Below are positions 1 to 64,000 of a stretch of DNA of 64,000 nucleotides, piece after piece. Position numbers and translations under genes: made by a program. This DNA comes from Fistulifera solaris (Eukaryota): the NCBI GenBank assembly GCA_030295235.1, contig AP026128.1, positions 1 to 64,000 on the forward strand, in the 5' to 3' direction. The stretch's first letter is position 1. Each line of letters opens with the position of its first letter. Below the pieces are notes generated by a model, which was not told the DNA's origin, did not search any database, and saw only the letters and a list, made by a program, of their open reading frames with translations.

Positions 1-468
1 CTAACCCTAACCCTAACCCTAACCCTAACCCTAACCCTAACCCTAACCCTCCTAACCCTAACCCTAACCCTAACCCTAACCCTAACCCTAACCCTAACCC
101 TAACCCTAACCCTAACCCTAACCCTAACCCTAACCCTAACCCCAACCCTAACCCTAACCCTAACCCTAACCCTAACCCCAACCCTAACCCCAACCCTAAC
201 CCTAACCCTAACCCTAACCCTAACCCCAACCCTAACCCTAACCCTAACCCTAACCCTAACCCTAACCCTAACCCTAACCCTAACCCTAACCCTAACCCTA
301 ACCCTAACCCTAACCCTAACCCTAACCCTAACCCTAACCCTAACCCTAACCCTAACCCTAACCCTAACCCTAACCCTAACCCTAACCCTAACCCTAACCC
401 TAACCCTAACCCTAACCCTAACCCTAACCCTAACCCTAACCCTAACCCTAACCCTAACCCTAACCCTA
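1..468. repeat. Telomeric repeat array (CCCTAA)n, i.e. TTAGGG telomere
   Basis: Near-perfect CCCTAA tandem array from the window start, with a few CCCCAA variants and one CCCTCCTAA irregularity near 47-55. Confidence 0.99.
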
Positions 469-503
469 TTTGTGTGCAGATGTGAAATTCATCCACAATA
501 TTA

Positions 504-1005
504 TTGCGGCTGGGCGTAATAATTTCACATTCGCGGCGCTTCGCAATTAGTGGCGCTGTTAATGGTTCCGATAGTGCATCGACGCATGTCGTAGCCGAGT
601 ATAGCCGGAATGATACATATTATTTGGTGGGAGAGAACTTTGCTTATGATTATGATGCAGGGCGTGATTTTGTTAGCGAAGCTCAAGTCACTATTGACGG
701 TGTTGTTTGTCAGGATTACTTCATTGAAGATAACTGCGAATTTATTGACTGTCGCAACGCTCCTAATGGAGAGCTGTATGACAATATTCCTAATTATCAA
801 TCCAACCTAAGTCATCCTCTCTATGTCTTTGATAACGAGGACAATACGATTTGCCCCGGTCAAGGCTTTGACCAGTACTACGACGACGATTACTACGACA
901 CGACCGCATGACAGCCCCAGCACAACAAATGATGATTCTTTCACAGCGGATGACGACACTCCCACGATGAATGATGATATTCCTCCTCAGGAGGACGCAC
1001 GATAA
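504..1005 (+). CDS. Hypothetical acidic (D/E/Y-rich), possibly secreted protein; probable frameshift near 905
   Basis: 135-aa ORF 504-911 with protein-like composition and a hydrophobic N-terminus; the D/T-rich tail appears to continue in ORF 823-1005; start uncertain. Confidence 0.5.
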
Positions 1006-1277
1006 AGGAACGGCATATAAAGGCGTGTCGTTATTGGGGCAGCTTCTTCTTCCCTCTCCTGAGCACAAGCTACGAAGATGGGACGGATACAACGGATAGC
1101 TTAATTGCCGCTTCTCAATCAATTGAACCTTCCCTTTGTGAACAAGCTTCACCTCAACTAGTTTATTTTAATCAAGCACGTTTATTTCATCTTGTGTGAT
1201 GCGCGAAATCAAACTTTGTTTATCAACTGATGGTGATATTCGTTTCCGCTAAAATGATGCTCCGTGAAGCTTGTCTA

Positions 1278-1750
1278 TCATACATTATGATACGACATGC
1301 ACACTCCGTATCCGTTTCCACCACAAATCATGGACGGATATTGTCGACAATCGCCTCGCCGCGGTCGTTCTCCCATGTAAACACACTCTTGAAAACTCCC
1401 ACATTGGATCGACGACGTGCACGGATAGCACATATCCCCCGCGAGCGGTTTTGCACACATGGGCTTGCTATTCCATTGACGCACGCAGGTGCCACTGAAA
1501 CCGCCACCGACGCACGTGACACTGTTGCGATAGTTGTTGCAATCAAACGCCGTATTCGCGCACGTACATCCCCATTCTGGCGGGGCATTTGCGGGACAAT
1601 TCGGACCGGCGTATCCAGGATATTGATTCCATGTAATGATGCAGAGATCTTTTGATTGTGTCGATCAAAGAGACCTTCGTCAAACAGAGCTTGTATTATT
1701 GTCGTCATTGCGACGAATGTGATTATGAAGTATATTGTTCGAAGCGTCAT
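1278..1750 (-). CDS. Small secreted cysteine-rich protein (about 157 aa; one-base frameshift near 1650)
   Basis: Signal-peptide-like MTLRTIYFIITFVAMTTIIQA; adding one A in the CAAAAG run joins it to KDLCIITWNQYPGYAGPNCPANAPPEWGCTCANTAFDCNNY...GVCMSYHNV* with 15 Cys, ending in ORF 1278-1484. Confidence 0.65.
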
Positions 1751-2208
1751 GGGAATGAAATCGCTGATGCTTTAAAAGCTATTGAGAAATATTAGAGCCT
1801 CGAGTGTTGCGAATGAAATAAGAGAGAAGGGATGAAATAGAGTCAAAAGGAAAGGATAATGTTAACAGCGTCAAAGAATAATCATCGTCGTTTGGTGTCG
1901 TGTTTTTCGCGTCCTTTGTCCTTTTTCTTCGTCGAGAAGGCTTCGAAATTTTAGGAATGCTTTATCAACTGCAAAGTAGTTTGGGAGGCCCAACGGATCG
2001 AATTTTGCATACAGTAAACAGTAACACATGAAACCGGAATGACCTTTACTTTAAGCCTTAACCCTTTATACAGGTTTGAAAGATTCGCAAGCGCTGCGAC
2101 GAAAGCGCAAGCGCAACGACCATGGCGGCAACAAAAGCGAGAATTTCATTCATTGATTTCTTCTTTCTTCTTTTCTTATTATTTCTCAACAGGAGTCATT
2201 TTGTTTCC

Positions 2209-3055
2209 ATGCAGAGTAATTCTACAAAGAAAACGACTCTCAAAGTCGTCATTTTGGGCGATAGCGGGTACGTTGAAATTGCATGTTTGTGTTTGACGAC
2301 GACGACTCGTCGAGTGTTCGTTCTTTTCGTTCTACATGATTTGTTGTGTTCTATTTCTTCTCTTTCTTCTTTCGTTGTAATAAGTACGCACTTATCTTCC
2401 GCTCCTCTTACAATCCTACTTTTAGCGTCGGAAAAACGTCATTATTGAATCGCTATTCGACCGGAACGTTTACCGGTCAATACAAAGCCACGATTGGGGC
2501 CGATTTTTGACGAAACAAGTCGTTGTGACCGATTGGACGGGACAGCGTCATGTGGTACAATTACAATTATGGGATACAGCCGGACAAGAGCGATTTCAAA
2601 GTTTGGGTGTCGCCTTTTATCGGGGGGCTGATGCGGCCATGTTGGTGTACGACATCACGGATCCGGCCAGTTTTGATCATTTGGAGCACTGGCGTACCGA
2701 GTTTCTGCAACAAATAGGAGTTTCCATTCCAGCCTTACAGGAAGTACCTTTTCCGTTTGTGGTAATCGGCAACAAGAATGACAAACAGAATGAACGCTTA
2801 GTTCCAGCACAACGTGCCGAAGAATGGTGTCTTCGTGTCGGAGGGAATCGACCGCTCTATCGGGTCGAAACATCCGCGAAAACCGCACTGAATGTCGATG
2901 AAGCGTTTGAAGAACTGGCGCGTCTGGCATTGCAATATGGAGATTACAAACGCCGGACGCAACCACAACTCTTTGTGCCACCGAAAGTGCCTCCGATTGA
3001 TTTACGGCATAGTGTCAGTAGTACGGTCAGTGACAAGAACGATAAGTGTTGTTGA
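2209..3055 (+). CDS. RAB7: Rab7-family small GTPase; exons 2209-2267 and 2426-3055
   Basis: Spliced GDSGVGKTS, YKATIGADF, WDTAGQERFQSLGVAFYRGAD, GNKND, ETSAK and C-terminal CC; GT-AG intron 2268-2425. Confidence 0.93.
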
Positions 3056-3512
3056 AGCGGATAGAAAGTGAACGACATTGGTGGAAGAACAGATGCTTTG
3101 CGAGACGGGAGTGAAGAGAAAAGAACAAAGAACGAGCTAACACCGTATATGGATCGGAGAAAAGGCAGATTGTCAAAAGGACACAACCTGTATTATCTCG
3201 TTTCTGGATCGTTGGATTGATTTCTTCGTAACGGAGTTCATGAGAATACAAAAGCATGGTCTCTAGCCTTGTAACTAAATCTAATGATGATGCTTTCGTT
3301 GTTCACTGTTTCATTTCGCACGTCGCACTAGACGTTCTAGAGAGAAGTCGTAGCGTTACCGTCACCGACTGACTCCATTTTCGCAGTCACAAAAAAGATT
3401 TTCGACAAAAGCATTTTTCTCGATTTCGATGAAACGCAATAAGCTTCGTTGAAATAACTAGTCTATTGAAACCTTCATTCCTCATTATTATTTCCTCCAA
3501 AGCATGTCTAAG

Positions 3513-4209
3513 AATGAAACCAAGGCGCCAGAGAAGAGCTGCGATTGTATGGTTATTACTTTTCGCTCAACTATTGAAAGTCTCTGATGCGTTTCTGCGG
3601 CACCCTTTATCCGTCCAAGTCAGTTCGTTTCGTGTTCCGCCCTTCTTTGACACTCTTCATAACGACAAATGCGGAGAGAATAACGAAATGAAGAAGGACA
3701 ATAATGATTCAGAAGAGTCCACCATGCAATCATCATCGTCTGCCCTTTCGCAAGCACTATTGCTGCAAGCGCAACTACAAGCACTTCGACAAGAAATTCA
3801 GCAAGACGTTCAGAAATTACAACAACACAAAGAAGCACTCCTTCAGAAAAAATGCGACAAAGTTGATCAATGGATTGATACTCTGCTAGTCGCAACACAT
3901 GTCAATGAAGACACCCAAATGTTGCATTCGGTCGAAACGGTCGCACAAACGCTCATGGACGAACGATTCAGTCCGGAACAAGTGAATGCCATTTTTGAGC
4001 GCATGACACAAGACGATCCTCTGCAGCGAGTAGAATCGCCACTCGTTGAATTGCTGGTTGATGCGTGTAATTTGGTGGATTGTCTTGAAGAGAAAAATCC
4101 CAACAAGCGATGGAATGGACGGGTGGAAATGAAATTGCGACGAAAAATGTTTGCCATGAAGTGGGGCATTGAACTAGAAGAGGAGAAGGAGCGAAGTTTG
4201 TATGACTAG
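3513..4209 (+). CDS. Hypothetical coiled-coil protein with putative bipartite plastid presequence
   Basis: Long ORF; hydrophobic signal ending in SDA-F followed by an S/R/P-rich transit-like stretch; Q/L/K coiled coil. Confidence 0.7.
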
Positions 4210-4757
4210 TAACGGTGCGTTAAATGGACGCGTTTGGGACGACAAGGATCGATTTCAAATACTGTACACAACTAGGCAAGACGTCAATAAAATTGCCAAT
4301 TTTGATTGCTTCTATTCAAACGCGACAACCGCTCCTCATGACGCTTAGCGACATGACAGCCCATGTCTTCTTTTTGTCTTTCACTCGAAATTTAAATCCG
4401 ACGCGCGTTACCTTCGAAAAGCTCATTTGGCTTTTATTGTCGAAAAGACCCAAACTTGATAAACTTGTAGCGAAATATCAATAAAGCCACAAAATTCATT
4501 CACTATTGACCGTTTTGCAATAGCCATCTTACTATCGAAGTCGACTCGATAGTTCGACGACATAATCAGCTTTTTGTATGCGGTTGATTTGAGAATTATT
4601 TCTCATCCGATGAGTATCTTTTCTCGTCAGTCTATACTGTTGTTCGGTTGATCCACTTGACACGGCTCTTTTAATTATATACTGCAAACCGGTCTGATGA
4701 TTTGCAGGTCAAACAACGACGCCTACTCGATTAATGGCGACTGCTCGCCACCTGTTG

Positions 4758-6356
4758 CTACCATTTGCTCTGTCTCGCGTAATAATTAACGACCGAAAAG
4801 ATATCCATTCGGTCTTCTGGCAAGGGGCGTATGCACTTTTGCACTACATCATACAATCGCCCTTCAATCAACGATCGATTTTGGTATTTGGGGTCCATCT
4901 TCGGGACCTGGCCATTCAAAATAAGTTTGCGATTCGCTTTTTGGTCCACATTCTCGTAAAATGGGTACAAGCCTGTCAACAAACTAAACACCAATGTCCC
5001 GTAGCCCCACAGATCCACTGTCTCGGTCGCCGTGCCATTTCCCCAATAGGCCTCGGCGGGCCGCAGATCACCATATGGGTAATCAATGTCGTACGGACAG
5101 TATGTACCTGCTGTTTCATTCCAATCCAGGACCATTGCATTATTCACATCACTGAGAACAACATTCCCATTGTCTAGCATAACCCACTGATCTAAAGCAA
5201 TATCGTCGTGACTAATAACCCCTTTGGCATATCCGTGCAATTCAGCCAAGCCTTCGGCCATGCTCAAAGCAAAGCTTAACTTTTGCTCGGGAGTGAATGA
5301 ATTCAACGGATCGGGATGACGGCGCAATTGCTGCGGAGTTGCCCGCCCATCATCTTCTTGCCATTTCAATCGACGTGGAATGACTTGATGCACAAAATCG
5401 TTTCCAGCCTGTAACATGGTCGAAGTCGAGCAGTATCCATAGAAATTAGCAAACGTTGGACGAGTACTGAGGGCTTCCATGAGAACGGCTTCCCGCAAGA
5501 CAGCTCGTTGATTCTTGATATTGATCGGGAAATCTTCATGATAGCGCAAATGTTTCATGACCATTTGTTCCGACTCTGGATAGACAATATTGCGTCTCAC
5601 TTTGGCACCTGATTTCCAGTACTTATTGCGAAAACGATAGGATTCTCGATAATAGCCATGTGCCAAGTATTCCACCAAAAACGGTTGTACATCCTGATCT
5701 GCCGAATATTCCAAAGCCAATTCATGAAAGACATTGCAATTGGGTTTCATAACGAATTGCCATCCGGCGGAACGACAGTCATCTTTGGTGAACTCCTGGT
5801 CCTCATATCCATCGTAGTAGCTGCGCAAATGTTTGTTGTCAATATCGTACAAGAATTGTCGTCGTTGATCATGATATAGGTCGGCATCATCCTTCGCAAT
5901 GTGTCGTTCAAAGTCATCGTATCGTCCAAAGTAACTTTCAAACTCCAGATCATTGTAATCTGGATTTAATAGATGAGGAATCGGCTCTAGTTTGTCGACA
6001 GGTGATCGTCCCGGAGGATACAATTCAATAGGATCGTCGTAAAGAAGAATCATGCGTGCTGTCTGATTGGCTGAATGGGAAGACATCCACGACGACGACG
6101 ATGGGTGATCGAGTCGCCACGACAACCGACGCAGATACGTCCACCAGCAACGTTGATGGACGTGATGCCCATAGACTGTAAACAACGTCCATAAAGATGC
6201 CGATGCCGCCACAATAAGGACACGGACGCGAGTGAATTGAAACGACCGTTGGTGTTGTTTGTGATCGACGAAACTGTTTTCTTTCGAATGCTCATTGTGA
6301 GGAAGCAGTGTCGGCGCTTTGCGACGTCGTACGGATGCCAGCATGGGAGTAGACAT
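4758..6356 (-). CDS. Type II membrane protein-kinase-like protein
   Basis: N-terminal TM (VLIVAASASLWTLFTVY); AHGYYR Gly-loop, VMK, FYGYC, HDDIALDQW catalytic loop, SDVNN, PAE, DLWGYG, LLTGLYPF. Confidence 0.85.
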   Translation of the reverse strand: MSTPMLASVRRRKAPTLLPHNEHSKENSFVDHKQHQRSFQFTRVRVLIVAASASLWTLFTVYGHHVHQRCWWTYLRRLSWRLDHPSSSSWMSSHSANQTARMILLYDDPIELYPPGRSPVDKLEPIPHLLNPDYNDLEFESYFGRYDDFERHIAKDDADLYHDQRRQFLYDIDNKHLRSYYDGYEDQEFTKDDCRSAGWQFVMKPNCNVFHELALEYSADQDVQPFLVEYLAHGYYRESYRFRNKYWKSGAKVRRNIVYPESEQMVMKHLRYHEDFPINIKNQRAVLREAVLMEALSTRPTFANFYGYCSTSTMLQAGNDFVHQVIPRRLKWQEDDGRATPQQLRRHPDPLNSFTPEQKLSFALSMAEGLAELHGYAKGVISHDDIALDQWVMLDNGNVVLSDVNNAMVLDWNETAGTYCPYDIDYPYGDLRPAEAYWGNGTATETVDLWGYGTLVFSLLTGLYPFYENVDQKANRKLILNGQVPKMDPKYQNRSLIEGRLYDVVQKCIRPLPEDRMDIFSVVNYYARQSKW

Positions 6357-7403
6357 TGTGGGTTGGTTATGAATGTGTCGAAAATTGAAATAGCTCAAGA
6401 AACGACGATATTGGTAGGCTAGGAATAGCGACAAAACAATCCAAGGAAAAATGGAGGTGAATAATTGTCGTGAGTGTGAATGAGTGTGAGTGATTGAAAC
6501 ATGCACGAAAGGAGCAATGCCTAAATACGCGTGCACTTACGTACACAATCTCTATAGTAAGGTTCTTACAAAGTGCGTGATGCGTTGAAAATGATGATAT
6601 AACTCTGAAAAGTACAGAATGCGCCTGTCACCGTAAAGTACTACGTATTTCAGAGCTCTTCCTATGTAACGAACAAACGATTCGAATACTTAAAAAGAAA
6701 AGAGCCGTTGGTAAGGATACATTTTCTTGTCTTGCCTTCATTTGTCATTTGCCGCGGTCGCGGGTCGCAGCACGCACTTTTTTAGAATGCCGTTCAGTTT
6801 TGGGATGCATGATGTTTCTTCGTCATCGTCTCTGGCTTTTGCGATGACCAAGCGATGACAGAAGGCGCTGTCGTTGTTGCGAACAGATGACACATGTTTG
6901 TTCAGTGATTCTCCGCTTCTTACAGGTTTCAATTCGGCCGCGTTCGCAGTCATAAAATACGTTGTCTTCCCAAACAGACGATCGACGTGATTACGCTCAC
7001 ACGAAATTAGTACCCTCATTCCAGAAGCGTTCGTGGCCGTCCTGGATCCGGAATCGTGGAAGAGAAGTACGGTTCGGATTATAACATCCCTTTCGACTAC
7101 GAGGAATACGGTCAAACAGCTGTCAAATCACCTTGCGAACCGCGATACTGGCAACAAACGCGAATTCCCCGGAGTTTTTCAAACGACGAAGTGCCGTTGG
7201 ATTGAAGTAATACATTGTTGGGCAATATTCGTCGAGATGTGGCGATAATAATCATTCGTCTAAGCCTCTGTGGAAATATTGAATGCTCACAAGTGACTGG
7301 GGTGTTTTGGTGTCCTCATTGTGATCTGTTTACATGATATGGAACTTCTTTTATCAACAATTTACAGAGAACAACAATTCTGGATTAATGGTTTGTGAAA
7401 CAC

Positions 7404-9200
7404 ATGAGTCTACAAGCGCAGTAGCAGCGAGTCGTCGGCCTTCTGTCTCGTTCGAACGCCTGGACAATTAAAGTCTCCGACCTCTCCGCAATTCTGGACA
7501 TTCATTGTACCCTTTCCGTGAACTTGGTCCATCCTCGTGCTAGGAAAATGCATCCATTTCGTGGCGAGGAGTAACAAGTTTGCCAAAACATGCTTGGTGA
7601 GGGCTTGTAAAAAGCTCATAAAAACTTGTATACCCTCGACTTCAAAACGAGGAGAGACGAGTGAGAATGAGCCTCGTAAACATAAGTGAAGAAGATCGTC
7701 TTTCCGATTTCAGCGAAAGGCAACTTACCGTGGAGATTCAAGATTTGCAAGACTTGAGCATAATCTTGGAGACGGCAGGGGAAGCGACGGAATGCCTTTT
7801 GTGGTTACCTCAGCGTGAAGCGTTTCTCTCCAATGTTTCACAATTCGGGTCTTCGGTTCACATTCCAGGCTACAGGTGTCCTACCATGGAAATCGAGTGG
7901 TCAGACGAAGGCAGTGAGCGCTTTTCATATTGGCATGTACATGCGATGACAGTTACCTTGGAGCGTCAAATTGTCGCTCACCTCGTCACGCTCCCCGATG
8001 CCAACGGATTCACTAGTCTTTCTGTCACTTCGATGCTCGAAGACGACCAAAAAATCTCTTTCCATGCTCACCCGATCAAATCAAGAAGACCTTCCATTAT
8101 AATATTGATCGAGAATTGCACATTCAAGACTTCGCTCTGGATGAATCTCAAGCGGTTGCACTGGTGGAGCCTGAGTTGCCTTTGCGTATCAAGCTCAGCA
8201 GTTGTCAGTTTATTTCCAAAGATGCGAGCATGGCGGGACATAGCGCTTTCAATCAAGCTTTGCAAAGAAGATCAAGTCTTTGCATTCGCTGTCCTTTGGT
8301 CAAAATCTCCCTTTCCCACAAAGTCAGTTTCGACAACGTCAGCTCATTAAATTTTGGAGGATTGCCGCATCTCTCAAAGTCGTTGAGACTCTTTGTCTGG
8401 AAGACCTAGATGTCACGAAAGAAAACGGATTCGGAGAATTGTCGAGCGTTCCGCTAAAGAGACTAGTCCTAAGCGATTGCACGTTCGGACTCGAAGGGAC
8501 CGGAATTGAGATCATTGCCGAGCTCATTCACTGCGGTTGTCTATCGGAAGGTCTCGTGTGCGATGGCCTTGAATGTGAACTCGGTCCTTCATGGTACATC
8601 TTTGGCTGTGCCATCGCCAACTGTCAACTTTCAGAACTCCGTTTAGAAAATGTGGGCAGCAAAGAGGCGGCCCTATTGACGATGGGCGTCTTCGAGATGG
8701 TGGGACGCAACACCAAGCTCCAGCATCTCTCGGTCGGTGACTATTTCAACTTCTCGCCTGATGTATTTACATGGCTCATGGCAGCCTTATCTAAGCATCC
8801 GTCGTTGCAAGTCTTTCAAGTTGACAATGTCCACGAGGGCATTCCTCAAGATTTACCCGCGACGGCCCTCAAGTCGTTGGCCGAAATGATGCAGCTCAAC
8901 CGTAACATTGACGTCGATGTGCAGCTTTCTCGCTACAAAAGAAAGCTCGATGAGACCAGCTCGATTGAGCGATTGCAGAAGTTCAACCGATTCTCTCGGC
9001 AAGTTGGAAAGCTTGCCAAACTCGAAGATCTTAACGATCGTTTGACGTTGGTCGGTACGTCTGCAGTAGAAACCGGAAGTGATTTCCAAAAACTTTCTCT
9101 TTTAATCGCAGGTCATGTCGATATACTCGTGCCTTCATTCCGGGACGCAGTATATGGCGAGGAGGAAGCTTCGTCTCGAAAACGAGCACGATTAGGTTAG
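7404..9200 (+). CDS. RNI/LRR-like lineage-specific family protein (frameshifted, start uncertain)
   Basis: Overlapping ORFs 7661-8350, 8116-8409 and 8280-9200; LxxLxL repeats (LKRLVLSDC, LSELRLENV, LQHLSV); C-terminal NRF...FQKLSLLIAGHVDIL shared with paralogues at 12.5 kb and 46.7/59.2 kb. Confidence 0.65.
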
Positions 9201-9499
9201 ACGCGCTTATGCACAGTTATATGCTTAAATGATACATCCCTTTTCGTGGATACGCGTTCAACAAACACCCTGCATACTCTGTATATATTGACGATACTCA
9301 AATCTGCACAGCAGAAACTTTACATAAAACTAGATGCACGTAAAAACCTTTAGACTTCTCACAGCATTCACCTGAGGTGGACTACACTAAGTTCTCTCTG
9401 TCGTTAGTTGCGGAGGACGATATCGAGTCGCCCCATGATAAAGCTACCACCTCACCGTAGAATTAAAACTCAATGATGAGAATAATCATAGTGTATAAG

Positions 9500-10536
9500 T
9501 CACCCCGCCTTTGTTCTTTTCGTAAGAGCTGCAATCTCCTTTCTGATCTCGTCCACAAACGCGGTGAGCGTCTTCTTCGTCTCCGCATCTTTCTCCCCTA
9601 CCAACGCCAGCTGACGCTCTCTCAACTCTTTCTTCAATGCGGAAATTTCCTTGCGAATATCCTCTTCTTGTTGCTTGCTCGTCATTTGAGCGATAGCCTG
9701 AGTAATCTGTCCGACACCCATCATCAATGCATCCAGTTTGTTATTCATATCCCCGTTGCTTGGCATAACAACGGGGGCAGCGATGACAGCAGCGGCAGCT
9801 GGAGCAGTCTCCGCCTTCTTTTCCCGGGACGCCGACCTCTTACCGGCAACTTCGAGGGAGTAGCCGTCTTAGTTGCTTTCCCATCACCACTCTTGTTGCC
9901 CGTCTTTTGTTTCTTTGTCGCTGGCGCTGCTAGACTTTCCGTCAAATTCTCCAGAGCCCCGGGAGGCAGTTTGAGCGGCATGACTACCGGAGGCGTTGTC
10001 ACGACAGCAGATATCGTGTTTTTGACAGCCGACATTCGTTCCTTGAAGTTTTTCTCTTCTTCCAAGACAGAGTAAAGTAATTTGCGACTTTCTCTTTCAA
10101 AATGCTTGACAAACTGCACATCTCGCTCATCCGTCAATTTCAAATGATCCGAGGCCAGGTAATTCAGAAGAAACTCTGCGTCTTGGTTCTTTGTATCCTT
10201 TTCCTTATGCTTCGGATCTCGTCGACGAATCTCTTTCATGATCATCAGTTTGTTGAATTTCAATGAATAACGCTTACGAAACGTTTGCTTATCTTCCAGT
10301 TGCTTCGCTTCCGATTCTGCGTAAGGACTTTTGTTCGTGATATCCCATTCGGGAAACATAGCTTGTACGATCATATAAATGTACGAGACGTGCGTCATGG
10401 AGTTGAGTGATGTCTCCATAAACTTTTGCAACTCTCCTTTCTCGGCTTCTTCTTTCGGAGGCGAATACGAGAGATCCTCGGGATTCAAGGCATCCAATTC
10501 CTCCGTCGACTTTGTATTCTTTCTTTTCCCGGCCAT
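9500..10536 (-). CDS. Hypothetical protein, tandem paralogue A (frameshift near 9800-9830)
   Basis: ORFs 9745-10719 and 9500-9766 align to the N- and C-terminal halves of the neighbouring 10991-12079 protein. Confidence 0.75.
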
Positions 10537-10990
10537 TGTGAAGTGAATTTTAGTGAAAAATGACCTTCTTTTGCTACAATGGCACAACAACAAAAGTTTG
10601 AAAATGCGCTGCAACTGCAACACGATGCGCGATGTTGACGTGCAGCGGCGATGACCGCGTGCTATGTGACCAATGACGAGGAAAACCCTAATAAACCTTG
10701 TCGGAACGGGATGTAACACCTGAAACTACGGAAACATATAATTTCAAAAAATAGCCTAAACCCGGATTTAGCTAGGCTTTGTGACCATGATAGATCATGA
10801 TTCTAGCTCAGGTCAATTTGACTTTTCCATCTCCTTTGAGGCTATAGAGTTATATCTCAGCTGCACGTAGGAATCCAAAAAGTAAAATTATCTTGTTATT
10901 AGTTGCCTGTCATTTCCAACTTCATAATGCAGACCGCCGTCGTGTCGCCCATTAGAGCTGTCATACCCCGTGCAGCGAGCATCCACTTTT

Positions 10991-12079
10991 TTACGCCAGC
11001 CTCTGTCTCTTGGCTGTAATCTCCGCGATTTCTTCCTGCATTCCTTCGATCAAACCAAGCAAAGTTTGTTTTGAGGCCGGATCCGGTTCTTTCGCCCACA
11101 CTATCTGTAGCTCTCGACGCTCCCTTTTTAGAGACGCCAATTCTTTTCGTAATTCTTCATCTTCGACCGATTTGGCTTCCTGACGGACCGCCACCATCGT
11201 GTCCGCGATGCGGGTAATGGCATGACTTAGTTTGCTGACTTCAACCAGCAACTTGTCGAGCGTGTTATTCATGAGAATACTATTCCGATCCGGGCCGGTT
11301 GCTGTCGAAGCATGATTCGCGGCGGGCGGGCGTTGCGGAGACGAAACAGTACGAGAATGGGCCCCTTGCGACGGTCGACTGCCGGGTGTTGTTGTCCTCG
11401 AGGTGGAATTTCGCTGCGCTGCCGGAGCGGCACGGTGAGAGCCTGCCATATCCACTTGCCTTCCATCGGCTGCAGCAGCATCTCTGCTTTTCTCAAAATC
11501 ACTTCTCCTTTGCAGAAAAGCTCGAATCGTCGCTCGCAATTCCCTTTCGCGATACTTCAAGTAAAGCACATCTCGAGGATCTCTCAAGGGTAAACGCTCG
11601 AGTTCTTCAAAGAGCGCACTGATTGTCTTGTTTTTCGAATTTCGTCCCAATGAATCATCGCGTCGACGAATTTCCTTGACGAGTAATCGTTTGACGATTT
11701 TGAGAGCTTGATATTCACGGGGCTTTTTATCCTTCAGCTCTTTCATTTCGTTTTCGGCATACGGAGTTTTGCGGGGAATATTCCAATCGGGAAATGCGGA
11801 TTGTACTAACATAAAGACGTACGATCGATGATCACCGGGAGCCAAATAAGTTTCGTCTTCCATGCATCGTTGCAAATCACCTTTTTCGATATCTTCGACA
11901 GGCGGCGTGTACCTCGGATCCTCCGGATTCCAAACGTCTAAATCATCCACGGGCGTTTCATTTTCGTCAAAGGAAACGCTATCGTCGAGTAACGGGTCGT
12001 CGGAGCTGCTCTCATCATCGTCATGATGAGTCGGACGATGCTGGTGATTCTGGTGATGATGATGGGAAGGGTCGCTCAT
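10991..12079 (-). CDS. Hypothetical protein, tandem paralogue B
   Basis: Uninterrupted ORF; shares NPED..Y.PP.E..EKG.LQ, FP.W.I....PYAE.E, KEIRRRD and a C-terminal coiled coil with paralogue A. Confidence 0.8.
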   Translation of the reverse strand: MSDPSHHHHQNHQHRPTHHDDDESSSDDPLLDDSVSFDENETPVDDLDVWNPEDPRYTPPVEDIEKGDLQRCMEDETYLAPGDHRSYVFMLVQSAFPDWNIPRKTPYAENEMKELKDKKPREYQALKIVKRLLVKEIRRRDDSLGRNSKNKTISALFEELERLPLRDPRDVLYLKYRERELRATIRAFLQRRSDFEKSRDAAAADGRQVDMAGSHRAAPAAQRNSTSRTTTPGSRPSQGAHSRTVSSPQRPPAANHASTATGPDRNSILMNNTLDKLLVEVSKLSHAITRIADTMVAVRQEAKSVEDEELRKELASLKRERRELQIVWAKEPDPASKQTLLGLIEGMQEEIAEITAKRQRLA

Positions 12080-12470
12080 GCTTTCTCGATAATATGGTGT
12101 CGCTTGCTGGTGGGTTCTTTGTCGACACCATGACAATGAAAGGCACACCCGTGCGCCCGCAACGGGTCATTTTGGGTTTGCTGCTGCTGCATCGAAAAAC
12201 TGCCCGTCCGATCCATCGGAGCGGCAGCCATAACACGGTTTGCGGAGTGAATTCAGTCGCGAACCGTCTACTTCTCACCATGATACTGTTAAAGATCATT
12301 ATTATACTGTAGAACGTGCTTGAGGAGGCCTTTTTACAACAGCCTCATTTTATTCTTTTCTGTTATTGTTTTTGTTCTTCGCCACCAGCTCGGTGCCTGC
12401 TTTTGAGATACATTCGACCTTTCGATCCATTAGAGTCTCTTTTTCAACGCTATTATTACAACTCCGTATC

Positions 12471-14035
12471 ATGTCTTGCCTCCCGTTTGACACTTTGCAC
12501 GACTTGTTCAGCTATCATGAAGCCAAATTACGCGGTCAACCGCAACACGATTTTCGTCTCGGGTCATCCGTCGTGCAATTGCGTCTTTCTGAATCGTGCA
12601 CCTGTTCATCTATTTACCGACAAAGCAATAGACATGCAGTCGAGGTAGAGTTTGTTTTGATGCGACGGCGATTTGATGATCGGGGTTTATTTGTGGCAAT
12701 TCATGATGACTCTTGGGAAAAGCTGATTCCAGCGGCAACACAGATGCTGAGTTTACCGGACGAGTATTACGAAAAACTGGTCTATTGTCGTGCTTTGCCA
12801 TCTCATGTGTTACAGCAACTATTGCCCTTGCATCCATCGCGACGACAATGCTTATTTTGGGATGCTTCTTTCTCCAATAAGGAAGTCGCATCGTTGGCTA
12901 CTCTAAAAGTACCTATTCATCTCATTTTGCATCCTGGAATGTTCCAGAAAATGAAGAAACAGAGAAAAACCGCTAAATCTGAAAATTCACAAGAGCAAGA
13001 GAGTGATTTTGGCCAGCACTTTGTTCAATGTTTGGCAGAACGCACCAGCCCATTTGGCTCCTTGACCATTTACGAGAATGCATTTTCCGATACAGCCTGG
13101 CAACAATTTTTGCAACTATTAAACATGGAAACAACAACACCGATGCTCATACAAACACTGGAATTGATTGAACTAGACATACGCGACGCATCACTCCTAT
13201 CGAATGCCCGTGTGGAGACATTATCTTTATCGCACTGTTCTTTGGCGGATGATGGAGAGAGCTTGCAACAAGCACTGGAGCAGGGGGAGTGGTCCGACGC
13301 GTCTCGTGTTGGATCAAATTGTTGGCTGGGAAGGACGTTTGCATCATTCCCGCAAGACGGTACCTTTTGACGCGTGGACGAATCTCATGTTGACGTTTGC
13401 TAAACCGACCTGTCGGATTCAGCATCTGGAATTGGGGTCATCTCCCTATTACGACATTGGTGGTTTCTTTCTGGCTTTCTTGGAAGGCCTGGCACACAAT
13501 CACAGTCTTGTATCACTGGTTATTCGGAAATACGATGGTACGTAGTAGAAATTGGACGGTTGGCATTAAAGTTTGTTCGCCTATTTCTCATGAAGTCGTT
13601 TTCTCTCCAGGCATACTCAGTTTTTGGGACGACTTGGCAGACATTGTTCTCCATCACAAAACCTTACGAAGCATTGACTTGATTTACGAATCCACGGTGT
13701 GTCACGATGCAGCCCGTATGTTTCGACCGCTATCTCGTCTTTTGGACACGAATCGGAGCATTGTTATCTCGTACGAAGGGAAGAATCACAATCGAACGTT
13801 TGAACGCCTGATTGTACCCAAATTACGCATGAATCGTTTTCATAATGGCACACAAACACTCGGTCAAGTTTCTAGTGATTCTTTACTAGCATATTTGTTT
13901 GCACAAGCCCTGATCGGTGGATGCCGGGCAACGAACAACGTTGCGATAATGTTATCACAACAAGATTACTTGTTACGCACTTGGTGGTTGCTATCACGAA
14001 ATACCGACATACTGGTGAATTTCTTGCAGCGATAA
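12471..14035 (+). CDS. RNI/LRR-like lineage-specific family protein (frameshift near 13285; intron 13538-13610)
   Basis: ORFs 12366-13370, 13204-13545 and 13397-14035 join via a frameshift at a G-run and a GT-AG intron; VETLSLSHC, IQHLEL, LVSLVI, NRFHNG...LLSRNTDIL. Confidence 0.7.
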
Positions 14036-14124
14036 GAATAAGATGATTATAAAATACTAAGGAGGAGTTGCCTATATCTTACAGACTAGACAACCCGACG
14101 GGACTATCAATCAACTAAGGATGC

Positions 14125-14606
14125 CTAACCATCAATGTTGCGTTGTCGTTGACTGCTGATACCAAAGATGGGATTCATGTTGTGATAACGCATGTAAGCA
14201 CGCGTCGCTGCTTGGTATTCCGGGTCCATGGTGAACGGAAGCTTTTGGTTGGCTAAAGAATGACAAAAGAGAAGAAACATAGAAATGGTGAGTCTGTAAG
14301 GTCTGTCTGTCTACACGATCCGAACAAAACAAGTCTGTTTCGCTTTGCTGTTCTTTTGAAATCGAAACATGCCGTCAAAGCTAACAGTTTTCCATTCTAT
14401 CTCTTCATTTACTACGTACCAACTGGAAGATAACACAATACCAAGGAAAAGAGGACACCACCCGCCATGAGCGGTCCTTGACGCATGCGCGAAATCTTCT
14501 CCAACGTCGCTTTACCAAACAAGCCACCGCCCTGTGTTCCGTAGGGACTGCGATTCAAATCGGTACCAGGACCGTACGGAGGAGGTTCATACCAAACGCG
14601 GACCAT
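14125..14606 (-). CDS. Cytochrome c oxidase subunit IV family protein (COX4/yeast Cox5-like), 104 aa; exons 14606-14420 and 14252-14125
   Basis: Spliced product has one TM followed by LPFTMDPEYQAATRAYMRYHNMNPIFGISS, resembling the COX IV C-terminal pattern P.T...EW......YM.....NP..G.S; GT-AG intron 14419-14253. Confidence 0.7.
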
Positions 14607-14968
14607 TTTGGATAAGAGAAGTAAAGAAACAAACGAATAATAGAAACGATTCACCGCAACGCGATGACTTTTTTGTGCGTGTTATTTGCGCTGCGGCGAC
14701 GCCGCAGCAGCGAGTGCCGAATGCGAACTTTCGCGTTTCCCGAAGATTGCATCATCAATGTCGCAGCATCACATAACACGTCACCAGAATATGACCATCC
14801 GCCGTCCGTCCGTTCCTTCAGACATGAACGCCATAGTTACCGCGTTACTAAAAGAACCGAAACACGCAGTCTTTATCGTTGCTGCTGCGGCAAACACGCA
14901 GCGAAACGCAACAAGGACTTTTTTGTTGTTCATCATCATTGTATTTCCTGTATTTTGAATAGATAACA

Positions 14969-16172
14969 ATGCCGTGTAAGTTTTTCTATGAGTTACAATT
15001 GAAAATAGCAAAGAGTGGGCAGAATAAACGAGAGAAAAATGGAGGAACAACAAGCGACCGAGCGAAAGAAATGAACGCGCTGTTGGCTGTTTGCGGCTGT
15101 TAATTCTATCACTGCAATCAGACCTTTTTGTTATTTTATGAAAAAGAAAAACGGGGCGCATTAGGGAGCATTGGCTAAATCAGAAGCGCGCCCCTGCCTT
15201 CGCCTTTGAACGTTTTGCATTTAGATTCATCATCAACTAATTTCCTTTTTCTTTTTTTCCATTTCTTTTGCAACAACAACAGCCCTGAAATTACAAAAGC
15301 GATTGGCCGCCGACGTCCTCAAAGTCGGAGCTAAGAAAGTTTGGTTGGATCCCAATGAAATCAACGAAATCAGTTTGGCCAATTCACGACGCAACATTCA
15401 AAAGTTGTACAAGGATGGTTTGATTATGAAGAAACCCAGTGTAGTGCACAGTCGTGCGCGTGTGCAACTTCGAAATGAAGCCAAGCGTAAAGGACGACAC
15501 ACCGGTAAGTTGGTTGTTTCGTTCAATTCGTTGAATGTTGTTGCTCGCAAAAAAGTGCCTGTTGTATACTGGTGGTGTTGGTGCTTTATTTCTTCTATGC
15601 GCTAGTACTGTTTGTGCAGGCCTATACAAACCTCGTTGCCATTTTCATCATTCGCTTGATGAAAACGGCAGCAACCGGCCAGACAACCGGTCTTGGGGAC
15701 TCGACCTCCACGCAGTGTTTTCTTTGCTTTCGTGAAAACATTTGTACTATTTGGAGAGACTACATTTCGTTTCAAGAAACAAAACTAACTCCTCTTTTCT
15801 GCTATCGCGTCTTGATAAACAGGTGTGGGTAAGCGTCGTGGTACTCGAGAGGCCCGTTTGCCCATGAAGGTCATGTGGATCCGTCGTCAGCGTGTTTTGC
15901 GTCGATTGCTCAAGAAGATGCGCGATGCCAAGAAAATTGACAAGCACATTTACCATTCGCTGTACATGTTGGCCAAGGGTAACCAGTTCAAGAATAAGTC
16001 TGTCTTGATTGAGACCATTCACGACATGAAATCTGCCAAGACCCAAGAGAAGACGTTGGAAGAGCAGGCCGTTGCCAAGAAGGCCCGTGCTAAGGCTCGT
16101 TTGGAGCGCAAGGCAGCTCGGGAAGCCAAGAAACTGGCCGATGCGGAAGCGGCTGCCCAAAGCGAACAGTAA
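14969..16172 (+). CDS. RPL19: 60S ribosomal protein L19 (eL19); exons 14969-14975, 15283-15504, 15823-16172
   Basis: [28 protein letters not shown]...[10 protein letters not shown]...[12 protein letters not shown]; two GTAAG-AG introns. Confidence 0.97.
15555..15767 (+). ncRNA. Candidate intronic box H/ACA snoRNA
   Basis: Within RPL19 intron 2: three hairpins separated by ANANNA boxes (ATACAA 15624-15629, AGACAA 15681-15686); the last hairpin is followed by ACA-TTT (15762-15767). Confidence 0.55.
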
Positions 16173-16420
16173 ATTATAAAAAAGCACTATTGGATCCACC
16201 TTTTACTCTGTTATAAAATGTATTTGTAGGGTGCTGGCTATGTTTTGCGGAGGATCCTTGTGTTATTTGGAGCTAGGTAGACACCAATAGGCGCTTTGTT
16301 TCTTCAACGAGAAGCAATCAAACAATCTCGTTGCGGTAAGAAGCTTATAATTATAAGGAGTAAGAAGCTGCATTCTACATAGCGGAAAGGGTGTGTTATT
16401 TTTTCCTTGAGTACATCGTA

Positions 16421-17657
16421 TCATATCGTCCACAAATCACCTACAGTCCCTGAGAATTGATTGTCGAGCCACTTCTGTATGTAGGGAACTTGGTAGGCAG
16501 GTTCTAACAAGAGCTCATTCCCCGGGATATCAATTAAAGGAGTCTGTGTAATGAATTCTTCCCACATGTATATAGCAAACCCAAACATGGCGACTCGGCC
16601 GTTCTGTAAAAACGAGTGTGTGCGAAGACGGTGAGAAATGATATACGACCATCAATTGCGTAATTAGCAGAACCAGCGTACCAGTAACTCGCGTTCTTGC
16701 ATATTCCGTTTCATTCGATCGTTTCCACCATCCATGATACTCAGCGGATCCCAAAAACAATCGGCGGGCAAGAAAGCTTCTCCAGTTTGTGAATCTTTCA
16801 CCGCCTGTGAATAAATATCGAGATATCCCAACAGCAGCATAATGCCCGTCATGAGTAAGGGAAAGTACGGCAAGGTGACCGTCGCCTGAAAGAGAGGCCG
16901 TCCGTATTCAGCATCATCCAGCAGCAGTCGATCAAGCATTTCCTGTAAGGGCCAAAACACGGCCGCCAGCATCGCCAATCGACCGTGTCGAATTTCGGCT
17001 TCACGATAATCGCGCAAAATCAGCGCCGGAGGCCGCTCCATGGAAGGGAGTCCCCACAGAAAGCGCTGTACATTTCCGATGGTATCTTGGGTCGATAGAC
17101 GTAAGGGATCAAAGCCGTAATCGCCCGGCAATTGATCATCTCCGACACCCGCACTGACCGGGACGACGCCTTGCGATAACGCTTGTTCGAGAAATTGAAA
17201 TCCTATTTGTTGCTGCTGTTGTTGCGGTCGGCTCGTGGTTTGCTTTGTGTCGGCTTGGTCGCTTTCGATGTGATCATCATCGTCGCTGACCAACAATTGC
17301 AACAGTTCCTCCAAGCTGGCTTTCTCAGTATCATTTTCATTTTCTTCCAATTCGAAAAACAAATCTTCAAACGACTCTAGCTCATCTAGTTCCCGTTGTA
17401 AAACAAGGCATCGTCATCGTCATTATCATTCATAATATCATTGATACGTTGAGATGACAAGGTCGGAAGACTCGGGTGGGTCGTCGAGAAGATTCGCGTT
17501 GCAGGATTGTTGCTGTTGTAGGGAACGATCATTCTCAATTGCGGATAAAGGACGTAGAAAGAGGGAAGAAATAAGAAAAGAATGAAAAGAGAGGAACGTC
17601 AATGAAGTTTATAAGAAAAAATGGTTTACTTTGTATCCTGGTCTCTGTTAAATTCAT
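16421..17657 (-). CDS. Light-harvesting complex (LHC/FCP-like) protein with long acidic N-terminal extension; intron 16681-16604; 5' part frameshifted
   Basis: LPGDYGFDPL, YREAEIRHGRLAMLA, FWDPL and spliced MQERELL|NGRVAMFG; signal-like N-terminus near 17657, start uncertain. Confidence 0.85.
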
Positions 17658-17769
17658 AATACGCTTCTTGTTGTTGTCGAGAAAAAAAGGCGCGCAGAAA
17701 ATGCGTTTGCTATTTGTACCTGGTACGTTCGTTTTCTCAAACTTCAAGGATCGTTGAGTCCCGGTTCAG

Positions 17770-18744
17770 TCACGAGGCGTGCCTCACACGCAATCGTGCT
17801 GGCTTTCGCGTGTGTCGTCTCCTTCGTGGTGATGGGGGTGCGGTTCTCCGAGAAGGTCGCAATTCACCACTGGATTCAGTATCCTTTGTTTCCAGTTGAG
17901 GAGGACGGGGAACCGTTGCTTGGCGCTGTTTTCTCCTTCGGGGCGTCTCGCAGAGATCCTCGTTGCTGGAGAAGAACAGTAGACTAATATCGGGATCGAT
18001 GGTGCTTTGACTGGTTTCATAGTTCGGCATAATGCTTTCGTAGGAATCACCCGAATCACATCTTCTTTCAAAATTGTCTTCTCTCCAAGAATTGCTCCAA
18101 TCGGAACTCATACTGGAATGGTTGTCGTCGGCTACATTCACTTGTTCCAGAGGCAGCGAAGTCAGCAGCAGAGATATTTGGTCGTCATCATCATCGTCGT
18201 AATTCTTCTTTTTGCTTTGTTGTGATTTTTTCAACGAGTTTCTCTGAAACAGAGATCGCAACGTGGCTTTCCGAACTCGGTTACTTTGTGTCGACTTGGT
18301 GGATGTCGATGAGGATGTAGACGACACCGAACAAACACTGGATGTCATGTGTGGCTTACGGGGCGTCATTTCTAGCGAGGAAGGAGACGAAACATACGGA
18401 CAGTAATGTCCTCTCGAAGATTCGTCGTCATCATTGTCGACAATCTTGTTGCGAATAGGGCGTTGCTTTCGCCGGGGAGAGTGGATTTTGGTCAAAAATG
18501 CGTGCAGCCCAAATGATGGACGTCTCTGTTCTTCTCCGTCAATGATGTTCATGGTGCCTCCGCTTAATGCTCTCTCGATCAAGAAAGATTTGAACGAAGT
18601 ACGTCCTTTCAAAAGCAAAAGACCGGTTGGAAGATGTTTGCGCTTGTGATTGTGGAGCATGATAAATCTTAAAAACATCATGATGTGTCCTCTTTTCATT
18701 CCGGTGTCCAATGTCATTATCTGTCGTGCTTTCGATTTAATCAC
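17770..18744 (-). CDS. Hypothetical Ser-rich low-complexity protein
   Basis: 324-aa ORF; true start probably the internal Met of MNIIDGEE. Confidence 0.55.
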   Translation of the reverse strand: MIKSKARQIMTLDTGMKRGHIMMFLRFIMLHNHKRKHLPTGLLLLKGRTSFKSFLIERALSGGTMNIIDGEEQRRPSFGLHAFLTKIHSPRRKQRPIRNKIVDNDDDESSRGHYCPYVSSPSSLEMTPRKPHMTSSVCSVSSTSSSTSTKSTQSNRVRKATLRSLFQRNSLKKSQQSKKKNYDDDDDDQISLLLTSLPLEQVNVADDNHSSMSSDWSNSWREDNFERRCDSGDSYESIMPNYETSQSTIDPDISLLFFSSNEDLCETPRRRKQRQATVPRPPQLETKDTESSGELRPSRRTAPPSPRRRRHTRKPARLRVRHAS

Positions 18745-19727
18745 TACAACGCGCTACTTTTTTCAGAACAGCAGGTCTTCTTCCCTTCACTACAGAAATA
18801 TATCCGATATCATCGCCGCCTACAAAAACTTCTATTCATCACTGGCTAAAGCTTTCCGACGGTAGGCAGGACAATAATAAGCCCCGAAACGCCCAACAAG
18901 TTGAGTTTCCGTCTTCCCTACATAACTCACCTATTGAAACTCTTCAGTTAAAGTAAGTGTGACTGTATAGTTTGCCACTTAGTTTACGACCCAAGACCGA
19001 ATACCGAATACCGAATACGGCAGCAACAAACGGCATTGAGGCAGTCACAGCGTTACTAGTCTAGGGCATTGAAAATTGAAACGGATCCACAAAACAACAG
19101 TAAAGTAATACTTTAGGTTTTGAGCTTTCGCGCTCGGAGCGGTGATGAAGGTTTACCTAATCAGGCCTAAGATGAATTGGATTAGTAGACAGAATTTCAT
19201 TGAAAACAAGCTTACCAGGTATCATACCAAAAGCTTGTTTGCACCATCATCAAGGCTTCAAGTGGCCATTAGCTAGGAACTTCATCGTACCAAGAATCAG
19301 CTGATTATTCATGTTGCGTGCTGAGAAAACAAGGCTAAAAAAGAATCAAATATTCTCGTTCAATTTGTTAAAGCGATCGACCTAGCGTGAATGTACTTGT
19401 ATTTTCGTCAGATAGGCTTTCATCGTTGCTCCAATCAAATTATAGAGAACCTTGTTCCGAATGACTTGCTACCACGTTATTTGTACGCGGTGACACCGAT
19501 GTCCGCGGAAGGAACAATGTGGTTCGACGTGGCGATGACGTGGACAATTTCTTGCAATCTTTCGCTTCCCGCTTCCGCTTTTTTTTCATTTTTTTGGCTT
19601 CGGCATGAAACGAGTTTTTCATTTGGTTCAACAGGAAAGCAGCAAAATACGCCAGAAGTGCATGCCCTCATTACTTGCTTCGGCTACAATCAGTCCTGTT
19701 TCATTGTAAATCGTTTTTTCTTCCAAA

Positions 19728-20369
19728 ATGCCGCATCGAGCCGCTCTTCGGGCCGTCGAAACGAGGAATTTCGCCAAGATGATGCAACAACAAACGCACT
19801 TTGAGCCTCCTTTAGAAGCGTTTGTGCCTATTTCGAACACGACTTTGTCCACCGTAGATGAATTTATGGAAGCCTTTAACGATGTCGATTCGGCTGCATT
19901 TTTAACCAATGGGCGAAAAGGATGTCTTCGTCGTCATCGAGATAAAGCCGAGTCATCGTCATCTTCGCGCTCGGTTCAGTTCTCAACCGTAGAAGTTCAT
20001 TTACATGAAATGATATTAGGCGACAATCCCAGCGTGCTCATGGGACCACCTTTGACGATTTGCTGGTACGGATCTTGTCACGAAACTTTTAGTTTGGAAG
20101 AGTTCGAACAGGCTCGCGGACCGCCCAAGCGAAGAAATGAGATGATATGGAACCGCGAAAGACGAGAAAACATTCTCATTCACTCAGGTTACAGTCGGCG
20201 AGAGATCGACAAGGCGGCCGAAGCAGTCTTTAAAGCTAATCAACAACGAATGGAAAGCACAAAAGACTTTAGGAAAAAGAGATCGGCTTTTCGAAAGTTC
20301 CTTGACGTTTTCAAAAAGCCTGGAGAGCCAAAGAAAGTGGATCCAATGCACTTGAAACGAAACTTTTGA
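19728..20369 (+). CDS. Conserved hypothetical protein with RSVQF / LGDNPSV..GPP motif
   Basis: RSVQFSTVEVHLHEMILGDNPSVLMGPPLTICW...SLEEFE...RRENIL...GYS, a motif I recognise from stramenopile hypothetical proteins. Confidence 0.75.
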   Translation: MPHRAALRAVETRNFAKMMQQQTHFEPPLEAFVPISNTTLSTVDEFMEAFNDVDSAAFLTNGRKGCLRRHRDKAESSSSSRSVQFSTVEVHLHEMILGDNPSVLMGPPLTICWYGSCHETFSLEEFEQARGPPKRRNEMIWNRERRENILIHSGYSRREIDKAAEAVFKANQQRMESTKDFRKKRSAFRKFLDVFKKPGEPKKVDPMHLKRNF

Positions 20370-20628
20370 GACCAAGCTTGACTTTTCTATGATCAACCAT
20401 TTCTATCACACGCGAGCCTATACCATTTTTACGCTAAGAACGGACGCGCTGTGTTTTTTTCTCATGCAAGTCACATCGCTGCCGCATACCAGCCATTGAA
20501 AGCAGATTCGCCTAAATACGTTAAAGCAATAGCATGTATTTCAATGGTGGTAACAATGATTTGCGTTATCTTGAGGGATATAGTCATTTTATAAATTATG
20601 TAAACTGCTTTATGAATCATCAATTGCT

Positions 20629-21114
20629 TCACGCAAAGAGCTCCTTGAGAGAACTATGTTGACGTTGCCTGTTACGGGATCGCTTCCCTGTATTTGACCG
20701 CTCGCAATGAAACGCACCATGGCTATCCAGAGAAAAAGCATCGCCTTCAAAGACATCACTCAATCGCATACTTGAATTCATATCGATCGTCTCTGCGGTG
20801 TGATTGGAATCATTGAAAAGTTTGGATACGACCGATGGATCCTTGGGAACAGTACAATTCAATTCATCTTCATCCTCGTCTTCATCCTCGGTACTTAAGC
20901 TCTCCGAGATCTCAACAAGCTCGTCATCTTCTTCGTCAGAACTATCCAGCCATGTAGAAGATGAAGCATAGAATGCGCATGATACCATGCTCTCTTGCAA
21001 GCCTTTGCGCAAACTTCTTTCAAACTCGGCGAAAATCGCCGCATCGGAAAAAATCTGAATAGCGCGATTTGGCATTCGATGATGATGATTCCTCGTGGAC
21101 CCAACTGTTTTCAT
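20629..21114 (-). CDS. Hypothetical acidic protein
   Basis: 161-aa ORF with a D/E-rich centre; may extend upstream through a frameshift. Confidence 0.45.
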   Translation of the reverse strand: MKTVGSTRNHHHRMPNRAIQIFSDAAIFAEFERSLRKGLQESMVSCAFYASSSTWLDSSDEEDDELVEISESLSTEDEDEDEDELNCTVPKDPSVVSKLFNDSNHTAETIDMNSSMRLSDVFEGDAFSLDSHGAFHCERSNTGKRSRNRQRQHSSLKELFA

Positions 21115-21996
21115 ACTCGTCCATTAACAGACTTCGTTTCGATCCAGACTTGTCCTGATAGGGCATTTGCGACACGAGCGAACGCAGCTTGCTCCTCGCT
21201 TGCTGATCTTTCATACTGTGCGAAATTCTCATCATCGACGAGGAGTAGTTGGTGCAAGTGAATACGTCAAAACGAAGAATGGGCTTTGTTTCAATTCCAA
21301 AACGATGATGTGCTTTGTGATTTTTATTCTGCAAACTGAGATGAAGACGAATTATCAGAAGTCAGAAGATGAAGTCTCAGATCGTAAAAAGAAATGCAGC
21401 TAATCAGTGAGAACAATATGCCATAATTGTCTTATGAGATGTTTTTCCAGAAGAAGGGGCAATTGTCCGAAAAAATGAGTACTTCTTACACAGCTATCAC
21501 CTACCGTATCACCTATCACCTATCACCTATCACGTTCTACGTTCTACGGTATACGGAGAATGTAGCAAAGTCTTTGTCATCTAAAAGTAAGTGTACGTTA
21601 AATTCTGGTCATTTCTCGTTAATGACTAATAAATTTAGGTCAACCTCGGGACTGAAACCTCTCTAGTGACTAACGGTCGTACGACGTACGACGTACGACG
21701 TCCGATAAGATCGCTCGTCGCGGGTCGGTCGCGGCGGCGTCGACAACGACCAACGACTGGAAACGACGTTAAAATTCTGCCTGGCCGTAGGCTCTACGTA
21801 GAAATTTGTACTGTTAGGCGGAATTTTAACGTCCTTTCCTGTTGCGACAAGAAAAACGAAATAATCATGTTGACCATGATGATGCTTTCATTTACTTCTG
21901 AACAGCATCGACTCTCCAATTTTGACCTTTCTCTTTGCAACACAATCTACAAGACTCTGTTCCCGTAATTACCCGCTTACAAGAGAAACACAAACA

Positions 21997-24216
21997 ATGA
22001 GTAAGAAGAAAGACACGAAAGAAGACAATCAGATGAACGAATCCTCCGATTCGAAAGAGCAATCCTTGCGCGAGGCCTTTGAAGAGGAGCGCGATGAAAT
22101 TCTAAAACAGCTTCCGGATACTTACAAGAGTATGTTTGGGAGAATTGGCTTTGCCAAGTGGTCCGGAATGACTTTACCAGTTTTGATTTTGAATCCGTAT
22201 CATGTTCCTCCGTATCCAGTCCGTCAACAATGGTTTAAACAATATGAGAATGTAAGTCTCCCTTGCGCTGTTCTGAATTTAATTTCCATTTCCTTCTAGT
22301 CAGACTCTCGCTGACTTCTTTTCTTGGTTATGATCAATTGACGAATTACTTTTAGTGTCAAAAAATCGGAAAAATGGAACGACTGCCCTACTTGGTATAC
22401 TGGTACGGAACATTGCAAATGGACGAGGCGTACTCTTTCTTGGGGCCCAAATTAGTCACTCTTTACGAAAACGCCGTCAAGAAAAAGACGCATCAACTAC
22501 CAACGGCGATTGTAAAGAAGCAAAACGATCCTAATAAGGTGTTAAACGACAATGATAGGAATGTGGTTCGTGGCTACGCCGAAATGGAAGAAGATCTTCC
22601 CTTGGAGCCGGCCGATCGAAAGCGGGGTGTAACGGAATTCCAAGAAGATTATGAGCTCCAGTTATTGTACGAAGAGAATGTTGATGTCGAGGAAGAAGAG
22701 GATGATGTTAAAAAGGAAGCACAACCGAAAAAGAAACGAAAACAGATGAAGCAACAGGAAGCACAAAGTGACGAAGAAGACGGAGATTCGGCCAATCAGC
22801 CAAAAAAAGAAGCAAAAGAAAACGAAGCAGGCAAAGACAAATGAAGGAAAAGATGCCGATAAATCCAAGAGCAACTCGAAACCGAAAACTAAACCGAAGA
22901 AAGTCGACAGCAAGGTAAAAGAAGTGCGCGACGATGAATTTGGTTTTGACGAGGATGAAGACTCTACGAGTCAGAAACTAGATCCTGTTGAAGAGTACGA
23001 GCAGGTTTTAGCAGCCGACAAATTAGCAGTCTCGGATGATGAAATGGATGATAACTACGATCCCCCGTCGGAAGTCGAAGAGAAAGAGCCTGATTACGAA
23101 GAAAAGAAATTGTCGAAGAAGGGAAAGGCCAAAGGAGAAAAGGAAGATCGCAAACCTGTCAAAGTTGAGAAAAGAAAAAGAAAGAACCCAGACCTGCAAA
23201 GGTTCTTTCCGAGGAAGAGTTGAAGAAGCGCGAGTTAAAAGCGTTTCGCCAATGCGAGGAACGATTCTGTCCATTGCTAGAGCGGTGGCAAAAATATTGG
23301 TTGCATCTCAAGATCCAGATGGTCTTCAGAAAATTCTGCACAAACTTCTTCCAGTTGTAAGTGACTTTTCCGCCATTTTCATTGAGGCCTATGATATTTC
23401 GAAAATGTTGAAGGAGACCAGAAACGTACTAAAAGCTAAGAATGCCAATTTGGAGAAATGTTCAGAAGTGAAGGAAGCTTTTCGCGAATCGTATTCTTCG
23501 AAGAGGCCTCAACTTCCCAGCAATCTCAAGATTAGGAAGAACGTCGAACTTGGAAAGAGCGTGTCGTTTTCACCTGTAAAAGCGGAGAGAAAAGTTGAAT
23601 CCGACGAGTCTCGACCTGCACCAGCTAAGGAAGAAATGCTTTCCCTTTCAAAGTCAAATGTGAGCAACAGCAGTAATTCAGGTGCACCACGCAAAGAATC
23701 GTCATCGGAAGGTCGATCACTTTCTCCAAAACCTGCTCCAGCGAAAAAGAAGTTTAGTTTGACGAATTTGATGGCAAAAGCGAGAGTCGATCTCGAAGCC
23801 GATGACACGAAAGAATATAGAAGCACTCCGGCAACTTCCAAGAAAGCGATAGTCCTACCCGCCTGGATGACGCACGAGATTCACGATCCTTCTATTTTGG
23901 AGGACCCCCGTGCGCTGGCTTTAGAGTTTCTTTTGGACATGGCATCGTTCTTTCCTTCGTCGAAAGTGAACAAAGAAAGTATAGCAAGAGGAGTAGAAGC
24001 TGCCATACACAGAAGTGCAAACACAAAATCGTCTGATTGGGTACCTGAATACTGGAAAAAGTGCATCTGCTTGTAGCAGGCATATGCGGCAAGTTGCAAC
24101 CAACAAGGCTTTTCAGTTTGGTGATGAATGGTCGATTTGAGACAGCAGACCAATTGGTGGCACTACCAGACAAGAAACTCATCGACGCCTTTGAAGGCCA
24201 TTTGATAGATTTCTAG
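21997..24216 (+). CDS. Putative chromatin/transcription protein with N-terminal PWWP/Tudor-like region; intron 22252-22355; several frameshifts
   Basis: IGFAKWSGMTLPVLILNPY...YLVYWYG, K/E/D-rich middle and helical C-terminus (ARGVEAAIH...YWKK); ORFs 21922, 22374, 22768 and 23036 chain through A-runs. Confidence 0.65.
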
Positions 24217-24907
24217 CAAGAGAGGATGTGGTTTATAACGTATATATCATGATAAAGCGGTTGAATAGTAAACTGGGGTCTAGTTTGGTAGAAAATCATT
24301 CATTTAGCGGACTACATGTAAATTCTCACGCGCTGTTCCTTTTCTTCTAGTTTGCCTTCGTCCTCTTGATCGCAAGCTGCGTTGTGAGGGCGGTCGCAAT
24401 GTTCGAGCTAATCTTGGAGTTGCATAAGGAGTGGCATCTTCAGCTCCGCTGCCTTGAGACTGTTCAGCATTGCTGCCCTCAGAGCTGCCCTCAGAGTCGG
24501 TAGCATTCGTTCTCGCTTTTCGATTTCCGTGACAATATTCCCTACCAAAAAGAAGTCCAAATCCAAGATCATCCTCGTGTTCATTCGAAAACAACGAGTT
24601 GTTGGAACTCATGATAGCAAATAATGATGATGGATGACAGTCAACAGAAAGAGAAAAGTAAGCTCAACAAATTGTTTTGAGTTCGCATGATAGATAGCAG
24701 GGAATACCATACGAAAGAACGCCGGTCATTTCACTTCAAGTAGATCTGCTTTCTTTTGTCAGGCATTGATCATTGCATTATGTCTAAGGAAGACTTTGCG
24801 TACTTTTGATCGCACAGCTTTTCTATCTTCAACAAGACGCATTAACCAGTGACCTATGACACTTTTGAAATGTTGATTGACTATTGCCTACTGCCGTAGA
24901 CCTTTAA

Positions 24908-25294
24908 CCCTTTCAGTACCGGAAATTTTTAAGAGTAATATTTGACTCTTTACTAATAAACCGGTGATTTTCTTGTCAATAAACCGATTTACCATGAAAC
25001 GAATCTCACAAATCCAAATAATAAATATTGTTGAAGAAAGTATAATAAATATATTTCTTTGTTTTGGCTTAGGATAAAATCAAAAATGGCAACATCTAGA
25101 GATTGTAAAAAAAAAAAAATATATATATATATATATATATTTACTCTTTGGCTTTTTGGTCAAAATATCGGAGCTGTAGATGTCCGTTGAAATAATTTTA
25201 GCTGTCGCCGATGTGTACGGCGGACACCGATGACGTCATATAATCGGCCCACTAAGAGTAAAATGTTACTCTTAAGGAATCGGTATTGAAAGGG
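24908..25294. mobile_element. Non-autonomous piggyBac-type element (MITE), 387 bp
   Basis: TTAA at 24904-24907 and 25295-25298; TIRs CCCTTTCAGTACCG / CGGTATTGAAAGGG (13/14); subterminal inverted repeat TTAAGAGTAAyATTTkACTCTTTA; AT-rich, no ORF. Confidence 0.9.
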
Positions 25295-26446
25295 TTAACC
25301 TAACTTTTACGAAATAACATAACATACGGAGTAACAAGTAGTAACGTCATACGTCATCGATAATTGGGCCTCATGCTTGTATTGTTGACGGAAGACTGAA
25401 GACTGACATTTGACAGGCGCAAGACGCAAGAGCTAGCTGCGCTATCCTTATTACAACTATCTGGAGCTAGAGCTCTGACTCTGAGGTCTCAGGTCTCAGC
25501 TACTTTCTGTTTACTTTTTCCTAATTTCAATATGAATTTTTCTTCTTCCATTGGTTCATTCAAGATTCATTATTCATGAAACATTAGCCATAGACTTAGA
25601 TCACTTAAACCACGACGTCGATCGCTTATATTCGATGCCCGCCATTCGCTCATTGATACCAGGGTATTATTGTTTGTGGATTGCGGCAGTTCCAGTTTTC
25701 CAAATTTTTGAGAAGGATCTATGCGGCGGCGCATCTATGTTTCTTCAATCTAATCTTTTCTTGGTTTCTGATGGTGTCTTGGATTCTCCACAAAGTTCAT
25801 GCGACTCGTATTTGTTTCAATGAAGCATTATCAGCCCTTTTTTGAGAGGATAGCCTTGGTATTTTGTGAAACTCGCTTCGGCGAGACATAGATATCCCCG
25901 CACCTGGTAAGTGTCGTCCCGGGGAAGCATTTTCCGTCCTTTGACAAAATTATCTGTATTGCTTTGATCGATTTGAAATTGAAAGGACTGTCGCAGTTGA
26001 TTTGATTTACAGGCATCATCAAAGCTGTGAATAGACTAGCGCCGCACGAAAAACATGAAGCTAAGAAGAAAAAGGCAAACTAAAGACTGGTTTCTCTAGT
26101 TTCTCCGAAGCCGAAATTGACCGACACTGACACTACGGAAGTCACAAGTTGTGACGAGTCATTGTTGTGCTACGTCAAAAAGTCATCACTTGTAACTGAC
26201 ACTCGCTTACAGAGAAGGGACGGAGTCTACGGACAAATAATAATACGTAGTAGGGCAAGGACAACTTTACTATAAATGCAAAAGTACAATGAATGCCACA
26301 GGGAAAATGAAAACCAAAACACGAGATCGCGATCGTGATCGTGAACATGCCGACGACGAAGAATAATGCTGCTATCCTTTTGTTTGTTTGGAGCAATAAA
26401 TCCAGTCTTCAAGACCATTTCAGGCCTACACTGTCGGGAATGAATC

Positions 26447-28468
26447 ATGTTTGGTCTGAAAAGGGACGGGCAAACAAAAGAAAACAAGTTGGACTATCAT
26501 TTCGGCAGTGAAGAATTTGGTGGCTCGGGCACCGCTTTCTGGGATGACACGGATCGACGCGGTCGATTACGTCGATCAACCAGCTTTGAATCAATTTTAG
26601 AGACTACAACACACGTGGATCATGACGCAGCAGTCACAAAAGTGGTTGGCTCCATGAGAAATCTGATGCTGCAAAGCAAGAGTAATCTATCATCGATCGG
26701 CAATAAACAGTCATTTAGTGATACTCATACTCGACAAGCACAACCAAAATCCTCAGTGATCGTTGGGTCCGTCAGTCACATGCTGTTGCAAGGCAAGAAC
26801 ACTTTTGCAGCAACGGGCAACCAGTCATTCAATACTTTGGACCAATTATCTCATGCCCGAAAAGGAACCTCCTACAAACTCGACAGCAGCGGCGAATTTA
26901 AATATCCAAGTCCCAAGAAGACCGAAAACAATATGTTCTTTGATTTGATCGACAAGAAACATGAAAAGAGGGTATCAATGGAAAAAGAGGATGGATTCGG
27001 CAATGCGTCAGAGGCAGATACCGCATCGGACGAGGTGAACGGCTACAGTCACGTCCAACGGATCTCGAATGAGGAAAGGAGACCAACAACCCACCTTTTG
27101 CGACAGAAGAGTGACTCATCGTTGTTCTTTGGCTCCAGAGAAGACACCGTCATAAACGATGCTAAACCAGATCCTCGTTTTAACATGCAGTTGAATACCA
27201 GCGAACATTCGCTGCATCAACGACGGTCTCGTCGCAGATTTGGAATCCAAAAATTTGACCGATCCAAAGAGGACCTGACGACATCGTCTGGCTTAGCTGT
27301 CAAACGTGCGGGGAGTGATCCAACGCTCGAATCAAGATCGCGACGTACGACGAGTCGTAAGAAAAGCGATACGCCTCACCATCTCGGGCACCAACATCTT
27401 CATCACAAATCTCGGCAATTGCTGTCGGGCAAAAAAGAAACAACCAGCAATGATTGCAGCGCTCCTTCCAATTCTCACACCCGTGGTCGACGCATTGTGA
27501 TTGGACTTTCCAAAGGCGAAGACGATGATGACATGCACGCCACCACTGACAAGCCAAAACGAAAAAGAAGGCCTAGAATTGACATGGCGGAAAGAGGGAA
27601 TTCCAGTTCGAGAAGCTCGCTCAATTTTAATGATGATGACGATCAAACCGATCATGAAGAAAAAGAGGATTCACCAAACTCGAATGATGCATCTTTTGCA
27701 TTTCTGGAAAGGGCTCCAGTTGAGGATAAACTCCAAACGAGTAACCATTCAATAGACATCCTCGACGATACGCCCCAAAATGAATTGATTGAGGCAGGTC
27801 ATCGAAGCTCCGTACACAAGCCTCGAAACGAGAAAGAAAGAAGGGATACTCGGCACGGCTTGCGAAAGGCTTCTAGCGACAAAGAACAAAAATTGCGCAA
27901 ACATGGCAGCCAAAGCCATTCAGAGACAGTGAACACCCTCAGTTCGTCTCAACACGAAAAGCTTGAGTCACTCAAGCACAAACTGAAATTCGGAAAGGAT
28001 GGCACGACATTGAGTGCGTTCGAGAGTTGTGACCTTGAAACAACTCCTGTTGGCTGTCGGGGCCGTGATCGTAATCACTTCAGTTTTCACTTTGGTGACG
28101 ACTTTGAATTCAGTCCCTTGAAGAAGCCGGATGAAGTGATTGATAGTAACGACGAAGCGGATGGAGAGAAGAAGGAGCCATCCACTGTCGCTGACGAATC
28201 CGCTTCGCTCATCAAGCTGATAAACACTTTGGATTTTCCCGTTCCCATCCCAACCGACGGAGAAGACGACCAACTAGGAAAAAGCCATTCGAATCATACA
28301 GCGTCGAGCAAGACATCGAAACGATCCAAACGACCACCGTCGTCGTTGGTGCGAGCATCTTCGAAGAAAAGCTTGTCGAGGGCATCTACGAAAAAGACGG
28401 AACCCAATGACTCGAATAGTTCTCTCTCTTTGGGTTTGTCTTCGGGAAGCCTTGACGGTTCGTTTTGA
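26447..28468 (+). CDS. Hypothetical Ser/Lys/Arg-rich, likely disordered protein (673 aa)
   Basis: Long uninterrupted ORF; no recognisable domain. Confidence 0.8.
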   Translation: MFGLKRDGQTKENKLDYHFGSEEFGGSGTAFWDDTDRRGRLRRSTSFESILETTTHVDHDAAVTKVVGSMRNLMLQSKSNLSSIGNKQSFSDTHTRQAQPKSSVIVGSVSHMLLQGKNTFAATGNQSFNTLDQLSHARKGTSYKLDSSGEFKYPSPKKTENNMFFDLIDKKHEKRVSMEKEDGFGNASEADTASDEVNGYSHVQRISNEERRPTTHLLRQKSDSSLFFGSREDTVINDAKPDPRFNMQLNTSEHSLHQRRSRRRFGIQKFDRSKEDLTTSSGLAVKRAGSDPTLESRSRRTTSRKKSDTPHHLGHQHLHHKSRQLLSGKKETTSNDCSAPSNSHTRGRRIVIGLSKGEDDDDMHATTDKPKRKRRPRIDMAERGNSSSRSSLNFNDDDDQTDHEEKEDSPNSNDASFAFLERAPVEDKLQTSNHSIDILDDTPQNELIEAGHRSSVHKPRNEKERRDTRHGLRKASSDKEQKLRKHGSQSHSETVNTLSSSQHEKLESLKHKLKFGKDGTTLSAFESCDLETTPVGCRGRDRNHFSFHFGDDFEFSPLKKPDEVIDSNDEADGEKKEPSTVADESASLIKLINTLDFPVPIPTDGEDDQLGKSHSNHTASSKTSKRSKRPPSSLVRASSKKSLSRASTKKTEPNDSNSSLSLGLSSGSLDGSF

Positions 28469-28788
28469 CTCTTTATCTCTTTTTGATTGAGAATGAATGA
28501 ATAACAAGGAAATAACCCGATGAATAAATGCAAAGTTAGTGATGTTCGTCCATATTGAACGCAAAGGTGAGGGGGAGGCGCGCGTAGGCTTCCATTATTT
28601 AATGTTTCCGTTGAGTCCCGGATTTTGTAATTATGAAACACAAAATTACCCGCGCCTCGTGCCCAATTACGCGCATCGCGAAAACGAAAAAAAAGAGAAC
28701 TTCGTTATAAACTTAGACTAGAGGATTTAAACTCACATCTTTCAACAATAGCAATACTAAAGCCTTTGGTTGCAACACAACACACAAT

Positions 28789-29990
28789 ATGCCGTTTATT
28801 TATACCTGCTGTCAGGGAGAGCTGTTCTTGCATCTCCCGGGGCTGGGATTGACGCATGTTCCGACGGACTATCGGGAACTTTTGCAGGGATTGTCGATCA
28901 TGTTACCAGCTTATGTTGCGGGTTGGGCCATTCTGTCGTGGTTGTGCTGGATCTTGTTATGCCGTATCGTTCCGTCCTCATCAAAAGACCCAGTTAAGCC
29001 GACATCATTATTTTATATTCACAGCAGTTTGCCTCTATGGAGTATGCTACTGGCGTACGGGTGTTTGTCGCACGTGCTGTTGCCGGGAGAAGTCGGCCGA
29101 CAAATCTGTCGGATCGCTTTGCCGCCTTCGCAAAATTGGTATTACCGCTACAAAGACGCCAAGGCGCGGCTGAAAGAATGGGAAAACAATCCGCTGTCGA
29201 GTCCACTGGGAAATGTGACGGCCTCGCAGGGACCGGAAGGTGCCTTGGATGTCTTCTTTTCGCCGGAACGAGCCAACGAAATTTATGAGCGCGTCCTAGC
29301 CTTGAAAGAAACACACTGGGTCTATTCGGCACCACTGGGTCGAGGTTCGGGTTTGTTTTTATTGGGTCGGAAATACGATGGCGCGAAACAAGCAGGGCAA
29401 TACTTGAGTTTTGAGCAACAAACGGATTTGGGTCAAGAAATGTGGCAGTATTTTGGAGATGTCATGGAAGAACTACGACAAGGAACCGAGCGATTGGTCA
29501 AAAGGAAGCTCGATTGTATCGCGAAAGTTGGCCGCCGACGTTCATCTTGCACGCCGGATCGGCTCTCTCGGTGCATCAAGACATTATGAATGTCCATGTG
29601 GACGCGATTTTAATGAAGGAATTTCAAGAAAAACATCATCAAGACACGAAGTTGACCTGTCAATGGGATCATCAATTGACTTTACTCGTTGCGTTGCACT
29701 TGCCGCCGCACGGGGCTCATTTCCAGTACTACGACTCGCATGGCAAACGGTACCGAGTTCCCCATGTTTTGGGTAAAGGGCTGGTCTGCGAATGTCAGCG
29801 TCCCCACAATCTAGGACCCTTTCATCCACTCGATGCCGATTCCGATGAATTGCGCGTCGTATTACACGCGTTTTTAGTGCCGTGTCGCAGGGACGATAAC
29901 GACAGTGATGTGCATTATCAAGTCATCGGTCCACTTGGGTTTGGAACGCCGTATTCGACCTTTGAAACGACGTTGGAAATGGCGAGTTAG
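28789..29990 (+). CDS. Membrane-anchored 2OG-Fe(II) oxygenase-like protein (frameshift near 29500-29540)
   Basis: N-terminal hydrophobic helices; C-terminal HVD...LTLLVAL...PH...RVVLHAF fits the HxD...H...R pattern. Confidence 0.55.
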
Positions 29991-30646
29991 ATAAGGTTGT
30001 ACTTACGTGAACCGATCTAAGTTGAGGAAAGGAAATCTAGTAAACAAACAAGTAGCTTGAAGGGCACTATTCTGGAACCATTATGAATGTGCTTATCTCT
30101 CAAAAGCCTAATCAAACGAAATAACCTTTCGTTTCCTTTGATCTTGACGTGTTTTAAACGAGACGTTGTTTTGTCTTCAGTTACTGCCAAGCTAGATGAT
30201 TCGCCTGATCTCCGAATACCTAGCGCCAGACGCGCTTTCGGTTTTCAGAAAGTCTTCCTTCCTCATTCCTGAATCAGGATTGGGTTTCTGTGCAGTCTGC
30301 CCTGAAGAGTAAATCGGTGTTTTGTCTTTCGTACAGTATTGTATGCTATTTCTCGTTGTTCGCGACAATAGGGAATAAAGAACCCCATCCAATTCGAGGG
30401 AACTGTGCTGTGCCGGGTGCCGGCATTAACAGATTTCCCGAAACCCTCTCTGTGCAGTTTTGCTGCCGCCAGCCGCCGCGCCGCTATAAAGTGTGTCCCC
30501 GTTTGTTCGAGCAGCCGCAGAAAACAAAACACAAAAACAACAAAGCAAACAGCGCGAACTGCCTTGAAGCGAATATCGTCGACTCTTTCTACCAAACAAG
30601 CCACTTCATTCTTTTCATTCCCTCGCTTAATTCTTAATCATATAAC

Positions 30647-31405
30647 ATGGGCATTCGTCCTTCGAAAGAGACGCTAATATCGCGAGAAATCGATTCGCAC
30701 AACCGCAAACGAGCCGCTACACGAACACCCGTACTGTTGTGTTTGGGAGAACCCTTACCGCCCGTGTGTTCTTCTTTGGAGTGTGATTTTCATTACATCA
30801 AACAACAACGATCGCAAAAATGGTTGCAATTACTGGCGGCCGCCGAAGATACGACACAAGCCATTGTATTTACCGTCCCATTAATTTGGTACGAAGAACC
30901 CGTCGAAAACTCGAGAGGCAACAAATTACAACAAGCCATGGAATACTTTCGTGTCATTCGAAGGCATTTACGAAATCGTTCCATTATTGTCATATTAACG
31001 CATCGACCGGAATTTGCGGCTCGCATTCGTGATGGAGATGTCGATCTGGCGGATCAGTTTTCAGAGTATCAAGGACCTCCGGAAGATCCGGCGGCGGCCT
31101 TGCATTTTGTAAGGAATGAATTCAAACGACTGTTTTATGAATCCAGTAAAGCGTCGTGGGCTCATTTGTTTCTATTGTACGATGATGGTTGCAAACAATT
31201 GCGGAGTACCTTTCTCGCACAAGCGGTCGATGCGATTCGGAAGACGGATTCCTTTGCGCACATTGAAGACATGCTGACGCCGTGTCACGGAGTCAAAGTA
31301 TCCTCCGCTGTAAAGGCGGCAAACAGTATGAAACGTCGGGAAGAGACGCGGACTGTTCAACTTTCCAGTCACGAAAGTTCTTTGGAGTTGATGGAGCGGA
31401 TATAG
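30647..31405 (+). CDS. Degenerate, shortened G-protein alpha-subunit-like protein
   Basis: MGxxxS, SREID, VLLCLG, QQRSQKW, AIVFTVPLIWYEE, NKLQQAMEYF, SIIVILTH...F...I, FSEYQG, AALHFVRNEF follow the order of G-alpha motifs; P-loop and helical domain absent. Confidence 0.7.
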   Translation: MGIRPSKETLISREIDSHNRKRAATRTPVLLCLGEPLPPVCSSLECDFHYIKQQRSQKWLQLLAAAEDTTQAIVFTVPLIWYEEPVENSRGNKLQQAMEYFRVIRRHLRNRSIIVILTHRPEFAARIRDGDVDLADQFSEYQGPPEDPAAALHFVRNEFKRLFYESSKASWAHLFLLYDDGCKQLRSTFLAQAVDAIRKTDSFAHIEDMLTPCHGVKVSSAVKAANSMKRREETRTVQLSSHESSLELMERI

Positions 31406-31575
31406 TGCTGCTGACACAATGTCAGTGTGTTGACTAGCTTTTGTAAGTAAGAATAGTCTATATTTTTTCTATTGAAATTCTTTCTTTAGACAAGTCAGAA
31501 CGCGCTCTGTATTCAAATGTGTTTTGCAAGGTTTACGATGGGACGTTTTCTATTACTCAGGTTACTATTCATCAG

Positions 31576-33116
31576 TTAACCAAAGATTTTACTAAACGCC
31601 GCACGGAATCCATTCGCCTGGGCCTTCTTTTGTTCATCGACATTGGGCACGAGTAGTGATTTGGCATCTCCGGAAGGTCGGAAACCAGCAGGAAAGAGTT
31701 CCGATTGCGACAATAGTTCACATTGCGTCGGACTACTGCAATAGACTTGTTCGACAATTTCACGGAAGGACACCCAACGATTTTCGGCCGCCGACTTGTC
31801 GGCAGCAATGGCCATAATCAAAGCGACCAAACCATCTTCGCCCGTGCACGGGACGGGTGTGTCATTCACCAAGGATTCGCAAAACGCAATGGTTTCTGTC
31901 ACATACGCTTCGTTGTAACGACTCAAAAAGAAGTCAAACGGCATGTCGGCATTGCCCGTAAAGTCGGGTTTGAAGATTTTGGCCGTGTTGGGGTACACAT
32001 TGTCGGTTTGAATCATGCCCTTGGTTCCCAAAACTGTTGAAAGATGAACGGCGAAGGTGAGATGACAGTCTACTTCAACACTCCTACAGTTCACACATCC
32101 AATTACGACTCACCTTCCGCACGCTGATCGTATCCAAACGAGGATTGACGGCACACATCAATCATCGCCTGGACACCATTCGGATACCGCACCAAGCACG
32201 AGGCCGTATCGTACTTTTCACTACCGGGCAAATCGGTAATACTCTTATCAATGTGACACGATCCAATGGCCAAAATATCAATCGGATCACTGCCCGCCAA
32301 GAAACGACTCATATCCAAATCATGCACGGCCATGTCGGCAAAGATGCCACCACCACCCTTGACGTAGGAATACGGCGGCGGCGCCGGATCGCGCGAACAC
32401 AATTTGATCATGATGGGTTCGCCGACTTCGGATTTACGAATCGCCTGTTCGACGCGACGAAAGTTTTGATCGAAACGACGTTGTAAGCCAATCATGAGTT
32501 TGACGCCGGCTTCGTTGCACGCATTGATGGCTTCGACGGTTTCATCCAACTCGGTGGCAATGGGTTTTTCACAAAAGACGTGTTTCTTGTTGGCCGCACA
32601 AGCTTTGATTTGTTCGGCGTGATATTGAGACGGAGAACAAATCCAGACCGCGTCGACTTCGGGGTCTGTAATGACGTCCATGGCATTGTCCGTAAAGCGA
32701 GGGACATTGTATTGCTTGGCGGCTGCAAATAGAAAATAAGTGAGAAAGAATATGAGTGAGTGAATGTGAGTATGTGAATATGCGAGTGATTCTCAGACAC
32801 GGAAATGCGAGCCAATTCCTTGATTCTTTCTTATCCATTAAACGTCTTTTTTCTTCTTCACGCAACGCACCTGCTTCGGCTTTGGAAACGGTCGGATTGG
32901 AAACAATGACTGGACGAACACCGGGAGCTTTCGTAATGGCTTCCAAATGAACTAAACCGATACGTCCCATTCCGATGACACCAACACGAATATCTTGTTT
33001 CGTGTCATTTTCTTTGTAGTCATGAACAAAGATGAGGACGACGGCACAACCGTGCGCATCGGCTGAAAGCCATGCACCGCCGTCCACAAGACGAGTAGTA
33101 AGGATGATTTCAGCAT
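31576..33116 (-). CDS. myo-inositol 2-dehydrogenase (Gfo/Idh/MocA, IolG-like) with plastid-type presequence; introns 32870-32723 and 32113-32034
   Basis: VGVIGMGRIG, VFCEKP, GLQRRFD, SRDPAPP, GGIFADMAVHDLD, GYDQRAEVLG, FFLSRYNEAY; one-base frameshift near 33015. Confidence 0.9.
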
Positions 33117-33702
33117 GCTTCGCAAGAAATTCTGGAAAAGCAGAGCGTCGTTTGAAAAAGAAAGAATCAAAGGAAATAGTTTTGATTCAGTAAAAGGAAG
33201 GATTTTAGAGGAGTAAAATCGAACCTGTGAGTTTCTTCTTGGCAAAGGCTGTTGAATCCACGAAACACACTGCTCTGGACCTTTTTTCTTCTTTCTCGTT
33301 GTCGTTGTCGTTGTTGTTACTTGACATTTCAATTGTTCGCCCACAAGAAGATATACGGTACGTTTGACGTTTGACATGCGACGATCGCGAGCTTTGCAAC
33401 TTCAACCGCCGACGCCCTGGCGGATGGACAGATGTCAACTACTAAGCGTATTGGAGTACGGCGTACTTCTCCGTATTTTCTCTACAGAGAGATGTCTATC
33501 CGTCGTCGGATCCATCGGTCGAACGTCGACGTCGCTCATTCTTTCTTCGCCGCATTTCTCCGCTTTGTCCATTTGCCAGACAGACACATCTATCCAGCTA
33601 GGGCAAACAAGCGAACTAGCACGACTAATAATAATAATAATAAAGAATAGATAATTGTATAGGATACTAGTAGTATAGTAGTAGTATTAGTTACAAATGA
33701 GC

Positions 33703-34865
33703 CTAATGCTCCCAGGTCCGATACAATTGCTGCGCAAGCTCACCCAATCGAGCATGACGATAGTCTTCGGCGACAGGCAAATGCACTTGAATGCGTTGTT
33801 TCGTCTCGGCCGAGACTTGTGCTAGGACTTGCAAAACACGAATCGCCTGACACGCTTCGTGGGGTTTCTCGTGGCCCACGGAAACCTCACTTAATAGACT
33901 GGCCAAGAGTGCATCGTTCAGCAATGCATCGCGGCATTTAACTTCGAGGTTCGAATGCACCGATTCCAAGCAGTTGGCAATGACTTTCATGGCAGCTCGA
34001 TGCATTTGACATTCATTCGATCGTTCCATCTCGTAGTCGTTGTTCGTTGGCAGCTGCGCAAAAGAAAGTATAAAGTCAAACAACTCGGTGTTTTTAAATA
34101 TCATGGCCGCCGCCGCAGGACTGCCGTGACTCATTTGCGAGAGCGATTCGAGCGCCATGAGTTGGGCATCCAATGATCCTTGTTTCATCAATGAAATCGC
34201 AATCTCAATGCCTTCATTGATGCAGGATTGTTGCTCTTCTTCACTGACAGGAGGAAGGCATTTCGGTAACGGAAGTGGCCTCGCTGCGGATGTTGAAGGT
34301 AATCCCTTGGCACTGCGGAGGACGCATTTCGCGAGTTGATGAAAGGAAAACGAGCATCCGCAACATCGTTGTGCTTCTACAATGAGACAATCATCGTCCG
34401 TTTGAAAGAATCGCATCACGAACTCAACGTGATCGACGGATTCGCATGCAATCGAGACCTTTGGAAGAAAAAGATAGTGAGCAAGTCCGTTCGTTCGTCT
34501 ACATATAACTCCGCGAGGCGGTATCTCCGCCGATCTAACACACTTACCTCCTTGTGATCGTAAGTTGTAGCAATCGATTCATGATCGAGAATCGCCGATA
34601 CGCGTGACATGACTTCTTCGGCGGTAGCATCGTGAATTCGGACATGCGTGCGTTCGAGGAAATAGTCGTCCGGAAACGCCGGAAAGCGCACAATTGCAGC
34701 AGATTTGTTGTTGACAGGAGTTGTATACAATTTCGTTTCTACCGAAGAAGATACTTTAAGGGGCGTTAAAGGTTGCATCAAAGGCATCAACGGTGGTGAA
34801 ACGAGCGCTACGCTCCTCATCGTAGGAGAGTCCTCCACGATCTTTTTCCGATCATTTGTACTCAT
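33703..34865 (-). CDS. Hypothetical protein with KA1-like N-terminal and ARM-like C-terminal regions; intron 34547-34459
   Basis: Spliced ORFs; FVMRFFQ...IVEAQRCCGCSFSF followed by amphipathic helical repeats. Confidence 0.65.
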
Positions 34866-35354
34866 TTTGTTATTTCGTATTGCCTTATAAGTTGCGACAG
34901 TGTTGTGTGTGACTTGTTTTGAAACTATAAAATACAATCGTAATGACTTCCTCACAACAAACAGTTGTTTGCTTCGTGTTTATTAACAACCAAACGGAGA
35001 TACTCGTATTCGCGTTTTTTTACTCGTGGTGGCTCCTCTCTCCGGCGAGGGAAGTGAGCCGATTGTTGCGGCAAGTCGTGCTGCGGCGAAAAGGTAAAAA
35101 CAAGGATGTCGTTTGTTCCTCTCTTTTCCGACAGTGTCGGTCAATTTACTATGACACAGTAAGTAGTAATCCGCGTCTTTCTTGCCCCTTTCTGGATTGA
35201 CAATGAATTCGTGGGAAGCAACGAAACGCTCGAGTCGCAGATCCTGGAAGATCCTCGATGGGATCGCGGAACTTAGAAACTGGAAGGAGCGATCCTAGCC
35301 ACACTTTGTCGTAGAGTAAATATTCTTTATTTAACGTCCCGGATTCCTTCAACT

Positions 35355-35777
35355 TTATTTACTGTAAACAACCAATCTTCCGGAGATACAGAAGTGTACT
35401 TGGTCAGGAACACCGAGTACAATTTGACGGATAGCTATTTCGATCACGGACCGAAGTCTCGAAATGTGGGTCACGTGCATAATTGAATCAGATTTAACGG
35501 TCCACGTCAGGCCACGCGTTTGACTACAAACTATCTCATACTGAATGGAAGCGTTGGTGTGAAATTGAAAACCAAGAAACCATTGCTCGTGAACCGCGCG
35601 CGCGCGTCCCAGAAAGCGAGCCGTCCGTCGACCGACAGTATAATCAGTACCGATCGGATATTCATCCAGTCTCTCACCATTCACCATTATTTCGCGGTTT
35701 TCCCACCATTCATCCACCATGATGACAAAAGTGCGACGGCTTGTAAAAAGTTGATCATACCTGGTACGACGAAACAT
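35355..35777 (-). CDS. Hypothetical protein
   Basis: 140-aa ORF with protein-like composition; no motif recognised. Confidence 0.35.
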   Translation of the reverse strand: MFRRTRYDQLFTSRRTFVIMVDEWWENREIMVNGERLDEYPIGTDYTVGRRTARFLGRARAVHEQWFLGFQFHTNASIQYEIVCSQTRGLTWTVKSDSIMHVTHISRLRSVIEIAIRQIVLGVPDQVHFCISGRLVVYSK

Positions 35778-36526
35778 ACATCATGTATAATGGCTTCTCT
35801 CAGCCTCGATGAATAGAACCATGCACTACCAATGGTAAGCGATTGACAAGATGTACCTTTTTTCGTTCGACCTTTCGCCAGCATATTCCCATGACGAGTC
35901 ATCAACAACAATTACCATCTTTCGACTGATTGGAGCTTCACACGCTTCATGAAAGAGAATTTATCCATGTTTACCGAGGATATTTGAAAGTGTTGACTGT
36001 AACGTGTATATGTTATCAACGGTTTCTCATCTGCATTCCTACAGATCTCGCGCACTGTTTCGATTGTTGAAAGCACAACATTATGAACACACTGGCAAGC
36101 CGACCGCTAGTGGAGAAAAATAAAAGAGCATTACCTACTGCACGCACATGAAGCGATGGACGGCACACATTTCGTTTTCAAAGAATGAGGGATGAAAAAG
36201 ACCACAATAACAATTCGTTTCGTGGGCTCCATTTGTACAGGGAGGCGTAATTTGCTTTGAAGACAGCTTATAGCCTTCCGGCGCAGTATCTATTGAAGTG
36301 GTAAACAATTATCGATGATGATTAGCATCATTTATCTTTTCCTTGCGATGATGATGATGATGATTATCACATAGCAAATGCTGAATGTCGTATCGTGTAT
36401 GAAGTATAGATGATGAAGTAGGTAAAATGCCTCGCCAAACGTGCTTTCGGCTTTCGCGGTTTTCTTCTTTTCCTTTTTTTTCTTTCGACGAACATCGCCT
36501 CGCATTATTTATCAACACCTCATTAT

Positions 36527-37858
36527 TTGCTTCAAACGTTTCAAATATTACCTTATCGAACAATGAATCCTTCCGTAGAACTTCCCGAATGGGTTTCATT
36601 GTCCAAGAATTTGCCACTCGATCGAACCACAAAACGTTGCAAACGCATCGAAGATGGAATGCAACAGCTTTCGCTCGAACACCAAACCTTGCCCAGTTTC
36701 TTGTTTGAACATCGCCAAGAAGATGTACACACGTGTTTGATTCGAATATTGAGCGTCGGAAATGTACAGGACGATGCACAACAATTGGAATGGATGCATC
36801 GGCATGTGCAACAAACCCTCGCTTCCTGCACGAACCTTGCACCCACCTTGTCGAGAAGAAGTACAACGGCGTTGCATGTGGCGATTCGAAATTACGGCAG
36901 TTTTCGACCACTGTTACAGACGTTGATTGAGGCAGATCCTACCATGCTGTCCGTGTTTGATGACACGGGAGAAACTCCGATCCATACGGCCTGTCGTCTA
37001 GGAATTCCTCTCCAAAGTCTACAGCTCTTACTGTCGCACATGACTCCATCGAAGGCATCACTGCTGGGTGCACCAAACCATCGTGGATGGACCCCTTTTG
37101 ATTTGGCGTGGATCCGATATTTGGAGATGGACGACATTGGTACCTTGTTGCAACGACACGATATCGGTGGTGGAAATAGTCTAGCCAACCAACGACTTTC
37201 GCAACTCTTTGCCAAGTTATTGACCGAGACCGTGGACCACATCCTACAATCAGAGCATAGGGACTCGGCCATGAAAGCTGTGGCGCCCATGATGAACGTG
37301 ATTTCGTGTCTTTTAGAAGCGTCGGTGACACACCCTGATGAAGAATCCACGCAGTATCGGATTCATCAGGCCTTTCAAGTCGTTTCGTGTTGGGATGGTT
37401 TACCTTTGATACCACTTCCCATCCTACAACTCCTTCTCGTTCAATATCCGCACCAAGTGGAGTGGGCCGATCAGCATGGAAAATTGCCGTTGCATTATGC
37501 TGTATCGATTCGACCGCGTCCGACCAAACATGAGAGAAGTATTCCACCAGCAGAGTTGAGACGCTACGTTCAAGACGTTTTGAACCAATATCCACAGGCT
37601 TGTTTGGTCAAAGATGCGGTAGGACGACTCCCCATTCACTACTGCCTCGAAAACAGAAATAATGAGACATGCGACAATTGTGTCGACTGGATAGTAAAGG
37701 ATGTCATGCTGGCATGTCCCGCCGCTATCGAAATAGTCGATCCAGTATCCTGTCTGTATCCGTTCATGATGGCGGCAACCGATTCTAACCTGTCTCTGGA
37801 GTTGCTGTACATGATGTTACGATTCCATCCGCAATGTCTCCCATCCTCTGTCCATTAA
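36527..37858 (+). CDS. Ankyrin-repeat protein
   Basis: TALHVAI, GETPIHTAC, GWTPFDLA, GKLPLHYA, GRLPIHY, LYPFMMAA. Confidence 0.88.
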   Translation: MLQTFQILPYRTMNPSVELPEWVSLSKNLPLDRTTKRCKRIEDGMQQLSLEHQTLPSFLFEHRQEDVHTCLIRILSVGNVQDDAQQLEWMHRHVQQTLASCTNLAPTLSRRSTTALHVAIRNYGSFRPLLQTLIEADPTMLSVFDDTGETPIHTACRLGIPLQSLQLLLSHMTPSKASLLGAPNHRGWTPFDLAWIRYLEMDDIGTLLQRHDIGGGNSLANQRLSQLFAKLLTETVDHILQSEHRDSAMKAVAPMMNVISCLLEASVTHPDEESTQYRIHQAFQVVSCWDGLPLIPLPILQLLLVQYPHQVEWADQHGKLPLHYAVSIRPRPTKHERSIPPAELRRYVQDVLNQYPQACLVKDAVGRLPIHYCLENRNNETCDNCVDWIVKDVMLACPAAIEIVDPVSCLYPFMMAATDSNLSLELLYMMLRFHPQCLPSSVH

Positions 37859-37897
37859 ATCAATAAGTTAGTTCGCTTTATAGAAAATATCTATCAT

Positions 37898-39871
37898 TTA
37901 AGAACAGGCTTCATAGAAAAGTAGGTACGCTTGGCAACGACGGACTTCATTCCAAGTCACTGGCCGTACCGTCAAATCCGAAGTATAATACCACTGCCCC
38001 GAACTAGGATTACGTCGATAACATACGTAATGCCCATAAAAGGCATTGCCTTGATGCTCAATCACCGAAGAAAGACGATAAGGAATAGGACGACACCGCT
38101 CTGGTGATAAAAATCCTTCCGCGAACGAGATACCACCATGGGCACAATATGGTGCCACATCCAAGACTTCCGGAAACACCACGTGCTGGGACGTCTTGGT
38201 CATTCGATTGGTAGAGGGATCGTAGTACCGACGTTGCACGTGAATCGTCAAGACCGCCGGCAACCGTGTCAACAACATTCGTTTCAACGCGGTTCCGCGT
38301 CGAATAGGAATCGAGTCATTGTACCAGTAAAACTCTTCGGAACACAAAACATCCTCCAGTGGGGCATCATCATCGGGATCGATGGAGTAAATGGCTCGCA
38401 ACTTTGCGGTTGCTTGATCCAGTTCGTGTTGCAAATGATGCACGTCTTCGGAGCCTCGTTTGGACGATTGTGATTCCATCGCTTGCTGAAACATGATGAT
38501 GTCTTCCAGCAATTCCGTTTTCTTTTCTTGAATCGTACAAGAGCGACATTCCACATCTTGTACCACTTCCACTGCCGCAAATTCCGCCAAACATTCTTCC
38601 AAACGACACGGTGGTATGTGCTGATTTGTAAATGACTTTTCGACGCGTGAGGGTTGTAAGGATTGTGACACTTCTAGGGGAACAACAGGAATGGAATGAA
38701 TCGGTGTATTGTGAATGGGTCTCCGGTGTTGACAAGTACGACATTTCAAGGCCGATCCCACCCAACAACTCATGGGCGATGCGGACGGAGTACTCCTCAT
38801 ATGGCGCATGGCGGTCGAAAACGAATGTATGGAAGATGTCACCTTTTCTTCTTGTTCTTTGTCGTCTTTCGTGTGCATCATCTCCATGTCCTCTTCCGAA
38901 TCGATGCGAGGAATAAAGACATCAAACTCCATTTCGTCTTGTTTCTTTTCTTCTCCTTTGAGCGGAAATCTTCGAATGATACCATCTTCTGGATGAGTCT
39001 TCTTGGTCGATGCCGACAAACTCGAAACGACCGTATCGTCGTCCCACTCCAAGGGCCGAAAGGTCGTCCACTCCTCCGCTTCCTTTCCCAAACAATTCAT
39101 CAGTATCTGTAACAATTCTTCCGCATCTTGGGGATGTTTTCCGATCGGTCCGGCCGTCCGAAACGGTGCATGATGGTGTGCGACTTGTTGTAAAATATCA
39201 CGAACGTCCGGTGGTTCTACTGAGGAAGAATGAAGGTACTGCAGGACGTGCCACAGTCGGGCAGTGAGTGACTCCTGCGTGGGTTCATACCGTTGTTGAT
39301 TCCATTCGACGAGTTGTTGCAAATAGAGTTGAAAGCTTTCTAATGATGCCAGTGATTGCAATACCGTATTCAAGTAACACGTTTGACCATAATTCCGCAA
39401 TCCTTTCACTTCGTTCGATGAAGACGGAGGAGACGGAGGATGTTCTCTTGCGAAATAAGACGTCAAGTGCTTCCGCCGCGGATACAAAAATTGTTGCACT
39501 ACAATGGAAAGGAATGGTTTTGACCACAAGAACACAAAGGATAACATCCAACTCATCCACGGTGATAAAATGGCCTCTTCATTTCGCAAGTTGGTGAGTA
39601 TCGTCCGCCGTGATGAAGACGATGATTCGTTGTTGTTGTTGTTGTTGTTGTTGTTGTTGATTCGAATGCGTCGTCTCATTTGAATGGGCACTTCTTCGAA
39701 ACTGGAAAAACGAGGCTGTCGTTGTTCTTGCATAATCGGTGGAGGCAGTGTAATGGTTTCTTGATCATCCAGCAAAATCGCCCGATTGGAGATTTTGGGT
39801 GTCGCTTCTTCTACGACAGCCACCGTCTTTTGTTTGTCGTGTATTGTTGTTGCGTGATTCATTTCTTCCAT
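37898..39871 (-). CDS. Ubiquitin-specific protease (peptidase C19) with N-terminal TM, USP30/Ubp16-like layout
   Basis: Cys box GLRNYGQTCYLNTVLQ, QDAEE, CxxC pairs, His box VIEHQG...GHYVCYR...SD, AYLLFYE. Confidence 0.92.
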   Translation of the reverse strand: MEEMNHATTIHDKQKTVAVVEEATPKISNRAILLDDQETITLPPPIMQEQRQPRFSSFEEVPIQMRRRIRINNNNNNNNNNESSSSSRRTILTNLRNEEAILSPWMSWMLSFVFLWSKPFLSIVVQQFLYPRRKHLTSYFAREHPPSPPSSSNEVKGLRNYGQTCYLNTVLQSLASLESFQLYLQQLVEWNQQRYEPTQESLTARLWHVLQYLHSSSVEPPDVRDILQQVAHHHAPFRTAGPIGKHPQDAEELLQILMNCLGKEAEEWTTFRPLEWDDDTVVSSLSASTKKTHPEDGIIRRFPLKGEEKKQDEMEFDVFIPRIDSEEDMEMMHTKDDKEQEEKVTSSIHSFSTAMRHMRSTPSASPMSCWVGSALKCRTCQHRRPIHNTPIHSIPVVPLEVSQSLQPSRVEKSFTNQHIPPCRLEECLAEFAAVEVVQDVECRSCTIQEKKTELLEDIIMFQQAMESQSSKRGSEDVHHLQHELDQATAKLRAIYSIDPDDDAPLEDVLCSEEFYWYNDSIPIRRGTALKRMLLTRLPAVLTIHVQRRYYDPSTNRMTKTSQHVVFPEVLDVAPYCAHGGISFAEGFLSPERCRPIPYRLSSVIEHQGNAFYGHYVCYRRNPSSGQWYYTSDLTVRPVTWNEVRRCQAYLLFYEACS

Positions 39872-40153
39872 TCTGTATGAGATTATTTCCTTGTCTCGAT
39901 TATAACTTAGAGTAGCTAGTAAGCAACCTCTTTTCCTTCTCTTTTTCGCTTCTTTCGAACGAACGACGACGACGATCATTATGAGCACCGCAAAAGCTGT
40001 GTTTTGTTGCGAATGTCACTATACGTGTCACCACGTACGGTGTGACGGACTTTTTGACGTACGCATTTGCTTTGGCTAAGGATGCTATCTCTAACGAATC
40101 TTTCATCTACCAAAATCATAGCTTGTTCTCAAATAAAACAGAAGTAGACTGCG

Positions 40154-40199
40154 AATCAAATCAAATCAAATCAAATCAAATCAAATCAAATCAAATCAA
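40154..40199. repeat. (AAATC)n microsatellite
   Basis: About 9 perfect pentamer copies. Confidence 0.95.
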
Positions 40200-40271
40200 G
40201 TAGATCCTATTACTCATATTAAAGAAGTATTCGTCAACAAACCCTATTTAAAGCCCATCGTCCGCTCTGCC

Positions 40272-41011
40272 TTACAATTTCGCAATTCCGGCCAAGACTT
40301 GTTCTTTATGACCGGGCGAAACACATTGTTTGCCATAATACACATCACACAAGGCCTTCGTCAAAGTGAGAGAATGAACGGTACCGACCCCGCCGGTGGG
40401 ATTTTTGAACAACAACGTGTCTCCCCGAATCGTCATTTCGACTTCGGCACCCGGAATGAGTTCGACGGGCGGCATGAGTTTTTGAAAGGCTTCGAGTTTA
40501 TCAAGGTCGACTCCCATCATACGAGGTTGTAAGGCTTCCACAATGGCAGCGGTGAATTTTTCCGAACTCAAATTGCGATTGAGAATGATTTTGATGGTCC
40601 GCGGATACGTGGGATCCAGCAAGGCTTCTTCGACGGCCGCCGGAGAGTGTTTGACGGCACCAAGGGCGACGGGATCAACGTAGGTAGCGACGGCATAGAC
40701 TTTGACGAATCCGTATTTGACACGGACACCGCAGCCGGCAAAGAACATGCCATTGCACAGTTGCGGAAACAAAATACCCGTGGCCGCTTCTTTGATGGGT
40801 GTTCCGGCCGATATAATGTCACAGCTGGTTAGTGTCGGAGAGAGAATGGATTTGTAGTGACTGTCGTTAGTTGTTTGCCACGCGACGACGACGGCCATGG
40901 TCGAAACTCCGGCGGCGGCGAGCCATAATTTGTTATTGTTGCTATGACGAAACGCCGACGAGTGGAAGAACTTTCTTCCCAAAAATCGAGTACTACGGGC
41001 CGTAAACATGA
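40272..41011 (-). CDS. Chalcone-isomerase-fold protein (Aim18/FAP-like), probably mitochondrial
   Basis: TGILFP, GCGVRVKYGFVKVYAVATY, ALCDVYYG...VSP; R/F/S-rich presequence plus TM. Confidence 0.85.
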
Positions 41012-41434
41012 TGAAAAAGCCAAAGAATGATAACAATTTGGTACTTTGTTAGAAAGAAGACAACAGCAACAGAAGGAGAAGCTTCTTATTTGCGTTCATT
41101 GTCAATCAACAAACCAGCGAAACGGATCTCGTTTTCCTTCGCCGTATCTTTTCTGTTTCGCCTTTTTGACACGTTTCTTCGTAAACTACAAAAAGAAGCA
41201 GAGTAGAATGTCGGAACGGGATGACGCACAGAGATCCGTTTCGTGACTCGTTCAGATTCGTGACCCAAGGAAAAGCAAACATCAAACATAGGCGGGAGCG
41301 TCCGTTTGACCATCCGTTTGACCCGATCCACAGAAAATGTTTGAATACGGAGTATAAAACACGAAGACGACGATGATGATCAATTACGCATTTGAGAAAC
41401 AAACAGGTTAAGATATTGATACCCTCTCAACAAG

Positions 41435-43975
41435 ATGCTCGGTAGTCGAAGGAGATGTATAGCAGTCGTGTTGAGAAGTAGCACAAGCCGTCGAAGGCCT
41501 CGACCCTCGTCGTGGTCGATGACAGTCTCATCGTCCATTTCTACTGTTTCTCCCTTTCTTTGTTTCGAGAACCGAGGCTTCTCGAGTCGTTTTTTCTCCA
41601 TTGCAGCACCCACTGATACTTCGGTGGATGATTTTCTGACGCGTGTGAGTGCCCAACTTCCACACATGGTGCAACACATTCTTCCGGAGAATCCGTCCAT
41701 CCAATTCCGATGGCAACAAGAAGTTTCACATCTTCAACGGAGACATCACACGCCACAACAAACTACCCCTTTAAGTAGACATCGTCTACAGGAATGGCAA
41801 GAATGGTGCTGTCGGGGCGTGTGCGAGGATATAGATGACATTTCATGGCAGAACAATAGAGGATATGGACCATGGCTTGGGGAACTGCCATTAACATGTA
41901 GCGATGATACTGCTGCTGAGATTGATGTCGTTTCATTTCAAAATGCAACGATGGCGCTGTCACCGAAAGCCGATTTACCAGACGGGTTGTCGTACGCTAC
42001 TACAGCGATATCGAGGTATGATGCGGAGATAAGAACGAGCGATCCAGAACGAAAACAGGCGCTGTTCAAGGCCTTGGCCTTGTTACGAGTCATGACAACG
42101 TCGGATTGGGCGCCATTGGATAATGTTGAGGAAGAAAGCATTTGCAACAACGATCATGATTTGGAGAGGACGATAATTGTGACTGAAGAGGACGATGTCC
42201 TGTTCGCCGACGACATTCCCGATGACGTTTTCATTGACCAATTGCATGCTTTTTCCAAAGAGACATATATATCAATGGATGACCACAATTTGCTGTTGGC
42301 CCGTCTAGCTTTGGCATTGGATTTGGAACGCGATGATGTAGCCGCTCTCCTCATGCATGAATTCACGAGCATGTGCCAGGCGAAAACACCGGATGCGGCG
42401 TCGTACGAGATTCTACTGAGTGCGCTGGTGCATCGTCTGCAACAATTCGATTCCGCCACGCAAGTAGTAGAACACATGATACAGAATCGTTCCTCGTGGA
42501 CACCGGAATGCTTGACCGCCGCCATGTATGCTTATAAAGGTCGGGGAAGGAGGGATGATGCTTGGGATCTACTGCAAACGGTGTATACGAATCCAGCCAG
42601 AGAGTTCAAGATACAAAACAAAACGTTTCAAGTGGTGATGGAAGTGGCATTATCCGAGCAGCGCAGCGATGAAGTATTACAAATCATGGAAATGGCTATG
42701 AAGGAAACAAGACGGCGGTCCGATACGAATGTCGAAAAAATTCTACTTTTAGGACTCAACTGTTCTTCTACCAAAGACCGACAGGCGACCGAGTTTTTGA
42801 CCAAAGTCATGACCATTTTGGAAGAACGCACTGTTATGGTTCCCAGTGATCGAGTGTGGCGGCATTTCATTTACGTCGCTTTCAGCCGAAGGCGTCGGAA
42901 AGATAAAGTACTTGGTCAGCTGATCCGACAAGCATTTCACAACTGGGCACTGTTTAAGCCATCGTTTCGTCCGAGCGACTCATTCTTAAGCATTGGGTTG
43001 GCCGTCAGCGAAAGTCTTTGTGATGCAGAGTTTGCCGCGGATCTAGTGTTGCGCTGTTTACGACGAGATGGTGGAAAAGTCGATTCTGCCTCCATTCCCA
43101 TACTGCAAATCATTCGGGCGGTGAATATTTGCATTGAAAGTGGAGACGTACACAAAGGAAGATTGATTTTAGATCGGTGCATTGCACACCCCAACATTCA
43201 TACGGCAATGAGGCACAAAATGTATGCATCAGTGCTGCGAGGATATGCCGAAGCGGGTGATACTGTTGCAGCTCGACAACTTCTTTCCGTAATGGCCGAG
43301 TCGTCCATTCCAATCAAGTAAGAAGCATTCATTGGACTGTATTTCTTTCGAGACGTTAGCCTAAGCTCACTTTTTTGTTGACACGACAGTCAAGACAACC
43401 TTGCCGTGATGATTCGTGCGTATGCGTTGCGCAAAGATCTGACTTCCGCCTCTTTGTTTTTGGGAGCGGTGGAGGACGGTATATTCGATGTCGAACCGGA
43501 CGCTTCAATTTATGGTAGTTACATCCTTTGTTGTGTTCGTGTGGGTGCCTGGCAAGAGGCCATGGACACTTATGCCAAATTGAAAGAACGAGACCTGATA
43601 CCTGCGGCATCCACAGTCTATTGTCTTCTACTAGCCGCCAACAAAGTGAATGGCGTGACGTCCACGGAAGAGTTTCTGCAGGACATTGTCCAATCGAATG
43701 CACAAGTCGACATGGCGTGCTGTATCCTAGCGTGTTCCCTTCTTCTTTTCCCCAAAGTCGGATCCATGAACGAACTCCGCACCCAACTCCGCCATTTGAC
43801 AGACAGCGACGAAGCAGTTCGTGAAGAAAGTCTTCAATTGTTGAAAGAACTACGAATGGCAGAACTGGAGCGAGGAGACAGCTCGGACCGTTGGCGACAG
43901 GCCCTTTCGTCTCTTCTTGATCTAGTTCGGGCCATGAATCGGAAGGATGATGGTAAACAATACTCTGTTGAATAG
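41435..43975 (+). CDS. PPR-like helical repeat protein, probably mitochondrial; intron 43318-43389
   Basis: PDAASYEILLSAL, MYASVLRGYAEAGD..AA..LLSVM, PDASIYGSYILCCVRVG.WQEAM; R/S-rich presequence. Confidence 0.8.
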
Positions 43976-44462
43976 TCGTGTAATTATTGAATTCGGAAGG
44001 AAAGTGTTGACAGACTACAATTTGCGCAGTCGTATGAGTATGGTCCGATAACCTAGCTCCTGCTTCGCCCAGCCCTAGCTCCAGTCAGTCCTGTGTACAG
44101 TACGGACGTCGAACCCGTGTCGGAAGTCCCTTGTAGATGTGCCAGCTAAGACACTCCCGCAATCTGTAGTCTCAGTGACGTAGGTGGAACATCCTGGGTC
44201 TTGGGAAAGCAACGTCATACGTCATTGATAGTGTGTACCGGTACGCTGAGAACAGATTTTTCAGAACGGCATCGGGTCATTGTCCACATAACAGCAAACG
44301 TGTTCGTAATAGGAATTACGGGTTTGCGCAATTTTGCGTTCTGTTTCGTTTTTGTGGCTCATTTCTTGCGCAAGTTCTTGCTCTTTTCCTCTACAACAAT
44401 AACAAGTAGTAGCTAGTATCCTACCTTCCTTTAATTACCTAACAAACAAACCGAATCAAGCC

Positions 44463-44833
44463 ATGACCAACGAAAAGAAAGACGCCGTTGAAACTGCGAT
44501 TGACAAATTAAAGCCCGTCTTGTCGAATATTTCCTTCGGTGCCGTCATGGGCTATTGCAGTGGGACGGCAATGAAACAGATTGGCAAAGCCACGGCCTTT
44601 TGGTCGGTCTCGGCTTCATTGGCTTGCAAGGACTCGCTCATTATGGTTATGTGCAAATTGATTGGATGAAAGTGAAAGAAAGTGCCCAAAAGTCCATTGA
44701 CACCAACGGCAATGGATCCATCGATGCCGAAGACTGGAAAGCATACTGGAAGTCGTTGAAGAAGATCTTGACGAACAAAGTGCCGGCGGCGGGAGGATTC
44801 AGTCTCGGATTCTTGTACGGATTGCGTAATTAA
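44463..44833 (+). CDS. FUN14-domain protein with EF-hand-like loop (frameshift near 44600)
   Basis: FGAVMGYCSG.A.KQIGK, LQGLAHYGYVQIDW.KV, DTNGNGSIDAED, GGFSLGFLYG. Confidence 0.88.
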
Positions 44834-44999
44834 GAGATGAGAATGATCTAATAGTGCTTGTGTATGTTTATGATGATGAAACAGAACGATAATTCAGAAA
44901 AAAAACGATATAATTTACAATTGATCATGAATGACTGTTGCTGCTTTCTGTTGTAGTTATTGTTTTCTTCTAGTGTTTTTCTCATTCATTTGTAGCGTT

Positions 45000-46309
45000 A
45001 GATGGCTTTTTCTTCTTCTTTGCTGGGCTCACTAATTGCCCCGGTAGTGTCCATCGGTGTCGCCTTTTCTTCTTCTTTCATGACGACATCCGATCGCTGT
45101 ACTTCCTCGATTTTCGCAGTTGCTTCTTCCAGGTTGTGGGTGCAGAGTGGCTTCTTGTGTTGTTGTTGCTGCTGCTGCCGCTGGATCGGTAGTAGTCACT
45201 TCCGCAGCAGTCGTAATAGTAGATTCTTCGGCTGTAATTGACGTTTCCATCGGTACGGGGTCTTGTGAAGACGGTCGTTCATTCTTTCCCTCGACTGTGG
45301 GGACGTCCTGGATAGCCACATCGACGGGATTCGTCGTAGATGGATTCGTTGTCGCTGGTTCCACAGCAGTGACATCCATCTTTGCGGGCGAGGATTCTTC
45401 TACAACAGTGCTTTTCAATTGAATGGGGATTTGTCGTCCTTTCGTGGCCCCGTACGTGGATTTTGGCTTGGGCGGCGCGGCCGGGACGGCCAACGAAATT
45501 TTGCGTTGCACTTTGGCGCCACTGACAATATCGTACGTCCGGGCCGTCAATTGATAGGGTGCCGGCGGCAAGACGACACCGCTAAAGCAGTGCGAAGGTA
45601 TCGGTGGCAACGGCATCCGATTGATGTGTTGCGCGACTTGATGGAGTTTGGGAATTTGCGCCGTCGTCGCAATGCGAAAATCGGGCCGCAATTGAACGGC
45701 CAATTTGAGGTCGCCTTCTTGGATATCGATGCGATTGGCGGCAAAGGCCAAATCGTGGGCATGGCCCATCAATTCTTGGGCAAAGCGTCGGGCTTGTTCC
45801 AACAAGCACGTCATGGCTTGCGGTGTCACATCGGCGGTCGTTAATCCGTAATGACTCAAGACTTGTTCGACCAACGGTACTTGTTCGGGCAATATGCTGC
45901 TATTTTGAATTGCAGCTGAAGTATCCCACAAGACATCTTCAATACGATACCATAAAGGATCCATTTTTCGAGCTTCCGCTTGCGCTCTTTGTTTCGCTAA
46001 ATCGGCTTGCGCCAATTTGGCTTGTTGCAGAGCCGTCGGTGTTGTTGTATTCTTATTGTTGTTGTTGTTGGGGTTCGTTGCCACAGGCTTCTTGCGCGAT
46101 GCGGGTTTCTTTACTTTGGCTTGCGTTCCGGCGGCGCCGGAAGCTTTTGTGACGGTTTTTGTTTTCGTACTGCCGCTTTTGCTCTTTGCGGTAGGAGCTG
46201 ACGGGGCGGGGGCGTTTGTAGTTGCTGTAGCTGGAGGAGCGTTGGCCGTCGGAGGAGCCGTTGCGGCTGATGGCATCGGTTGCGACGCTGTGGAAGGATT
46301 GCTCGTCAT
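45000..46309 (-). CDS. TAF9: TFIID subunit TAF9-like histone-fold protein
   Basis: LLEQARRFAQELM..A...A..ANR..I...DLKLAV...LHQVAQHINRMPLPPI....GVVLPP..YQLTARTY; C-terminus possibly frameshifted. Confidence 0.8.
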
Positions 46310-46655
46310 TAGGTCTTTTTGATATCTCTTAGCAAGCTCTTAGCAAGAGCGGTAATTCCTATACGTCTTTTTGTTTTGTATCAATAGAATAGAATATTAT
46401 AAGTCGGATGTTCGAAAAAATAGACGCAATAATTGAAATGAATGAATAAAGAGCTTTTGCTGCGACGATCGCAACAAAAATAGAAGCCGGCAAGTGGTTT
46501 GTGTTTTCGTCTTCACGGTACTAACTGCTCTATGACCGAAACGTCCAGTAAAAATCTAGGGAGAGTGGAATGCGAAAACGCCCGGGGGCCGTGCTTCCCG
46601 CCAACAGTTTTTAGCAATGAGTGTTTTTCCAAATAAATAGGCGTTCTCATGATTA

Positions 46656-47116
46656 TTGCAGTCATTCCATTGTAAAAACGCAAAGAGAAGAGAGTATGAG
46701 ATTCTAGTTTCGTATTTAAATCGAGTTGCTGAATTGGGCCATTTCGAGTCATTAGGCCTGTCCCTTGCTCGTTATGGGGCGGGAGTTCGATTCGGAGAAA
46801 TCCGAGCATGTTGCAGATGCAATCATTGGTGCAATCATCGCCAATCGGAAGCTGGCTTCAATAGATCTGAGCGAAATTCATTTTCTCTTCTATCCCACAA
46901 GCTTCTTTGATCGGATTCTCCAGTCAATGGAGGGGCATGAAGGACTTCGCACTGTTATTGTGAAAGCCTACCCATTTGTGTACAAGAACGCAGACTACAT
47001 TACAGATCTTCGATATGACGAAGACTCTTTGACGATTCTTCAAACGAAGAGGACTTTTCCGCACTCGAGCGACTGCTGTCACGCAACAGAAACATCGTTG
47101 TTCTTGACAAATATGG
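46656..47116 (+). pseudogene. 5' part of an RNI/LRR-like family gene interrupted by the outer LTR element (appears 5'-truncated)
   Basis: YLNRVAELGHFESL...NRKLASIDLS...HEGLRTVIV...LERLLSRNRNIVVLDKYG runs into the LTR; continues at 59139. Confidence 0.7.
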
Positions 47117-47343
47117 TGTTGAGAATAAATCCCTTATTTCAATCACTAGTCTCACCAATTCTATCAAACTACCACAATAGAATGAATGTATGGTCTTTAC
47201 TAGATTATCATAAAGAAGTGACAGCAACGGCTGCTGCTGCTGTTTCTTCCCTCAGCCACTGGTGTCCTTTTTGGTTCCGCGTCCGGGCTTTCCGCGCCCG
47301 GGATTCAAATCACTCATGACTGGATTCACTTTTTTTTCCAACA
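47117..47343 (-). repeat. 3' LTR of outer element (227 bp)
   Basis: TGTTG...CAACA; near-identical to 58913-59138; preceded on the minus strand by CACCACAGGAGTG (PPT position). Confidence 0.95.
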
Positions 47344-47975
47344 CACTCCTGTGGTGCAGCTTCAAGCCTTCTCTACATGCTGCACCAAACCTTTCTTGCT
47401 TGCTAAATCCTTCGACTTAGTCTCCTTAGACTTTCCTTTGTCGTTTGCTACCACTCCCATTATCTGATCCCCGAAACTTAGTGAACAGACCACCTTGGAG
47501 CGGCTTCGTCATATAGTCCCCAATCATATTTCCTGTCGGGCACCAATCCACCGATACTTCTCCCTGAGCAATCCTATCTGTGATGAAGAAATACCGAACG
47601 TTAATGTGCTTCGTGCGTTTACCGCTAGAAGCCTTGCCATTCTTTCCAACAGAATAGCACTCTTGTTGTCTTGATACAACACATTGTCAACGACGTCGTA
47701 GCCCCGCGCTTTCATGAAATACCGAGTCCAGCAAATCGCAGGCATGAAATCATCAACACCAATAATCTCCGCTTCCGTGGAGCTCTTTGCATTCAACTTT
47801 TGCTTGGTAGAAGTTACAATCGGGAAACCTCGCCCCAACGACAATCCACCACCCGAATGCCCGCGCATATTTGGATGCACTGCAAATGCAGCATCCACCC
47901 ACCACTTCAAGATACCCGATCCATTGGCACTCAAAATCAACGGTAGGTCGCATGTACCGCGAAGGTAGCGCACCA

Positions 47976-48488
47976 TGACAAATTCCGGGAGCGCACAGAT
48001 AGCTCACCCGAAACGAATCTTCAAAACAGTAATCGAGACTGAAAGAAAGCTTGTCTTCAGGAGACAGGATGCGATAGAATAGAGCGAACAAGGAAAGTCG
48101 AGGCAAACCAAATTCACTATTGTTATTCATGTGAGACTGCAAAAGAGGGCGGAAATGAAGTCAAGATCTTGTGAACTTGAACCAAATCTTGTCGACGTCG
48201 ACACTTGACCAGTACTATGCCGTCGTAGACTTAAACATAACTTCCTTAGCTCTGGTACCAACTTATACGTCACGTAGAACACTATACCACACACTACGCA
48301 CACCTCTGCGACGTGTCAAGAGAAGAACTTGCACATGCACCAAACTTCCGATGACGTGTGCGGAAGCGAACCCCAAAAGATACCATGAGTACCGGATACA
48401 CAAACTCACTATCACAAAGACAGTAAGTACACTCCACACACACTAGGAGTCCCGAATACTCATGACCAGAACTAAATATAATTTGACA
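47976..48488 (-). repeat. 3' LTR of inner element (513 bp)
   Basis: TG...CA termini with an imperfect 9-bp inverted repeat; matches 54405-54915 except for a small indel. Confidence 0.96.
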
Positions 48489-48504
48489 CTCCCCGTCTTC
48501 TCGC
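48489..48504 (-). other. Polypurine tract of inner element
   Basis: GCGAGAAGACGGGGAG directly before the 3' LTR on the minus strand. Confidence 0.85.
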
Positions 48505-51500
48505 AGACACGGTCTCCAATCCAAATCCAAACCAATTCAAACCAAACCCCATCCCTGTTTGCCTCGCTCAGACATATAAACATGTAAAACCAGTCAACAC
48601 ATAACCACAAATATCACTCGACACCTTGGAATCCTGAACTAGTCTTCGATCTCCGAGGTGTCACCCATCCTAAAACAACACAGCCTTCAAACGCGGCCAG
48701 ATCTGCGAGTATCCCCAATGCTTACTGAGAATATCGGCCGGGTTCATGTCGCCAGGGATGTGAAGGAAAGCAATCATACCAGACGCAATTGCCTCACGAA
48801 CTCGATGAAAGGAAAGCATCGTGTGACGCTTGTGAAGCTTGGCATGAACTTGCGTCAGCTGTTGACAACCGATTGATTGTCGCCAAACATATAGGCCTTG
48901 TCTCGAATAGGAACACCCAAATAGCGAAGTGTGTTTCGAATGTCGATGATTTGTTCAACACAAGTCCTTGCAGCGACGAACTTCCGGATCCATACGTAGC
49001 CGTCTCGACAGTAGCTTGCTTCTTGGAATACCAATCGATCGGCCGTCTGGTTAAGGAAATGTAGAATACCAGTCACAGATCTCCCCGTAGCCACGCAATG
49101 CATCAAGTTCGCATCGACATAATGCGTAGAAACAACTGCCTTGCCGAGAGGTCCAGGAGCATCATGGGGAACAACCTCTTTCACGTCACCGTAAACCGAC
49201 TTGGACCAATCGTACTCAAAATTAGGTAGATCGGACAAATCAGGAACCCCTGTACGAAAGCGAATGGCGGCGTTCCGCATCTTCGAAACGTATCCAAAGA
49301 TCCGCTTAACGCGATCCAAATGACCCTTAAGCGGGAGCAGAACGAAACGCGGACATCGTCATAACAGCAGTCATGATGTCGAAGCGCCCGATACTGATCA
49401 ACCATTGCAACGAACCAATCAAAGACTGGTAATCTCGAGTACCTTTCTCATCCAGAAACTCTGAAGTGTCCAATTCCGGATGATCGCCCTTTTCTAACGG
49501 GGTGAAGTGACATTCTGTTTCGGCTGACTCCCGTACATTCGTTCGTGAATTCGCGATGATCTTTTCGGTGTATTTCTTGGGAGACATGCAAAGAGTACCA
49601 TCCTTGTCACGAGTGAAGTCCATTCCGAGATGGAAACTGACTGGGCCGGTTCCCTTCAACTTGAACTTGTACTCTTTCGTTAGCAAGTCGACAAACGCTT
49701 GAGGATCCTTCATCGCTAAGGCCAAATCATCAACATAGACCGCAACATACTCGTAAACATCTTCGTTGCGTCGTAGCCAAATGTAGGGATCGGCCTTGCA
49801 TTGTTGAAAACCCAATTCGCATAACGTCAGCCAATCGATCGGCCCATTGCACGCTGCTGGTACGTAGTCCGTAAAGGGCCTTGCTGATAAGAAGAATATG
49901 ACCAGCCAATTCCCCGAACTCAGGTCCAGCCTCAATGTAGACGCGTTCGGAAGTAAACGCTCGAGATAGGCATTGCCGATGTCGGTAGCCCAGAACTTGA
50001 GAGAATTAAGCTCGGCAAGAAAAGTAACCAGACGGAAACTCCGTAAACTGACAACGCCGGAGTAGACAGACTCAGTAGGGATATCGGTTAAGTGTCCGTC
50101 TGCCACCAGTCGAGCCTTGTGACGTCCGTCGTGCTTGACGTCAAAAACTAAGTGGACGCTGAATTTTCTTGTAACCTTGAGGAGGCCTCCCAACCGACTT
50201 GTGACCTAAATCCTTGAAGGTCTCGTACTCTTGAATTTGAAGCAACTCTAAGGCAACGGCATCCTTCCACTTGGTGTTCTTGTTTTGCTCGTCTAGGCGC
50301 ATCGCATGTGCATAGTCTCGGGGAATTTCGAAACCATACTTGTATCGCGGAGCCGTGTTGTAGGAGCGAAGCTTAGCATGGTTCACCAACCGGACGAACT
50401 TCTTGTGTCTTTTTTGCGATGGACTTGAATCTTTTCCAACCGGGAACATCCAAGAGGTTATTTTCCTTGGCATAAATAGCACAAGTCACAGGGTCATCGG
50501 AAGCAATAACATTTAGAGGCTCAGCTGTGATCTCCCCGTTCTCCCATTCGATCAATACATTGTAGGAAGAACCTTTGTAGTCGAGATCTCCATCTTTAAG
50601 GGGACCTTGATGCGAAATGATGTGCTTGAACTTCCAAACAGGGGCATCCGCGTCTCGAGCTAGGTATGCCATGATCTGGGCATAGCTGAAAACTTCTTCG
50701 GCTTCGGATTCTCCAACCTTGCACACAAACTTGATTCGTTCTGGTACTCGTTCAACGGAAGAATCGAAATCGTTGACGAGACGTGCAATCTTCGCTCGGT
50801 GTTTCTGACCATCAGAAGCCACATCCGTCAGAAACGTTCGACCAATCAAATCTTCGACATCAACGAGCGGTGGAGGAGGAGGCACGGTCGCTGCGTCGTC
50901 GGAGGGCTGAGAGAAAACGAAATTTTCTCTGTGACTGAATCCTTGCGGGACAGGATGACAGGAGCAGAAGTAGTAGAAGACATCTCCCCGGCAGCCTGAG
51001 CGGCGCGCAAATTAGGGTCGTCCTCAGTGTACGGACGAACGGAAGATCGGCAAATGACTGTCTTGGTGTCAGCAGTGAGAATCTTCCAGCAAAGAGCGGG
51101 CCCAACATGTTCGGAAATACCGACGATATTGCCAAGGCCTTCAGGAGAATCAGAAGGGAAACCGTAGTCGTGCTTCAAATACAAAACACGTTGCCAGAAG
51201 TAGAAGCGCCAAAAGAACGCTAACATCAGGAGTCAAACCCGTCAACGCCAACAACGGAACAGTCTTCAAAGTTTGATTGTACGTGTGGTTTAGGAGGAAG
51301 CACACGTATTGAAGACAAAGAAGCCACGTAGAAGGCGGCGCGCCGGTACGGTCTAAGATGCGGTTGGCAGTATTCTTGATCGTCTGGAAACGGCGTTCGG
51401 CAGGGTTTTGTTGCTGTTGGTGGGGCTCACTTTGCCACGCGCCGATACAGAAAGTACGAAGAACGTCTTGAACCGCGTTGCTGATCAAAACTTGAGCGAT

Positions 51501-54390
51501 CGCTAAGGAGACGAGTTGGGGCTCCCCGTTCGCGAATATTGTCTTCCAAGGTCCGAATGAACTGGCTATCCGTCTTGATACCATAAACATCGGTAACCAT
51601 GGTATCATAGCCAACAAAGATAACGGCAGACTTGTACCCATTGTCAATAGCCGGTGTATTGGCGTGAGACGATATCACAGGCGGCTTCGGAACGACGATG
51701 AACATTGAGAGCCGGATTTGAAGACTTGAAGGCAGCGCTTGAGAAGAGTGCTTCCAGGGAGAGGAAGGCGAGCATACTGGGTGGTTCTTGATCAGATCGT
51801 TGGAAATCCAGCCAAAGTAAGGACGGAGTCGACCTAGATCCGGGTCTTGGCGCTGAATAGTACGTGGGCGTGACGGGAAGGGCTTTCACGGGTGGTCCAG
51901 TCACGCCGTCGTCGTCATCAACATGGCCTTGTGCGACAAATTCGTTGTTGTAGACCTCGAAGTGGCGGGCAATAGCCTGGAAAGCGGCGGGCTCAATACC
52001 GTAAGCTTCGTGGCTTAACTCGATGATTTCGTCAAGGGCCGGAAAGATCGGGAGGAAGGGCGACGTGGGCAAAAACGGCGATCTTCGATGTCCATACTAT
52101 CTCCGCGATGGTAGTCGCCGAATTCGTCGAAGAGGGGACGAGGATCTTCAAGATCGAACGTGTCGCTGACGCGATCGAACCAATCATCTTGATCGTTAGC
52201 ATGATCGAGAACAGAAGGATCCCAATCGAGAAAGCTCGTCATAATGACGTCGCGGGAGAGAAACGCCATTCGTCGTCGGGTAAACGGACGAATAGGAAGG
52301 CGAGCGAGTCCCTGTTGAACTTGAAGAGGGATCACGTAACCGTCGAGAGTCGCGATGCACTGCCGCCCCGCCCACGTGGATAGACTTGTCATCGACAACG
52401 TTCTTGAAGTGCTCCAACTGTCCGGAAGCGTGAATGGTAGGGCCTTTTCCATACAACGCGTACTGGTTGAAAACAGCTATGACCGGTCCGTGTTGCGTGC
52501 GCACTATCGCCAACAGTACCGAGTTCGAGATCGGTCATCTGATGGTTGTCGATGCCTTGAATGTTGACACGCCCGATGGGGAAAATCCTTGTGAATGACT
52601 CGGACGTCACAGCCGGCAACACCACCGTTGGCACCGCGATCGAGTAGCGAATCCACAGGAGAAAACGTGTTGAAGGGACGCGATACGTCGTCAAAGTGTT
52701 AACTTGACGACTCGAATTGTTCTCGCGAAGAACGAGACAGAAGGCGAATATCGTGCGGGGCCAGAGTAGAACTAGAGCGAGCGGCATTCACAAGCACGGT
52801 AGACTCACCATCAAGCACGGCACTTGGAGGATCTTGAGCAGCATCATGAAACTCTTCAGTAGGTTCCGGAGGGGAAGAGTCGTGAGATGCAATAGGGTCA
52901 AGGTCGTGAAACTGCACCGTGCGACGGAGGATGGACGGACGACCGGTCTGAGTCATGGAATGCGTGTCACGATTTCCGCCATTGACATCACGTCCGGGAG
53001 CGGAAAGCAAACCAAGAATGATGGCTTTATCGCGATCCGCCAAAGAATCCCAAATTTGACGCGCGTCATCGCTCAACTGGAACCAACGTTAAGCGGCATT
53101 CGGCGTTCTAGGAGCAGACCCAGTTGAAGGAGAACCACGGAATCCAACAGAACGCCGGTCAGTAGCATTAACTTGCCACTCAGAAACAGGAACATCGGAG
53201 TCCACAAGATAACCAGAAAGGTCAACTTCCCCAGTACCGGCCTCATCATAGAAATCGGAAGCATAAGTCTCATGGAAGTTAACAGTACCGACAGCGAGAC
53301 TTGCGTTTGGCTTGTTCTTCAACTGAGACACAGCGGGAAATCAAGAGAGCGCAGTACTGCTCGAAAGTTAACTCCGTTCCATTCTTGGTCAACTCCAAAT
53401 CAGCACTAGTTTTGACCTGACGGAACTCAGCGACAGTACTAACAGCATTCTCAAGTAGGATTCGCTTGTGCTTATCGGAAAAGGGGTCACCGGACATGCG
53501 CTCATAACGGCGAACTTGCTCAATCCAATCATGCACGGATCCAGATGCAGTACCACCACGATGACCTTCTCCATAACGAACGGAAGTAATGTAGGATAGA
53601 ATCGTTGCCGAATCCATCTGGGCCTTGGTAGACTGTAGGTGATGGCGCTTCAACGCTGCATAGACCTTTTGGGCGTCGTAAGTGTCTTCGTAGTCGCGAA
53701 TAAGGGCTTTTCCTTGGTCCGTAAGCACCTTACTCTCCAAGGCGAGTAGAGAAACTTCTGTTTTCGTCGAACAACTCTCTTCGTCTTCAGTAGTAGGGGC
53801 ATAATCCTCGTTGAGCACCTCTTCCACATCTTGAGCTCGGGCCTGATTGACAAAAGAACGATGCCAGGCCGTTGAAGCTCGTCCTTGAGAGTAGGAAAGA
53901 GAGAAGGATCACGTTTAATACCACGCTTGAAAAGAGCTGCGGGAGACATTCCCTCGCGCACGGGATGCAACAGGAGGGGGAACAGGAACCCCGGGGGCCT
54001 CGAGGTTGTTCGCGATCGAAAACGCGTTCGGGGCTTAAGCGGAACTCATTGAACCCGTCTTCAGTGACCGCCAACCAGTCATCGATCGGGTCACCAGAAC
54101 GACCACGATGAGACACAAACTCGAGGAAGGCATACAACAAAGTCTTATCACCACGAGCGACTGGGAAGTTTTCGCCCGGCCGTTCGCGAAACTCAAGACT
54201 TCCGATGTCCAAAGGACGTAACTCGAGGAGCAAGTAGATGTCCAGAAACCCTCGCGGACACCAACGCTTGCTTAAGAGTAGAATCATCACCACGGCCAAG
54301 GACATTGTCCATCACGTGGTTGAAAGCGGCCCAGCGATTGAGCTCGAGAGAGAACCATGGCGGGACGGAAAGCGAACTTGAAAGCGAAAC

Positions 54391-54404
54391 TGCGACTGTT
54401 AATC
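54391..54404 (-). other. PBS of inner element, complementary to the tRNA-Asn(GTT) anticodon arm
   Basis: Minus strand GATTAACAGTCGCA abuts the 5' LTR; its complement TGCGA-CT-GTT-AA-TC has anticodon stem-loop form. Confidence 0.75.
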
Positions 54405-54915
54405 TGACAAATTCCGGGAGCGCACAGATAGCTCACCCGAAACGAATCTTCAAAACAGTAATCGAGACTGAAAGAAAGCTTGTCTTCAGGAGACAGGATG
54501 CGATAGAATAGAGCGAACAAGGAAAGTCGAGGCAAACCAAATTCACTATTGTTATTCATGTGAGACTGCAAAAGAGGGCGGAAATGAAGTCAAGATCTTG
54601 TGAACTTGAACCAAATCTTGTCGACGTCGACACTTGACCAGTACTATGCCGTCGTAGACTTAAACATAACTTCCTTAGCTCTGGTACCAACTTATACGTC
54701 ACGTAGAACACTATACCACACACTACGCACACCTCTGCGACGTGTCAAGAGAAGAACTTGCACATGCACCAAACTTCCGATGACGTGTGGAAGCGAACCC
54801 CAAAAGATACCATGAGTACCGGATACACAAACTCACTATCACAAAGACAGTAAGTACACTCCACACACACTAGGAGTCCCGAATACTCATGACCAGAACT
54901 AAATATAATTTGACA
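54405..54915 (-). repeat. 5' LTR of inner element (511 bp)
   Basis: Direct repeat of 47976-48488. Confidence 0.96.
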
Positions 54916-57900
54916 CACCAGATGAACCAACTTTTTCCAATCATCTTTGTCTGGTTCCCGAACTCGCGTCGTCAAAAACGCGATTGCCGTACACGTATCT
55001 GGGCGTGCTCTTTTGGTAGCATACAATATCTTTGCCACCAGATTATGAAATTCCACCGCTTTATCATGCGGTAGTTTCTCCGCCTTTTCATCAACTCGGA
55101 AAAGATTTTCTGGAGCCGCTGTGTTCTTTGTTCCGCCACCTTTTGGCTCAGATTTGTCAAACGCAGCAATGATCTCTTTGATGTAATCAAACATACTGAT
55201 CTTCACCTGGCCAGCTTCACTAAAGTCCAACTTCATTCCGAGATAGTCGTGGATCTTTCCCCTGCTGACAGTCATCTTTCCAGATCCGTCTTCGAAAATA
55301 CTCGTATTCCTTACGAAGCCAATCGATCATGTCATCCACACACGATTTCTTTTTGTGACTCACTTTACAGTCATCAACATGGAAGCATATTGTCATTTGC
55401 TCACCATCGATCATCTTATTGGCCACACATGGATCATACGGATTCAACTCGAACCCGATACGCAACAAACTGCCAACGAACTTTCGGTAATACAACAGAC
55501 TGGCCACCATTGTACCGTAAAGCGCATTCAGACACTGGACTAGCAACTGCTTGTCCCCTTTTCTGTCAATAGTAACAAAATCTTTGTAAACGTCTGGAGC
55601 AATGTCGACCAAAATATCAACCAAAACTCCCCGGATCTTAATGTAGACCATATCTTTCTCGTCCTCAACCCGCGTCTGAATAAACGCGTTTGGAATATCA
55701 ATGATGGCTACCTCTCTTCCTTCCTCTGCATCAACAATGCAAGTCAACAATACAGACTCGGTAGCAACCGTCGGCGAACTGGCATCCTCTTTAGAAATGT
55801 AGTCACGCTGTTTGTTGCCACCTGCCACGGTACGCCCCTTTGATGTCACCGCAGCGTTTTCTTTTTTAGGAACATGTGGGATTCCAACACTTTCATTCTT
55901 TGTTCCGGTGTCAGATCTTTCCAATGCATTGGCTTAAACGTGTTCCGGAAATGCAACTGCTTCATCTCCCGAATAAGCTGCCAAGTATGCTTTCTTTCCC
56001 CACTCTTTTAATCCCGCCTTAAGCGACAACTGTGTCATGATTGCTGCCACTATGTTAGTGTCGGCCTGATAGAAAGCTGTTTGTTGAAACATATGCATAT
56101 CGGGGTACTGAACTCCATCAGTCTCCAACTGGGTTACGGCATACGCATACCGAGCTCCACTAGAATGGCTCGGGATATATGCCTTGGGTGGCATCCGATT
56201 TCTGGTCGAACGCCGAAGTTCCGGTACTGCCGCAGCTACCGGTGCTGCTATGGTAGACTCAGCGGTTTCAAGTTGCACTGGGTCTGGGGCTGGAGTGCTG
56301 TCGAGATCATGAATTCCGACTTCCGTTCGCGTTTTGGGGGGCTCAAACGGAGCCTCCTCCTCGCTCACTCCTGGGAGCTCGACATCATCTGAAGAGACGG
56401 GCTCACTCGCTGGTGCAGCATCAAGCTGCGAATCATCCAATCCTGGGACGATAGGGTCCTCAAATGGTTAACACTGGTGAAACAGATTTTCCGACTGAGT
56501 GTCAAAAGAATGGAATTCCATTGACAAAGAAAATGTCAATTGCAAGAGTCACATCTCGATGCAATGACAAAAGTTCCGTGGGAATCTTTACAAAGTCGCT
56601 GACCACCGGAACTGGCTTCTTCCGAACGGTCTTTCCTTTAAGTGCGGCAATGTCTTTTCCCCAAATTTGGTGCGCTGTCTCAATATCTGCCGCCGTCACT
56701 GGGCAGTCTTTGATTTGATTGCTTTTAACAAGCCACTTAAAATCCTTTTCCGAAGGATACTGTAGCGCTTCATAGAGATGCCGTGCGGCCTTCGCTCCCT
56801 TAACTTGTCTAGCCGAGAGACCCTCCAAGTTCTCTCGCGACTGTTTCAACAAAAGCAAATCCTTTCACTTTCATTGGAGCGTACACGTGAAGACCACTTG
56901 CGTGCATTTTAAACTCCATATTCGACTTTCCTGGTCGATGGACAACAAACTTTCCTTGTAAGCTGTCGACGTAACTCGATACAGCTTGATCAAGTTCTTG
57001 AGAGCAATAATGTTAGTAATGGCTCGGTCATCAAACCAAACCTCTTGCTCGTATCCCGCCATGGTCGCTTTCTTTGTTACTTTCATTGTTCCACCGTTGC
57101 TTTTAAGTTGCATGACTTCCTTTGTGTCGCGAACGTTCGACACAAGTTTACGGTTGCAGAACAAATCCATCGTGGACTGACTGTCCAACAGAATCACCTT
57201 AGTGAGGTCGAAACGGCTTTTGTTGTGACTCTGCTTGAATAATGTAGCGATCCTTGGCATAGGGTCATCAACTTGCGTGAAATCCATGTGCAAGCTCCTC
57301 GAACTGAAAATGTGGACGTCTCTTCTTCCGACTCAGAAAGATCAGAATCGGCCTCTTGTAGCGCCTTCAACTGCGTGTTCACACTTTCGTACTTCTTTTG
57401 CATCTTTTTCATTTCGTTGGTGAGTTTCTTAACGCTAGATGCAGTCGACTTTACGGACTTCTCGTCGCCGTCTGACTTCGACTTGTCCTTTCCTTTTCCT
57501 TTTTCCTTTTTATTCGGACAGCTCCAGGACGGATGTCCCACTTCCCTCACAAGCGTGACACTTTTTATCTGCCCAATATTTCTTATCAAAGTCGCCAGTT
57601 TTGCCTTTCCCTCCTTTCTGAGCGAATGCAGTCCCCTCGGACTCAACCGGCTTCTTAATAACACTCTTGGTATACTTGTCCAACAAATGTAGGGTTTGCT
57701 GGCGCTCGTCGGATACTTTTGCTCGCCCGTAGTGAACTCGTCCTTCAAGTCACCCTGTAGCTTAGCGTGTTGTTTTCCGCTCTGTCTGAGGAACATGTAC
57801 GCTATGAACCGCTCCTCTTGATCTTTCACAACCGCTTCCTGCTCGTCTTCCGATAAATCATAAAACGATTTTCCGTCATATGACTCTTTGGCAACATACT

Positions 57901-58898
57901 CAAGTAGGCCCTCGTGTCTGAATGACATGCCCACGGATCTCGCCACATCGATTTTTGTGTTGAACCTCTCGTACCACTGTGCATTGGACATCGCATCCTG
58001 CTGAAATCCACTTAGCGACAACATTTGTTCATACACGGTTGCAAACGGGTACTGATCCTCCGTCTCGCCAACACGGTCTTTGTAATCAGCCTGTACAATG
58101 CGATAGGATCAAAAGAATTGCTGACTGTCTCCCACGACATATCCTGTTTCATTTTGTCCATCAGCAGAGGAGTACACTGTCCCTCAATCAAGCTGTACGA
58201 CTTTCCACGATGCAGCTGTAGCTTGTCCATACGATCCCTGTATGTGTGCCACTCTGCCTTATTGTGTGCCGCTTCCTCCCGGGCGTCAACTCTGGTACAA
58301 TAGGCTGCTCCGCCGCAAAATCAGCTTGAGCAATTTCGTTCTCTAACTGTGCCAGCCGCATAGGAGCTTCAAGATTGGCTCCCGTTGTATCGGCTTCAAT
58401 CATGCGCTGCAACAACTGTCTTTGTGCCCTCGCGCGTTCTGTAGGTTTTCATGGGCCTGTCTCAAAATGCGCTCCCTCACTGCATTCCTCTCCATAATTT
58501 CCTCACTGTACACCGGTTTTGGGATGATGACCGGTCTCAAATGCAGTAGCTCATTGCAAATGTCCTGCCCATAAGTCGCTCCCACGTACTGAGTGATCTT
58601 CGTCCAAGTAGTTCTCATCAGATCGGCCGAATTCTTCTGTCCATAATCGAATACATTCGAACCAAGTTCGGCACAATTGCCCTTTTTCACAACGGCTTTC
58701 GAACCGCTGTAGTTTTGTCCTCTTCCGCTCGCTTTTGGCCACGACCTTCCTTGCCGCCACCACGCTGCTCTGCCTCCTCTCCCAGTCATCCGTTAGCTGA
58801 GAAAATGAGAAGGTAAACGATAAATGCCCCGATGACTCGGTGGCTGCCTGTCAATATGACTTTGCACCTCTGTTGTTACTTACACGGCTCTGCCGATG

Positions 58899-58912
58899 CT
58901 TCTTTATGATAA
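58899..58912 (-). other. PBS-position sequence of outer element, complementary to its own LTR (59001-59014)
   Basis: + strand CTTCTTTATGATAA (58899-58912) is the exact reverse complement of TTATCATAAAGAAG (59001-59014). Confidence 0.85.
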
Positions 58913-59138
58913 TGTTGAGAATAAATCCCTTATTTCAATCACTAGTCTCACCAATTCTATCAAACTACCACAATAGAATGAATGTATGGTCTTTACTAGA
59001 TTATCATAAAGAAGTGACAGCAACGGCTGCTGCTGCTGTTTCTTCCCTCAGCCACTGGTGTCCTTTTTGGTTCCAGCGTCCGGGCTTTCCGCTCGGGATT
59101 CAAATCACTCATGACTGGATTCACTTTTTTTTCCAACA
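58913..59138 (-). repeat. 5' LTR of outer element (226 bp)
   Basis: Direct repeat of 47117-47343; TGTTG...CAACA. Confidence 0.95.
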
Positions 59139-59375
59139 GGCGAAGTGTGCACCAATGGGTCCAGTATTGATGAGTTGTATGCCCTGAATCGCTTCTATAA
59201 TGGATCGGCATCCTCGCTGCAAGAATCTACCTTTTGGCGGGCATCGCTAATAAGCACGGCATTGACAACAGGCGCCTTGAATAATTTCCAATATACAGCA
59301 CTGCTGCTCTCTAATCATGTGGACATGTTGTTCGATTATGTTCAAGCTCTGGATCTTTTGCTAGTCTATTCTTAA
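59139..59375 (+). pseudogene. 3' part of the interrupted RNI/LRR-like family gene
   Basis: GEVCTNGSSIDELYALNRFYNG...FQYTALLLSNHVDML; in frame with the 5' part once the element and a duplicated GG are removed. Confidence 0.75.
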
Positions 59376-59636
59376 AAGGCGGAGAAAATGAATGATTAAA
59401 CCGTACCCAGGTAACTAACGCGACCGGTACCTCTTATCTGAAACTGCAGTAAACACTTTTTGCCTAGGTTCTGATTAATACGTTTCTCGATTGCGACCCA
59501 AAATAATAATTTTTCAATTGACGAGTGAATGAAAGACCTAGCTTAGATCGATCGGTCGACGTACAGTCACGCATGAACGCATTATTCTGCAACCAAAACA
59601 TCATTATTTCTCATACAAAATAACTCTTTTGATTCT

Positions 59637-61875
59637 ATGAATTCACAAGAAGCCCTCGAAGCTATTCAGTTCCTTCAACAGGAGGCGCGCAACGAAGAAG
59701 AGCGCTCTACAGGCGCATCGCAACGTTCGGCGTCTCCTCTTTCGTTGCGATTATCACCGATTGCGCCGAGATCTGCTGTTTCAAGTCCTAGCAGTTCTTT
59801 TGATAACGATGATCGACACAACAATTTACCAAATCACACGCGAGATGCTAGTCCTATTCGTACCGCATTTGCTCAATTGCTGGAATTGTCCTTCGAATCG
59901 CAAATAAGGCATCACGATGGTGAAGAGGAAAATGCTGACACGGAGCAGCACGGAAAACATCCTATTGCGATGCAACAAAGGGTAGAGGATCCTCTTCAGC
60001 AAAGAGTACAAACACTTCTTCCTCCACCGCCGCCGCCTCCTCCTCCTCCATCACCACGTCCTGCTTTTCGGTCTGATGATGTCAGTTCGACGACAAGTAC
60101 CGAACACATAGTAACAACCAAAACGCATTATTCCGTAACCAATCCGCTCGCAAGCATCGATACTTCCATTGTTGATGAGAATGATGATGTTGAAGACGAA
60201 AGTGATGATGAAGACACATTTTCGGAGCCCTTCGAATCGTCATTTGAGAAAAAGAGTCGTGAAAATTCTTTGGAGACGTATGAATTGAATGAAACCAGCC
60301 GTGAAAACTCACTCGATCGATCCGACCGAAACTATAGTATCAATCCGCAAATGAACTCGATTCTGGAAAGTGACGCCAATGTTTCGAAAGAAGACCTGGC
60401 TACGGAAACATTGGAGGATCCTGATGCTCGCAATATTTCGGCGGCAGATTTACTGGACGAACATTTGGATGGACTGCTAGCGTCCGACAAGGGCAACGAA
60501 GAGAAAGTTCGAGGTGATGCCAAGGGTGTTGCTGGGCGGGTCAATCAAACTATTCATAAAATCAAAGAAATGGCTACGCCGTATCTCCCGACAAAGCTAC
60601 CGACAACGACTTGTCTTTCTAGGGACAACGAGGATAATAAGACGACGTACGCAAAACGTCCATTTCCAAAAAATTCATCGAATGATGTTACTGCCGTCAC
60701 TGTGATTGATACAGGTCACATCTCATCTGTTGCAAGGGATGGACCCAGCAAATTGTTATCGGTCGACCAACAAAGAGTACCGATGATGCGAATGCGCCAT
60801 CCCGCCGCACAAGACTTTCTCACGGAGCATGAAGCATCCTCACCACACCATGAAGAAGAGTTTGTGAAGGGAACGTCACAACAATCGAGAGCGCAAGCCA
60901 CGGAGAAGCAGCGGCAGCGGCGCGTGAAAGAATCGTTAAATGGACCGGATGATATACTTGTGTGCAACAACGTTGTATGGAAGGGGTTTGAGAATTTTGT
61001 GGTTTCTCGCTGCGGCAATGCGTCAGATGCTGTCGTCGAGAAAGCGGCCAATCGCCAGAAGGAAGCATCAGCGAGGCAATACAGCCCGGCATGCAGTGTG
61101 GCCAGTGAAAAAAGTGAAGGTTCAGAGAGTATGATGCGCCGGCTTTCCCAACGTTATCTCAAATCCGACGCCACGGTTGTCAGTTCTCTGGACGGCAGTG
61201 CATCCAATCGGTCGGGAGGTGGAAGCCGACCGACTCAGGATGCACCGATTACTGTATTGAACCCTATTCCGAGGCATGTCACTGGCGCTTCAGCACAATT
61301 TCCTGCGCAGCCAGCCATTAGGGAAGGGGACTGTTTGCCCGCTGACCAATTTGTACGAAAGTTACGAAACGAAGGACTTGATATCTTGATCCATAGAAAA
61401 GCTCACGCGGCTGACGTCATGGCAAAGCCTTTGAGAGCACATGTTTATTTGGAAGATGCGAAAAGGGGGGAATAAGGGGGATTTTTGGGGTCCTTGGCTT
61501 GTTTGGTTTATCGGAGACAGCCCAGTGCGGAAGGGCATTGACCTGTTTGATATACGATCGCTCGACAAAGCGTCCGCACTGCAACTTGAACAATATCCCT
61601 TAGCCATGCCTGGTCGTAGTCTATTGCTGCTCATGAATGAAGGGCCGGATCATGTTTTTGAAATGCAGGACGAAGCTTCAGCAGTTTCTTTCGTGCATGG
61701 CATTCGTTGGCTGATCGCTCATTTATCATTTAATCTTATTGCTGGAAATGTCAATGTCAGTTGTGACATGATTGAGGTCACCGACCACCAAACTCCGTGG
61801 CTGGAGTCCCATCTGTCCAGTTTGATGAATGACTTGACTAATGTTCTTGTAGATAAGTCGGCGACTGCAATGTAG
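59637..61875 (+). CDS. Hypothetical protein with disordered N-terminus and C-terminal PH-like domain (frameshift near 61465)
   Basis: 612-aa ORF joins the 144-aa ORF at a G-run; LVWF...IDLFDIRSLDKA...YPLAMPGRSLLL...VFE...FVHGIRWLIA. Confidence 0.7.
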
Positions 61876-62249
61876 AATGAATGCGCAGAGGGCTATATCT
61901 AATCAAAAAGTAAATGCAGAATTTCAGTTTCTAGTCTACTAAGGCTGATGTTTATGTTGAAAACGCAGAACAAACCAGGAAATCTAAGTTGCGACAAAGC
62001 AGCGGCAGGTGCGAAGTCATTCGACTGTATCCGATCCACCTCTGCATTAATCATCAGCTCCAGGGATTCTCAAGAGATGTTTCCGGTTCACCTCAGCCTT
62101 AGACGTGAGCAGCACAAACGGAATGTTTCTCAACATTGCTTCGATCCAAAATCCTTCCTCTAGAGTCGTTTCTTACATGAATTTCGTCATCGTCACTAGT
62201 AAGCGATCATTGCATCCGATATCATAAAAAGAAAGTTAATCCCATCCTT

Positions 62250-62560
62250 TTGTTACCCCAAATGAATTTAGATCTTAAGTGACAAATCTGGCAACCAATA
62301 ATGCGAAGGTGTGATAAATATAGATTTCCGTCTGAAAAACTTTCTGAATATGAAGGAGCACAAGAACACATAAATCATTTCCGTCGCTTCATTCAATTCG
62401 TTCGTTACACCTGGTTGAAAAATAACTCTCTCTTAGAATGTATTGTCGCATGGACATTTCGGGATCTTGTATTTGGAATGGTTACCGACAACAGAAAGAA
62501 ATGATTATTAAAAGATTCGATAAGCTATTGCTTCATAAAGAATATGCAAAACGGAAGGAA
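62250..62560 (+). mobile_element. Degenerate Mutator/MULE transposase remnant (approximate bounds)
   Basis: FIQFVRYTWLK...ECIVAWT..DLVFGMVTDNR resembles the MULE motif Y...TWL....E.FV.AWT....HFG..TTNR.E; flanks are AT-rich and full of stops. Confidence 0.5.
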
Positions 62561-64000
62561 GCAGTTATGTTTTTAAGCTAGTGAAATATTCTTTCACGCC
62601 GCATAAAGCTAACAAGCAGTGGACAAGCTCGACATCTTGAGTTGAAAATCGCAACGAAGCATAATCACCAATGTATTCAAAGATGCTCTGCCGCCAAAGA
62701 GGGCTGATCTCAAAGTATGGTGATTATATTGCAGTTTAAAATCGTCGCCTGTCCGTCTATAGTTTTGATTCGTTCGATTAATTTAATGGATTTATGATGC
62801 AACGCGGCAGGCAAGTCTTAAGTAAATAATAGAACGCTAACAAGATATGGGTAGAGCACTATCGATTGATTCAATGGATATCGCAATTTATATTCTTTCA
62901 ATGAACATGATACAGACATTAAAACATCTCATCTGTATTGGTATGTGGCCCTCTGCGGCGCCGCATCTATACAATGGCTATACAGTACTACTGCATCGCC
63001 TGGAAAGAATTTATGTGTAAATACCATATGTTTTGAATAACTGGTTTTGACCAACGGCAAAGCGGATAGCTACGAGATACTGAATTGAAGGGTATCAACG
63101 AATCGATTCTTAGCACTCCCGCTACAATTTGATGTGCGTGCATGGTATCCTCACTTGCTAATCAGGCCATAAAGAAATTGACAGGTAAAAGGACATGAAA
63201 ATTGCGACACCATCGTTTGCCTGCTTATCAAGCGTCGTCTTGTGACAATCGGTTGCTTGGGGCAGATTACACGAGACAATAAGGCAGCCATCTCCCCGAC
63301 CGCTTAATCTTGCCTTCGCATAGGCTTTAGGGGCCTTATCATTTTCATGGATTTCGGAGCTGGGATATTTCTTTTGTAAGCCTTTTCATGTTTTTTGTAA
63401 TTAGTCCTGTAAGACTTCGGCGCAGATTTCACCCATTCTCAAATATTTCCCAGGAATAATTTAATCGAAACCTTTGCTTGAAAGCTGCTCGAAATGGTTC
63501 TAGATTACACAGATACCGACCTGGCCACTTAAAGACGACACCTTCGCTTCATCAAGAAATCGCTCTTATACACCACATTTCAGGTTGCCGAAACAGCATG
63601 CTTTTACCAAATCCTATCTGTTATCTCGAGATGGTTCCCGGTCAGCCAATGGGATAATCTTTGGATGCAGCCAGTTTGAATCAGTTTCTAGAGGCTTCTA
63701 TCAAGTGAGCTAAACCTAAAACGTGGATAGGATTTAAAAATCCAAATTTATTTATAAACTTCTTTATGACTGGAGGCTTACAAAGTTTTCAATTTAATTA
63801 ACAAGTGTATGGATACTTTCAATATAAATAACTTTGGATGATTTCCCCATTCTCAATTTTTTCGCAGAAATAATTCAGTCGGAATCTTTGTTTTAAGGCT
63901 GCTCGGATTGAAATGAAAGCATACAAAACCGACTTGAAAAGTAAGGCAACACCTTTGCTTTATCGTTCTATTGCCAATATTTCTCGGTCTTGCTCACCAT

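What the first reader, a model, noticed from the sequence alone, without database searches (positions are those of the whole stretch)
58899..59020. Copia retrotransposon with a Tf1-like self-priming architecture instead of a tRNA primer site
Seen: directly after the 5' LTR (element sense ...CAACA|TTATCATAAAGAAG) there is no TGG and no tRNA-like sequence. These 14 nt (15 with the LTR terminal base) are perfectly complementary to CTTCTTTATGATAA inside the LTR at 59014-59001. That segment begins immediately after an initiator-like TCA(+1)CTTC, with the A at 59015. The enclosed loop can fold further: CUAGU/ACUAG, ACCA/UGGU and AUUCUAUUG/UGAUAGAAU at 58942-58999. Established: fission-yeast Tf1 (Ty3/Gypsy) primes minus-strand synthesis with the first 11 nt of its own mRNA annealed to a PBS abutting the LTR, released by RNase H-dependent cleavage; Ty1/Copia elements normally use tRNAs. 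Inference: this diatom Copia lineage may self-prime. I know of no such report for Copia, but I could not search the literature.
Basis: partly seen in the sequence, partly recalled or inferred. Interest (0 to 1): 0.92.

Follow-up and report, generated by a model that had tools for sequence, protein, structure and literature searches.

The report
Self-priming Copia retrotransposon clade
A Copia-type jumping gene has, where a tRNA primer site should be, a sequence that pairs perfectly with a stretch inside its own repeat, and this pairing is kept in dozens of relatives although its letters differ, so the element most likely primes its own copying as fission-yeast Tf1 does.

Summary
The 15 nt at 58913-58899 (last LTR base plus 14 nt) pair perfectly with 59014-59000 inside the 226-bp 5' LTR. 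None of 20,000 LTR shuffles reached 14 nt.

I fetched 79 related metagenome loci (RT 59-85% identical). They hold 34 perfect inverted repeats of 12 nt or more, and all 34 sit at the same LTR-end junction, none elsewhere in 360,546 nt. Counting the window, there are 28 different arm sequences. In an alignment of 21 elements, 12 of 15 pairs show compensatory changes. Of 27 loci where the junction could be tested without reference to the repeat, 23 have it. The duplex always starts at, or 1 nt after, the A of a conserved CA (27 of 27).

A primer site this variable cannot match one tRNA, so self-priming is the best reading (about 0.8).

The transcription start is unmapped. The novelty claim fails: self-priming was already predicted for plant TAR-lineage Copia (PMC6317226). 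"Diatom" is unverified. I file this as a new member of a known kind.

The parts
58913..59138 (-). 5' LTR of the outer Copia-type element (TGTTGG...CAACA, 226 bp)
   Evidence: Direct repeat with 47117-47343. A 227-nt short-read contig of run X1 covers exactly 58913-59138.
59000..59014 (-). Putative self-primer, 5'-CUUCUUUAUGAUAAU-3'. It is inferred to be the first nucleotides of the transcript (start of R).
   Evidence: Upstream arm of the 15-nt perfect inverted repeat. The homologous arm is present, with a different sequence, in 33 related loci.
59015..59017 (-). Initiator-like TCA, with A at 59015. It is inferred to be the transcription start and is not mapped.
   Evidence: Among the distinct arm types, 27 of the 27 with upstream sequence have CA here. 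In 16 the A lies just before the duplex, and in 11 it is the first paired base. The sequence further upstream is not conserved.
58899..58913 (-). Primer binding site for the self-primer: the last LTR base (A, 58913) plus the 14 nt that follow
   Evidence: Downstream arm of the inverted repeat. No TGG is present. 12 of 15 pairs covary in the alignment of 21 elements.
58914..58999 (-). 86-nt loop, the rest of R plus U5. It includes a short second helix, CUAGU (58999-58995) with ACUAG (58946-58942).
   Evidence: Minimum-energy fold. Helix 2 is 77% paired across the 21 elements, with G-C changed to U-A in 5 of them.
54921..58912 (-). Internal region of the outer element: gag, protease, an integrase-like part and RT. 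The RVT_2 match lies within the 55220-55933 reading frame.
   Evidence: Pfam RVT_2, E 7.6e-12. The reading frames are broken in the window, at places where short-read contigs differ by 1-2-nt indels.
47976..54915 (-). Second, unrelated Copia-type element nested in the outer one. Its LTRs are about 511-513 bp and its target duplication is TGGTG.
   Evidence: Direct repeats and alignment. Flanks.
47344..47970 (-). 3' internal part of the outer element (RNase H-like end and polypurine side)
   Evidence: Continuation of the outer reading frames beyond the nested insertion.
47117..47343 (-). 3' LTR of the outer element. It carries the same primer segment but no complementary site after it.

Best explanation
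What it is. This is a Ty1/copia-type LTR retrotransposon that starts minus-strand DNA synthesis with a piece of its own RNA rather than a tRNA.

Proposed mechanism. The transcript is thought to begin at the A of TCA (59015). [quoted passage not shown] A cut at the loop side of the upstream arm, made by the element's RNase H in Tf1, would leave a 3'-OH paired with the first PBS position. Reverse transcriptase would then extend through U5 and R to make strong-stop DNA.

Why the pairing stays perfect. If plus-strand synthesis copies the retained primer, the PBS of the progeny is rewritten from the primer. That would explain why primer and PBS stay perfectly Watson-Crick complementary while drifting apart between families.

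What is shown. The pairing exists. Its position is exactly at the LTR end. It is conserved, with compensatory changes, across a clade whose RT is 59-85% identical to the window's. No TGG-type site is present. The duplex begins at a conserved CA.

What is inferred. The transcription start, the cleavage, the priming itself and the primer-copying step.
For: 1. The 15-nt perfect inverted repeat abuts the LTR end. None of 20,000 shuffles reached 14 nt.

2. Position in relatives. I fetched 79 related metagenome loci (600 pattern matches, 464 confirmed relatives, best 80 kept). They hold 34 perfect inverted repeats of 12 nt or more (loops 30-250 nt) in 33 loci. All 34 have their downstream arm at ...CAAC|A or ...CAACA|, and none lies elsewhere in 360,546 nt.

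3. Sequence variety. There are 28 different arm sequences including the window, each perfectly complementary over 14-16 nt. L011 shows only 12 nt because the contig starts inside the arm.

4. Denominator chosen without reference to the repeat. Of 27 loci with a gag N-terminal match and at least 450 nt upstream, 23 have the repeat. Counted by gag match, it is 24 of 29.

5. Covariation. In an alignment of 21 elements, the 15-bp helix is 99.4% paired and 12 of 15 pairs have changes on both sides (71 cells). None of 500 shuffles reached the observed values. Versions with the partner slid by 1-3 columns gave 38-53% pairing across. RNAalifold, run independently, predicts this helix and no other.

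6. Matched changes between close relatives. Two copies on one contig (L016) differ by a matched T/A change in both arms. L008 and L025 differ by a matched 1-nt deletion in both arms.

7. No real G:U pair occurs in the helix. The two U-G cells come from a MAFFT gap in L008. This fits a site that is copied from the primer better than a merely structural helix.

8. The duplex starts at, or 1 nt after, the A of a conserved CA in 27 of 27 assessable arm types, while the sequence upstream is unrelated even between elements with identical arms, such as L020 and L051.

9. The trait occurs on both halves of a quick RT tree.

10. The arrangement meets the published criterion for predicted self-priming (PMC6317226, methods passage). 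It also matches the Tf1 geometry described in PMC7175516 (passages).
Against: 1. The transcription start is not mapped. One 216-nt contig (depth 2.6) from an RNA-seq metatranscriptome (X6) spans 58819-59032, which is 18 nt upstream of the predicted start. It could come from DNA carry-over. It could also be a de Bruijn join of a 3' U3-R end with a 5' R-U5 end.

2. Four of 27 testable loci lack the repeat. L029, L031 and L039 are one family. L033 has a group-2-like site after CCAACA but no matching upstream arm.

3. The sequences in the covariation alignment were chosen because they carry the repeat, so the percentage paired is partly by construction.

4. The two extra duplexes of the Tf1 'pretzel' structure were not recovered.

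5. Host tRNAs could not be compared. No genome is held and the window contains no tRNA gene.

6. Self-priming has not been shown by experiment for any Copia element that I could find.
Confidence: 0.8

Rival explanations
1. The pairing is a conserved RNA hairpin with another role, such as packaging, dimerisation, translation control or shielding of the 5' end. Reverse transcription would then be primed by something else.
For: Covariation proves a selected pairing, not priming. Retroviruses and Ty1 also have functional structures in the 5' leader (background knowledge). The Tf1 pretzel was not recovered.
Against: Minus-strand DNA must start at the U5 end, and the only conserved feature there is this duplex. 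No TGG or other conserved candidate site follows the LTR in any of the 28 arm types. The duplex abuts the LTR end to the nucleotide in two subgroups whose loops differ in length (61-99 nt and 130-174 nt). The complete absence of G:U pairs is unusual for a purely structural helix.
Confidence: 0.13
2. The site binds a host tRNA, a tRNA half or a tRNA fragment, as in copia, Ty5, Osser or Bianca. The match to the LTR would then be incidental.
For: Half-tRNA priming without TGG is known in Copia lineages (PMC6317226 passages). Host tRNAs could not be checked.
Against: The site differs at 12 of 15 positions among relatives, and each version matches its own LTR perfectly. One tRNA cannot fit 28 different sites. 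None of the 28 starts with TGG.
Confidence: 0.03
3. The match is due to chance or to an assembly artefact in the window.
For: The window's copy shows many small indels against short-read contigs.
Against: None of 20,000 shuffles reached 14 nt. Contigs of run X1 cover both arms, and no difference inside either arm appears among the differences that one search listed, though many more were not shown. The same architecture recurs in 33 independent metagenome loci.
Confidence: 0.01

Closest known systems
Tf1/Tf2 of Schizosaccharomyces pombe and the Tf1/sushi group (Ty3/gypsy chromoviruses), where self-priming is shown by experiment
   Same: Neither has a tRNA site. [quoted passage not shown] For Tf1, the first 11 nt pair with the PBS and RNase H cuts between nt 11 and 12 (PMC7175516 passages).
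   Different: The superfamily differs: the RT here is Pfam RVT_2 and lies near the C-terminus of the polyprotein. The duplex is 14-16 bp rather than 11, and in the main subgroup it includes the last LTR base. The two flanking duplexes of the Tf1 'pretzel' (bioRxiv 10.1101/2022.12.06.519325 passages) were not found. Instead there is a short helix inside the LTR. Cleavage and priming are untested here.
Plant Ty1/copia TAR lineage (including Houba and Osr-1), where self-priming is predicted
   Same: Both are Copia-type elements with a complement of at least 10 bp to the 5' LTR starting 0-5 bp after it (PMC6317226 passages).
   Different: The relatives of this element come from marine, freshwater, sediment and wetland metagenomes, not from plants. 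Phylogenetic relation to TAR could not be tested because no reference sequences were at hand. The supplements of that paper, which list the predicted primers, were not read.
Fungal GalEa Copia elements with a Conserved Hairpin Site
   Same: Both are Copia elements without a tRNA site that have a conserved paired structure at the expected PBS position (PMC5445492 passages).
   Different: In GalEa the hairpin is local and highly conserved in sequence, and the authors found no complement in the LTR. Here the partner lies in the LTR and the sequence varies freely.
Copia lineages primed by a half tRNA (Osser, Bryco, Bianca; copia and Ty5 from recall)
   Same: Both are Copia elements with no TGG directly after the LTR.
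   Different: Those sites are conserved because they match a tRNA anticodon arm (PMC6317226 passages). The site here is not conserved.

Membership tests
Self-priming LTR retroelements (mechanistic class defined by Tf1) | No tRNA-type primer binding site after the 5' LTR | tested here: met
   No TGG at 0-2 nt after the LTR in the window or in any of the 28 arm types. The site varies at 12 of 15 positions. A direct comparison with host tRNAs was not possible.
Self-priming LTR retroelements (mechanistic class defined by Tf1) | A sequence starting 0-5 bp after the 5' LTR that is complementary (10 bp or more) to a segment inside the 5' LTR | tested here: met
   14 nt after the LTR, 15 with its last base, 100% complementary. 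The same holds in 33 related loci. Criterion taken from PMC6317226.
Self-priming LTR retroelements (mechanistic class defined by Tf1) | The complementary segment is the very 5' end of the mRNA | not testable with these tools
   Only contigs were available, so no read starts could be seen. Indirect support: a conserved CA at the duplex start in 27 of 27 arm types. Weakly against: an RNA-library contig reaches 18 nt further upstream.
Self-priming LTR retroelements (mechanistic class defined by Tf1) | RNase H-dependent cleavage of the duplex to release the primer | not testable with these tools
   This needs biochemistry or cDNA-end sequencing.
Self-priming LTR retroelements (mechanistic class defined by Tf1) | Three-duplex 'pretzel' structure around the primer-PBS duplex | tested here: inconclusive
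   RNAalifold finds only the central duplex, with or without 60 nt downstream of the site. The loops align poorly. A 4-5-bp helix next to the duplex is 77% paired.
Tf1/sushi chromoviruses (Ty3/gypsy), as a phylogenetic family | Gypsy-type RT with integrase and chromodomain downstream of RT-RNase H | tested here: not met
   The RT matches RVT_2. In relatives with intact frames, about 1,120-1,310 aa lie before the RT match and only about 310-360 aa after it.
Ty1/copia (Pseudoviridae) | Copia-type reverse transcriptase | tested here: met
   Pfam RVT_2 at E 7.6e-12, 45.8 bits against a cut-off of 31.6. The same family is found in relative L025 at E 2.8e-13.
Ty1/copia (Pseudoviridae) | Integrase encoded upstream of RT | tested here: inconclusive
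   Pfam and PDB sequence searches found no integrase. The region before RT has invariant D, D and E residues (D71, D128, E160/E168 in alignment A7). A low-confidence model (pLDDT 53) gives only weak Foldseek hits, mostly retroviral integrases, with best E 0.01.
Ty1/copia (Pseudoviridae) | LTRs ending TG...CA with a short target-site duplication | tested here: inconclusive
   The TG...CA ends are present. No duplication flanks the outer element: TCGCC on one side, CCATA on the other.
Plant TAR lineage of Ty1/copia | Placement within TAR in RT/RH/INT trees | not tested
   No TAR reference sequences were available in the collections searched.
CoDi (diatom Copia clades) | Placement with the CoDi reference elements of diatoms | not tested
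   No CoDi references or host genome were at hand. The CoDi paper (PMC2806351) contains no passage on primer sites or tRNA (term search).

The most novel reading that the evidence does not exclude
A large clade of Copia elements from aquatic eukaryotes, not previously described as such, uses self-priming that arose independently of Tf1/sushi and of plant TAR. In this clade each family carries its own primer-PBS 'barcode'. The barcode diversifies because the PBS is rewritten from the retained primer in each replication cycle. This would free the elements from host tRNAs. It would make them invisible to any defence aimed at tRNA-type primer sites. It would also prevent cross-priming between co-resident families.
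Probability: 0.3. Interest if true: 0.65.

Novelty: new member of a known kind. Interest (0 to 1): 0.5.

Why it matters
Self-priming has been shown by experiment only for Tf1-type Gypsy elements. For Copia it is a sequence-based prediction limited to one plant lineage.

This finding adds a second Copia clade, which the samples suggest is not from plants, with unusually clean comparative support. There are 28 different primer-PBS pairs, all perfectly matched, all placed at the LTR end, and all starting at a conserved CA.

It suggests that doing without a tRNA primer arose more than once, or is old, within Copia. It also yields a simple searchable signature for annotating such elements, which tRNA-based PBS finders would report as having no PBS.

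The absence of G:U pairs, together with matched indels in both arms, is a testable footprint of the PBS being copied from the primer.

Tried and rejected
1. Whole genome of the window: none is held. Host tRNAs and other copies could therefore not be examined.

2. tRNA genes in the window: none found.

3. RT as a single-protein query against genome contigs and viral contigs: pattern matches only, no confirmed relatives.

4. Mapping the start site with public runs: all four runs laid were contigs, so no read starts were available. X4 and X6 hold only small parts of the stretch. The habitat labels of the small-share runs were not used.

5. Host taxon: two atlas look-ups gave only 'Eukaryota' or nothing useful. 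Earlier findings of this scan held nothing.

6. Poly(A)-tailed contigs among the 79 loci, which could have given the end of R: none found.

7. Pretzel-type flanking duplexes: not recovered.

8. Integrase by Pfam, PDB sequence search or PDB profile search: nothing. The structure model was of low confidence.

9. Group-2 alignment A5 (7 sequences): MAFFT put the arms out of register, so I did not run pair counts on it and read the arms instead.

10. Relaxed search (G:U and mismatches allowed) in the loci lacking the repeat: nothing at the junction. A search for longer-range complements in L031 also found none.

11. The Tf1 primary papers (PMC1369541, PMC109269, PMC1563812) are not held. Tf1 facts come from passages in a review and in a preprint.

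12. The nested inner element was checked for the same architecture. Its best complement of the post-LTR sequence in its own LTR is 6 nt.

13. The careful tree search did not finish, so the quick tree was used.

Full report
**Anatomy**

The finding lies in the 5' LTR of an LTR retrotransposon on the minus strand. Its LTRs are 58913-59138 and 47117-47343, of the form TGTTGG...CAACA. They are 100% identical over 162 nt and differ only by three small changes in the U3-like part.

The two LTRs are 11.8 kb apart because a second, unrelated Copia-type element is nested inside. That element has LTRs of about 511-513 bp at 54405-54915 and 47976-48488, with target duplication TGGTG.

The outer element's RT matches Pfam RVT_2, the Copia type, at E 7.6e-12. 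Its reading frames are broken in the window. Short-read contigs of two runs (X1, X2) carry the same element with 1-2-nt indels at just the places where the frames break: 12 are listed and 25 more are not shown. The breaks therefore look like errors of the window's assembly, or features of this one copy, rather than of the family. Relatives have single open frames of about 1,700 aa.

**The observation**

After ...CAACA comes TTATCATAAAGAAG, with no TGG. The 15 nt at 58913-58899 are perfectly complementary to 59014-59000, with 86 nt between. This is the only inverted repeat of 8 nt or more in 58880-59140. TCA precedes the upstream arm, with its A at 59015.

In 20,000 shuffles of the LTR, the longest complement anchored at the LTR end was 11 nt. 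None reached 14.

The RNA folds at -32.4 kcal/mol (z = -4.0), with the duplex stacked on CUAGU/ACUAG.

**Relatives**

No genome is held for the window, so I looked for relatives elsewhere. The RT has 1,928 protein relatives at E <= 1e-10 among 2,088 candidates, nearly all from metagenomes.

An alignment of the window's RT with 48 of them was used to scan metagenome contigs. This gave 600 pattern matches and 464 confirmed relatives; the best 80 were kept, as 79 loci whose RT is 59-85% identical to the window's. Many contigs are circularly permuted assemblies with overlapping ends.

A scan for perfect inverted repeats with loops of 30-250 nt gave a clear result. Every repeat of 12 nt or more (34 in 33 loci, plus the window) has its downstream arm exactly at ...CAAC|A or ...CAACA|. 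None lies anywhere else in the 360,546 nt. All other inverted repeats found were 10-11 nt.

The arms are 14-16 nt. One is cut to 12 nt by a contig end. There are 28 different arm sequences, for example CTTCTATCAACTAAT, ACAATTGAAAGATAAT, CTCTTAGCTTTTAAT and ATAGTTTCGCGAATG.

Two subgroups exist. In the main one (loops 61-99 nt) the duplex includes the last A of the LTR. In the other (loops 130-174 nt) it starts right after CAACA.

**Denominator**

The repeat-bearing loci were found by looking for repeats, so I also counted on a set defined without them. The set was loci with a match to the window's gag N-terminus and at least 450 nt upstream.

Of these 27 loci, 23 have the repeat within 1,300 nt upstream. 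Counted by gag match, it is 24 of 29.

The four without it are L029, L031 and L039 (one family) and L033. L033 has a subgroup-2-like site after CCAACA but no matching upstream arm. A relaxed search allowing G:U and mismatches found nothing at their junctions.

In a quick RT tree (the careful search did not finish), both exceptions nest inside repeat-bearing clades, and the trait lies on both sides of the midpoint root. I read them as secondary loss or damaged copies.

**Covariation**

I aligned 21 of the 35 repeat rows. These were one row per arm type of the main subgroup plus L051. I dropped the truncated L011 and the duplicates L013, L016 first copy and L021. The second subgroup was handled apart.

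For the 15-bp helix, 99.4% of cells are paired. Twelve of 15 pairs have changes on both sides (71 cells), two never vary, and one departs only by an unpaired cell. None of 500 shuffles reached the observed values. Versions with the partner slid by 1-3 columns pair at 38-53% across.

RNAalifold, which predicts its own structure, returns exactly this helix and nothing else, with or without 60 nt downstream.

The percentage paired is partly by construction, since the rows were chosen for having the repeat. The informative facts are the fixed position, the different sequences and the denominator above.

Two details are telling. Two copies on one contig (L016) differ by a T/A change matched in both arms. 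L008 and L025 differ by a one-base deletion matched in both arms.

No genuine G:U pair occurs. The two U-G cells are an alignment-gap artefact in L008.

**Start of the duplex**

In all 27 arm types with upstream sequence, the duplex begins at the A of a CA (11 types) or one base after it (16 types). Upstream of this CA the sequences are unrelated, even between elements with identical arms and loops, such as L020 and L051.

This is what a U3/R boundary with a pyrimidine-purine initiator would look like. It is inference, not a mapped start.

**Mechanism**

The simplest account is Tf1-type self-priming. In Tf1 the first 11 nt of the RNA pair with the PBS, and RNase H cuts between nt 11 and 12 to make the primer (PMC7175516, passages).

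Here the geometry is the same. The loop-side end of the upstream arm pairs with the PBS position next to U5, so a cut there gives a 3'-OH that can be extended through U5 and R.

A tRNA or half-tRNA primer is excluded in practice. The site differs at 12 of 15 positions among relatives, and each version matches its own LTR.

A purely structural role for the hairpin remains possible. It leaves the element without any candidate primer site at the one place where minus-strand DNA must start, and it does not predict the lack of G:U pairs.

If the primer is retained and copied during plus-strand synthesis, a change in the primer would be written into the PBS of the progeny. For Tf1, I saw only the title of a cited paper saying the self primer is not removed (reference list). 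Such copying would explain perfect complementarity, matched indels and rapid divergence between families. This step is my inference.

**Evidence against, and gaps**

- The start site is unmapped, because every run available was held as contigs.
- One 216-nt contig of depth 2.6 from an RNA-seq metatranscriptome covers 58819-59032, which is 18 nt upstream of the predicted start. DNA carry-over, or an assembly join of U3-R with R-U5 reads, would both give this.
- The two flanking duplexes of the Tf1 'pretzel' (bioRxiv 10.1101/2022.12.06.519325, passages) were not found. Only a short helix inside the LTR next to the duplex has some support: 77% paired, with G-C changed to U-A in 5 elements.
- Host tRNAs could not be compared.
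- Integrase upstream of RT is only weakly supported.

**Comparison with what is known**

The element works like Tf1 but is not a member of the Tf1/sushi group, which is Ty3/gypsy.

Within Copia, self-priming is already in print as a prediction. Neumann et al. [quoted passage not shown] Their criterion is a complement of at least 10 bp starting 0-5 bp after the 5' LTR (PMC6317226, passages; supplements not read).

Fungal GalEa Copia elements lack a PBS and have a local conserved hairpin with no LTR partner (PMC5445492, passages).

For diatoms or CoDi elements I found no statement on priming:
- The CoDi paper has no passage on primer sites or tRNA (PMC2806351, term search).
- The two papers holding 'self-priming', 'LTR retrotransposon' and 'diatom' mention diatoms only in passing.
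- The search listings for CoDi, diatom and primer binding site, for self-prim, copia, Tf1 and LTR, and for primer-binding site, diatom and retrotransposon showed nothing relevant.

These searches cover only the held open-access library.

**Host**

The host is a eukaryote: the window holds kinase, ubiquitin hydrolase and TAF9-like genes. Relatives come from marine, freshwater, sediment and wetland samples. That it is a diatom was not verified.

**Verdict**

It is far beyond chance and is conserved with compensatory change across a clade. Self-priming is the best explanation (about 0.8).

The claim of a first for Copia does not hold. This is a new member of a known kind, most likely a new self-priming Copia clade outside plants, with the start site and the priming chemistry still to be shown.

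Noticed in passing
window 47976-54915 (minus strand): A second Copia-type element is nested in the outer one, with LTRs of about 511-513 bp and target duplication TGGTG. The sequence after its 5' LTR has no TGG, and its best complement in its own LTR is only 6 nt, so its primer is unexplained.
   Followed up: partly
window 59139-59143 and 47112-47116: The outer element has no target-site duplication: TCGCC before the 5' LTR and CCATA after the 3' LTR. Contigs of run X1 show the 5' junction directly and the 3' flank as a matching loose end at 58913. This may reflect recombination between two copies.
   Followed up: partly
window 54925-59138: The window differs from the short-read contigs of runs X1 and X2 by many 1-2-nt indels (12 listed, 25 more not shown). 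These coincide with the frame breaks of the element. The short-read LTR matches the window's 3' LTR version.
   Followed up: partly
L016:1205-1308 and L016:7663-7774: Two copies of one family lie on a single contig, about 90% identical. They differ by one T/A change in the primer arm, matched by the complementary change in the PBS arm.
   Followed up: yes
L008:1994-2102 and L025:572-680: These are closely related families in which a one-base deletion in the T-run of the primer arm is matched by a one-base deletion in the A-run of the PBS arm (14 nt against 15 nt).
   Followed up: yes
L029, L031, L039 (one family) and L033: These relatives have a gag match and enough upstream sequence but no primer-PBS repeat. 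L033 keeps a subgroup-2-like PBS after CCAACA. Both families nest within repeat-bearing clades in the quick RT tree.
   Followed up: partly
L015 and L016: In this family about 1.05 kb separate the PBS from the gag match, against 0.1-0.45 kb in the other families. This could be an extra leader or an extra reading frame.
   Followed up: no
window 3-560: A long tandem array with a 12-nt period (31 or more overlapping copies reported) lies at the start of the window.
   Followed up: no
window 63432-63496 and 63846-63910: A 65-nt direct repeat, 80% identical, with copies 414 nt apart.
   Followed up: no
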